Shown piece by piece: positions 1 through 64,000 of a DNA stretch of 64,000 bases. The stretch's first letter is position 1; every line of letters starts with the position of its first letter. Location: positions 186,001 to 250,000 of the forward strand of contig NIVC01000426.1 of NCBI GenBank assembly GCA_002269645.1, in the 5' to 3' direction. Both the position numbers and the translations under genes were made by a program. The notes beneath the pieces were generated by a model. That model was not told the DNA's origin. It ran no database searches and saw only the letters and a list, made by a program, of their open reading frames with translations. The DNA is from Macrostomum lignano (lineage: Eukaryota).

Positions 1-76
1 GAATGGTGTTGGCTGTACTGTGAATGAGTTGTTGGCTGTACTGTGAATGGGTCAGATCAGAAAATCAAGCAAATAC

Positions 77-2521
77 CTGAAACAGCCGCTCCCAGGACAG
101 CGAGTCCTCCAGCACAGGCCGGCCGCACTGGCTGGCCAGACGGCTCAGCAAAGCGTCCAGGGTGACCTCGCCCGGCCGGTCTGCCATCTGCGGGCGTTGC
201 GTTCGGTGTGACTGGTGCATCATCCCCGATCCTCCAGCTGCTACCCCTCTCCGATCCTTCAGCTGCCACCCCTCCCCGATCTTTTAGCTGCCACCCCTCC
301 CCGATCTTTCAGCTGCCACCCCTCCCCGATCCTTCAGCTGCCACCCCCCCCCCCCCAATCTTTCAGCTGCCACCCCCTCCCTCCTCGATCCTTCAGCTGC
401 CCCCCTCCCTCCCCGATCCTTCAGCTGCCACCCCCGATCCGTCCCTATTTTATACATATTCGTATCTGTATACAATTTATCCAGATTCGCACATAATATC
501 CGTTCAAGCTACTTATATGAAAGAAGACATCAGTAGCATATCCCCAGCCACTCACCTGCAATCCCTCAGCCTTAGCGTACTCCGTAATCAACTGTCGGAC
601 CTGTTTACCAGTCAAGCAGCTGCCTTTGCAGTGGCCCCAACGTTTGAACAGCTCCCCGCTGCTGGCCGTGACGAACAGGACGTCCTCGATGGTCAGCGGG
701 CCTTCGCCAGCAGCGCCGGAGCCGGCGGCACCAGCAGCCGCCGTCGACGCCGATGCAGCAGCCGGATCAACGTAGGTGAGCGAAGGCTGAAGTTCCACCT
801 GCAACAGGGGGTGTCGCCAGTTGATTGACACAACCGACATGACACCCTTATCGTTGTTGAGCTCTAACAGACCTTCGTCTTTCATCGCTTGCACAAATGC
901 TCCAAACTTCTTATAGCTGGTAGCCTTGAGATTTAGCGGGCTGCCGGACGAATACCTGGACATGTAGTTGGCTAGCAGGGAGCTGCACAGTATTGGCAAG
1001 TCTTTGTCGCGGATCTTTTGTAACAAAGAGTGCAATAGGCAGTTCAACAGGTGCCGATCTGCGGACTGAATGGTGGCAGAGTTGGTCAATTACTTCTAGC
1101 CAGGTTCTCTTCTCTTTAACAATTATAATATCACTGAATCTCCCATAAAGGGATTTTTATAATCCACTGAATCTCCCATAGAATTTTTACAATCCACTGA
1201 ATCTCCCATCGAGGGATTTTATAATCCACTGAATCTCCCATCGAGGGATTTTACAATCCACTGAATCTCCCATCGAGGGATTTTACAATCCACTGAATCT
1301 CCCATCAAGGGATTTTTACAATCCACTGAATCTCCCATCAAGGGATTTTTTACAATATACTGAATCTCCCATCAAGGGATTTTTACAATCCACTGAATCT
1401 CCCATCAAGGGATTTTTTTACAATCCACTGAATCTCCCATCAAGGGATTTTTTACAATATACTGAATCTCCCATCAAGAGATTTTTTACAATATACTGTA
1501 ATCTCTTATCAAGAGATTTTTACAATCCACTGAATCTCCCATCAAGGGATTTTTTACAATCCACTGAATCTCCCATCAAGGGATTTTTTACAATCCACTG
1601 AATCTCCCATCAAGGGATTTTTTACAATCCACTGAATCTCCCATCAAGGGATTTTTTACAATCCACTGAATCTCCCATCGAGGGATTTTACAATCTACTG
1701 AATCTCCCATCAAGGAGATTGAAATAAAAAACTCATTAAATATGCCACCATTCAAGAGTTAACACCTGCAAACGCACCTCTACAGCGGCCTCCGCATCGC
1801 TCTCGCCAGAGTCCTCGTCGAACTGTTCGTTAGGTTTGTTACAGCTTAAGTCCACGGACGCCGCGCCCATCTCTTCGGACAGTTGCGCCACCTTGACTTC
1901 AGCTTCTTCTTCTACAGCAGCGGCAGCGTCGGCAGTCGTGGGGCCGACACTCTGGTCTCCGCGCAGCCACAGCTGATCGCCGATCACGTGATCAACCAGT
2001 ACGGCCCTGCCCCGGCCTCCGCTGTTTGCCAGCTCGGCCGCGGTGGCCGCCGCCCGGCCAACAGCCACAAACTGGCCGGCAAGCCGCAGGCAGCACGGAG
2101 CACCGCGCGCTAACGAATCCGGCATCGGCGCCACCAAGCCCGGCGCCATCAGATCGGCGCCGTTCTGCAGCACCGACAACAGGCCGGAAGCGGCGTCAAC
2201 GCACGCGCCATTAGACATAAGCGGAGCGCGCCACAAGGCGTAGACAGTGGGGCGGAGGCCTTCACTAAAATCGTACAGTATTGGCTGGCCGGCTGCAAAG
2301 TACACGAAGCCCGTCTGGTCCGTGTGCGCCACAATCTTAGATTTGAACAAGTCGCACTTCCGGTTGCCACCGAGCAGGCGAATTTCCGCCTCGTCGCCGC
2401 CGGAAACTGCGAAAGCGTCCGGGTAGCAACGGCGAAGCTCGTCGAGCAGCTGCCGGCGCTCAGTGGATTTCAGCTTGGCGTGCGATTTGACGCGGAAGGG
2501 CTTGTGAAATAGACCGGGCAT
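77..2521 (-). CDS. EIF2D: Eukaryotic translation initiation factor 2D (ligatin), 5' exons; gene continues left of the window
   Basis: Exons 2521-1778, 1065-556 and 187-77, all GT-AG and phase 0. N-terminal MCT-1-like/PUA region (LLSVLQNGADLMAPG, VLVDHVIGDQLW), winged-helix-like segment (LPILCSSLLANYM...LNLKATSYKKFGAFVQAM) and SWIB-like segment (QVRQLITEYAKAEGLQ|MADRPGEVTLDALL). Confidence 0.93.
225..440. repeat. C-rich ~25-bp minisatellite (tcagctgccacccctccccgatcct) in an eIF2D intron
   Basis: Repeated units read directly. Confidence 0.85.
1130..1715. repeat. 32-35-bp minisatellite (tccactgaatctcccatcaagggattttttacaa) filling eIF2D intron 1
   Basis: About 17 copies that differ mainly in T-run length. 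Confidence 0.95.
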
Positions 2522-3257
2522 TGTTGGGCTGTGGTTGCATCAATTGTTATCAATTGGAAATTTACCCAGCAACCAAGACTCTCTCCTTAGCAACGCAGAT
2601 TCTACCTTGGCAACCAAGATTTTCTTCTTAGCAACGCAGAGATTCTACCATAGCAACCGAGACTCCCTCCTTAGCAACGCATATTCTACCTTAGCAACCA
2701 AGACTCTCTCCGTAGTAACCCAGAATTTTCCTTACAAACAATATTTAGCTACATCAGTAAGCAATACAAAACCGGGGAACTTGGACCCCACCTGGGATTC
2801 TGGGAAACAACGTATATCGATAGACCTCACATTAGCAAGCCCGAAATTGCAAATAGAGGAGAGCAAAAAATAAAGTAAAACAGAAAAATTTCTCACATTG
2901 ATACAAGGTCGGCCAGAAAGGTTTGTTAAAGTCTGACTTAGATAAAATTTAAATCAAATAACCAGGCAAAAATTTGCGCATCAAAAAGTTCTCCCAGTAA
3001 AATGTACAAATTTGCAAAGGGGTGAGGTAACGAAAAAATGATTCAATTGCAGGACGTCATAGACAACCGTTAAGAAATCAACAATGCAGAAACATTACTA
3101 CTTATTATCCATATACTAAAAATTTCTGTCTAAATTTAAATAGTAACGAATGTTTCTTGTGGAAAAAATCGAAAAATATGCTAAAATGCAATGCAGTTAA
3201 GCATTTGCAGAATAATATTTTCCACTATTTGCTAAAACTAATAGACGGAACTGCTGC

Positions 3258-4576
3258 CTATGCTTCAATAGACGGAGACCTGTGCGAATACCAGGACAGG
3301 AACACGTCCCACACGGCAGCCAGGCCTGTCACAAAGAACAGCCTCAGCCTAGTTGGCAGCCAATAGAAATTCACGGCCTGAGCGGCCGGCCACACGCAGG
3401 CTTCGACAGCCAGGGCGGTGGGAAATTTATCCCGACAGTAAGACAGGCTGTCGCGCCAGGACCGGCCTTCCATCAGAGGCAGGGCAGTGAAGAAGGCCAG
3501 GTTGAAGCAGACGCCAAACACCGCCTGGTCCAGCAGAATCTGCAGTGAAAAGGGTGGCAGGAGACTGGGGAATCAGGGAGGAACATAGCGGGGAGCCTGA
3601 GGAATCAGGGAGGAACATAGCGGGGAGCCTGAGGAATCAGGGAGGAACATAGCGGGGAGCCTGAGGAATCAGGGAGGGGACATATCGGGGAGCCTGAGGA
3701 ATCAGGGAGGAACATAGCGGGGAGCCTGAGGAATCAGGGAGGAACATAGCGGGGAGCCTGAGGAATCAGGGAGGGGACATATCAGGGAGCCTGAGGAATC
3801 AAAGAGGGGACATAGTGGGGGAGCCTGAGGAATCAGGGAGGGGACAGTGGGGAAGCCTGAGGAATCAGGGAGGAACATAGCGGGGAGCCTGAGGAATCAG
3901 GGAGGGACAGTGGGGAAGCCTGAGGAATCAGGGAGGAACATAGCGGGGAGCCTGAGGAATCAGGGAGGAACATAGCGGGGAGCCTGAGGAATCAGGGAGG
4001 GGACATAGCGGGGAGCCTGAGGAATCAGGGAGGGGACATAGCGGGGAGCCTGAGGAATCAGGGAGGAACATAGCGGGGAGCCTGAGGAATCAGGGAGGAA
4101 CATAGCGGGGAGCCTGAGGAATCAGGGAGGAACATAGCGGGGAGCCTGAGGAATCAGGGAGGAACATAGCGGGGAGCCTGAGGAATCAGGGAGGGGACAT
4201 AGCGGGGAGCCTGAGGAATCAGGAAGAACTGCAGACAGAAGCCAAACGCTACCTTGGCCAGCATAGTTCCAGGTGTCCGTCCAGGCAACCGCCTGTCCAG
4301 CGCCAGGTACCAATAGTGAGCCGGCACGGCGCCAATCAGGCCAATCAGGCCCAGCCTGCCGGAGCGGCGCCAATCGTGCGCCCTAATGGCGCTGCTACCG
4401 CCAGCCAGAGTTTCAATTCGTTGAGCGGCGCAATCGGCCAGAACGAAGAGGCTGCCAGCTGTGGCGCAGTTCGTTGCTAAGAGGTAACGCGGCGAATAGG
4501 CCGCTGCCAGGAGGCGCTTGGCTGCTAGCTGCCAGGACTGCAATGGTGGGATTGCATTGCTTGAGGTATTTCCCAT
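3258..4576 (-). CDS. MPV17L2: Mpv17/PMP22 family membrane protein, MPV17L2-like, 201 aa
   Basis: Exons 4576-4253 and 3539-3258 (AAG|GTAGCG ... ctgcag|ATT). Motifs LLATN, DWRRS, HYWYLALDRRLP, K|ILLDQ, CVWPAAQAVNFYWLP, WDVFLSW. Confidence 0.88.
3560..4225. repeat. 32-bp minisatellite (cagggaggaacatagcggggagcctgaggaat) filling the MPV17L2 intron
   Basis: About 20 tandem copies. Confidence 0.95.
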
Positions 4577-4679
4577 TGGAAATTTTTGTTGCTGGGATTA
4601 GTGCCAAATTATTCGGGATTCGGACGGTTGGGATCTGGGCTTATTGTGTCATATCCATAGGGATTTGGAAGGTTGTAAT

Positions 4680-5385
4680 AGTGGCAGATGGGGATTTGGA
4701 AGGTTGGGATAGTGACAGATGGGGATTTGGAAGGTTGGGATAGTGGCAGATGGGGATTTGGAAGGTTGGGATAGTGGCAGATGGAGATTTGGAAGGTTGG
4801 GATAGTGGCAGATGGAGATTTGGAAGGTTGGGATAGTGGCAGATGGAGATTTGGAAGGTTGGGATAGTGGCAGATGGAGATTTGGAAGGTTGGGATAGTG
4901 GCAGATGGAGATTTGGAAGGTTGGGATAGTGACAGATGGGGATTTGGAAGGTTGGGATAGTGGCAGATGGGGATTTGGAAGGTTGGGATAGTGGCAGATG
5001 GAGATCTGGAAGGTTGGGATAGTGGCAGATGGAGATTTGGAAGGTTGGGATAGTGACAGATGGGGATTTGGAAGGTTGGGATAGTGGCAGATGGAGATTT
5101 GGAAGGTTGGGATAGTGGCAGATGGAGATTTGGAAGGTTGGGATAGTGGCAGATGGGGATTTGGAAGGTTGGGATAGTGGCAGATGGAGATTTGGAAGGT
5201 TGGGATAGTGGCAGATGGGGATTTGGAAGGTTGGGATAGTGGCAGATGGAGATTTGGAAGGTTGGGATAGTGACAGATGGGGATTTGGAAGGTTGGGATA
5301 GTGGCAGATGGAGATTTGGAAGGTTGGGATAGTGGCAGATGGAGATTTGGAAGGTTGGGATAGTGGCAGATGGGGATTTGGATAA
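4680..5385. repeat. 31-bp minisatellite (gggatagtggcagatggagatttggaaggtt)
   Basis: About 22 tandem copies upstream of the MPV17L2 ATG. Confidence 0.95.
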
Positions 5386-5833
5386 TTAGGAAAGTGGTAG
5401 AAAGGGATTTAGAAGGTTGGGATAATGAAGATAGGGATCTAGACAGTTGGAATAGGGCTTATATGAACACAAATGTTAGTTTTATATCAAATAATGAATA
5501 TATTATAAACTTTATATAGAAGTAAAAACTAAATAATTTTATTATAGCCTTATACAAGCTAAGGGAAATTGTCTGCTAGCATCCAAAAAGTAATTAATTC
5601 TCATCCCTCATATAGTTACATAACTGAAGTCAAGTAATTATCTTACCAGTGGGATACATATAGCTATTTTCTTATTATAGTTAATTGGCTCTAATGCAAT
5701 CATTAAAATTGGCTATGGAGTCTCTTGAATGTATGCACACATTGAGAAAATGGAAAATTATCTTTATAAGTTTTGTAGCTGATTTTATTCTTTCTTTAAA
5801 AAGTGGTTTCATCTGTTGGCAGATAGATATAGA

Positions 5834-6234
5834 CAGTGGCGGCGCAGGGGGGGGGGGGGGGGGGGAGGCGGGCTGCACCCGGGTGACCACCCCTCACCAC
5901 CCTCAGGGGGTGACCACCCCCAGGGGATGACCACTCACTTAAAAAAATTGGTACTTTCGTCTTTACCATATTTTTTCAAAAGTGTGGTCACCCCATGGGG
6001 CATGGGGGGTCACCTGAGACCTCAGGGGGGTGGTCACCCGGTAGGGCCTGTAGGCTGTAAGGGTGGTCACCCTTTGAGGGCAAACCACGAACTGGGCCTA
6101 GGCGATAACGAATCCTAACAATTTTGGAAAGCGATTTTTTTTGATAATTTTTTCTGGGGGTGACCACCCAGCCGGGGGGGGGGGTGACCACCCAACCACC
6201 GCCCCCCCCAGCTGGAGGTCCTGCGCCGCCACTG
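5834..6234. mobile_element. Non-autonomous hAT-type MITE
   Basis: 15-bp TIRs CAGTGGCGGCGCAGG...CCTGCGCCGCCACTG. Perfect 8-bp TSD gatataga (5826-5833 and 6235-6242). Internal GGTGACCACCC motifs in both orientations. Confidence 0.92.
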
Positions 6235-6534
6235 GATATAGATAAGCAAATAGATAAAGGTTTTTTTCATTTTTAGTATATGTACTAGCCATGTAGCCCC
6301 TCTTTGGGGGGAAGCTTAAACATAACTTCCATTTCCCGTTGAACCCGTTGGGAAGCAAAGAATGAATGTAATAATATTATTAATAATGTAATTAAATAAC
6401 ATAAAATAATAATGTACATGTGACACTTTATTCCAACCCTAGCTAACATCATCTTTATATACCAGGCTTGTATAATATGTTGACATTCAATTGCCTAACA
6501 GGAACAGTAATAGCAAGCACTCCCCCTAAGTCTA

Positions 6535-7662
6535 AAGCATTCCCCAGACAGCAAGCATCCCCCAGATAGCAAGCATCCCCCAGATAGCAAGCATCCCCCA
6601 GATAGCAAGCATCCCCCAGATAGCAAGCATCTCCTAGACAGCAAGCATCCCCCAGATAGCAAGCATCCCCCAGATAGCAAGCATCCCCCAAATAGCAAGC
6701 ATCCCCCAGATAGCAAGCATCCCCCAGATAGCAAGCATCCCCCAGATAGCAAGCATCTCCTAGACAGCAAGCATCCCCCAGATAGCAAGCATCCCCCAGA
6801 TAGCAAGCATCTCCTAGACAGCAAGCATCCCCAAGATAGCAAGCATCTCCTAGATAGCAAGCATCCCCCAGATAGCAAGCATCCCCCAGATAGCAAGCAT
6901 CCCCCAGACAGAAAGCATCCCCCCAGACAGCAAGCATCTCCTAGACAGCAAGCATCCCCCAGATAGCAAGCATCCCCCAGATAGCAAGCATCCCCCAAAT
7001 AGCAAGCATCCCCCAGATAGCAAGCATCCCCCTAGACAGCAAGCATCCCCCAGATAGCAAGCATCCACCAGACAGCAAGCATCCCCCAGACAGCAAGCAT
7101 CCCCAAGATAGCAAGCATCTCCTAGATAGCAAGCATCCCCCAAATAGCAAGCATCCCCCAGATAGCAAGCATCCACCAGACAGAAAGCATCCCCCAGACA
7201 GCAAGCATCCCCAAGATAGCAAGCATCTCCTAGATAGCAAGCATCCCCCAGATAGCAAGCATCCCCCAGATAGCAAGCATCCCCCAGACAGAAAGCATCC
7301 CCCCAGACAGCAAGCATCTCCTAGACAGCAAGCATCCCCCAGATAGCAAGCATCCCCCAGATAGCAAGCATCCCCCAAATAGCAAGCATCCCCCAGATAG
7401 CAAGCATCCCCCTAGACAGCAAGCATCCCCCAGATAGCAAGCATCCACCAGACAGCAAGCATCCCCCAGACAGCAAGCATCCCCAAGATAGCAAGCATCT
7501 CCTAGATAGCAAGCATCCCCCAGATAGCAAGCATCCCCCAGATAGCAAGCATCCCCTAGACAGCAAGCATCTCCTAGACAGCAAGCATCCCCCAGATAGC
7601 AAGCATCCCCCAGATAGCAAGCATCCCCCAAATAGCAAGCATCCCCCAGATAGCAAGCATCT
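6535..7662. repeat. 18-bp minisatellite (agcaagcatcccccagat) with a ~380-bp higher-order duplication
   Basis: More than 60 units. A variant marker gaaagcatcccccc recurs at 6911 and 7291. Confidence 0.95.
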
Positions 7663-8593
7663 CTCAGTTGTTGCTTTGCAAGTCTACTATTCTGTGATTT
7701 AGGTTTCTTTTCCTTTTTGGGATAACAAAGCCAGTTAATTCAATGGACAAATATATTTGCACATCATGTAGATAAACAAAATGAAGGATTTCAATATATA
7801 TGAATACAAATATGAATAAAGAGACGAAGGATCAAACAAAGAAGATGTTTTTAGTCTATGGCCTAAGTCATAATTGGCTCTGACTGCGAGCAAAAATACA
7901 CTAAAAGCATAGGCAAAAAGCAGGTTTTCTTAACTTTAAAGGGCCATCTTTGTGAATCTCAAGAATCAAAATAGTCATGCACAGTCACATAAAAATTTCC
8001 AATCAAATGGTGCAAGTTTGATAAATTTTGGTCTAACAGTCTAGGAGGAGTATTGAAATACCTACAATATGATTTTCATCTTTAGTATTAAGAAAGTATT
8101 AAGAAAGACTTTAGTATATTGGAATTTTTAATGCTGACTTGCCAATCAATACTGTAGTCTAAGAAGAAATTTGCAACAAACATATACATCTAGACAAACA
8201 AATATTGATAGACTTTTAGTATATATAGAGACTATAAGCTTAAAAGTATTTATAATAAAAATGTAATTAAATTTTATAATCTTAAGTTTATGTAGGCCCA
8301 GCCTAATTAGTTAGCTTGAATTATGAATTTATATAGATTACTACAATTTACAAATTTTTATAATCAAATTAATTTTGTTATACTGTTATATAAATTTTTT
8401 TCATAATTGTTTAGCATTAGCATAATAGCATTAGTTTATCAATGCTATCAATGCAAACAAAGGCAGTGCTTATCCCCACGGTACCGTAGGAATAATTTCT
8501 GTCTTATTCCAACGGTACCGTGGGGATAATTTTCTGCTTATCCGCACGGCACATTGACGAGATAGCTGCCCCATCTTCTACATATGCCGTGGG

Positions 8594-9766
8594 CAGTGTT
8601 GGGCAAGTTACTCAAAAAAAGTAACTTGCGTTACTGTAACTTAAGTTACCACTTTTTAAAAAGTAACTTACGTTAGCCTAGTAACTTTGAACAAAAACCC
8701 GGTAACTTTTAAGTTACTTCCGTTACTTACTTCCGTTACCTATGTTATAAACAAAATTTTCTGCTTTTTTAACATTGCAAATGTGCTGGAACAGCACAAA
8801 TGATCGCGAAAGCCAGAAGGAAAAATACAACAAAATTAATTTCAGTAACTGTATTAAATTTTAATCACTTTAGGCCCTTTCCGTAAAAAGAAGAGAAGCT
8901 GAAGGTCAGAAACGTTAAAGGCAAAACGCAATTTAATTTTTAATAACATTATAAGTTATAATACACAAGGACAACTTAACGTAACTTCAGTTGTCCTTGA
9001 TAATACATCGCTCGTAATAAGTACCTGGCTTTACTCCACTCTACAGTCTGCTTTACTAGTCTTTTTATTTTCAATTATTTGAAATTTTTTTCAATTTTTT
9101 CAATTATTTTTCAATTCATTAATATTAAATTATTGTGCAGTGCAGTGCAGTGCCAGTGGACTTTAGTGGTGTAGCCAGGGAGGCCGCCTTAACAATCGTT
9201 GGGGCGGCAACTTCACCCCACCTGCAAGACACCCCACCAGGGGGGTGGGGTTGGGCGTGGCGGGTGCATGAGGCATGGCCAGCCAGGCCAACCCGCCCCC
9301 CCCCCCCAATTAAAATTCCTGGCTACGTCGATCACTGAGTGGATTTGTGGAGACTACAGATGAATTTCTTTCTTTGGTTGTTTGTTTCTAAGAACTAAAC
9401 AAAATATTTTTATTAACTTAAAAACGAAAGCAAAAATATTTTACCGAAAATAACAAAGTAAAAACATGTTTCAAGTATTTCTTTATTAATTACAGCGTAA
9501 TACCGTATGATATTATTCACTTAGTTTTGAATTTAAGAATGAAAAATGCTAAAAATGTGACAACTGGCGTAATAGCTAAGCATATCAGTTTTAAATTTAA
9601 ATATTGCGATTGTTGCAAAGTAACTGTAACGGACTTCCGAAATTTGAGTAACTTACCGTTACTCCGTTACCAAAATAGGAAAGTAACTTGCGTAAGGAAC
9701 GCTTTACGAAAAAGTAACTTGCGTTACCATTTACAAGTTACTCGGTAACGGAAGTGCCCAACACTG
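8594..9766. mobile_element. Non-autonomous hAT element nested in the 8462-10234 element
   Basis: TIRs CAGTGTTGGGCA...TGCCCAACACTG. Perfect 8-bp TSD gccgtggg (8586-8593 and 9767-9774). Subterminal GTAAC/GTTAC repeats. Confidence 0.92.
9163..9337. mobile_element. Degenerate hAT-type MITE (innermost element of the nest)
   Basis: Imperfect TIRs tagtggtgtagccagg / cctggctacgtcgatcactg. Flanks agtggact / agtggatt match at 7 of 8 positions. Confidence 0.55.
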
Positions 9767-11399
9767 GCCGTGGGAATAATTTTCTGCTTATCCGCACGGG
9801 TGAATTGTTGAAGCAATGCAATAATCTGTACAGACAAATTGAGAATTTACATGTCTAGTAAGAAGTCTACAGAAGCAGCGGCAATGGACTTTTCGGGGAT
9901 GTCGGGATTAGACTAGTTGCTAAAAGTTCTTAAATTGTAAACAATTACTAGAGCAATTCTTCTTAATCATACTTCATAAATACAAAAAAGTGTTTTTTTG
10001 CGTTAAAAGGCCATTAAATCTTTACTTCTAAAAAAATAATGGCCAAGCAAAGTTATGTTGTTATACTGCACTCAAACCGTAAGTACTAAACTAAATTATG
10101 AACCCACGGCATATGTAGAAGATGGGGCAGCTATCTCGTCAGTGTGCCGTGCGGATAAGCAGAAAATTATCCCCACGGTACCGTTGGAATAAGACAGAAA
10201 TTATTCCTACGGTACCGTGGGGATAAGCACTGCCAAAAACAAAATGATATATATAACAATGAGAAAGGATTATGTTTAGTATTTATACTTAAATTATAAT
10301 AAATTATTACAAGCCTCTTTCATTTTATTGCATGTCTTATTGTTGATACTAAATTACTAATCACTAATCAATTTAAAATTTACCTAGACCTAGGCTAGTT
10401 CTTTCAGGATTACATTAGACTTAATAAATAGGCTATCTAGTTGGCTAGCCAACTGATAGCAATGCCAAGCTGACAATTAAAGTTGTAGACTTTTAGAAAG
10501 TACTTTATACATATGATTTGTAATTCTAGCCTTCGACGCAATACAGGCGAAATAGCAAAAATACTAGTAGGGCTTCGGCCCCCAGCTGGACTGGACACAG
10601 CCGGCGCGCTCGACGCCGCGATAATACCAAACGACGACTTTGAATATGCGCGATATAGATGATTAAACTGACGACCGCCGATCATAGCTTACAATTGAAG
10701 CTAACAATGTGTCTTTGTCCGGATAGCTATTCGACCAAAATTCTCCTTAATTGCGACACTTTCTGGATAAAAAAACAACACATCTAATAGGGTGTTTAAG
10801 TTACTTAAAATAATTGCTCTGGGAAATTTTTCGTTTATAACAGATATAGCCAAACAAACGAACGCATGGACAAACAACATCTATATAGAGTGGTTCTCTA
10901 TAAAAATATTTTCTCTGCGAACTTTTCGTTTATAACAGCTAGCCTACACCAACTTCTAGGTCAGGTCAGTCCCCGACTGCTACTGGTACCATATGTAAAC
11001 CATGCAGTTATACATGTCTGTTGGTGGAATGATCGGCGAGTTAATCGCCCCCCCCCCCAATAGTTCAGCCTATACTAATTAGGAGTGTCTGGACACGTTG
11101 CAGTGCAGGATGAAAAACAAGACATGCCAAAAGGCGGGTGAACTCATGAGTCAACGGCTATATTCAGCTAGAGATGATGTCTCAACAACATTAACTGAGG
11201 CAGCAAGCTATGGCAAACTATACTGCCGTCATCTTTGCCAAGTAAAACCATGGTCAAACACAAACACACAAAAATCCACGACGTGAAGGGTTCCTCACCA
11301 CAATGGGGGGGGGCTTCACAAGACCGACATTTCACAACGCCGAAAATTTTGCGTGGTCCAATAATTGTTATATCAGAGAAATAACTAGAAATTAAGAGG

Positions 11400-12890
11400 T
11401 TGCACTGCGTCTGGATGCATCAAGTCTAGAAGTGGAAGAAGATCATGTTGGAAAGTAGAAGGTGCTGGAACGGTGGTTTGAATATGTCACCGATCTCTTC
11501 GATGATCACCGTAGTGTGCGAGAAGCCTAAACATCAGAGATGTCATCAGGAGGATGAAATCAAACAAAAACTACCGATCCTGACCAGATTTAATCAGCTA
11601 AATAAATTAAGTGCCAGAATGAGTTCTGAATCGATAAAGTTACTGAAATTGTGAATGAAATCTACGAGTGGAAAAAATTCCGGAAGATATGAGTGAGTCA
11701 ATCTTCATCGCGATATGCTTTCTGGAGCACAAAGACCAGGAGCAACTGAATGTGATTACACCGAACAATAAGTCTCATGACCCACATTACATGTACCAAA
11801 GTGCTGATGAGGGTTCGAATGATGAGCGCGAAACAGAGATTACGACCACACGTTGAGATCTCTGAAGTTCAGTGCGGGGCTTTGTTGAGGACTGGTGTCC
11901 GAAATGCCATTCTCGCTGTTCGATTCCTGAGTGAAAGAGCTATATTGAAATGAAGAAGAATCTGTACGTAGTTGTGTTTTATGGACTATGCAAAGGCCTT
12001 TGATAGTGTCAGACATGAAGAATTGATGAAGATGTTCGAAGAAATTTGACATTGATGTAAAAGACCTTCGAATTCTTAGCAATCTGCATTGGAAGCAAAG
12101 TGCGGCTATAAAGATTAACAATGAACTGACAAAGTTTGCGGTGATTAAGAAAGGTGTCAGGCAAGGCTGTCCTCTCTCCTGGTGTATTCAACCTGTACAG
12201 TAAGAAGATTCTGCGAGAGATCGGAGACCTACCAGGACTCGTCATCGGAAGACGGAACTTGACCAAAATGAGATATGCTGATGACACAGTGCTCATTACG
12301 AAAACGGAAGAGAAGTTGCAAGAAACAGTGATGCGAGCCACTGGAAAGTGAGAAGATGGGTTCAGAAGGCATTGGTTGCTACCAAACAGAAGGAAGCTTC
12401 AGTGCGCAACATTACCATAAAATGGTGAACATGCGAAGCTTAATAACTTCGGGTGGAAAATGTGAACACGGAGAATTAAACGGAGAATCAGCATGGCAAA
12501 GGATGCCTTCCATGCAACAGATGAAGAAATCCAGACAAATGGGTAAGTCGAAGAAGAAGTTAAGAATTCTTGTCTGCTGTCTCCCTGTTCTCACACATGA
12601 GTCGGAGTGCTGAACAATAACACCGGCAATGGAGAAAAGAATCGAGGAAGAGGAATTGTGGTTCTCGAGGTGAACTCAGCTGGGTCAGTCACAGAGAATG
12701 AAGATGTTCTGCTGGTTGTAGAAGGAAGTTGATAGCGAAAATTCGGAGATGGTAGAGTAGATGGAGTTCTTTGGCCATATTATGAGAAAGGAAGGAATGG
12801 AAGATTAAAGGAAGCTAGGAGATCGTGGAAGACAGGCAGTAAAGCTTTCTAAAGAACCTGTCTCAATGAATGAACATGAACAGCTTGGAA
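11400..12890 (+). mobile_element. Decayed RTE/BovB-like non-LTR retrotransposon RT fragment
   Basis: Frame-disrupted motifs ERWFEY, DYAKAFDSVRHEEL, GVRQGCPLS and RYADDTVL, with many stops and frameshifts. Confidence 0.85.
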
Positions 12891-12908
12891 ATTACTTCAC
12901 GCCCTAAT

Positions 12909-12987
<79 letters not shown>
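12909..12987. repeat. (GA)n microsatellite
   Basis: Read directly. Confidence 0.95.
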
Positions 12988-12989
<2 letters not shown>

Positions 12990-13792
12990 GGAGAGCCTTA
13001 ACTTGCAGGCGTTGGAAAGCATCCGACATATGGTGCATGTAGATTTATACATACGTTGGCACTGCTTTGGTCGCACGCGCGCATGAAAATGCATATAAAT
13101 TAATGTCAACGAAGTCATTTAAAGGTATGGATTTCGATTTTTTCTGAAGTAAACTGCTCACTCATTATATTAGCGGTTCGCTCAAAAGAACAGTTGTTGA
13201 CAAAAGTATCTTGAAATTTATAAAACGCGAGCTGGCGTATTAGCTAGGGAATCTTAGCTTATTTAAAAAGTAAAAAGCGGATTTCGCTGTTTATTCAAAG
13301 AATGCAAAGCTTTTTGAGATATTGAATAATTAAAGATTTCAATTGCAAGCTTCAATAACCAGGTTAATTTTAACCCTGAACCTTAGACCCGCAATGTTTA
13401 TTGGTCCAATTGAAGGCGCTAATGCATGTACATGTAGACTTGAAGAGTTTTAAGACTAGATGTGATACAACTGCAAACAAAAAACATTCACAACTTCCTC
13501 CTATATATGGCCGCAACGAACGCCCATGTCGGCCAATCTTCAGTGCCAAAGTGCCTGCTTAAGAATAAAAAAATCGAGAGATCTTTGCGTTCCTCTGCAA
13601 GTGTCTCTAAGTCAATGCTCACCAAAGGGAATTGCGCCTGAGACTAACTTACTAAATCCATGCATCCTAAGAATCCAATCTCTTTCGTTCACGCCAAAGA
13701 AGCTTGCAACTGAATCCATCGATTTCAATACTCCGATCCCTTATAACGCCTAGCATTCTATTGTAACTCGGTTCAGTTAGAGTTGCTCATCG

Positions 13793-14238
13793 TTAATTAT
13801 TGCAGCCGTCGTGGACGCACACAGCCAAACCTCTGGGCTCGTACCAGCGTCGAACCGATTCGTCCGGCGGCTGTCTCGACTGGACGCAGCCGCGCATGAC
13901 TCGGCCAGCGCGAACCGGCCAGTTGTACAGCTGCTTGACGGCTGATTCGCCCAGGCGGGTCAGGCGGCCGCGAAAGCAGAATGGCTTGTCAGCGTCGCAG
14001 CGCTCGAGGCTGTCACGCAGGACGCCGCTCGCCTGGTCAAGTCGGGTCACGAAGCAGCGCCTGCTGAAGGCGGCGTCAACTTCGAAGGCGACCTGCAGGC
14101 TCAGAAGCAGAGCGACAGCAGCCGCCGAGACCGGGGACTTTAGGAGAGCCCTGAGTGGAGATGGAGGATAATGAGGAATGAAGAAAGGTTTCTGAATATG
14201 AGGAATATTGCCTGTCTCTCGATAACTTACTTAGCCAT
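13793..14238 (-). CDS. Small secreted cysteine-rich protein, Ly6/uPAR (three-finger)-like, 121 aa
   Basis: Exon 1 ATGGCTAA (14238-14231), 80-nt GTAAG...CAG intron, exon 2 14150-13793. Signal-like MAKALLKSPVSAAAVALLLSLQVAFEVDA, then six Cys including RGC and a terminal CVHDGCNN*. Confidence 0.72.
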
Positions 14239-14892
14239 GTTAGACTGACTCAATGCTGTCAAAATTTGGAACAGAAATAATATAGTGTAGCTGAAAATCT
14301 CTCAGCAGATTCTTCACACAATGCCATGCAGCAGAGAGAGCAAAGAAACTCTTGAAATCCGGCAACCCTTATATGCATTTTTGTGTTCGGGGGCGGGAAA
14401 GGCTGGCTTGCAGGACTGGGCCAATGTCAGAGCATTGCGTGGGTGACTTGAGCTTCCGCTATGCTATAGCAGTGCTTTGCAAGCCCGTCCCCAACCAGTA
14501 GGCAAGAAAATCATTTTATTTAAAAAAAAAGTCAACTCAGACAAGCCCAGCTTCTATCAGCAGTTATTTTTAATGCAGGAAGCTGCTGGCTGGTTCAGCC
14601 GCCGCCCCACAGATGGGGCAGATGCACGCAAGCCGCACTATAAACCATTGATCAATTTCCTCAGACACTATTGATATGGCAGAATCAATAGAAAAAAAAT
14701 TGATTTTCAGTTATTTTAAAGTTAAATACCGCTATTGCAGCCAGCAAGTTAGAGGAAAACTGCTGAACCGAATCCTCTTGAGTGATGCCTATGGGAAATC
14801 TGAGCACAGAAAAAAATCCGTTAAATTAACGGATGTGAACGGACGGACGAAATGTGAAAAATACCATGCCAAGTTTAAACCTTTCCTTCGTG

Positions 14893-15850
14893 AATATCTT
14901 ACGCTGGGCGCCTTCAACGGACGAGGACAGGAGGGCGAGGTCGTCGGCGTAGCCAAGCACGCTCAGGCGCTTTTTGCCGTGGCGGCGACCGATGCGTCTG
15001 CGCAGCAGGAAGCCGTCATCAGCCGAGGGGAGTGCGGACCGGAGCACCCAGTCCAGCAGCAGCACGAAGAGGAACGGCGCCAGCGTGTCGCCCTGCAGAA
15101 CTCCTGATGAAGTGTCGAACAGGTCAGACAGGCCGCCGTCACCACAACAGCTCGAGTGTCGCAATACAGCGCCATGACAGCGTCGATTAGCTGCTGGGGT
15201 ACCCGGTAGGCTCGAAGGACAAAGGGAAGCGCGGTTCTCAACACCGAGTCAAACGCCTTTCTAAAGTCAACGAAGACAATGATCAGCGTAGACTGGCGGA
15301 TGCGCGCCTCTTCGATGATGGAGTGCGAGGATCTGGGTCACTGTACCGAGTTGCGGCCGGAATCCGTCCTGCTCGCACCGCAGGTACGGGTACAGCACCG
15401 ACTGCAGGCGATCGAGCAGCAGCCGGTTGAAGAGGTTTGCGGTGCAGGACATCAGAGAGATCCCGCGGTGGTCTTCTTTCGGCGTTGTCCCTGCCTTCTT
15501 CGGGATCGGCACGATGTGCGCGACGGTTCACTCGGTGGGCGCGGGGGCGCTGGCGAGCACGCGGTTCATGACGCCTGTAAACTGGGAGGCCACACAGTGG
15601 AGCCGCAGCGCTTCGACCAGAACTTCGTCGGGGCCGAGCGCCTTGCCGCCTGATGTTTTCTGAGCGAACAGCACAACGTCCTCCGTGGTGACTGGTCTGA
15701 TGCAGAAGTCCTCCTCAGCTGGGCGTGTCCAGTGGAAGCGCAAAGCTGGCGAGTAGCGGCGACGCGGGGGCGTTCACGATGCTGGCGAAGAAGTCGCGCA
15801 ATTCATTCCTGCGCTCCTCCGGGGTGTCGCCGGCCAGGTTTAGCGCCGGC
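14893..15850 (-). mobile_element. Decayed non-LTR retrotransposon RT fragment (RTE/RTEX-like)
   Basis: PIPKK, RGISLMS, EQDGFR, FVDFRKAFDS-like, GVLQGDTLAPFLF and YADDLAL spread over shifted frames. Truncated at both ends. Confidence 0.85.
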
Positions 15851-16766
15851 TGTTATTTAAAAATCACTAAAAACCGTTTAGAAAACCTTCTGAACCTTTT
15901 GAAGCAAAAATAATAGAACTGTGGCCCTTGTCATTTTAGCAGCTAAGCTGATCGTAATTCATCTAATGCATCAAAAAGTGGGCGCCCATAGACTTAAACG
16001 AGCCCCCAACTTTTTTTCACCATGATTTGCCTCGTTTCGCGTCCCTAGTGTTTTAGTTGTCCCTGGCCAGCTGGCAAAGCTGATTGTGAAATATTTTCAA
16101 CGGTAAAATTAGACACATTTTCACCACTTTAGCTGCTATTATACAGACAGAGATTGCATTGAAAATTCTATATTTAATTGAACCAAGAGTCCTTATCCGA
16201 GCCAGACCAAACATTGGCAGCTTGCCTTCGAATTCAAGTTTAATCACAGAATATCCGCACTATGCTAAGCTATGCCAACTGCAGCGCTAATATATAGATT
16301 TTCTAGCTGTCTGTGTACGCGCCTCTTCCTGCTGCTCACTTGAGATGAAAAGATTTAAAAGAAAAATCAATATTGTTTAAATAATAATATAATATAATAA
16401 TTTTTATATTAAGAGGAAGATAGGAAGATTAGTAATTTTATAACAAAAAATCACAGCTGCATGTACGAGTAGCTTAGTCTGCTCAGACAGAGAAATTATA
16501 TACCGACACGATAAACTGGCGGTAAGGAGAAAACAAAACTATTAATATTAAACGTACAGGAGTACTTTGGGCTACTATTAGGAGTTAACAGAACAGTATA
16601 GTTGTCTAATTTAGTCAATATGCGTTAGTTGAACATGTAGTGCCACTTGCTAAATATAAATATGTTCACTACATGTACTAGCTGTCTGTAAAACAAGAAT
16701 CCGTTAGCTAAACAGGCTTCTTTTCTGTCTGTTAGTCAGAGCTGCGATGCGATTCGAATAATTCTT

Positions 16767-19700
16767 CTAGTCCTCGTACTCAGTCGTGCTAGTATAGGTC
16801 TCCATGCGAGTGATGTACACGCTACCGTCAGCCTCCTTCTTGCACTGGCACTTCTTCACCGATCCGTGCACCTTACAGCTGAAATCGGTGCCGGAGCTGG
16901 ACGCCCTCACGCATTTGCCATTGGTACTCAGGCAGTCGGAGCGGTAGGGTCGGCTGGAGCTTGGGTCCTTGCTGCACTTAAAGTGGAAGCACATGCTGTC
17001 GGCCTTGCTCACCCAGGACTGTCCGGGCTTGTACTTGTGGCTAGTGTAGGGATCAATGCAGTAGTGCTCAATGTGTGACGTTGTCTCCCAGTGGCCATGG
17101 TCAGAGTCACCACTGGTCTCTGAGCTGGTGCTTGTGCTGGTGCTGGTGTGTGTGCTGGTGCTAGAATCCGTGGTTGTCTCATCGGTGCCAGAGCTCGAGC
17201 TGCCACCATGAGGGCGAACAAGTCCCGTGCCGACGCACGAGTAGGTGCGAACGAATCGGCAGCCGCAGCCTACAATTGGTTAGCCAAGACTATTCACTAT
17301 TCATAGTGCTAGAATGGAAACTTATCTATTACAAGTAAAATGTATAACTATACTACATGTAGTTCTACAGGAAGACATAAAGATTCCAATTAGCATGACT
17401 TACGGCCAGACATTACTCGAGACAGCTCTCTGGCGTTGCGAGGCAGAACTCCGAAGCTGAAGCGTCCAGCAACCGCGCCCTTGATGAACGACATCACCTG
17501 GATTTGTAAAGAAGCAATAGTCAACGCATGGCCACTAACAAATAACGAAAATCAATCGGCAATATCGATAATTATACAGTACGTACTTTTGACGCCAATT
17601 TCATTCCGAGTTTGGAGAAGCGACCTCGAGTCTTCCGGGCGATGGCTTTGTACGCGCCGCCACTATGTCCGCACAGATTTCCGGAGGCGATGATGAAGAA
17701 GCGGATGTTCTTGGAAGCCAGCAATTTGGCCACAGATTTGTGCATGCGCGAGTCCTTGGCGGAGGCGTCGGTGAACAGGAACAGGACCGAGTTTCGGTCG
17801 GCGGCAGCAGCGGCATCGCGAACTCCATGCATAGACATCTCAGGACAGTCGCCACCACCGTGAGGACGGACGCGTCTCAGGAACGCGAGTGCCTGGTGGG
17901 CGTTCCTTGTCTTGAGCACGTTCCGCCTGTAGGGATCTCCGTACGTACCAAGAACGTAGTTATTGAAGCGCTTGTTCGCCCTGATGATGCTTTGAATGTG
18001 GTTCCTGACGGCTTTGATGACGCGGCCCATGCTGCCGGTGTCATCGACAACGAAGATCAGCGATCCTCGCTTTCCAGGTCGGGGAGCAACAGGCTTGCAT
18101 GAGCAGACCTTCTTCTTGGTGGAGATCCTGCGGCCACCTCGAGGGCAGCGCTTAGGTTTGGGACGGACTGGTGGTCGGACAGGCGGTCGGACAGGTGGGC
18201 GGACGGGAGGCCGAACCCCTCCGGTTCCAACGCACTTGTGAGTACGGACAAAGCGGCATCCGCATCCTGAAGAGAAAAAAGTCTAAGATGGAACTAGCTC
18301 GTAGATGGCTTAAGCTTTCCTTAAATCTCGGGTCAAGAAAACTCGTTGTAGGGATGGGTAGACGCTAGGCTGACAAGTGTACCCCGAAGAGTTAGTAAAT
18401 AATAGAAATAGCTACACTATGCTACATGTATATACATTTATCTTTTGAGCTTTAATGGGAACATTGAGGGGTTAAGCTACGATACTGCTTTACCTGTTGG
18501 GTTGAGGCCGAATTATCTTAAAAATTGCCAACAGATACACGACTAGCTAACACAATTCGGGCAGCCAAGCAAAATATCCTGGAAATCTTGAAAAGAGAGT
18601 TGATCGATGATCACTTACGTCCAGACATCACGCGAGACAGCTCTCTGGCGTTGCGAGGCAGAACTCCGAAGCTGAAGCGTCCAGCAACCGCGCCCTTGAT
18701 GAACGACATCACCTGGATTGTAAAGAAGCAATAGTCAACGCATGGCCACTAACAAATAACGAAAATCAATCGGCAATATCGATAATTATACAGTACGTAC
18801 TTTTGACGCCAATTTCATTCCGAGTTTGGAGAAGCGACCTCGAGTCTTCCGGGCGATGGCTTTGTACGCGCCGCCACTATGTCCGCACAGATTTCCGGAG
18901 GCGATGATGAAGAAGCGGATGTTCTTGGAAGCCAGCAATTTGGCCACAGATTTGTGCATGCGCGAGTCCTTGGCGGAGGCGTCGGTGAACAGGAACAGGA
19001 CCGAGTTTCGGTCGGCGGCAGCAGCGGCATCGCGAACTCCATGCATAGACATCTCAGGACAGTCGCCACCACCGTGAGGACGGACGCGTCTCAGGAACGC
19101 GAGTGCCTGGTGGGCGTTCCTTGTCTTGAGCACGTTCCGCCTGTAGGGATCTCCGTACGTACCAAGAACGTAGTTATTGAAGCGCTTGTTCGCCCTGATG
19201 ATGCTTTGAATGTGGTTCCTGACGGCTTTGATGACGCGGCCCATGCTGCCGGTGTCATCGACAACGAAGATCAGCGATCCTCGCTTTCCAGGTCGGGGAG
19301 CAACAGGCTTGCATGAGCAGACCTTCTTCTTGGTGGAGATCCTGCGGCCACCTCGAGGGCAGCGCTTAGGTTTGGGACGGACTGGTGGTCGGACAGGCGG
19401 TCGGACAGGTGGGCGGACGGGAGGCCGAACCCCTCCGGTTCCAACGCACTTGTGAGTACGGACAAAGCGGCATCCGCATCCTGAAGAGAAAAAAGTCTAA
19501 GATGGAACTAGCTCGTAGATGGCTTAAGCTTTCCTTAAATCTCGGGTCAAGAAAACTCGTTGTAGGGATGGGTAGACGCTAGGCTGACAAGTGTACCCCG
19601 AAGAGTTAGTAAATAATAGAAATAGCTACACTATGCTACATGTATATACATTTATCTTTTGAGCTTTAATGGGAACATTGAGGGGTTAAGCTACGATACT

Positions 19701-22700
19701 GCTTTACCTGTTGGGTTGAGGCCGAATTATCTTAAAAATTGCCAACAGATACACGACTAGCTAACACAATTCGGGCAGCCAAGCAAAATATCCTGGAAAT
19801 CTTGAAAAGAGAGTTGATCGATGATCACTTACGTCCAGACATCACGCGAGACAGCTCTCTGGCGTTGCGAGGCAGAACTCCGAAGCTGAAGCGTCCAGCA
19901 ACCGCGCCCTTGATGAACGACATCACCTGGATTTGTAAAGAAGCAATAGTCAACGTATGGCCACTAACCCAACAATGAAAATCAATCGGCAATGTCGATA
20001 ATTATACAGTACGTACTTTTGACGCCAATTTCATTCCGAGTTTGGAGAAGCGACCTCGAGTCCTCGTGGCGAGAGATTTGTACACATTGCCCGGTCGGCC
20101 GCACAGATTTCCAGAAGCAACAGTGAAGAAACGGATGTTCTTGGAAGACAGCAGGCTGGCGACAGAGCTCTGCAAGTGGGCGTCCTTGGCGGAGGCGTCG
20201 GTGAACAGGAACAGGACCGAGTTTCGGTCGGCGGCAGCAGCGGCATCGCGAACTCCTTGCAGAGCCATCTCAGGACAGTCGCCACCACCGTGAGGACGGA
20301 CGCGTCTCAGGAACGCGAGTGCCTGGTGGGCGTTCCTTGTCTTGAGCACGTTCCGCCTGTAGGGATCTCCGTACGTACCAAGAACGTAGTTATTGAAGCG
20401 CTTGTTCGCCCTGATGATGCTTTGAATGTGGTTCCTGACGGCTGTGATGACGCGGCCCATGCTGCCGGTGTCATCGACAACGAAGATCAGTGATCCTCGC
20501 TTTCCAGGTCGGGGAGCAACAGGCTTGCATGAGCAGACCTTCTTCTTGATGGAGATCCTGCGGCCACCTCGAGGGCAGCGCTTAGGTTTGGGACGGACTG
20601 GTGGTCGGACAGGCGGTCGGACAGGTGGGCGGACGGGAGGCCGAACCCCTCCGGTTCCAACGCACTTGTGAGTACGGACAAAGCGGCATCCGCATCCTGA
20701 AGAGAAAAAAGTCTAAGATGGAACTAGCTCGTAGATGGCTTAAGCTTTCCTTAAATCTCGGGTCAAGAAAACTCGTTGTAGGGATGGGTAGACGCTAGGC
20801 TGACAAGTGTACCCCGAAGAGTTAGTAAATAATAGAAATAGCTACACTATGCTACATGTATATACATTTATCTTTTGAGCTTTAATGGGAACATTGAGGG
20901 GTTAAGCTACGATACTGCTTTACCTGTTGGGTTGAGGCCGAATTATCTTAAAAATTGCCAACAGATACACGACCAGCTAACACAATTAAAGCAGCCAAGC
21001 AAAATATCCTGGAAATCTTGAAAAGAGAGTTGATCGATGATCACTTACGTCCAGACATCACGCGAGACAGCTCTCTGGCGTTGCGAGGCAGAACTCCGAA
21101 GCTGAAGCGTCCAGCAACCGCGCCCTTGATGAACGACATCACCTGGATTTGTAAAGAAGCAATAGTCAACGTATGGCCACTAACCCAACAATGAAAATCA
21201 ATCGGCAATGTCGATAATTATACAGTACGTACTTTTGACGCCAATTTCATTCCGAGTTTGGAGAAGCGACCTCGAGTCCTCGTGGCGAGAGATTTGTACA
21301 CATTGCCCGGTCGGCCGCACAGATTTCCAGAAGCAACAGTGAAGAAACGGATGTTCTTGGAAGACAGCAGGCTGGCGACAGAGCTCTGCAAGTGGGCGTC
21401 CTTGGCGGAGGCGTCGGTGAACAGGAACAGGACCGAGTTTCGGTCGGCGGCAGCAGCGGCATCGCGAACTCCTTGCAGAGCCATCTCAGGACAGTCGCCA
21501 CCACCGTGAGGACGGACGCGTCTCAGGAACGCGAGTGCCTGGTGGGCGTTCCTTGTCTTGAGCACGTTCCGCCTGTAGGGATCTCCGTACGTACCAAGAA
21601 CGTAGTTATTGAAGCGCTTGTTCGCCCTGATGATGCTTTGAATGTGGTTCCTGACGGCTGTGATGACGCGGCCCATGCTGCCGGTGTCATCGACAACGAA
21701 GATCAGTGATCCTCGCTTTCCAGGTCGGGGAGCAACAGGCTTGCATGAGCAGACCTTCTTCTTGATGGAGATCCTGCGGCCACCTCGAGGGCAGCGCTTA
21801 GGTTTGGGACGGACTGGTGGTCGGACAGGCGGTCGGACAGGTGGGCGGACGGGAGGCCGAACCCCTCCGGTTCCAACGCACTTGTGAGTACGGACAAAGC
21901 GGCATCCGCATCCTGAAGAGAAAAAAGTCTAAGATGGAACTAGCTCGTAGATGGCTTAAGCTTTCCTTAAATCTCGGGTCAAGAAAACTCGTTGTAGGGA
22001 TGGGTAGACGCTAGGCTGACAAGTGTACCCCGAAGAGTTAGTAAATAATAGAAATAGCTACACTATGCTACATGTATATACATTTATCTTTTGAGCTTTA
22101 ATGGGAACATTGAGGGGTTAAGCTACAATACTGCTTTACCTGTTGGGTTGAGGCCGAATTATCTTAAAAATTGCCAACAGATACACGACCAGCTAACACA
22201 ATTAAAGCAGCCAAGCAAAATATCCTGGAAATCTTGAAAAGAGAGTTGATCGATGATCACTTACGTCCAGACATCACGCGAGACAGCTCTCTGGCGTTGC
22301 GAGGCAGAACTCCGAAGCTGAAGCGTCCAGCAACCGCGCCCCTGATGAACGACATCACCTGGATTGTAAAGAAGCAATAGTCAACGTATGGCCACTAACC
22401 CAACAATGAAAATCAATCGGCAATGTCGATAATTATACAGTACGTACTTTTGACGCCAATTTCATTCCGAGTTTGGAGAAGCGACCTCGAGTCCTCGTGG
22501 CGAGAGATTTGTACACATTGCCCGGACGGCCGCACAGATTTCCAGAAGCAACAGTGAAGAAACGGATGTTCTTGGAAGACAGCAGGCTGGCGACAGAGCT
22601 CTGCAAGTGGGCGTCCTTGGCGGAGGCGTCGGTGAACAGGAACAGGACCGAGTTTCGGTCGGCGGCAGCAGCGGCATCGCGAACTCCTTGCAGAGCCATC

Positions 22701-25700
22701 TCAGGACAGTCGCCACCACCGTGAGGACGGACGCGTCTCAGGAACGCGAGTGCCTGGTGGGCGTTCCTTGTCTTGAGCACGTTCCGCCTGTAGGGATCTC
22801 CGTACGTACCAAGAACGTAGTTATTGAAGCGCTTGTTCGCCCTGATGATGCTTTGAATGTGGTTCCTGACGGCTGTGATGACGCGGCCCATGCTGCCGGT
22901 GTCATCGACAACGAAGATCAGTGATCCTTGCTTTCCAGGTCGGGGAGCAACAGGCTTGCATGAGCAGACCTTCTTCTTGATGGAGATCCTGCGGCCACCT
23001 CGAGGGCAGCGCTTAGGTTTGGGACGGACTGGTGGTCGGACAGGCGGTCGGACAGGTGGGCGGACAGGCGGTCGGACAGGTGGGCGGACAGGCGGTCCAC
23101 CGGATGGAATGCAATTGCGAATTTTGACGAATCGGCAACCGCATCCTACAACGCCAGTTTTAAATGTTTATGGTTATGTTGGATAGACAATATTTGACTG
23201 CTCTAACTTGACAACGGAGCATTTGACTGCCAGACATTGACAGGCATGGCACAAACTATAAACTGCCAATCCATAACCAAATCACTAACTGAAAGCTGAT
23301 TTTTTCTACAGTCAGACGGCCAGGAGTGAAATTTCTTGGTAGTCAAATGTCGCGCTCTTGGTTATGTTTTTTCTGATATGTGGATATTTTAAATACATGT
23401 ATTTAAAAAAGGAGCACGAGAATTTCCCACAGGAAGTTTTCCCGCCGAGGTTTTCCTCCGAGAGTTTTCCCGCCGAGATTTCCCCCGAGAGTTTTTCCGC
23501 CGAGATTTCCCCCGAGAGTTTTCCCGCCGATGTTTTCCGCAGGGTTTTTCCTGTCGGAATTTCAAGTCAAATCCAGTCAATAGACAATGCTGGACTAGAT
23601 TAAAACCAGCCTAGACTAGACTAGACTAGACTAGACTAGACTGGACTAGACTAGACTGGACTAGACTAGACTGGACTAGACTAGACTGGACTAGACTGGA
23701 CTAGACTGGACTAGACTGGACTAGACTAGACTGGACTAGACTGGACTAGACTAGACTGGACTGGACTAGACTGGACTAGACTAGACTGGACTAGACTAGA
23801 CTGGACTAGACTGGACTAGACTAGACTGGACTAGACTAGACTGGACTAGACTAGACTGGACTAGACTGGACTAGACTGGACTAGACTAGACTGGACTAGA
23901 CTGGACTAGACTAGACTGGACTAGACTAGACTGGACTGGACTAGACTAGACTGGACTAGACTGAACTAGACTAGACTGGACTAGACTGGACTAGACTAGA
24001 CTGGACTAGACTAGACTGGACTAGACTAGACTGGACTAGACTGGACTAGACTAGACTGGACTAGACTGGACTAGACTAGACTAGACTAGACTGGACTAGA
24101 CTGGACTAGACTAGACTGGACTAGACTGGACTAGACTAGACTGGACTAGACTGGACTAGACTAGACTAGACTAGACTGGACTAGACTAGACTAGACTGGA
24201 CTAGACTAGACTGGACTAGACATAAACTAGACCAGATTAAAAACTAGACTATATTAGAACTAGTAGACTAGACTAAATTTCAAATCCGATTAGATTTGAC
24301 TTGAAATTCCGACAGGAAAAACCCTGCGGGAAAACCTCGGCAGGAAAAAATCTCGCGGGAAAACCTCCTGCGGGAAATTCTCATAGTAGACCCTCTAAAA
24401 ATATGCTCCTTAACAGGAGGGAATTGGAATGTTTATAAAACAATTTTCGGTTAGGCTAGTGTGGCCAAGTGCAGCAGCGTTGGGCATCATTTACTTAACA
24501 ATAAATTTTTGCTGAAAAGGTGGTTTTTGAGCTAACTTTTTGCTATCGTTAATAATAGCAAATAGTGCAGCTATAATTGGACTATTTCATACGCACACAT
24601 GATTTTGTGGTTTTCAAATCATGTTTGTAAGGAAATGAGTTTTGAAAAATCATTCCAAAGGACTGAATAAATTTTGATTCAACCACTGAGCTGTATTGAA
24701 TTGCATGTTAATATTAACAAATAAAGTAGCCGGACAACTTCTTTCTGGCGATTAAAAGGTGATAATTACAATATGAGTAATATTAGTATCAGATATTTAA
24801 ATTTCTTGAACTAACTTTACGAGAGTAACTTTTCTAAGAAACTTACCTTTTTCAAACGTATAAAAACCAGTCGTTACAACTTTTTTGCCAGTTAAAGTAA
24901 ACTTATTGCTATTAAATACTTACTAACTGTAAACTGACTTTGCACAGCATTGAAAGGCAGAAAGAAATCGACTAAATTTTAACTGTTCATACACTTTTAA
25001 AAGCATTTGCTCAGGTTATAAGCACTGTGACATAAAGGTTTCAGTACCCAGGAAAACGTATATCTACTCACGGCCAGACATCACTCGAGACAGCTCTCTG
25101 GCGTTGCGAGGCAGAACTCCGAAGCTGAAGCGTCCAGCAACCGCGCCCCTGATGAACGACATCACCTGGATTGTAAAGAAGCAATAGTCAACGTATGGCC
25201 ACTAACCCAACAATGAAAATCAATCGGCAATGTCGATAATTATACAGTACGTACTTTTGACGCCAATTTCATTCCGAGTTTGGAGAAGCGACCTCGAGTC
25301 CTCGTGGCGAGAGATTTGTACACATTGCCCGGACGGCCGCACAGATTTCCAGAAGCAACAGTGAAGAAGCGGATGTTCTTGGAAGACAGCAGGCTGGCGA
25401 CAGAGCTCTGCAAGTGGGCGTCCTTGGCGGAGGCGTCGGTGAACAGGAACAGGACCGAGTTTCGGTCGGCGGCAGCAGCGGCATCGCGAACTCCTTGCAG
25501 AGCCATCTCAGGACAGTCGCCACCACCGTGAGGACGGACGCGTCTCAGGAACGCGAGTGCCTGGTGGGCGTTCCTTGTCTTGAGCACGTTCCGCCTGTAG
25601 GGATCTCCGTAAGTAGCGATGACGTAGTTATTGAAGCGCTTGTTCGCCCTGATGATGCTTTGAATGTGGTTCCTGACGGCTGTGATGACGCGGCCCATGC

Positions 25701-27756
25701 TGCCGGTGTCATCTACAACGAAGATCAGCGATCCTCGCTTTCCAGGTCGGGGAGCTACCGGCTTGCATGAGCAGACCTTTCGCCTTCGGAAGCTGACCCT
25801 TTCGCCTCTTCGGCATTCTAAAGTAGAATTTAATTTGGCGAAAACATGTAGATTTGCATTATACAAATTTTATCATCTATCGAAGAAGGATCTTACTTCT
25901 TGGCGGTTTTGGTTTCTTTCCGCCACCACCTCTGCACTTGTAGTGACGAACCACGCGGCATCCGCAGCCTAAATGGATTGAAAAATTCAATAAATGAAGA
26001 GTCATGCTCGCTTTTAAGCTATAAAAGGTAGCTTGTGCAATCGTTCGAAATTAAGAGAAAGAAAAAATACTTTAAAATTCTTTTACTCACGACCAGACAT
26101 TACTCGGCGTAGTTCTCCAGCATTGCGTGGAAAGACGCTAAAGCTGTAGTGTCCCGAAACAGCCTTGCGAATGAAGTGCATTACCTGCAAATTTTTATCC
26201 AAAATAATACAATGTAGCCATGACAGTACACATAATAGTCAAAAATAAAATATCTTTCCCAACTAAAGAGTTAATGATGCACTAAATTTACGGGCTACTG
26301 TAAGCTATAGATCAAAACTTACGGATTTGGTATATGCGTTGCCCAACTTAGAAAACCGACCTCGAGTCCTCGTGGCGAGAGATTTGTACACATTGCCCGG
26401 TCGGCCGCACAGATTTCCAGAAGCAACAGTGAAGAAGCGGATGTTCTTGGAAGACAGCAGGCTGGCGACAGAGCTCTGCAAGTGGGCGTCCTTGGCGGAG
26501 GCGTCGGTGAACAGGAACAGGACCGAGTTGCGGTCGGCGGCAGCAGCGGCATCGCGAACTCCTTGCAGAGCCATCTCAGGACAGTCGCCACCACCGTGAG
26601 GACGGACGCGTCTCAGGAACGCGAGTGCCTGGTGGGCGTTCCTTGTCTTGAGCACGTTCCGCCTGTAGGGATCTCCGTAAGTAGCGATGACGTAGTTATT
26701 GAAGCGCTTGTTCGCCCTGATGATGCTTTGAATGTGGTTCCTGACGGCTGTGATGACGCGGCCCATGCTGCCGGTGTCATCGACAACGAAGATCAGCGAT
26801 CCTCGCTTTCCAGGTCGGGGAGCTACCGGCTTGCAGGAGCAGACCCTCTTGCTGGTGGCAACTGGCCTGCCTCCGCCGGGGCATCCTGTGAATTTCAAGC
26901 GCAATAATTTTTTTCAGTACGAGTATTTGTAGCTGAAACTTAACCAACCAATGAAATCAACCTGCGAGCTGAACGGGATCAAATGTGAGTGTCAACTCGC
27001 AAAGTCCCTCCCTAATCTGCATAACCCCGCTTCTTGGTCCGTAGCACGGCCAATATAGCTAGCCGTCCGCTCCTGTATACGCCTATGCTGTATCTACGGT
27101 GTCTTACAGCAGTTTAGAGTAAGATGCTTGGAAGCCACATTAAGCGTAGGCATGGAAAAAAGACGCGTCAGCCTCGCGGTCAGCGTCCAAGTCTCGGCTC
27201 TCTAAATAATTCTACACGTAGGTTTTCTAAATGACGTACGAGCGTAATAGGAGTATTTATTTGCAGGGGTCAGCTAGAAAACTTCTTTACCTCAAGGGAG
27301 AGAAGAGCTAGGAAAGGGGAGAAAAGAGCAGAGAGCTGAGAAGAGAAACAAACCTTGAGGGGGCAGATTGGTATTGTGGAATTTCAAAGGACCCCGAGGG
27401 CCGGATAGAGAGGCTTCGCGGACCGGAGTTTGCCGACCCCTTCATTTAAGGTGGGTCGCCATCACAAATCCGAAAAACACGACTCCGAAAAGCGCTTTCC
27501 AAAAAAGTGGTTCATGATGGGCGTTGCTATTTTATTTTTCAGAGTTATGATATTTCGCGTTTGCGATATTTCGGGTTTGTGACGCCCCCATTTAAGGTGA
27601 CATGACATTTCTAGCGGCCTTTGCACATGCACAATGGGAACAGCAAACCCCGCGGCGGAGCAAACGTCACCCGGAAAACTTACGCGGCATGCTTCGCCCT
27701 TCGCTCACCGCCAGGATGACCAGGGCAAGCGCCAGAAACTTCAGTAGATGACGCAT
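16767..27756 (-). CDS. Secreted, highly basic protein with seven tandem hemicentin/VWA7-type vWA domains, ~1,949 aa, 17 exons
   Basis: Exons 27756-27684, 26885-26323, 26184-26091, 25968-25897, 25817-25255, 25165-25072, 23145-22448, 22358-22265, 21912-21233, 21142-21049, 20696-20017, 19926-19833, 19480-18801, 18712-18619, 18266-17587, 17497-17404, 17269-16767. All junctions are GT-AG and phase-consistent; the sum is 5850 nt (1950 codons). Signal peptide MRHLLKFLALALVILAVSEG. Each domain carries IFVVDDTGSM, GGGDCPEM and LFLFTDASAKD. Confidence 0.87.
17400..23150. repeat. Intragenic tandem array of ~1,214-1,216-bp exon+intron units
   Basis: vWA ORFs at 17572, 18786, 20002, 21218 and 22433. Introns are nearly identical between copies. 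Confidence 0.97.
23418..24382. mobile_element. Foldback/MITE-like element enclosing a (CTAGA/CTGGA)n array, in a vWA-gene intron
   Basis: gagaatttccc...cagggtttttcctgtcggaatttcaagtcaaat is inverted at 24290-24382. Pentamer array at ~23610-24225. No clear TSD. Confidence 0.7.
27264..27441. mobile_element. Internally deleted hAT (Charlie-like) MITE, related to 35173-36181
   Basis: Ends CAGGGGTCAGC...GTTTGCCGACCCCT. Shares gagagctgagaagag...gggccggatagagaggc with the 35-36 kb copy. Confidence 0.7.
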
Positions 27757-27862
27757 TAAGCTTAGTTTTGCCTGCTTTTTGTGACTTCACCAAAGCGGCT
27801 GGACATTTAATTTAAAAAAATGAAATGTTGGGCGCATAAGACTTGATGCAGCGGGTCCTCGA

Positions 27863-27869
27863 TTTTATA
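27863..27869 (-). promoter_or_regulatory. Candidate TATA box of the multi-vWA gene
   Basis: TATAAAA on the minus strand ~110 nt upstream of the ATG at 27756. Confidence 0.3.
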
Positions 27870-28081
27870 CTCATCTACTCAGGCACAGCCCCCGCCTCTT
27901 CTGGCGGCACGTTTTTGCCGCACGAGTGGCAAAAAGCAGCCTAGCTAATTGTGCTTGGCTTTCACGTTTTTCATCCAACTCGATTTTACAGTGGCACCGA
28001 GGCTACAGCTTGAGGGGGTTTGATTCATTCCCTCAGTCTATTGTTAAGACGCAACTGTTTTTATCTGTCAGTGGAGCGTAA

Positions 28082-28117
<36 letters not shown>

Positions 28118-28671
28118 CAGCAGGTAGCTTAAGGCAATCTTCTAGAGAGTCTGGAACAGTTGTGTCTGCTTGCTTGTGAGTTTCAAGAGCCCCGTGGACT
28201 GTGTAAAATTCCAGATGAAAAATTTCACATCAAACCTGTTTACAGCATTCTTTCTCTCACTGTTGGTCCTTAGCCTCCAGCAACTTGGGCTCAATTATGT
28301 CAGCTGACACGTGCTCGTGCTCACAGAGGCTGGACAAAAGCCTCGATTTTTATTGCTATATTTTTGTCTACAGCTTGCAGCTTGATTAATGACAGAGTAT
28401 AGAAATGGCAAAGGTGAAGAAATTCGGTTCAAGTAAACAAAAACTGCAAAGCACGTTTTAAAAGCTTTTCTGGAGACACAGCTTGTAGACAGTTTCTAAA
28501 CAGATTCATGGTGAATCAAGAAGCATTCATGGGGCCGGAGCATTTTGGTTGCAAAAATGAGGTTTCAACAATCGATAACAGTGCTTTTTTTAAACTGTTT
28601 TGAAAACTATAATTGTTTACTTGTAACTAGTAGTATATTTTATAGTTGTTGTTATTAGACAAGGGATTGTA

Positions 28672-28955
28672 GACTAGCATGGTTAGAGCGCCGGGGCCGG
28701 GGTTGATTCTCGACTCACTCGGAACAATTTCTTGAGCAAGACACTCAATCTGCGTTGCTTCAGTTCACCCAGCTGTAAAATGGGTGCCAGCATTAGCTGG
28801 GGTAATTGAGGCTGTGGCGACCCCCCCCCCCAGTCCTTGGACTGAACAGCCGTACGCAGCCTTCAGATGCGCCGCGCAATAGCTGCGGCTGAGCTGTCGG
28901 TTGCACATCTGCCCATTAGGGCAGGTGTAATCAATTATTATTGTTATTATTAATG
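28672..28955 (+). mobile_element. tRNA-derived CORE-type SINE with a degenerate head
   Basis: CORE-like gagcaagacactcaatctgcgttgcttcagttcacccagctgtaaaatggg and an (ATT)n tail. Homologous copies at ~31.1-31.4 kb and ~48.1-48.3 kb. Confidence 0.8.
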
Positions 28956-30094
28956 GATAAACTGTGTACTACATAGAGCTTCATACATGTACAAGTATGC
29001 ACTTCGACTGTCTATCAGACAGAAAATGACAGAATGGCCAAGTTCACTATACTAAAAATGAGTTATCTTCACTATACTAAAAATGAGTTATCTCTTTCTA
29101 AGGTATCTAGGTATGTGATTGATTTTTGAAATATTTCTGAGATGTCCAAGCTTACTGGGGGGAATTGCCGAGATGTCAAGGCTTGGGGGAATTGCTGAGA
29201 TGTCAAGGCTTGGGAGGAATTGCTGAGATGTCAAGGCTTGGGGGGAATTGCTGAGATGTCAAGGCAAATAGGATATAGATAAAAATAATTTTCTTCTTTC
29301 GCTTATTGGCCACCCCGAAGGGGGGCACACGATCGCTAGTCCACTATACTAAAAATGGTTTGTCTCTATGTATCTACCTGTAGTAGGTATTTATGTTTAT
29401 AGACCATCATTCGTTTTAAGCCTTCAACATACGCTTAGGCCACCGAGTTCACCATATTTCATTTTTCAACAGAAAATCGAACATATAATTTAATTGTTAC
29501 TTTTTTATTTTTAAAATAACAATAATTGTAATTAACTATTGTTAGCAGGTAAACAAACAATCTACTACATGTAAATCACAGTCGAGAGCAATTTTATTGA
29601 CACGAGCGTAAATTTGAGCTGAGATTGAATTAACAAATTTGGCCAAAGAATAAATTTACACCCTTCTTCTTCTAACGAAAAACTACTCTACTTATACAGT
29701 TAAAGCTGTTCTTAGGGCTCGCTGACCTCTGACCTTAGATTGGATCCAGGAATATCGACAGGCAAGTGTTGATAAACAGTAAAAAGACAGCACAACCTGA
29801 AGTCCAAGAATATTCCGCATTAATGTACAAATCAGCAACCAACTCTTAGCGCTGTCAACATCAGCATGCAAAAGTATTGCGAAAAAATAGATTTAGCAAT
29901 CTGACGAAGCGGACAATTAAGTTTCAGACATAATAAATTATTTATATTCAATACTGGCTGCCGAAATCTATATTAAAACTTTTATATACTACTAATGGTA
30001 GCTTTAACCGAACTTTAACAAAACCGGTTAGAAAATAATAATTTGTGATGCTACATATGGTGCAGGATCGGAAAATACACTGACTAAAATGGGG

Positions 30095-30350
30095 GTCAGT
30101 TGACTGCCATCACTCTTAGATTAACTAAGGGGGAGGGTCAGTTGACTCTTCTGACTCTCAGACTAACTAAGGGGGTCAGTTGACTCTTCTGACCCTCAGA
30201 CTAACTAAGGGGGTCAGTTGACTCTTCTGACCCTCAGACTAACTAAGGGGGGTCAGTTGACTTCCATCACTCTCAGATTAATTAACTAAGGGTAGATTGA
30301 TTCTCCTGACTCTCAGAGTAACTAAGGGGGGGTCAGTTGACTCTCAGTTG
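30095..30350. repeat. ~38-bp minisatellite (gactaactaagggggtcagttgactcttctgaccctca)
   Basis: About 6 imperfect copies downstream of TMEM104. Confidence 0.8.
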
Positions 30351-30461
30351 ACGATCCGAGATTGTCTGAGAAGTTCTGAGCTGACCCTCACGGCTTTCAG
30401 ATTACCAGGGAGGGTCAGCTGACCCCCCCCCCGCGAGTTACATATTAGTTAAGCGAGGGCT

Positions 30462-33400
30462 TCAGTTCAATTGCAGCGTCAGAGCCGGCCGCAAGCCGGA
30501 CACCCTGGGTCCAGAAGCGGTCACATTGGCCAGTGCAGCATCCTCCATCAGGTGATCGGCCGTGACCAGAGCCATGCACGCCAGTGTCCAGCCGAGTATA
30601 GCAACCAGACAGGCCGGATGACCGAACGGGCTGGCGTGAATCGGCGCGTAGCGATTGTCGGCATCGAGTGGCGGCAGCTGCGAGGCGGCCTTCCGCCTGC
30701 TGTAGTGCAGCAGCAGAGCCGGCACAGCGTACTGCAGCAGTGCGCCAGCGTATGAGCCTGTGTAATTGACCAGAGCGTCCACGCTGCTAGTGACGAAAGC
30801 CAACGCCACAGGCGGTCCGACTGCCAGCAGAGGAAAAGCCGCCTTCTCTACTAGCCAGTGAAACTGCCGACCGTTGCTGCCGCCGCCGGCGCGCGACCGA
30901 ATCAAGCCGAACAGAGCTTTCAAATTGCCGCGCAAAGTGATGGCGATGATTGGGAAAGAGGTGCTCAGCGCGAACACGGGGAACAGGGCCAGGAAATAGC
31001 GCACCGGCTGCCACACCTGGGTGGAGAGTTCGTGAAAAAGGAAGCTGGTCAGTAGGCTTATAGAAAATTGTAAATATGTTTTTTATATTTTACAATGGGT
31101 CGCATCATCGAAGACGGTAAAATGGGCCAGATGTGCAACCGACAGCTCAGCCGCAGCTATTGCCCGGCGCATCTGAAGGCTGCGTACGGCTGTTCAGTCC
31201 AAGTACTGGGGGCCGCCACACACAGCCTCAATTACCCCAGCTAATGCTGGCACCCATTTTACAGCTGGGTGAACTGAAGCAATGCAGAATTAAGTGTCTT
31301 GTTCAATGAAAAATTCTTTCCAGTGGGATCGGGAATCGAACCCCCGACGTTCGAGTCGTGAGTCCGACGCTCTAACCACTAGGCCACAAATACAAGCCCC
31401 TATGAGAAGGGATGAGAAGAAACGTGCATAAATCATAAATCTGCGATGCAAACTCCGGACCTCCAAATGGACTGCTCAAACCTGTTATATCTGTGGGCTG
31501 CTACCCCATCCTACCTGTTCTATCAGTGGGTGGCTACCCCATCTTACCTGTTCTATCAGTGGACTGGCACCCCCATCCTACCTGTTCTATCAGTGGGTGG
31601 CTACCCCATCTTACCTGTTCTATCAGTGGACTGGCACCCCCATCCTACCTGTTCTATTAGTGGGTGGCTACCCCATTCTACCTGTTCTATCAGTGGGCTG
31701 CTACCCCCAAGTAGCCGGCGAGACATTTACAGGTTCAAAGCAAACGCATAGTTGCTCCCGCCTTTTACCCGGCACAGAAGATCAGTTAAACTTACCCCAA
31801 TAGCCAGCCGCCTTCCTGGCTGAAAGTTAAGCGTGTACAAATCTTCCAGATGGCCGAACGCGAATATGCCAGTATAGGCCAGGCTAAGGTAGAACACCAA
31901 TATTAGCGAGAAGTCGGCCAGCAGTACCAGACGCAGATGGCGTTTAGGCGACATGGGAGTGAGCAGGGCTGGCAGCGAGTGGTGGCACATGAAGGAGTAC
32001 ACGGATGCGCCGAACAGCTGGGGAATTCTGGTCCAATTAACTGGGCCTGAATCAGTTATTGGCGGTTGCGAGGTTGCACTGACGGTGGTGCCAAAAATAG
32101 TTCATCATTTTTAAATGTCAGAGATTCAATTGAGCCAATGGTTTATACACAGACAGTAGTACGAGCTACAAGCTGATGCGGATAACAAATTAGCAACCAC
32201 ATTTCGCGGTTGAAATTACAGCAAATAACAATTTAGCAGGATAGGTTTGGGTATAGGTAAGTATAGGTAACAGGGTGTCTATACTAGAGAATATCTAGAT
32301 AATAGGGCGTCTATACCAGAGAATATATAGATGGCAGGGAATCTATACTAGAGAATATCTAGATAACAGGGTGTCTATACTAGAGAATATCTAGATAACA
32401 GGGTGCCTATACTAGAGAATATCTAGATAACAGGGTGCCTATACTAGAGAATATCTAGATAATAGGGTAGCTGTACTAGAGAATATCTAGATAACAGGAT
32501 ATCAACGCATTAGGATTTCTATACCCTAAGATATCTGTGCACTAGGGTAGGGTAGGCATACATAAAGGTATCTAGTTATTAGGGTATCTAGATATCAGAA
32601 TAATCTAGATAGACACCAGGACATATAGATTCTAGACTAGACATTTGGGCATCGCTACAGGATATCTCACAGTTATAAAACAGCAGGAATAGCATGCGAA
32701 GCCAATTCAGAACTGACCTGGATGGCCGCTACCCTGGCCGATGGCTAAAGTGGCGGCTGCCAAAGTCAGCATGACACCGAATGCCAGCCAGCGAGACAGG
32801 CTGGTGGCCACTTGCAGATACTTGGTCTTCTGCACATTGAAGAAGGCAAACGGACAAACCAGCAGGCTGAAGGCGCCAACAAACAGTCTGTAGGCGTCTC
32901 GGCGGGTTAAGCCAGACTGGGGTGACCAGCAGTAATCCGTTTCTGTCCGATTGTCAGTGTCGGCACTGCTGGCATTTGGCCAATACGGATTATAAGTGCA
33001 AGCCACGTCTCTGAGTGACTTGGGCACCGCAACAGCGTAGATAGCAAGATCGCCGTACAGGTAAATGCAGATCACGGCATAGAATGCCACAATCAGGTAG
33101 GAATTAAAGTACATGTGCGCCATCTGGCCCAGTTCAAATCGTCGAGTGATTTCAAATGGCATCGAATCGGCGGATGGTGTAGTAGGCGCTGCTGACTGCA
33201 CAGTCCTGCCTGGATAGCGAAGCTCATCGACTTCATTGCCGAAGCTGTCAGCTGACGAGCGGATTAGTGGAGAACTTTCGCTATTCAAGCTGTCAGTGTC
33301 AGTCAGTCGCTGCTCATCTTGGCGCTTGACCAGCGCATTGGTGGTTGACATGACCTCTACAATGTAACTCACTGTGATGAAGCTGAGGAATGCTAGGCAG

Positions 33401-33564
33401 ACAATGGTGAGGCCACCAGCTAGCCAGCCAGCAATGGCAAATGCCTTTGGCAGAGTGAGAGCGCCAGTTCCTACGATAAGATTAAAGATGAACACCATGC
33501 CTGTAAGTGGTCTGTAGCTGGCCTCTGCTTGGCCTCCATTGTTGCTACCCAATTGCCCAGCCAT
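30462..33564 (-). CDS. TMEM104: Transmembrane protein 104 (amino-acid transporter-like), 550 aa
   Basis: Exons 33564-32718, 32046-31796 and 31016-30462, phase-consistent (1653 nt). Motifs FIFNLIVGTGALTLPKAF, YLYGDLAIYAVAVPKSL, FFNVQKTKYLQ, VYSFMCHHSLP, FPVFALSTSFPIIAITLRGN. Confidence 0.93.
31105..31387 (-). mobile_element. tRNA-derived CORE-type SINE in TMEM104 intron 2
   Basis: Minus-strand head GTGGCCTAGTGGTTAGAGCG (A box) and GGTTCGATTCC (B box), followed by the same CORE-like body as 28672-28955. Confidence 0.88.
31490..31710. repeat. 33-bp minisatellite in TMEM104 intron 2
   Basis: ctaccccatcctacctgttctatcagtgggtgg, about 6 copies. Confidence 0.85.
32270..32500. repeat. 32-bp minisatellite in TMEM104 intron 1
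   Basis: tatactagagaatatctagataacagggtgtc, about 7 copies. Confidence 0.85.
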
Positions 33565-35172
33565 TTATTGAGATATGGCTGATTGACTTTAGCTAAATAT
33601 TCTATAGACTAGTGAAACCTGCAATAGTTAGAGTTTAGATTAGGGCTAAAAAAGACTTTAATTTAATAAACTATATGAATCTAAATACAAATTAGTAACT
33701 TATAGTTCAAACAAAATTAATAAAAATGACATTCTAAATTTTTAATAATAAAGTCTTATAATAAATGTTTTCTAATACCTTTGTTTTTGTATCACAATAT
33801 ATCATGATAAATTTTGTTTTATTTAGGTATTCCCAATTTGAACCCAGAATGCTAAATGGCAAGGATTATTTTATGATATTTAAAATATTGGTGATTAAGG
33901 CTAGTATTTTTAATTAAATAAAAATATATCAGTTGGCTTCTCTAGAAATGATGCTATTGGAATGCATATATGATAACATAGTTAATATATATATCAAGTA
34001 TATTAAGCATTTAATTATTGCTAAAAAGTTTTTAAGTTGGGTTCTTGTCTAGCTAATAAGTGCCAAAAAGAGTATTTAGTAGATAGTTCCACTAAGGATC
34101 AATGTAACAAAATTGCATGGAAATTTCGGGGTAAAAACTTTAAATTTCATAAAATTAGCTCCTAGAAATTAAAAAAAAAATTGGTTTAATTGCAGAAATA
34201 CCAAAATAATCTATATTATAGAAATACTAATTTATTTGCTATTGTTGAGCCAATACTAGTCATCAATACAATTAATTATGGACAGGAGAATGTCACATGA
34301 TTTAAGGAATTAAGACCAGATTACTTAGTAACAAGTTGCTAAAATGATTGAATTGTAGTTTACTACCTTTTGTACACTTTAAGGTTTTGCAATAAGAATA
34401 AAGCATCAAGGCGATTTGGTCCGAGCCCTGCAAAAAGTTCTAAGAAACAGCTAAGAAGCAGCTATTTAAATAAGAGATCTAAACAATTATCACAAACGCT
34501 TTGATGATATTTTTAAACAATGCTACTCTTGTACTTTTAAAAAATAAATTTCTTTTTCTACAGAAATTATCAACATGAAGCATTTGCTTCTGTCACAAAG
34601 CACAAGTGATTTTTGTTTAACGTGTAAATAACCGGACCGACCTGTGGTAGGGCTAGAGAGTTAGCGTAGTTTTTAATGTTAGCGTAGTTTAGCGTAGTTA
34701 GCGTAGTTAGCCAAGTTAGTTCCGTTAAATAAGGCTGATACTGAAATAGGTGATCGGTTGACTAGCGAAGCGCGATAATGCAACAGTTTCTATGTTTCTC
34801 GCAGAGCCATATATAGTTTCGTTATAAGGCTTTATCTTTTATCAAAGATATCTTTGATAGACAGACAGAAAGACAAAGCTTTATCTTTATCTTTATATGG
34901 CTTTATCAGATAAGTTTAGCTCTCCATTGGTACATGTACAATATCAGTCGGAACCGGGGGGGGGGGCATGGTGGGGCTGGAGCCCCCCCCCCACTTTTTA
35001 GAATGATCCTGCAAGTGCCCTTTTTTAATTTCAAGCAAGTGTCGGCCGGTTTTCCGTCGGCTTTGGCTTTTCTGAGGCTAAGGGTACCAGCTGATATAAT
35101 AGTTCATCTTGTTCTAAATCCCATTCCACTACAGTTTTTATCTAATGTACCTAAGCCTTAGTGCTTTTAGTG

Positions 35173-36181
35173 CAGGGATCAGCAAACTTTTTACCTCAAG
35201 GGCCAGATTGAGAACAAGCGCATGACTGCCCTTCTGGGTCCACTTCGCTGGGGCCCCCTAAGCGAAACGCGCGCCCAGGAGTCCCTGATGACTGCGGGCT
35301 ATAGGGAAAGAGGATAGGGAATGGAGAAGAGAAATACGAGCGCAGGAGGAAGGAGAGGCAAAGTAATAAAGGAGAAGAGAGTAGACGAGAAGAGAGATAA
35401 AATAGGAGAGGAGAGAGGAGAGTTGAGATGAATGAGGAGAGGAGAGTCGAAATATAAGAGAGAGGAGATAAGGAGAGGAAAGAGAAGGGAAGGGAGAAGA
35501 GAATGGAGAGGAAACGGGAGATGAGAGAAGAGAGAGGTGAGGAGAGGATAGGTGAGGAGAGGATAGGAAAGGAGAGGAGAGAGGTGAGGAGATGAGAGGA
35601 GAGGAGAGAAGTGAGGAGAGTTGAGGAGATGAGAGGGAAAGGAGAGAGGATAGGAGAGGAGAGAGGTAAAGAGATGAGAGGAGAGGAGAGAGGTGAGAGG
35701 AGAGGAGAGAGGTGAGAGATGAGAGGAGAGGATGGATAGGAAAGGAGAAGAGAGAGGTGAGGAGATGAGAGGAGAGGAGAGAGGTGAGGAGATGAGAGGA
35801 AATGAGAGAGGAGAGGAGAGGAGAGGAAAGGAGAGAGGAGAGGAGAGGATAGGAGAGGAGAGGAGAGGAGAAGAGAGGACAGGAGAGGAGAGGAGAAGAG
35901 AGGAGAGGAGAGGAGAGGAGAGGAGAGGAGAGGAGAGGAGAGGAGAGGAGAAGAGAGGACAGGAGAGGAGAGAAGAAGAGAGGAGAGGAGAGGAGAGGAG
36001 AGGAGAGGACAGGACAGGAGAATATGAGAAGATCAGAGAGGTGAGGAAGAGAGCTGAGAAGAGACACAAACCTTGAGCGGGCCGGATTGCTATTGTGAAG
36101 ATTCAAAGGACCCAAGGGCCGGATAGAGAGGCTTTGCGGGCCACAACATTTGGCCCTCAGGCCGGAGTTTGCCAACCCCTG
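35173..36181. mobile_element. hAT (Charlie-like) non-autonomous element carrying an expanded (AGAGG)n tract
   Basis: Ends CAGGGATCAGCAAAC...GTTTGCCAACCCCTG. Flanks ttttagtg / ttttagtt match at 7 of 8 positions. Purine tract at ~35330-36060. Confidence 0.8.
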
Positions 36182-36951
36182 TTTTAGTTAGTTCTTTTAC
36201 TTTGGCGTCTCTGATCGAAATTCCGAGTCGGCCGCAATCCCAAGACTTAAACCGCTGCTGGCGCTGCAACTAAAAGCATTAAAGTGCCGTAAGATAAAAG
36301 AATAAAGAGACAGCGCCGAGAGGAACTGAAGGAGGCAGCCAAGAGATCCAGAACTTTCATTCATTTGAGATATTTACTAAATAAATTGATAGTGCAGTGC
36401 AGTTGCGCAATGTTTGAATTAGTTGAAAATTCGAACATTTTCGAACATTTTTCAGACTTTTGGCCACTTCCAACACAGAATTGAATATCGGCCTGGTTGT
36501 CACAATTAATGTCACAAACTGACATTACAGCAGGAGTTAGGTAGATTAAAAAAATCATGTGCAATGTGCCCTCCAATCAATGCCCACCCACTATGAAATA
36601 TGTTCCGACACCGCTGTATACAATTACAATGGTAAAATGTCGCCGAAATGTTGCCGAAAAATCAGTTGTCGTAAATTTATTCTGCACCCTTGATTTGAAC
36701 TTTAAAAAATGTTTTTAGGCTATTGAAGACACCTATTTAAAAATTAGTTTGAAAAAAACACGTATCTTTCGAGCATGAACGACAGAACGTTATATAGAAG
36801 TAGCTCGTATACTTTTGCAGTGCAGCATGGTTTGCAAAGGGCTTATAATCGTTAAGCCCCTTCTGTGTCTGTTTCCGTTCCTGCTGGAACGCCATGCCGC
36901 TGCAAAAGCCTAGTTGTGGCCAATTATTAAATTTGGCTTGCCGAAGTTTTT

Positions 36952-39048
36952 GGGTCTACGACAATTGACTGCCACAATTTGACTGCCACAATTTGACTGC
37001 CACAATTTGACTGCGGTCAATTTGACTGCCGAGCAATTTGACTGCCGACAAAATGACTGCCGACAAAATGACTGCCGACAAAATGACTGCCGACAAAATG
37101 ACTGCCGACAATTTGACTGCCGACAAAATGACTGCCGACAAAATGACTGCCGACAAAATGACTGCCGACAATTTGACTGCCGACAAAATGACTGCCGACA
37201 AAATGACTGCCGACAAAATGACTGCCGACAATTTGACTGCCGACAAAATGACTGCCGAGCAATTTGACTGCCGACAAAATGACTGCTGACAAAATGACTG
37301 CGGAAATTTGACTGCCGACAAAATGACTGCGGTAATTTGACTGCAGACAATATGACTGCGGCAATTTGACTGCCGACAAAATGACTGCCGACAATTTGAC
37401 TGCCGACAAAATGACTGCCGACAAAATGACTGCCGACAATTTGACTGCCGACAAAATGACTGCCGACAAAATGACTGCCGACAAAATGACTGCCGACAAA
37501 ATGACTGCCGACAAAATGACTGCCGACAAAATGACTGCCGACAAAATGACTGCCGACAAAATGACTGCGGAAATTTGACTGCCAGCAAAATGACTGCGGC
37601 AATTTGACTGCCAGCAAAATGACTGCCGGAAAATGATGCTCCTAAAGTTTAGCACTCTGTCAACCCTTTTAAGTCTATGCATGTAGTGAAATATTGTATT
37701 TACGAGCTAGAATGATGCAGAACAGAACACATAACTTTTATACAACAAGCTGTAACAGCTGTTGAAACCCGCGGATTTTGAACAGTGGGAAATGGGAACT
37801 CCAATCTTAGGAACTATTTTGCATATATTCTAAAATCTGAAGTTAAACTCAAGCAAAAACTTTTATTATTAGAGTTAAACATAACATAGATTACATTCGT
37901 GTAAAATTAGGATTGGAGGCAAACTATTGATATTGTTGGCTGGGGTGCGGCGCAGAATGTCAGAAAAACTCTGGCCTCTACTTCTGCCTCTCGATCCCTA
38001 TGTTCCTTGCATCCTTTGAACCTTCTATCTTCTCTTCTGTTTTCTCACTTCTCTCTCGTCTCTGCTCTCTCATCTCCCCTCTCTCATCTGTAATCTTTAC
38101 TCTCTTATACTGGTATGTTCTCTCACCTCTCTCCTCTGTACTCTTCTCTTTCCCCTCTTTTGACTCCTCTCTTTCCTTTCTCCTTTCTTGCCTTTTCTTT
38201 TCTTCTCTTCTTTCTTCTATACTCTCTCCCTCTCTTGTCTTTTCTCTTCTCTCTCTGCGCTCTCCTCTCTCCTCTCATATATCGTGTTCACTCTCTGACT
38301 CTCATCTTTGCTCTCTCATCCCCCTCTCATCTTTACTCCTCACTCCTGTGTACCTGGCACTTCACTCTTCCCCTCTTCTGACTCCTCTCTTTCCTTAGTC
38401 CTCTTCTTTTCCCTCTTCTATACTCTCTCCCCTTTATTCACTTCTCTCGTCTCTCTGCACTCTGCTCTCTCCGCCTTCATCTCTCATCTCTCATCTCTCC
38501 TTTCATCTCTCTCATCTCTCTCATCTCTCCTTTCCCTTGTCTTCTTTTTCAACTTCTCTCTCATCTCTCTCTCCTCTTTTGCATAACGAGAATGCGCCTA
38601 GCAAGCTTTGCCTCAGTCATTTTGTCGGCAGTCATTTTGTCGGCAGTCATTTTGTCCGCAGTCATTTTGTCGGCATTTTGTCGGCAGTTAAATTGTCGGC
38701 AGTCATTTTGTCGGCAGTCATTTTGTCGGCAGTCATTTTGTCGGCAGTCATTTTGTCGGCAGTCATTTTGTCGGCAGTCATTTTGTCGGCAGTCATTTTG
38801 TCCGCAGTCAAATTGTCGGCAGTCATTTTGTCCGCAGTCATTTTGTCGGCAGTCATTTTGTCGGCAGTCATTTTGTCGGCAGTCATTTTGTCGGCAGTCA
38901 TTTTGTCGGCAGTCATTTTGTCCGCAGTCATTTTGTCGGCAGTCATTTTGTCCGCAGTCATTTTGTCGGCAGTCATTTTGTCCGCAGTCAAATTGACCGC
39001 AGTCAGATTGTGGCAGTCAAATTGACCGCAGTCAATTGTCGTGCACCC
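36952..39048. mobile_element. Mutator-like foldback element whose arms are 15-bp tandem arrays
   Basis: Termini GGGTCTACGACAATTGAC...GTCAATTGTCGTGCACCC. Perfect 9-bp TSD gaagttttt. Left arm (tgactgccgacaaaa)n ~36960-37630; right arm is its reverse complement at ~38610-39040. Confidence 0.9.
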
Positions 39049-40063
39049 GAAGTTTTTGTATTTTATTTAGAATGCATTTCAGACTTTTACTCTAAATTGG
39101 TATTTTTCACCTGTACACGTATGCTGTACATTTACATCTGCAATTTCAAATGTACTATATATTGATAGTTGGAACGATCCTATGGTTCATTAAATGTTGA
39201 TTTAGCTAGATTTCTAGCTATGGAATTTTAATTTTTTTAGTTACGCTTGTATCATGAATTCAGTACTCGTATATACGAGCGCTCTGAATTTTAATCAATC
39301 ATAGTGATGTAACCACCCTTGTCGCCCGTCCGCTCCGTTGAGAGACGAACGCATGACCAGAGGGGGCAATGACCATAGGCTGCCTATGACCGGGCAATGA
39401 TCTGACGGACCTCCAGCACCAGACTGTCCCGCCCACATGATTGATAGCTTTGGTAGCGCTTTCGTGATCAGAGGGCCAAGGACTCTGACCAGAGTGACCA
39501 GAGGCGAACATGAACTGTCTATAGTTTAGATTGCTCAGGGCGAAGGGACGCGTGAGCATGGGGTTGCAACCTTCCTGCTGCCATTCTGTGCCAAGACTCG
39601 CTAATTCCCTCTACTGCACGTACACTCGGAACCGCAGCACGCGCACACAGGCGGGCTTTGCACGGGGAGAGGCCATTAGCTTACCCAAACTTCCTTATGC
39701 TTTGCCACCCAGGGAGAAAGGCTTAGCAAGCCATGAATTAAATGATGGTGAAAGTTTGAATAATGAGGAGTTTAGTAATGGTTAATAATTAGGCCCTAAG
39801 GCAAAACAATCAGTCAAACAGGCGGCTTCACTATTGAATAAATACAGCAAAAGATACGGTATCACAATTGGCTCAGCTCTCTAATCAAGCAATGGGAAAT
39901 AAGCAAACCCCGGATAAGCAAGGCAATTAGAGCACAAATTAGTAACAGGAACTTACCGGCAGCTGCACAGAGAGAGAGAGACGGAGTGACCGAGGGCGGC
40001 TGTTGGCTGCAGACAGGCAGACTGTGAAGCGGCGATGCGCTGAAGCGGCGAGGCGCTGATGTA

Positions 40064-41409
40064 CGAGGTGTATTCAAAAAGTTCTTTTCGGTGCCCTACA
40101 AAACTGAACACAAAACAACTGGAACTATGAAAACACTGTTAGATTGCTTAACATGATTCGGTCACTCAACATATTCACCGCCAATGTCTTTGCACTTCTG
40201 CCAGCGATTTACCAGGCCTCTGATTCCGGAACTCACACCACTCGCGTCCGTTTGGCGAACAGCTTGATTGCATGCAGCCTCGATGTGCTCGACGCTGTCG
40301 AATCGAATGCCCCGAAGGTGCTTCTTCACAGATGGAAATAAGAAGAAGTCGCACGGCGACAAATCAGGCGAATAGGCTGGATGTTGGAGCACTTCCCATC
40401 CCCATTTGCTCAGGAGTTCCACGACGTTGTGCTTGCGATGTGCTGGCGCATTGTCGTGCAGCAGGATCACGCCAGATTCCAGCAGATCAGGGCGCTTCTT
40501 TCGTATTGCTGGGCGCAGCTTCTCCTGCAGAATCCACTTGTAGTAGTCCCCATTGACGGTGGTTCCTTGTGGGACTGCCCAGTTCAGCAGGATTCCTTGG
40601 GAATCAAAAAACATGACGTGCATGATCTTCATCGCGCCCTGCTTCCTGATGGCCTTCTGAGGTCTTGGAGAATGTGCTGGAAGCCATTCGGCAGACTGGG
40701 CCTTTGTCTCAGGATCCCAGCTGTAAACCCACGTCTCGTCTCCAGCTACAATTCTTGATAGAAAATCCTCCCCTTCTCGATGGAACCGACGCAGGTGGCT
40801 GCTTGAAGCCACAGTTCGCTGCATCTTTTGCTCACCTGTCAGCAGGTGTGGCACCCACTTGCAAAACTTTTTCTGCAGGTGAAGACGCTCCGTCAGAATG
40901 GTGTGGACGCTTCCTACTGACACACCAACGTCTTCTGCCAACTCTTCGCAAGTCCGTCGCCGATCATCATCCAGGAGCTCTTGCACTTTCTTCACAACAG
41001 TCTCGTTGGTTGCAGTCATCGGCCTTCCAGAGCGATCATTGTCCTCAACGCTCTCTCTTCCCTCAGCGAACAGCCGGTACCATTTTCGAACTGTCTGCTC
41101 AGTTGGTGCACATTTGCCAAGCACTTGCTGAAGCTCCCTAAACATATCCGGTGGCTTTTTTCCTTGCAGAAACTGAAACTTCATCAAGCTTCGAACGTCT
41201 TGCTTTGAAAATGATTCAGCCATGGCCAAGAAATTGAGTGGTAGATGATAGAAATGTTCGCTGCTCTAACATAGTTGCAAACTGAGACTTAAAACCCTAG
41301 GAACGTTTAGGCCATAGACATAACTTGGTGAAATCGCTAAAATTCTGTTTACAAGGCTTTTTAAAAATAAATGCCAAAGGACCGAAAATAACTTTTTGAA
41401 TACACCTCG
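40064..41409 (-). mobile_element. Full-length mariner transposon, 1,346 bp
   Basis: TIRs CGAGGTGTATTCAAAAAGTT...AACTTTTTGAATACACCTCG flanked by a TA duplication (40062-63 and 41410-11). Confidence 0.97.
40162..41229 (-). CDS. Intact mariner DD34D transposase, 355 aa
   Basis: Uninterrupted ORF with an HTH region, WVPHLL, GDETW, LLHDNAPAH and YSPDLSPCDFFLF. Confidence 0.96.
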   Translation of the reverse strand: MAMAESFSKQDVRSLMKFQFLQGKKPPDMFRELQQVLGKCAPTEQTVRKWYRLFAEGRESVEDNDRSGRPMTATNETVVKKVQELLDDDRRRTCEELAEDVGVSVGSVHTILTERLHLQKKFCKWVPHLLTGEQKMQRTVASSSHLRRFHREGEDFLSRIVAGDETWVYSWDPETKAQSAEWLPAHSPRPQKAIRKQGAMKIMHVMFFDSQGILLNWAVPQGTTVNGDYYKWILQEKLRPAIRKKRPDLLESGVILLHDNAPAHRKHNVVELLSKWGWEVLQHPAYSPDLSPCDFFLFPSVKKHLRGIRFDSVEHIEAACNQAVRQTDASGVSSGIRGLVNRWQKCKDIGGEYVE

Positions 41410-43169
41410 TACGAGGCGTTCAGGCGATGCTGAAGATGCTGGGCGGTAACAGACCGCGGGCCGGCAGATAAGCTCACTTGGGGAGCTGAGGTAACTTGGC
41501 GGTAACAGACCGCGGACCGGCAGAGATTCGTCCTATAGACGAATGGGTCAGAGCAACGTCTGGCAGCAAGTCCAAAGAAGGACGAGGGAGACGAAGAGGT
41601 AACGCTTCTGAGGATTCTCATGCCAAAAACCGCTTCCTTAAATAGCCTTCCCAGCCGCCGCTCCAAGGTCGTTTCCATGACTCCCTCTCTCTGATTGGCT
41701 GCCGGCAGAATGACGTCAGAATGAGTCATGATGAGAAGCATGAGAACGGCTACATGAGAAATGGGAAAATTGCGCAATCCGGAGGTGGGGTGGGGGGATA
41801 ATCGGCACAGCGGGAGGTCGAGAAAGTGTTGCGCAAGCAAACATTGGGAACAATTTGGCTGGGGTCGAGAACAAAGGAAATGGAAATCGGGGATAATTGG
41901 GGAGAATCGAGAACAATAGAAAAGTAAACATTGGAGAAAAGGTGCTAATTGGGTGCGAAAACGAGAACAAAAGAAAGAGAAAATCTGGGAAAATGTGATA
42001 ATTGGGTGTGAAAAGGAGAACAAAAGAATAAAAAACGAGAACAATAGAAGCGGAGGTGGGGTGGGTGCCGCATGAGAAAATTTGGGGAGGAGAACAATGG
42101 CATGAGAAAAAGGTTGCGCAAGAGGGGTGGTGAGTCATCGATGAGTCATCGAGGGGAAAGAGGGGTCACAAGACTTGCGTCACCGTTTGGGAGTTTTAGT
42201 AGGAATGGGGTGACGGTGAGCGCACAAAGTACTGTCAGTAGATGCCAAAAGAGGGAGGGACAGCGCAGGAAAACAGTGCAAAGAGACAAAAATATGGGAA
42301 GCGGGAAAAGTACAAGATAGATAGGGTAAAGCGCATGGGAAATAGGGTAGCGGGTAGGGTACAGAGAGAGGTAGGGGCTCCGGAGAGGCATGTGTGGCGG
42401 CGCGGGAGACAGAGCCGAGGCAGCAGGGGGTGCAGCAGAGCGGGAGTCAGCAGGCCTGGTCAGAGACCTGGCCCAGTCCGACGGCTCTGCTCAGGAGGTG
42501 CACCGAGATCGGAGGTACATTTGAAAAATGCCCCTGCCGTATCCCGCGACCAGAGCGTGGTTACATCAATAGCTCGTATTAAAAATCATCCTCGTTCATC
42601 GAATGTATATATTGCGCTTTGCATGCAACGGGAATCTTGAATTAATTGTTTGCGGTAGCAACACGAGACACAGAAATTCCGGATTTCTCGAAAACAAAAA
42701 AGTGTGACAATTGTGTATAGGAATAGAAATTCATAATTTTTATTTTTAGAAGGCGAGCTCTCTCTATCAACTAAAACACGCGTACGGCCGAAGCGACCAA
42801 AGCAGCTTCAGCGTGCCAGAAATGACAAAAGCTGAGCTTGGAAGAAGTGTGGACGAGTGTGGAAGAAGAAGCAAACTCCCCAGCCCCCAGAGTGTGTTTA
42901 GCATCTGTTGTTTAGACAGATATTCTTTGCACATAGCATCTACACAGCACGCTGTGTTATAAGTAGGGTGTACACTGAGCAAGCCGGAAAAAGCGTCGGA
43001 AAGATACACACATGCAGTGCAGATGCACACAGTGCAGCTCCAGTCGCAGGACTGGCCAATATACGCTTGTATAGTTAAAAACTTTCAGCCAAGTTTGACC
43101 GCGCCCAACTGCATACAAGAGAGAGCATTGCAGCATTTATTTTACTGAGTCACAGCGCTCTCCGGCTGA

Positions 43170-43210
43170 TATAAATAGGAAAAGCCTATAGAAAGCTTTA
43201 TAATCCAGTC
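43170..43210 (+). promoter_or_regulatory. Candidate core promoter of prominin (TATA + Inr-like)
   Basis: TATAAATA at 43170-43177, tccagtc about 35 nt downstream, TGAGTCA (AP-1-like) at 43146-43152, ATG at 43243. Confidence 0.5.
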
Positions 43211-43242
43211 TCCACTCTCATCCGACCGAGTTCAGGATTGAG

Positions 43243-46200
43243 ATGGCGCCATCATCGGTGACTCTGGCGCTGGCAGCTGCTGTCTGCATCGCAGCCTGGA
43301 CTGGCACAGCGTCTGCGGACAGCCTGTCAGACTCTGTGCAGCCGTTCTACGAAGTCACTGAGAAATTCTTGGACTTCATCCAGCCATTCGAGGAGTCTGC
43401 GCTAGTTACTGATATTTTCACAGCCTTGTTTAGTAAGTTACATCCACATCACAGTGTGACACATCCACATCACAGTGTGACACATCCACATCACAGTGTG
43501 ACACATCCACATCACAGTGTGACACATCCACATCACAGTGTGACACATCCACATCACAGTGTGACACATCCACATCACAGTGTGACACATCCACATCACA
43601 GTGTGACACATCCACATCACAGTGTGACACATCCACATCACAGTGTGACACATCCACATCACAGTGTGACACATCCACATCACAGTGTGACACATCCACA
43701 TCACAGTGTGACACATCCACATCACAGTGTGACACATCCACATCACAGTGTGACACATCCAGACCCCATTCGAACACATCCAACATTCCAACCTGAATTG
43801 TCCAAATAGTCTGACGAATCTACATTCCTATTCTGACGCATTCACATTCCGGTCTGACACATCTATACATTCCTATTCTGACGCATTCACATTCCAGTCT
43901 GACAAATCTATACATTCCTATTCTGACGCATTCACATTCCAGTCTGACACATCTATACATTCCTATTCTGACGCATTCACATTCCACTCTGACACATCTA
44001 TCTATACATTCCTATTCTTACGCATTCACATTCCAGTCTGATACATCTATACATTCCTATTCTGACGCATTCACATTCCAGTCTGACACATCTATACATT
44101 CCTATTCTCACGCATTCACATTCCAGTCTGACACATCTATACATTCCTATTCTCACGCATTCACATTCCGGTCTGACACATCTATACATTCCTATTCTGA
44201 CGCATTCACATTCCAGTCTGACACATCTATACATTCCTATTCTCACGCATTCACATTCCGGTCTGACACATCTATCTATACATTCTTATTCTGTATAGCA
44301 GAAAACAGAAAGTTCAGTACAAAACTGGCTTTCATTCCTTGTGCAACGCCTGCTGAAGCCCGAATTCATCGCTTCTACTTTTGTGTTTCGTTCTGCTGCT
44401 CATTTCAGATGATACTGTCAAAAGCAGCAACAGCAGCAGCAGCCCACCCAGTTATAATTGGCAGAAGGTGAGTTGACTTAGCACTGAGGGTTTTTTTTTG
44501 GGGGGGGGGGGAAGCATGCTGATATGGCGAACTGGCAGGAAGCGGGGCAACAGAAACTGGAAGGGAAATGCGGTCCAGCTTTTTTACTGAGCCGCAACGA
44601 TTAACAAAATTTCCCTGCTAACCGGAAGTCGAACAAATGCTATTAATTGTTTGTTTTTGTTTCGTGGCTGAATCGCCTTGATTTTTGTGCCAAGAATTTT
44701 TTATACCCAGAAGTATAGCGTTCATGCCAAATATTGGCAGGCGTCTAAATCAGCCAAATGGAATGCCCCGTCTCCTTGAACTTCGGTCCAGTTTCAACCT
44801 CAGCTTCTCAACCCCGTCCCCTCACCCCCTGAACCTAATCCATTCAACTCTTTACCATGTCCCTTCACCCCTCAACTCCTCACCCCCCAGCACCTCAACC
44901 ACGTCCCTTCACCCCTTCTCCCCTCTCAACCCCTCACACCCAACCCCTCAACCCCTCACCTCTCAACCTCTCACCCCCCAACCCCGCACCCCTCAACCCC
45001 TCAACCCTAAACCCTTCACCCCCAACCTCTCACCCCTAACCCCTCACCCCTCCCTCACCCCTCCCTCACCCCTCAACCCCTCAACCCCTCACCCCCCAAC
45101 CCCTCAACCCCTCACCCCTCCCTCATCCCTCAACCCCTCAACCCCTCACCCCTCAACCCCTCAACCCCTCGGCCCTCAACCCCTAACCCCTCAACCCTTC
45201 ACCCCCAACCCCTCACCCCTCAACCTCTCACCCCTCAAACCCTCACCGTCAACCCCTCACCCTTCACTCTTCCCCTCCTTAACCCGGTCCCCTCACCCCT
45301 TAACCTCTCATCCCTCAAGCCCCTCAATCTCGTCCCCTCGCCCTCAATGTCTATGGCACAATTTCCCGTTTTTGCTCCTCACACCGCAGATAATCAGCCG
45401 CTACTGGGAGAGCATGAAGGGCTACTTCATTCTAGTCTGCATCGGCCTATTCTTAATCATTTTCGTTCCCCTGGCCGGTCTAATCACCTGCTGCTGCCGC
45501 TGCTGCTGCAAGAGCTGCGGCGGAAAAGGCAGCCAGATGGAGAAGCGAGGCTCGGATTGGCGCAGAGTGCTCTACGGTGTGCTGCTCATTGTGCTCACCA
45601 CCGCCATGGTGTGAGTGCCGGGATTTTGTCTGGAGTGGTTCAGGCTGGCATGAGAACGGGTCATGTTGTGGTGTGGATGGGTCAAATTGATATGGAAGGG
45701 TCAGACTGGGATATGGAAGGGTCATGCTGGGATATGAAAGGGTCAGACTGGGATATGGAAGGGTCAGACTGGGATATGGAAGGGTCAGACTGGGATATGG
45801 AAGGGTCAGACTGGGATATGGAAGGGTCAGACTGGGATATGGAAGGGTCAGAGTGGGATATGGAAGGGTCAGAGTGGGATATGGAAGGGTCAGACTGGGA
45901 TATGGAAGGGTCAGACTGGGATATGGAAGGGTCAGACTGGGATATGGAAGGGTCAGACTGGGATATGGAAGGGTCAGACTGGGATATGGAAGGGTCAGAG
46001 TGGGATATGGAAGGGTCAGACTGGGATATGGAAGGGTCATACTGGGATATGGAAGGGTCAGACTGGGATATGGAAGGGTCAGACTGGGATATGGAAGGGT
46101 CAGACTGGGATATGGAAGGGTCAGACTGGGATATGGAAGGGTCAGACTGGGATATGGAAGGGTCAGACTGGGATATGGAAGGGTCAGACTGGGATATGGA

Positions 46201-49200
46201 AGGGTCAGACTGGGATATGGAAGGGTCAGACTGGGATATGGAAGGGTCAGACTGGGATATGGAAGGGTCAGACTGGGATATGGAAGGGTCAGACTGGGAT
46301 ATGGAAGGGTCAGACTGGGATATGGAAGGGTCAGACTGGGATATGGAAGGGTCAGACTGGGATATGGAAGGGTCAGACTGGGATATGGAACATTCTGGCA
46401 AATACTACTGGCCTGTTTCAATAGCCAAATAGCTACGACCAGAGTAAAGTCGTATTGAAATTCTTCTGCAAAGCAAAGCAGTAAACAAACCTGCAGTGAA
46501 AACTTAAGTTGCAGCAATTTAACAAGTAAATTTCATAGTAAATTGACAATTCAAAAATGTTGTAGAAATTTAATTGTCAGGTGCAACAGAAGATGAAGTT
46601 CGCTAAACTGCTACATCTCTTTTCTAGAAAAGGCTAAGGGTTTATACTGACACTGTAAGATCTATCAGATATGATTAAACTGAACCACGATTTTCACTTT
46701 AGAGTGTGGCTCTGATAAATTTTATGTTACAATTAAACTTTATGGAATTGTCCAGCATGACTGGCTTGGAAATTGTCCAGATTCCTCTTAGCTTAGGGCA
46801 GACAGTGGAGGGGAGACAGTGGAGGGGAGACAGCGGGGGGGAGACAGCGGAGGGGAGACAGTGGAGGGGATACAGCGGAGGGGAGACAGCGGAGGGGAGA
46901 TAGCGGAGGGGAGACAGCGGAGGGGAGACAGCGGAGGGGAGACAGCGGAGGGGAGACAGCGGAGAGGAGACAGCGGAGAGGAGACAGCGGAGGGGAGACA
47001 GCGGAGGGGAGATAGCGGAGGGGAGACAGCGGAGGGGAGACAGCGGAGGGGAGACAGCGGAGGGGAGACAGCGGAGGGGATACTGCGGAGGGGAGACAGC
47101 GGAGGGGAGACAGTGGAGGGGAGACAGCGGAGGGGAGACAGCGGAGGGGAGACAGCGGAGGGGAGACAGCGGAGGGGAGACAGTAGAGGGCAGACAGTGG
47201 AGGGAGACAGCGGAGGGGAGACAGCGGAGGGGAGACAGCGGAGGGGAGACAGCGGAGGGGAGACAGCGGAGGGGAGACAGCGGAGGGGAGACAGCGGAGG
47301 GGAGACAGCGGAGGGGAGACAGCGAAACACCACGGTCGCCAACCATCTCCGTCCCGCAGGCTGGGAGTGGTGCTGGCCTTCATCTCGAACGAGCTGGTCC
47401 GTGAGCAGATGGACCCAAGCCGGGGGAAGCCGACCATGCTGGCGAACTTCAGCTTGCACATGGCTGGCGTGGCCGGCATGCTGTCCGAAGTGCCCAGGCG
47501 GGCCAGGAACAACAGCTTCTCGGCCGTGAACGCGCTTATAGCTGATATCTATCCCGCAGTGGGCATCTCCATGGTGAGCCTGCGGGACACTCTGGGCAGC
47601 AGCAGTAAGGCTGACGCGGTGCTTGCTGACGCTCTTCGAGCGATGCAGCTGCTCGGCGATGCGCACAGGCATTCTGAGAGCTACGTGCGGCATCATAGCA
47701 ACTACTCGGGCAATCTCAACAATCTCAACCTGATGCTGGGCGAGCTGCGTTCGAATCTCAGCGGCATCGAGCTGGACTGCCCGTTCAACGCCATCCAAGC
47801 CGACTGCAACCTGATTGGCAGCCGGCTGCCAACACTGCGGGTGACACAGAATGACAGCCAGACCGGACTGCTCAATGTCACCCAGCTGAACGGGCTGATG
47901 AGAGAGGTCAACAACACCGAGCTGACCCTGCAGTTGCTCAGCGCCAGGGAGGCTTTGAATAATGTCAGCAAAGTTGGAACCGAAATTGTGAGAGGAATTC
48001 AATTATTTAATTAATGAATTCCATTCAAACGTTTGTCTGCACATAACGCTTTATTTAACCTCGATTCAATCTAGATTGCACCTGTCCCAATGGGCAGTTC
48101 AGTCCAAGGACTGGGGGGTCGCCACAATAACCCCAGCTGGCACCCATTTTACAGCTGGGTGAGCTGAAGCAATGCAGAGTTAAGTGTCGTGCTCAAGGAT
48201 GCAAAATATTCCCAGTGGGTCGGGAATCGAACCCTCGACCTTTCAGTCGTGAGTCCGACGCTCTAACCACTGGGCTACAACCTATTTTGCCGTAAAGACG
48301 GTCTCATACTGTAAAGACTCACCTTGGAGAGGAATCTACTATCAGCAAAATAAATGAAGAGCCTAAATTCTAGGGATTCTACAGGATCATTTTGTAGCTC
48401 AGCCTTTTTTCTTAAGACCTTAATTGACAGTGCATTTTGTTGTGTTGCTGTCGAGTGCAACGCATAGAGTTAAGCCCGCTACACCCGCAGGTAACTGACT
48501 ATGCGAACGCGGTTGTCAAGTCAATTAACAGCAGTGCAGAGCTTCAGGTGATCTGGGGCACAGTGGAGCACCTGTTCAGCAGTTTAAACTCATTCATACT
48601 CAACAACAGCTACAAAGTGAACAGCACCGTAGTGAACCCCGTGACCCAGAGGGCTTCCAGTCTGGATGAGACCGCCGCGCACCTCGACCTGATTCGCTAC
48701 GGATCATTCATAGCCATCGCCAGTCTGGCCTCAGTGGTCATCGTGCTCTGGTACTTCGGCGTCATGTACGGTCTGTGCGGCGAGCCGCCTTACGAGGACG
48801 CCCGCTGCTGCAACAAAGGAGTTGGCGCCGACTGCCTCACTGTAGGCCTCGTCATCGGCTTCATCAGCTACGCCCTGCTGTTCATTGTCACCTTGGCCCT
48901 GTTCCTGTCTGGGGGGCTCAGCGGTGAGTCTGGGCAGCTCGGGTGGATCTGGGTGGGGATCTGGGTGGGGATTTGGGTTTGGAAACTGAGTGGGGATGTG
49001 GATGGGGATGTGGGTGGGGATCTGGGTGGGGATCTGGGTGGGGATCTGGGTGGGGATCTCGGTGGGGATCTAGGTGGGGATCTGGGTGGGGATCTGGGTG
49101 GGGATCTGGGTGGGGATCTGGGTGGGGATCTGGGTGGGGATCTGGGTGGGGATCTGGGTGGGGATCTGGGTGGGATCTGGGTGGGAATCTAAGTAGGAAT

Positions 49201-51553
49201 CTGGATGGGAATCTGGGTGGGGATCTGGGTGGGGATCTGGGGGGGAGCTGGGTGTGGGATCTGGATGGGGAGCTGAGTGGGGATCTGGATGGGGATCTGG
49301 GTATGGATTTGGGTGGGGATCTGGGTGTGGATTTGGGTGAGGATCTGGGTGGCAATCTGTGTGGTTATCTTGGATATTTAAGAATCTGTAAAGGCATTTA
49401 AATATGCAGGGCCTGAAAGTGGACGTAATAGTCACTTGAATGTGAATTGGGACTAACGAATGGGATTGTAAATGGCAAAACTCCGCTCTCCCTCATCTCG
49501 CAGACACTGAGGTCTGTCGCTACCTCACTGGTCGGGCGGGCGCCAGCGGCTACAAGGAGCTGGACTCCGACCTCAACCAGTTTATGCGATTCTCTTCGCC
49601 TCGCCTGTCCGTCTATTCGTTAAATCTGGTCAGCGGCCTCCTTGAGGGCTGCAGCAAAGGCAACGAGTCCATCACGGCTGCATTGAACATTCAGAATTTG
49701 GTTCAAGGAAGGCACATTTCTCAAAGAGTGTACGGTTTCGTTAATGAAAGCAATGACCTGCTGATGAAACGGCGTTCCGATCTAGTTGCCAAGGTGGCTT
49801 TAGATCTCAATTTCACCCACGCCGAATCCGTGTCTGCGGCTGCGGCTGCTCAGCCACTGATACCCTTCCTGAACGAGTTGCACAAGCCGCTGATTGAAGG
49901 CTCCGAGTCTGTGTTTGCTGCGATTCAAAATATCTCTATCACGGCTTCTAAGGCCACCGACAAGGCCAGGTAAGCGGAATTGGAGCAGTGCTGAGGCAAT
50001 GAGGTACTGGGGCAATGAGGGGTGCTGGGGCAATGAGGGGTGCTGGGGCAATGAGTTGTGCTGGGGCAATGAGGGGTGCTGGGGCAATGAAGGGTGCTGG
50101 GGTAGTGAGAGTGCTGGGGCAATGAGTTGTGCTGGGGCAATGAGGGGTGCTGGGGCAATGAAGGGTGCTGGGGTAGTGAGAGTGCTGGGGCAATGAGGGG
50201 TGCTGGGGCAATGAGTTGTGCTGGGGCAATGAGAGGTGCTGGGGCAATGAAGGGTGCCGGGGGAGTGAGGGTGCTGGGGCAATGAGGGATACTGGGGCAA
50301 TGAGGGTGCTGGCGGTGTGAGGATGGTGGGGCAATGAGGGGTGCTGGGGCAATGAAGGGTGCTGGGGGAGTGAGAGTGCTGGGGCAATGAGGGGTGCTGG
50401 GGCAATGAGGGGTGCTGGGGCAATGAGGGGTGCTGGGACAATGAGGGGTGCTGGGGCAATGAGGGGTGCTGGGGCAATGAGGGGTGCTGGGGCAATGAGG
50501 GGTGCTGGGGCAATGAGGGGTGCTGGGGCAATGAGGGGTGCTGGGGCAATGAGGGGTGCTGGGGCAATGAGGGGTGCTGGGGCAATGAGGGGTGCTGGGG
50601 CAATGAGGGGTGCTGGGGCAATGAGGGGTGCTGGGACAATGAAGGGTGCTCGGGGAGTGAGGTTGCTAGGGGAGTGAGGGTGCTGAGGCAATGAAGGGTT
50701 CTAGGGCCGTGAGGCCGATTAGTCCGTAATTACCACCAACCCCTTCATCTCTATCCAGATTTGTGGCCCTGTTCAACTACCTGAACTTGAACATGCGCCA
50801 GGCGGAGATGTTGCAGCAGTCGCAGTTTATGAGCCTGGACGGGCTGCGCACCTCGCTCCGTCAGCTTAACGCAACTGTGTCAGAAATCACGAATAGACTG
50901 CGCGATGCACATAACTCTGTGCACACCTTGTACAACATCGAGATTGCGATTAAAGTGGCTATGGCTAATCTAACTGCACAGCTTGGGTTTAAAGTTCAGG
51001 TAAAAGCCATTTTATCCGAATTTCATCTCGTTAAAACAAAGTCCCTAGGATACATCCCTTCAAGGCTTCAACCCAATTGCACCCACCACCCCATTGCACC
51101 CATCACCCCATTGCACCCACCACCCCATTGCACCCACCACCCCATTGCACCCATCACCCCATTGCACCCACCACCCCATTGCACCCACCACCCCAATGCA
51201 CCCACCACCCCATTGCACCCATCACCCCATTGCACCCACCACCCCATTGCACCCACCACCCCATTGCACCCACCACCCCATTAGATGATTAGACTCCATT
51301 TGACAATGGACAAATTTTACAGGACACAATCGAGCTGGTGGTCGGTGCCGCGGCAAACTGCGCTGAACTGCACCAGAAGTTGAAGAGTCTGATTGATGGA
51401 CCCTGCGTGAAACTTCTTCGGCCATTGAACGGTTTCTGGGCCGGCATGGGACTGTGCCTAATCTGTATGCTGCCCTGTCTGGTTTTGGCCTTCAAGCTAG
51501 CAAATTTGTTCCGCAAGACCCACAAAAACCAGGCGGATTACTCTGACAAGTGA
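43243..51553 (+). CDS. PROM: Prominin (CD133-like pentaspan membrane glycoprotein), 822 aa, 8 exons
   Basis: Exons 43243-43432, 44409-44467, 45390-45610, 47360-47987, 48491-48923, 49504-49969, 50759-50999, 51323-51553; phase-consistent, 2469 nt. Signal peptide, TM1 followed by CCCRCCCKSCGG, two large extracellular loops, LYGLCG...CCNKGVGA, CVKLLRPLNGFWAGMG and a final TM with LAFKLANLFRK. Confidence 0.92.
43440..44295. repeat. Two adjacent minisatellites (21 bp, then 45 bp) in prominin intron 1
   Basis: catccacatcacagtgtgaca at 43440-43760; tctatacattcctattctgacgcattcacattccagtctgacaca at 43810-44295. Confidence 0.93.
44800..45345. repeat. C-rich (cccctca)-type repeat in prominin intron 2
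   Basis: Read directly; ends near the acceptor at 45389. Confidence 0.85.
45690..47325. repeat. 21-bp (gggatatggaagggtcagact) and 14-bp (gagacagcggaggg) minisatellites in prominin intron 3
   Basis: Arrays at 45690-46390 and 46795-47325. Confidence 0.95.
48050..48277 (-). mobile_element. CORE-type SINE with an internal deletion, in prominin intron 4
   Basis: Head GTAGCCCAGTGGTTAGAGCG...GGTTCGATTCC and CORE-like body. Lacks the cagccgtacg...gcacatct segment present in the other copies. Confidence 0.85.
48289..48321 (+). ncRNA. Spliced-leader-exon-like fragment (truncated; probable relic)
   Basis: GCCGTAAAGACGGTCTCATACTGTAAAGACTCA matches, at 30 of 33 positions, the 5' part of the Macrostomum lignano SL as I recall it. 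The 3' ...ATG|GT end is missing. Confidence 0.55.
48940..49350. repeat. 12-bp G-rich minisatellite (ggatctgggtgg) in prominin intron 5
   Basis: Starts ~20 nt after the donor. Confidence 0.93.
49990..50700. repeat. 18-bp G-rich minisatellite (ggggcaatgaggggtgct) in prominin intron 6
   Basis: Fills nearly the whole intron. Confidence 0.95.
51075..51285. repeat. ~16-bp C-rich minisatellite in prominin intron 7
   Basis: ccattgcacccaccac units. Confidence 0.9.
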
Positions 51554-51659
51554 GCTACTTGCTATTCGGGTGCATATGCTCTTAGTGTGTCAAGAGCAAT
51601 GTGTACATTGTGAATCCTAAGTATTACCTAGATCCTAGAAGATCTAGAATGCATGCTGT

Positions 51660-52700
51660 GTTCCTGAATCACAGAGGGTGGATTCCTGAATCATAGAGGG
51701 TGGGTTGCTGGATCATAGAGGGTGGGTTGCTGGATCATAGAGGGTGGGTTGCTGGATCATAGAGGGTGGGTTGCTGGATCATAGAGGGTGGGTTGCTGGA
51801 TCATAGAGGTGGGTTGCTGGATCATAGAGGGTGGGTTGCTGGATCCAGCACTTATAAAGTAACCCACAACTTTCAGCGACTATTCAAACGCAACTTACCG
51901 AGAGTTCTATCGGATTTCGACCATCAGCCAATTATTGAAACCCCCGCTGCAAGGCGGTTTGTTCAGCATTAAATAATCAGCTTTCTGCATGCCAATATTG
52001 CTCGATACAGTACTAGAGGCGGGGCTAGTTCAATCGATTCAAAACCTATCTTCATCATCATATATTAGATGACCTTCAAATGAACTGACATCTAGTTAAT
52101 TAACAGATCACCATTGCCTCATCTCCAGATTACCCAACCCCTCCTCAATCTCAAAACACACTCTTCTTAGATCACTTACCCTTCCAAAAATCGCATACTA
52201 TTCCCAAGAGTTCCCACCCACCCCACCCTCAGATCAAGCAACCACTTCCCAGATCACCCACCCCACCCCTCACTCTTCAGCCCTCCCCAGATCACCCAGC
52301 CACCGCTCCCAGATCACTCACCCCACCCTCACCCTTCACTCCTTCCCAGATCACCCACCCCACCCCTCACCTTTCACCCCTCCCCAGATCACCCACCCCA
52401 ACCCTCACCTTTCACCCCTCCCTAGATCACCCACCCCACCCCTCACCTTTCACCCCTCTCTAGATCACCCACCCCACCCCTCACCCTTCACCCCTCCCAG
52501 ATCACCCACCCCACCCTCACCTTTCACCCCTCCCTAGATCACTCACCCCACCCCTCATCTTTCACCCCTCCCCAGATCACCCACCCCACCCCTCACCTTC
52601 ACCCCTCCCTAGATCACCCACCCCACCCCTCACCCTTCACCCCTCCCCAGATCAAGCAATCCCTCTTCAGATCACCTTTCCCCAGAGCACCCACCCATAT
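51660..52700. repeat. 22-bp array (51660-51845) and ~37-bp C-rich array (52210-52700) downstream of prominin
   Basis: ggatcatagagggtgggttgct; cagatcacccaccccacccctcacctttcacccctcc. Confidence 0.88.
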
Positions 52701-53129
52701 CACCAGCCACTCCCCAAACCAGCTCACCTCTCCCAGATTAATACCCTCTGACAGTGTGCAATTTAAAGCGATTAGAAATTGCCATTTCATTTCAGAATCC
52801 AAACCCTATTGAGCCAATACAATCGCAGACTGAATGACGATTCTGGATTCGATACACTCACAACTTCCATCGTTTGACGCTCTGAGCTAGCTGTGTTCAC
52901 AATGCATGCTGTGAACTTGTATTGGTTAGTTAGTTAGAGAAGTGAACCCCACTACTAATGACTAACATCAGAGTCAAGAGATGTTTTTCACTTTTGAGAT
53001 ATTTTTTAACTGGCTGAATCTTTTTTCTAATATTTTTTAACTGACTTAATTGGCTTATATTTCACAACTTTCACTATTTACACAAGTTGTGGCAACCACA
53101 GCTTTCTTGGTAAAGCACAGGTATAGGGA

Positions 53130-54490
53130 TTTAGGATGAGACAGGTGGCCATGGGATTTAGGATGAGACAGGTGGCCATGGGATTTAGGATGGGACAGGT
53201 GGCCATGGGATTTAGGATGGGACAGGTAGGATTTAGAATGAGACAGGTGGCCATGGGATTTAGGATGGGACAGGTAGGATTTAGAATGAGACAGGTGGCC
53301 ATGGGATTTAGGATGGGACAGGTGGCCATGGGATTTATGATGGGACAGGTGGCCATGGGATTTAGGATGGGACAGGTGGCCATGGGATTTAGGATGGGAC
53401 AGGTGGCCATGGGATTTAGGATGGGACAGGTGGGATTTAGGATGGGACAGGTGGGATTTAGGATGGGACAGGTGGGATTTAGGATGGGACAGGTAGGATT
53501 TAGAATGAGACAGGTGGCCATGGGATTTAGGATGGGACAGGTGGGATTTAGAATGAGACAGGTGGCCATGGGATTTAGGATGGGACAGGTGGCCATGGGA
53601 TTTATGATGGGACAGGTGGCCATGGGATTTAGGATGGGACAGGTGGCCATGGGATTTAGGATGGGACAGGTGGCCATGGGATTTAGGATGGGACAGGTGG
53701 GATTTAGGATGGGACAGGTGGGATTTAGGATGGGACAGGTGGGATTTAGGATGGGACAGGTGGGATTTAGGATGGGACAGGTGGGATTTAGGATGGGACA
53801 GGTGGGATTTAGGATGGGACAGGTGGGATTTAGGATGGGACAGGTGGGGGTTTAGGATGGGACAGGTGGGATTTAGAATGAGACAGGTGGCCATGGGATT
53901 TAGGATGGGACAGGTGGCCATGGGATTTAGGATGGGACAGGTGGCCATGGGATTTAGGATGGGACAGGTGGGATTTAGGATGGGACAGGTGGGATTTAGG
54001 ATGGGACAGGTGGGATTTAGGATGGGACAGGTGGGATTTAGGATGGGACAGTTGGGGGTTTAGGATGGGACAGGTGGGGATTTAGGATGGGACAGGGGAG
54101 GATTTAGGATGGGACAGGTGGGATTTAGGATGGGACAGGGTGAGGATTTAGGATGGGACAGGTGAGGATTTAGGATGGGACAGGTGGGATTTAGGATCGG
54201 ACAGTTGAGGATTTAGAATGGGACAGGTGAGGATTTAGGATGGGACAGTTGGGGGTTTAGGATGGGACAGGTGGGATTTAGGATGGGACAGGGGAGGATT
54301 TAGGATGGGACAGGTGGGATTTAGGATGGGACAGGGTGAGGATTTAGGATGGGACAGGTGAGGATTTAGGATGGGACAGGTGGGATTTAGGATCGGACAG
54401 TTGAGGATTTAGAATGGGACAGGTGAGGATTTAGGATGGGACAGGTGAGGATTTAGGATGGGACAGGTGGGATTTAGGATGGGACAGGTG
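53130..54490. repeat. Mixed 21/27-bp minisatellite (gggatttaggatgggacaggt[ggccat])
   Basis: About 60 units. Confidence 0.95.
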
Positions 54491-55294
54491 GCTAAGTGTA
54501 ATAGTAATGTATTTTTGTGTAAATTTAAATGTATTTGTTTTGGATTAGAATATGGATTCTGGTAGCCAACTCAGATTTGACAGTCACTGATTATTTTAAA
54601 TCAATAAAATGTTGTGCAGTCTTGCCTAATAAACTACTGACTATTCTACGTACACTGCCAATGTACATAGTTTCTCGCGCCTCTGACCCCAGCGCACTCG
54701 TTTTTCTCGAAATCTTAGGACACCAATCTCACACCTCTCTAGGCTGTGATTGGTTGAAAGCATTATTACAGAGACTAAATCAACACTAATTCACTGATCT
54801 CAAGCCAATTACAGAAGCATTACACAATGACGCCATCCCTCGAATCTTATTTCAGTAAAATGAATCCGAAGTACCAGTTTTGAGTCATTGAGTCGGAGCG
54901 GAAGGAACAGGTTGGCTTACGACCCTCTTGTCTGCTAAACTTCTTGTTTAACTTATTTTCAGCAAAAAACTGTTTATATTCCGTAATTTTTAATCAAAAA
55001 ATCCCCCTGGTGTTGAGAAAAATCGCTTCGCAAATTATTAATATACACGCAATTCTGCACGTCTTATTGAGTGGAATATTTAGGTACCTGAGTTCTCTTA
55101 ACCCAAATGATATGCTTTCCGGTGTTTGGACTTTAAGGAGATCTTCCTTGTTTTGAACGGTAGAACTTTACCTGACAATAAGCCCCTATTGTTCGAAGCT
55201 TACCGCAATGTCACCGATTCTGATTGACTGCACCCATCTCATATAAATTTTAATCAGCCACCGTAAAAAGCATACCAAATAAATTGCTTTTAAA

Positions 55295-55975
55295 GCACAA
55301 CCCACAGCATCCTAACCCACAGCATCACCACCCCACAGTACCCCCTCCCCACAGCACCCCAACAAAGCAGCATCCAGGCCCCACAGCACCCTCACCCCAC
55401 AGCACCCCCACGAACCAGCACCCTCACCCCACAGCACCCCCACGAAGCAGCACCCAGGCCCCACAGCACCCTCACCGCACAGCACCCCCACGAAGCAGCA
55501 CCCAGGCCCCACAGCACCCTCACCGCACAGCACCCCCACGAAGCAGCATCCAGGCCCCACAGCACCCTCACCCCACAGCACCCAGGCCCCACAGCACCCA
55601 GGCCCCACAGCACCCAGGCCCCACAGGACCCAGGCCCCACAGCACCCCACGAAGCAGCATCCAGGCCCCACAGCACCCTCACCCCATAGCACCCCCACGA
55701 AACAGCACCGTCACCCCACAGCACCCAGGCCCCACAGCACCCTCACCCCACAGCACCCAGGCCCCACAGCACTCAGACTCCACAGCACCCCCACGAAACA
55801 GCACCCTCACCCCACAGCACCCAGGCCCCACAGCACTCAGACTCCACAGCACCCCCACGAAACAGCACCCTCACCCCACAGCACCCAGGCCCCACAGCAC
55901 TCAGACTCCACAGCACCCCCACGAAACAGCACCCTCACCCCACAGCACCCCACGAAACAGTACCCCACCACGAAG
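55295..55975. repeat. Complex (ccccacagcac)-based repeat
   Basis: Read directly. Confidence 0.9.
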
Positions 55976-57154
55976 ACTTAATCAACCACGATCCACGAAG
56001 TCTTTACACGGTTGCAAAGTTAACTCTGCTCATTTTTTTTCATAACTACTAACATAATGCCTACAATTAGGGTCATTATTTTACATTGCAATCTTAATTT
56101 ACAATGCCCGATATGGTTTGCTTCTCCAGAAAGTATTTCCCTTAAAGTTTAAACTGTACTTTCTATTTCTCTCTCCTTATTGGCAATTTTTCGTGAAACA
56201 CAAAGTTGCCAAAGTCATTTCAATGTCATCTACTGCATAGAAAACAAAGGGGTTTACTCTCAAAATGTTATTTTCTGAAATTAAAATTCAATAATTTTTG
56301 CGCCTGTTTTTTGACAATCAGCAACCCAGAATCAATTATGAATATGAAAATAAACTGCCTAAAATGTTGATTACCATTACTTGATAATGATTTGAAAAGA
56401 TCGACAAAATGATTCTGAAACGAATGAAACATGCATAAGAAAAGTTGATGTAATCTTTAAACATGTCACAAATCACATTTCTTACATTCTGTAAGTACAG
56501 GTGCGCGTATAACTCGCAAATCATGCAAAAAATGCGGTCGTCTACTCTTTTATCAGTAGCAGAATTTGCGTCTTTAGTCTTTTTTAGTAGTGAAAAATAT
56601 ATAATTTATAAGATTTTAAAGGTTATAATGCTGCTACACAAGCAGACTCTGTCTTTCTTCTGCCGATATAGGGTATCTGCCGATAAACATGTTTTCCTCT
56701 TGCCCGCTTGTGTCTGACTTTGACCTCTCTCCTTACTGCTCTCTCATTGGTTGAGCCAGATTGTGCCTGCCCATAGGCTGAGTTTCGTCCGTCTGACTTT
56801 GACCTCTCTCCTTACTGCTCTCTCATTGGTTGAGCTAGATTTGGCTGCCTGACTTGCGTTAACTTGTGTACATTCTTAACCTCATTCTCCTGAGGCAGCA
56901 AACCCCGAAAAGGGAATGAAAATTTTGGCTGTTACATTAAATTTAAGTGACACTGCGCAGACAAACTACCAATAAAAAAGTAGTAGACGCTCTGCTTTTT
57001 CACAACTTTTATTGCGAGTGACAGTTCCTTCTACTTTAGTTGTCTATGAGTAGGAAGCGTAGAAGAATGGAAAAAATTCAAAATTTTAGCAACATGTCGA
57101 TTACCATGTTGTTGGCAAAGTTAGAAACACTTTAAAGAGCTTTAAATGTACTTT

Positions 57155-62548
<5,394 letters not shown>

Positions 62549-62619
62549 CTGATTAGCAGGGGACGATGAAAGTTTGAATATTTAGATTTGCTAGGAGAAG
62601 AACTAGGAGAATAGTCGAT

Positions 62620-64000
62620 GGGAATGTTCTAGGGAATAGTCTAGATGAATAGTCTAGGGGAATAATCTAGGGCAATAGTCTAGATGAATAGTCTAGGGGA
62701 ATAGTCTAGGGGAATAGTCTAGATGAATAGTCTAGGGCAATAGTCTAGGGGAATAGTCTAGGGGAATAGTCTAGGGGAATAGTCTAGATGAATAGTCTAG
62801 GGGAATAGTCTAGGGGAATAGTCTAGGGGAATAGTCTAGATGAATAGTCTAGGGGAATAGTCTAGGGGAATAGTCTAGGGGAATAGTCTAGATGAATAGT
62901 CTAGGGGAATAGTCTAGGGGAATAGTCTAGATGAATAGTCTAGGGGAATAGTCTAGGGGAATAGTCTAGGGGAATAGTCTAGATGAATAGTCTAGGGGAA
63001 TTATAATTTTTTTTTATTAGAGGCAGGGGGGTTGTGTGCACCCTGGCGCAATTTAAGCGTCATTGGCACACAACCGGCGAGAGGCATTACTGCCCATTCC
63101 GCCGATTCCCCTGAGCAGGCATACAAGCGCGCGGATACGTTACGCAGGCACACACTCACACAGGAGTGTACAGCGGCCCTAACTTTATTAATTGTTAGGC
63201 ATGTACACTTCACTGCGCCTTGGGGGGGTTGGCTCTCAAGGCCGTTAATTGCACAAGCGAGCCTAGCCAAGATTCCAATCCAGCCCCAAATTAATGTGGC
63301 TGCACTTGGAATCGAGCCTGGGTCGCGGCACACCAGAGCAGCTACGCTACCGCTGGGCTACGGCCCCCCCCCCTAGTCTAGGGGAATAGTCTAGGGCAAT
63401 AGTCTAGGGCAATAGTCTAGATGAATAGTCTAGGGGAATAGTCTAGGGGAATAGTCTAGGGGAATAGTCTAGGGCAATAGTCTAGGGGAATAGTCTAGGG
63501 GAATAGTCTAGGGCAATAGTCTAGATGAATAGTCTAGGGGAATAATCTAGGGCAATAGTCTAGATGAATAGTCTAGGGGAATAGTCTAGGGCAATAGTCT
63601 AGATGAATAGTCTAGGGGAATAGTCTAGGGCAATAGTCTAGATGAATAGTCTAGGGCAATAGTCTAGGGCAATAGTCTAGGGGAATAGTCTAGGGCAATA
63701 GTCTAGATGAATAGTCTAGGGCAATAGTCTAGGGGAATAGTCTAGGGAAATAGTCTAGATGAATAGACTAGGGTAATAGACTAGGGCAATAGTCTAGGGG
63801 AATAGTCTAGGGGAATAGTCTAGGGGAATAGACTAGGGCAATAGTCTAGGGGAATAGTCTAGGGGAATAGTCTAGGGGAATAGTCTAGGGAAATAGTCTA
63901 GATGAATAGACTAGGGTAATAGACTAGGGCAATAGTCTAGGGGAATAGTCTAGGGGAATAGTCTAGGGGAATAGACTAGGGCAATAGTCTAGGGGAATAG
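62620..64000. repeat. 13-bp minisatellite (aatagtctagggg), interrupted by a SINE
   Basis: Runs to the window end. Confidence 0.95.
63001..63373 (-). mobile_element. Second tRNA-derived SINE family with AATAAA and an A-rich tail
   Basis: Minus-strand head GGCCGTAGCCCAGCGG (A box), GGCTCGATTCC (B-box-like), tail ctctaataaaaaaaattataa. Inserted cleanly between gaa|tag of the 13-bp array. Confidence 0.75.

Follow-up and report, generated by a model that had tools for sequence, protein, structure and literature searches.

Gene structure and unit copy number

The analyzed window is a stretch of 64,000 nucleotides of Macrostomum lignano DNA. On its minus strand, between positions 27756 and 16767, lies a gene whose model we rebuilt using GT-AG introns and frame continuity alone. 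The model contains 17 exons and 16 introns, all of the GT-AG type, and its ORF extends over 5,850 nt from an ATG at 27756 to a TAG at 16767, encoding 1,949 aa without an internal stop. It bears out the proposal of an earlier note on this DNA that one long ORF encodes a highly cationic protein with a signal peptide and multiple vWA domains.

Exon 1 (27684..27756, minus strand like all following features) contains the start codon and the putative signal peptide MRHLLKFLALALVILAVSEGRSMP, ends in phase 1 and shows a GT donor. The signal peptide (MRHLLKFLALALVILAVSEG) was called by inspection alone; its hydrophobic core is FLALALVIL (mean Kyte-Doolittle value 3.37, which is also the maximum of all 9-mers), and independent support from transcripts or peptides is absent for exon 1 and its junction. 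A Kyte-Doolittle scan revealed no second hydrophobic or transmembrane segment in the 1,949-aa protein. The candidate TATA-like motif located 113 nt upstream of the start codon (27864..27869, pattern TATA[AT]A matched at 27869) is a consensus match, not proof of a promoter.

Exons 2 and 3 (26323-26885 and 26091-26184) encode module 1, consisting of an N-terminal flank CPx13CSC and the core of vWA1 (VWA_4 E-value 9e-36). Its C-terminal flank CGCx7C, a short K/P spacer and module 2 are encoded by exons 4 to 6 (25897-25968, 25255-25817, and 25072-25165). Intron 6 (23146..25071) measures 1,926 nt and carries a foldback-like insert, in which a 665-bp (CTAGA)n microsatellite lies between inverted repeat arrays, with arms at 23414-23578 and 24288-24382 showing complementarity of up to 93%. 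Exons 7 and 8 (22448-23145 and 22265-22358) contribute the C-terminal flank of module 2, a (PPVR)6 spacer and module 3, and exons 9 to 12 (19833..21912) modules 4 and 5 with one (VRPP)4 spacer each. The latter two modules derive from 1,216-bp genomic cassettes that are 99.7% identical, and their proteins are identical. Modules 6 and 7 (exons 13 to 16, 17404..19480) represent a second unit type, recognizable by PEMSMHGVR, DASAKDSR and FIIASGNLCGHSGG. Exon 17 (16767..17269) encodes the C-terminal flank CGCx7C of module 7, an acidic Ser/Thr-rich linker, a tail domain with eight cysteines and the stop codon.

Each repeat cassette runs from phase 1 to phase 1 (680 plus 94 nt, or 258 codons) and therefore gain or loss of a unit preserves the reading frame. 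The pN/pS values between units range from 0.09 to 0.7, indicating coding constraint. In UniProt, the gene is represented only by fragments of 314 and 252 aa (A0A1I8GPA0 and A0A1I8F2K1). A0A1I8GPA0 contains an exact 250-aa match from the region of exons 2 and 3 that spans three splice junctions and reproduces the exon 3/4/5 junctions. Together with the transcript and peptide matches described below, this confirms a real and expressed M. lignano gene for a seven-vWA protein that is predicted to be secreted.

The number of units is less firmly established. Since the genomic units are 94-99.7% identical, introns included, the count of seven depends on this assembly, and the copy number is unconfirmed: at least 4-5 units in the mRNA and seven in the genome. 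One could imagine that the real gene contains fewer units and that near-identical 1.2-kb repeats, or two alleles, were mis-assembled. Besides the high identity, two observations point in this direction: the published complete short-read transcript has an ORF of only 925 aa, equivalent to about three units, and UniProt models from an older assembly join the linker of unit 2 directly to a vWA of the unit 3 type. However, collapse of repeats is expected from short-read transcript assemblers, and another transcript ORF of 1,242 aa, which lacks the tail, requires at least 4-5 units. Moreover, neighboring copies can be told apart by 4 to 50 mismatches at specific sites and by the length of their spacers, and the window contains neither Ns nor breaks. 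We regard such an inflation as unlikely. Only the number of copies would change, whichever of the functional readings discussed below applies, and its probability is not counted against theirs.

Domain architecture, charge and relatives

The Pfam profile VWA_4 (PF25106), which describes the hemicentin/VWA7-type vWA, matched seven stretches of the full protein with 829 bits at a cut-off of 27, in agreement with the number and subtype of domains given in the earlier note. Single units reached 123 bits against the same cut-off (E about 1e-35). Beyond vWA-family profiles, the Pfam search of the full protein returned weak matches only, with no qualifying stretch. The protein contains 131 K, 247 R, 67 D and 24 E, resulting in a net charge of +287 and a pI of 11.48. 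One 258-aa unit carries 52 K+R versus 10 D+E, very close to a previous hand count of about 50 and 10, and the individual vWA cores carry +21 to +26, compared with -15 to 0 in other VWA_4 domains. Five spacers with VRPP/PPVR repeats (one with six repeats, four with four) correspond to the five rods noticed before, and the anticipated acidic, Cys-rich C-terminus was also found (last 150 aa: net charge -3, eight Cys). Residues of the MIDAS type (DDTGS, GGGDCPE, FTDAS) are present in 7/7 units. D37, T39, S41, D102, D129, C103 and C161 are invariant in an alignment of 20 flatworm, fungal and bacterial VWA_4 sequences.

Motifs of three cysteines flank every vWA at both ends, and the (VRPP)n stretch forms the spacer. 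The Cys-rich linkers described earlier thus do exist as motifs, but the unit boundaries drawn with them were off, because the cysteines are flanks of each vWA. With the flank-vWA-flank boundaries, the AlphaFold model of a module improved to a pLDDT of 90.6 and a pTM of 0.87, from 76 and 0.68 with the earlier ones. Foldseek searches gave matches with probability 1.00 to integrin I domains, integrin beta-I domains, ITIH1 and CMG2, and further matches to TRAP and the mussel protein PTMP1. The module is accordingly predicted to adopt the alpha/beta vWA (Rossmann-like) fold. Best matches to the re-bounded module were the integrin beta-I domain and the Plasmodium TRAP vWA, although identity is only 12-17%, the biological context is another one and neither occurs in a tandem array. 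In integrin beta-I and TRAP, the N- and C-terminal segments exit the vWA fold next to each other and form a pair of strands. Judged from secondary structure and model confidence only, the two 3-Cys flanks of our module probably pair in a similar way, as a disulfide-clasped beta-ribbon.

The Cys flanks are kept in M. lignano paralogs and missing from non-flatworm relatives. We propose an M. lignano family of flanked basic VWA_4 domains, defined by an N-terminal flank C[PR]xG-x9-13-CxC, a C-terminal flank CxC-x7/8-C and a strongly positive core. All seven modules show these features (core charge +21 to +26). Both flanks are present in the paralogs P0002, P0003 and P0006; P0005 has the N-terminal CxC and a longer variant of the C-terminal flank, and P0001 contains comparable Cys-rich flanks with other spacing and an acidic core. 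The M. lignano paralogs, all uncharacterized, share the flanked VWA_4 module at 38-50% identity, and most are equally basic (+10 to +30 per 100 aa). Some contain 4-6 VWA_4 domains: A0A1I8J6D2 consists of four LCCL+VWA_4 repeats and A0A1I8H6R5 harbors six VWA_4 domains that are not basic. Three paralogs join WSC to the same basic vWA, among the WSC+VWA_4 proteins being A0A1I8J083 and BOX15_Mlig004080g1, and SUEL-lectin+VWA_4 proteins also exist. Unlike in the seven-vWA protein, the vWA of the paralogs is either interleaved with lectin-like or LCCL modules or not basic, and both the (VRPP)n spacers and the 8-Cys tail are missing from all VWA_4 paralogs.

For the tail, a Pfam search gave no match. 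Its cysteines are spaced 22-4-13-6-11-8-1, and an exhaustive phmmer search of 1.84 billion representatives identified one true relative, the M. lignano protein A0A1I8H1H2 (E 6e-9; 39% identity and E 3e-14 in pairwise BLASTP), a lectin of the four-repeat fucolectin/F5-8-C type. We propose an 8-Cys tail module of about 75 aa with the spacing ~22/24-4-12/13-6-11-6/8-1, located behind an acidic low-complexity linker; by sequence, this candidate family has two known members.

In the homology search, coverage of the query exceeded about 16% for M. lignano proteins only. The multi-copy architecture therefore looks lineage-specific, as the earlier note had supposed. Its statement that no protein of this layout had been described holds for function. 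It does not hold for the records: UniProt already contained the two gene fragments, published supplementary tables listed transcripts and peptides, and M. lignano has paralogs carrying 4-6 VWA_4 domains.

The vWA domains of hemicentin-1 and VWA7 belong to the same VWA_4 family and share the DxTGSM, GGGDCPE and TDASAKD motifs and an intradomain Cys pair. In contrast to our protein, with seven copies and no partner domains, hemicentin carries one VWA_4 followed by Ig, TSP1 and EGF domains and VWA7 one followed by VWA7-specific domains. Furthermore, the cores described here are strongly positive instead of acidic and bear the additional 3-Cys flanks. We rejected three assignments by domain content (Pfam): a hemicentin (fibulin-6) ortholog, due to the lack of an Ig array, TSP1, nidogen G2F, EGF and a fibulin-type C-terminus; VWA7, due to the absence of PF23560, PF25107 and PF23619, which are listed for VWA7-like homology matches; and a cochlin/vitrin type, due to the lack of an LCCL domain.

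Detection in tails and surface deposits

We compared the model with the mass-spectrometry data in the supplementary tables of Wunderer et al. (2019; PMC6410801). Of 12 published tryptic peptides, 11 occur letter for letter in the model and in a tryptic context there, and the matching transcript is RNA815_1151.1, identical to RNA1310_3126.1. The peptides represent the two unit types as well as the C-terminal tail, and the samples that yielded them are tail tissue, a pull-down with a lectin and two "footprint" deposits. In Tails_Trypsin, the protein has a score of 41.8 with 11 peptides, and it also occurs in Tails_Trypsin_Deglycosylated_1; footprints_Trypsin_intact_1 and _2 gave scores of 21.7 and 19.7 (PMC6410801). 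The tail proteome includes the peptides VRPHGGGDcPEMSMHGVR and NSVLFLFTDASAKDSR, which are specific for the type of modules 6 and 7, and the tail-domain peptide EADGSVYITR was found in tails and footprints. Transcripts link the two unit types and the tail, which settles in favor of the gene an earlier reservation that the repeats might not be joined. The gene is therefore transcribed and translated, and its product occurs in tails and surface deposits, where published proteomics had recorded it without comment.

These peptides also bear on the mature form. Cleavage at the basic residues before the modules (…KPKR|CP…, …SMPR|CP…) would release seven basic vWA proteins of ~26 kDa from a polyprotein precursor. 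Indeed, K or R stands directly before the first Cys in every module, also in the one that follows the signal peptide, and the repeat cassettes are modular and in phase. But a canonical furin site (R-x-K/R-R) is missing, semi-tryptic or terminal peptides were not reported, and the conservation of both the spacer length and the terminal tail argues for function of the intact chain. We consider such processing very unlikely. As it concerns only the mature form, it agrees with any functional reading, and its probability is not set against theirs.

In the footprint samples, a vitellogenin-like protein heads the list, and HSP60, HSP90, EF1a, RPLP0 and PDI score about as high as the seven-vWA protein. 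Footprints contain cell debris, so presence there proves neither secretion nor an adhesive role, and we therefore infer rather than observe the gland and the function, be it in a cohesive matrix, mucus defense or reproductive secretion. Other very basic family members occur in the same deposits, namely WSC+VWA_4 proteins (peptides match A0A1I8J083 and BOX15_Mlig004080g1) and a SUEL-lectin plus hemicentin-like entry with a pI of 12.1. In the PNA pull-down, the protein is represented by two peptides and ranks amid ribosomal proteins, which probably reflects non-specific stickiness.

The suggestion that the protein is a glue was not supported, with HSP60, EF1a and vitellogenin-like proteins in the very footprints that contain it. 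It is also distinct from Mlig-ap1 and Mlig-ap2, a pair that accounts for the adhesive vesicles: no domain content is shared between our protein (Pfam) and the published descriptions, in which the ap1 core consists of C-lectin, vWD-C8-TIL and EGF and ap2 of repeats and TSP1 (PMC6410801, PMC8621496). Knock-down of both abolishes the adhesive vesicles, and the seven-vWA protein is therefore probably not a main glue component. It could still be an accessory cohesive component of the duo-gland adhesive, given that two footprint replicates contain it, that it was pulled down with PNA, a lectin marker of the adhesive gland, that it resembles Mlig-ap1 in its polycationic nature and that attachment is sensitive to heparin. 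Apart from the knock-down, the cell debris and the two-peptide pull-down match amid ribosomal proteins, the ten adhesive-organ transcripts of two in situ screens were all assigned to ap1 or ap2, and other described flatworm adhesives contain vWD but not vWA, which makes this role highly improbable.

A reproductive secretion, from prostate (seminal fluid) or from the cement or shell glands that surround the female antrum (for egg attachment or a mating plug-like gel), would fit the abundance of the protein in amputated tails, the site of these glands. WSC-domain proteins make up many of the prostate-limited seminal-fluid candidates of M. lignano, and three paralogs combine WSC with the basic vWA. 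But the mass spectrometry of tissue covered tails only, so these data say nothing on enrichment in that region, and seminal fluid would be unexpected in substrate deposits, though egg cement is conceivable. In the available part of the supplementary lists of the prostate screen, neither RNA815_1151 nor any vWA/hemicentin annotation appears. We judge this origin quite unlikely. Of the range offered in the earlier note (adhesive, rhabdite, egg cement or seminal gel), a protein with a putative signal peptide is indeed made; the present data do not separate the four options.

A candidate multivalent cross-linker

On balance, we lean towards a secreted beads-on-a-string protein whose extracellular role would be multivalent cross-linking within gland or mucus secretions deposited on surfaces. 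The beads would be the seven compact modules of about 236 aa, each a hemicentin/VWA7-type vWA with 3-Cys flanks; the cationic (VRPP)n spacers between them probably form stiff segments of polyproline-II type. At its C-terminus, the protein would bear a probably O-glycosylated acidic Ser/Thr linker and the lineage-specific 8-Cys tail domain. Every module keeps DxTGS, GGGD and TDAS yet has a net charge of about +21 to +26 on its fold. Long-range electrostatic attraction could attach the protein to polyanionic partners, for example sulfated or carboxylated glycans, the glycocalyx, or a conditioned or biofilm-coated substrate. Seven Mg/Ca-loaded MIDAS-type sites may form specific metal-bridged contacts with acidic ligand groups, as the MIDAS of integrin beta-I and TRAP binds acidic ligand residues via a divalent cation. 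The tail domain would dock the protein to partner proteins or oligomerize it with them.

Tandem vWA domains serve as multivalent matrix connectors in collagen VI alpha3, matrilins, AMACO and cochlin/vitrin, and PTMP1, which ranked 49 among our Foldseek matches, is a vWA protein of the mussel byssus, a marine holdfast. These proteins contain the classical VWA (PF00092) combined with collagenous, coiled-coil or LCCL partner domains, and they are not known to be polycationic.

Mucosal defense, in which the polycationic poly-vWA protein in epidermal mucus or rhabdite secretion binds, agglutinates or kills microbes, overlaps with the cross-linker and does not exclude it. Charge and Pro/Arg-rich spacers would act as in cationic antimicrobial peptides, and the RPPx tetrads are reminiscent of Bac5 and other proline-arginine-rich antimicrobial peptides. 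The presence in surface deposits, the tail domain shared with the fucolectin-type protein A0A1I8H1H2, and paralogs pairing the basic vWA with SUEL lectin, WSC or LCCL (as in cochlin), modules of carbohydrate-binding or immune type, are consistent with this role. However, the seven-vWA protein itself has no lectin domain, and conserved MIDAS residues in a 200-kDa modular chain are atypical of antimicrobial effectors, leaving defense rather unlikely.

Mlig-ap1, the cohesive protein of the duo-gland adhesive (Wunderer et al. 2019), offers a parallel from the same animal: it is secreted, very large, Cys-rich, strongly cationic and likewise present in footprint proteomes. The two proteins are not homologous, the charge of Mlig-ap1 resides in low-complexity K/R repeats and it has no vWA; its expression in adhesive glands and RNAi phenotype are demonstrated, whereas the seven-vWA protein is known from sequence and proteomics. 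Heparin and other polyanions block attachment of M. lignano, indicating that polycation-polyanion chemistry operates at the surface of this animal.

Gene model and organisation of the poly-vWA locus

The poly-vWA gene lies on the minus strand and comprises 17 exons, running from an ATG at 27756 to a TAG at 16767, with a coding sequence of 5,850 nt that specifies 1,949 amino acids without internal stops. GT-AG introns and frame continuity were the sole constraints on this rebuilt model, which has the same length as the 17-exon product described in the earlier note. Within the gene region, near-identical cassettes follow each other with a period of 1,214–1,216 bp. Each consists of a 680-nt and a 94-nt exon; as both its ends are in phase 1, cassettes can be added or removed without shifting the frame. 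The cassettes are 94–99.7% identical to each other. Unit-versus-unit comparison gave pN/pS values of 0.09–0.7 and a pS of up to 0.29 (unit 1 versus the others). Judged by these substitution patterns, the array mixes older units with very young ones and evolved under coding constraint.

Intron 6 (23146–25071, minus strand) measures ~1.9 kb, compared to 89–798 nt for the other fifteen introns. It harbors a 665-bp (CTAGA)n microsatellite (23611–24275) flanked by inverted arrays of 14/27-bp repeats, the arms of which (23414–23578 and 24288–24382) are up to 93% complementary. This arrangement resembles a foldback or MITE-like insertion.

Domain architecture, charge and C-terminal tail

The product opens with a hydrophobic N-terminus (MRHLLKFLALALVILAVSEG), in agreement with the proposed signal peptide, and has no other hydrophobic segment. 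Pfam assigned seven VWA_4 domains (PF25106, the hemicentin/VWA7-type vWA) to the full product at 829 bits versus a cut-off of 27, matching the number of hemicentin-type domains read from the sequence before, and the five (RPPV)n rods were recovered as five spacers built of VRPP/PPVR repeats (one with six repeats, four with four). The very high positive charge was equally borne out: the product contains K131, R247, D67 and E24, corresponding to a net charge of +287 and a pI of 11.5, and a 258-aa unit carries 52 basic versus 10 acidic residues. As had been described, the C-terminus combines a slightly acidic, Ser/Thr-rich stretch with a Cys-rich end; this last 150 aa closes in an 8-Cys region and has no match in Pfam. 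The whole 1,949-aa product lacks N-x-S/T sequons, though it contains 4% Asn and 13% Ser+Thr. It also lacks a canonical furin site (R-x-K/R-R) despite its 60 dibasic pairs, and we regard processing of the chain into single modules as very unlikely.

The Cys-rich motifs between the vWA domains are present as claimed, but their boundaries had to be redrawn, with flanks on both sides of the vWA domain. The mature N-terminus begins with CPx13CSC and not with CGC, and an extra CGCx7C lies between the seventh vWA domain and the Ser/Thr linker. The same layout recurs in those M. lignano paralogs whose cores are basic: C[PR]xG-x9-13-CxC precedes each VWA_4 domain as the N-flank and CxC-x7/8-C follows it as the C-flank. 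The C-flank spacing differs in paralog P0005, and paralog P0001 has related Cys-rich flanks. Both flanks are absent from the hemicentin/VWA7 relatives of sea anemone, hagfish, insects and amphioxus. With the earlier unit boundaries (CGC…RVMSGR), now superseded, AlphaFold returned a pLDDT of 76 and a pTM of 0.68, with a confident core and both ends below 55 and disordered. The flank-vWA-flank module reached a pLDDT of 90.6 and a pTM of 0.87, had no segments below 50, and gained predicted strands at residues 8–16 (N-flank) and 225–233 (C-flank). We infer, rather than read from the coordinates, that the two 3-Cys flanks of this 236-aa module are paired and disulfide-linked in the predicted fold, and that the true spacer between modules is (VRPP)n-VRPKPKR. 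The top structural matches of the re-bounded module were integrin beta-I and alpha-I domains and Plasmodium TRAP, and the vWA unit further matched ITIH1, CMG2 and mussel PTMP1. A sequence search of the PDB with one unit gave no meaningful match.

In an alignment of 20 VWA_4 domains of flatworm, fungal and bacterial origin, D37, T39, G40, S41, M42, D73, G100, D102, C103, P104, E105, D129, A130, S131, K133, D134, C161 and G177 are invariant, indicating strict preservation of the positions of the metal-site (MIDAS) motifs and of one Cys pair within the domain. Core charge varies among the VWA_4 domains: the poly-vWA protein and paralogs P0002, P0003 and P0006 carry +21 to +26 per ~193 residues, whereas the other aligned cores range from –15 to 0, with –5 in paralog P0001. 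In this clade, the positive charge therefore belongs to the fold surface; it is neither confined to the linkers nor a genome-wide composition effect.

With the last 110 aa as query, phmmer was run exhaustively against 1.84 billion representatives and retrieved one genuine relative, the M. lignano protein A0A1I8H1H2 (P0118; E 6e-9). Two of the three matches, P0119 and P0120, were unrelated repetitive proteins by inspection and were discarded. A0A1I8H1H2 consists of four fucolectin/F5-8-C-type repeats and ends (residues ~590–689) in an acidic Gly/Thr/Glu linker and a similar 8-Cys domain. The Cys spacing is 22-4-13-6-11-8-1 in the poly-vWA tail and 24-4-12-6-11-6-1 in A0A1I8H1H2. A profile search with the alignment of both tails gave zero matches and missed even the known relative A0A1I8H1H2, so its empty result does not argue for the absence of further carriers. 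With these two known carriers, the tail is apparently a lineage-specific module placed on two different binding-domain arrays. Mucins and von Willebrand factor carry C-terminal Cys-rich domains that serve docking and oligomerization, and by this analogy we read the 8-Cys tail as a putative docking or oligomerization module.

Expression, sites of detection and possible role

The supplementary tables of Wunderer et al. 2019 (PMC6410801) contain “hemicentin-like vWA” entries with a pI of 10.5–11.75 and peptides identical to stretches of our model. Eleven of the 12 distinct peptides agree with the model in tryptic context. They include peptides specific for units 1–5 (VRPHGGGDcPEMALQGVR, DAHLQSSVASLLSSK and FFTVASGNLcGRPGNVYK) and for units 6–7 (VRPHGGGDcPEMSMHGVR and NSVLFLFTDASAKDSR) as well as the unique tail peptide EADGSVYITR. 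Peptide FNNYVLGTYGDPYKR (PMC6410801, Datasets S2 and S3) is a K-for-R variant of a unit 3–7 peptide. It was observed by mass spectrometry although no part of the window encodes it; a second, near-identical allele or paralog must therefore be expressed from elsewhere. The M. lignano genome is hidden-polyploid, which makes such a second locus or allele plausible.

The earlier note had named transcripts that do not join the repeats into one ORF as evidence against its model. Both unit types and the tail peptide do occur together in one ORF, that of RNA1310_17919_3 (584 aa), which answers this objection in favor of the model. Further entries of PMC6410801 are RNA1310_3126.1_2 (ORF of 1,242 aa) and RNA1310_27252.1_1 (432 aa), and the newer transcriptome holds a 2,777-nt “5UTR_CDS_3UTR” transcript with an ORF of 925 aa, cross-referenced to RNA815_1151.1, the counterpart of the three RNA1310 entries. 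The 925-aa ORF corresponds to about three units and the 1,242-aa ORF requires at least four to five; seven units are not established by these transcripts. Collapse of 94–99.7% identical cassettes by short-read assemblers is expected, and we consider a copy number inflated in the genome assembly unlikely.

In amputated tails, the protein was detected with a score of 41.8 and 11 peptides, near 14-3-3 and cyclophilin (PMC6410801), and it is also present in the deglycosylated tail sample. It appears with two peptides in a PNA-lectin pull-down from tails, where its position amid ribosomal proteins suggests that this detection is probably non-specific. In two replicates of the footprints, the material that the worm leaves on the substrate, it scored 21.7 and 19.7, both times with five peptides. 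A vitellogenin/apolipophorin-like protein ranks first in these lists, which also include HSP60, HSP90, ATP synthase, EF1a, RPLP0 and PDI at scores similar to that of the poly-vWA protein (PMC6410801). Because of such cell proteins, the footprints are not pure secretion, and the presence of the poly-vWA protein is compatible with its secretion without proving it. The same lists contain further very basic relatives, such as a 2,090-aa WSC protein with peptides matching paralogs P0003 and P0004, and a 3,863-aa SUEL-lectin/hemicentin-like entry with a pI of 12.1 (Dataset S2, footprints_Trypsin_intact_1 and _2). Dataset S2 also lists for the footprints a 3,590-aa fibrillin-like protein (RNA815_38, pI 11.5), which has peptides in common with the 3,863-aa entry, and WSC-domain proteins with a pI of ~10. 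The large, very basic footprint proteins are left undiscussed in PMC6410801.

The detection data confirm and strengthen the observation behind the earlier proposal of a secreted polycationic matrix, while the interpretation itself is supported in part. We lean slightly towards the view that the protein is an extracellular multivalent cross-linker of deposited secretion. Polyanions would be bound electrostatically, the seven MIDAS-type sites could provide metal-bridged contacts, and the Pro/Arg spacers may stiffen the chain. This role, mucosal defence, a reproductive secretion and a part in the duo-gland glue are mutually exclusive, while the questions of processing and copy number cut across all four. 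A defensive or agglutinating role in the mucus is unlikely in our estimate. Secretion from a reproductive gland is improbable: RNA815_1151 and any vWA or hemicentin annotation are absent from the supplementary lists of the prostate screen. A tie to the prostate through the WSC paralogs is no more than a hint.

Least probable of all, and highly doubtful, is an accessory part in the duo-gland glue. Current accounts of temporary adhesion in M. lignano invoke two proteins together with an anionic releasing factor yet to be identified, and joint knock-down of Mlig-ap1 and Mlig-ap2 abolishes the adhesive vesicles (PMC6410801). Identity with either protein was ruled out on domain content, which in Mlig-ap1/ap2 comprises vWD-C8-TIL, C-lectin, EGF, TSP1 and low-complexity K/R repeats (PMC6410801; PMC8621496). 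The adhesives of Theama likewise contain vWD and lack vWA (PMC9229212). An orthologue of hemicentin or VWA7 was also dismissed, as the partner domains of either are absent by Pfam. The multi-vWA matrix-connector logic resembles that of collagen VI, matrilins, cochlin and PTMP1, from which the poly-vWA protein differs in vWA subtype, charge, flanks, spacers and tail.

More tentatively, the flanked, charge-inverted VWA_4 domain could be the building block of an extracellular, Macrostomum-specific family of supercharged binders that combine MIDAS recognition with polycation electrostatics, the seven-module protein and its WSC-, LCCL- and lectin-bearing paralogs together forming a second polycationic component of the deposit. 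If so, cohesion or capture would operate in two modes, a chemistry that has not been described for vWA domains, with a possible contribution to the heparin-sensitive attachment and release now credited to Mlig-ap1 alone. Heparin and other polyanions inhibit attachment, which has been ascribed to the positive charge of Mlig-ap1 (PMC6410801). The worm also makes a different polycation detectable by shotgun proteomics, a folded metal-site vWA array from a whole family with members in the same deposits. If secreted onto the substrate, these proteins might help to build a cohesive or mucus matrix, partner with the anionic factor or defend the surface, and the family would have to be weighed when reading charge-interference experiments. 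A vWA fold with an acidic metal site, a net charge of about +25, Cys flanks acting as a presumed clasp and Pro/Arg spacers is a compact, expressible module and a candidate polyanion binder. The main relevance lies in flatworm bioadhesion, mucus biology and the unusual supercharged vWA module.

Public annotation and genomic neighborhood

The best full-length relatives are M. lignano proteins with 38–50% identity. Among the matches listed, only M. lignano proteins cover more than ~16% of the query, and tandem VWA_4 arrays therefore look lineage-specific. No close M. lignano protein match was found in GenBank, though the database contains proteins of this species. A shorter query retrieved the M. 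lignano UniProt entries A0A1I8GPA0 (314 aa) and A0A1I8F2K1 (252 aa). An exact 250-aa stretch of A0A1I8GPA0 equals residues 65–314 of our model, which identifies the DNA as M. lignano, and this independent gene model recovers three splice junctions (exons 2/3/4/5). In A0A1I8F2K1 (P0090), the unit-2 linker exon is read in the wrong frame (…RRVMMPKRRKGQLPKAKGLLMQACC…) before returning to the vWA frame, which suggests either an erroneous gene prediction or an indel in the older assembly. The gene is thus already in public data, fragmented and unremarked: a 5.9-kb coding sequence of near-identical 1.2-kb cassettes was cut into fragments of 252, 314 and 925 aa. Literature on Macrostomum hemicentin/VWA, secretory cells, mucus proteome and transcript IDs yielded no description or localization of it. 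A JGI metagenome contig of 1,696 bp (P0091) encodes a protein of 237 aa that shares 58% identity with the vWA unit and whose end resembles intron read-through, probably part of a related flatworm gene in an environmental metagenome.

Neither further vWA or tail copies nor a cluster of related secretory genes were found elsewhere in the 64-kb window. The neighbors are ordinary genes for eIF2D (445–2521), an Aa_trans-type amino-acid transporter (~30.4–33.6 kb) and a prominin-like protein (~43–51 kb). Minisatellite and microsatellite arrays fill much of the window and give rise to long spurious ORFs on both strands. A Mos1-type mariner transposase on the minus strand (40162–41229) retains an intact 355-aa ORF with HTH_48, Transposase_1 and DDE_3 and, by its sequence, is possibly still coding.
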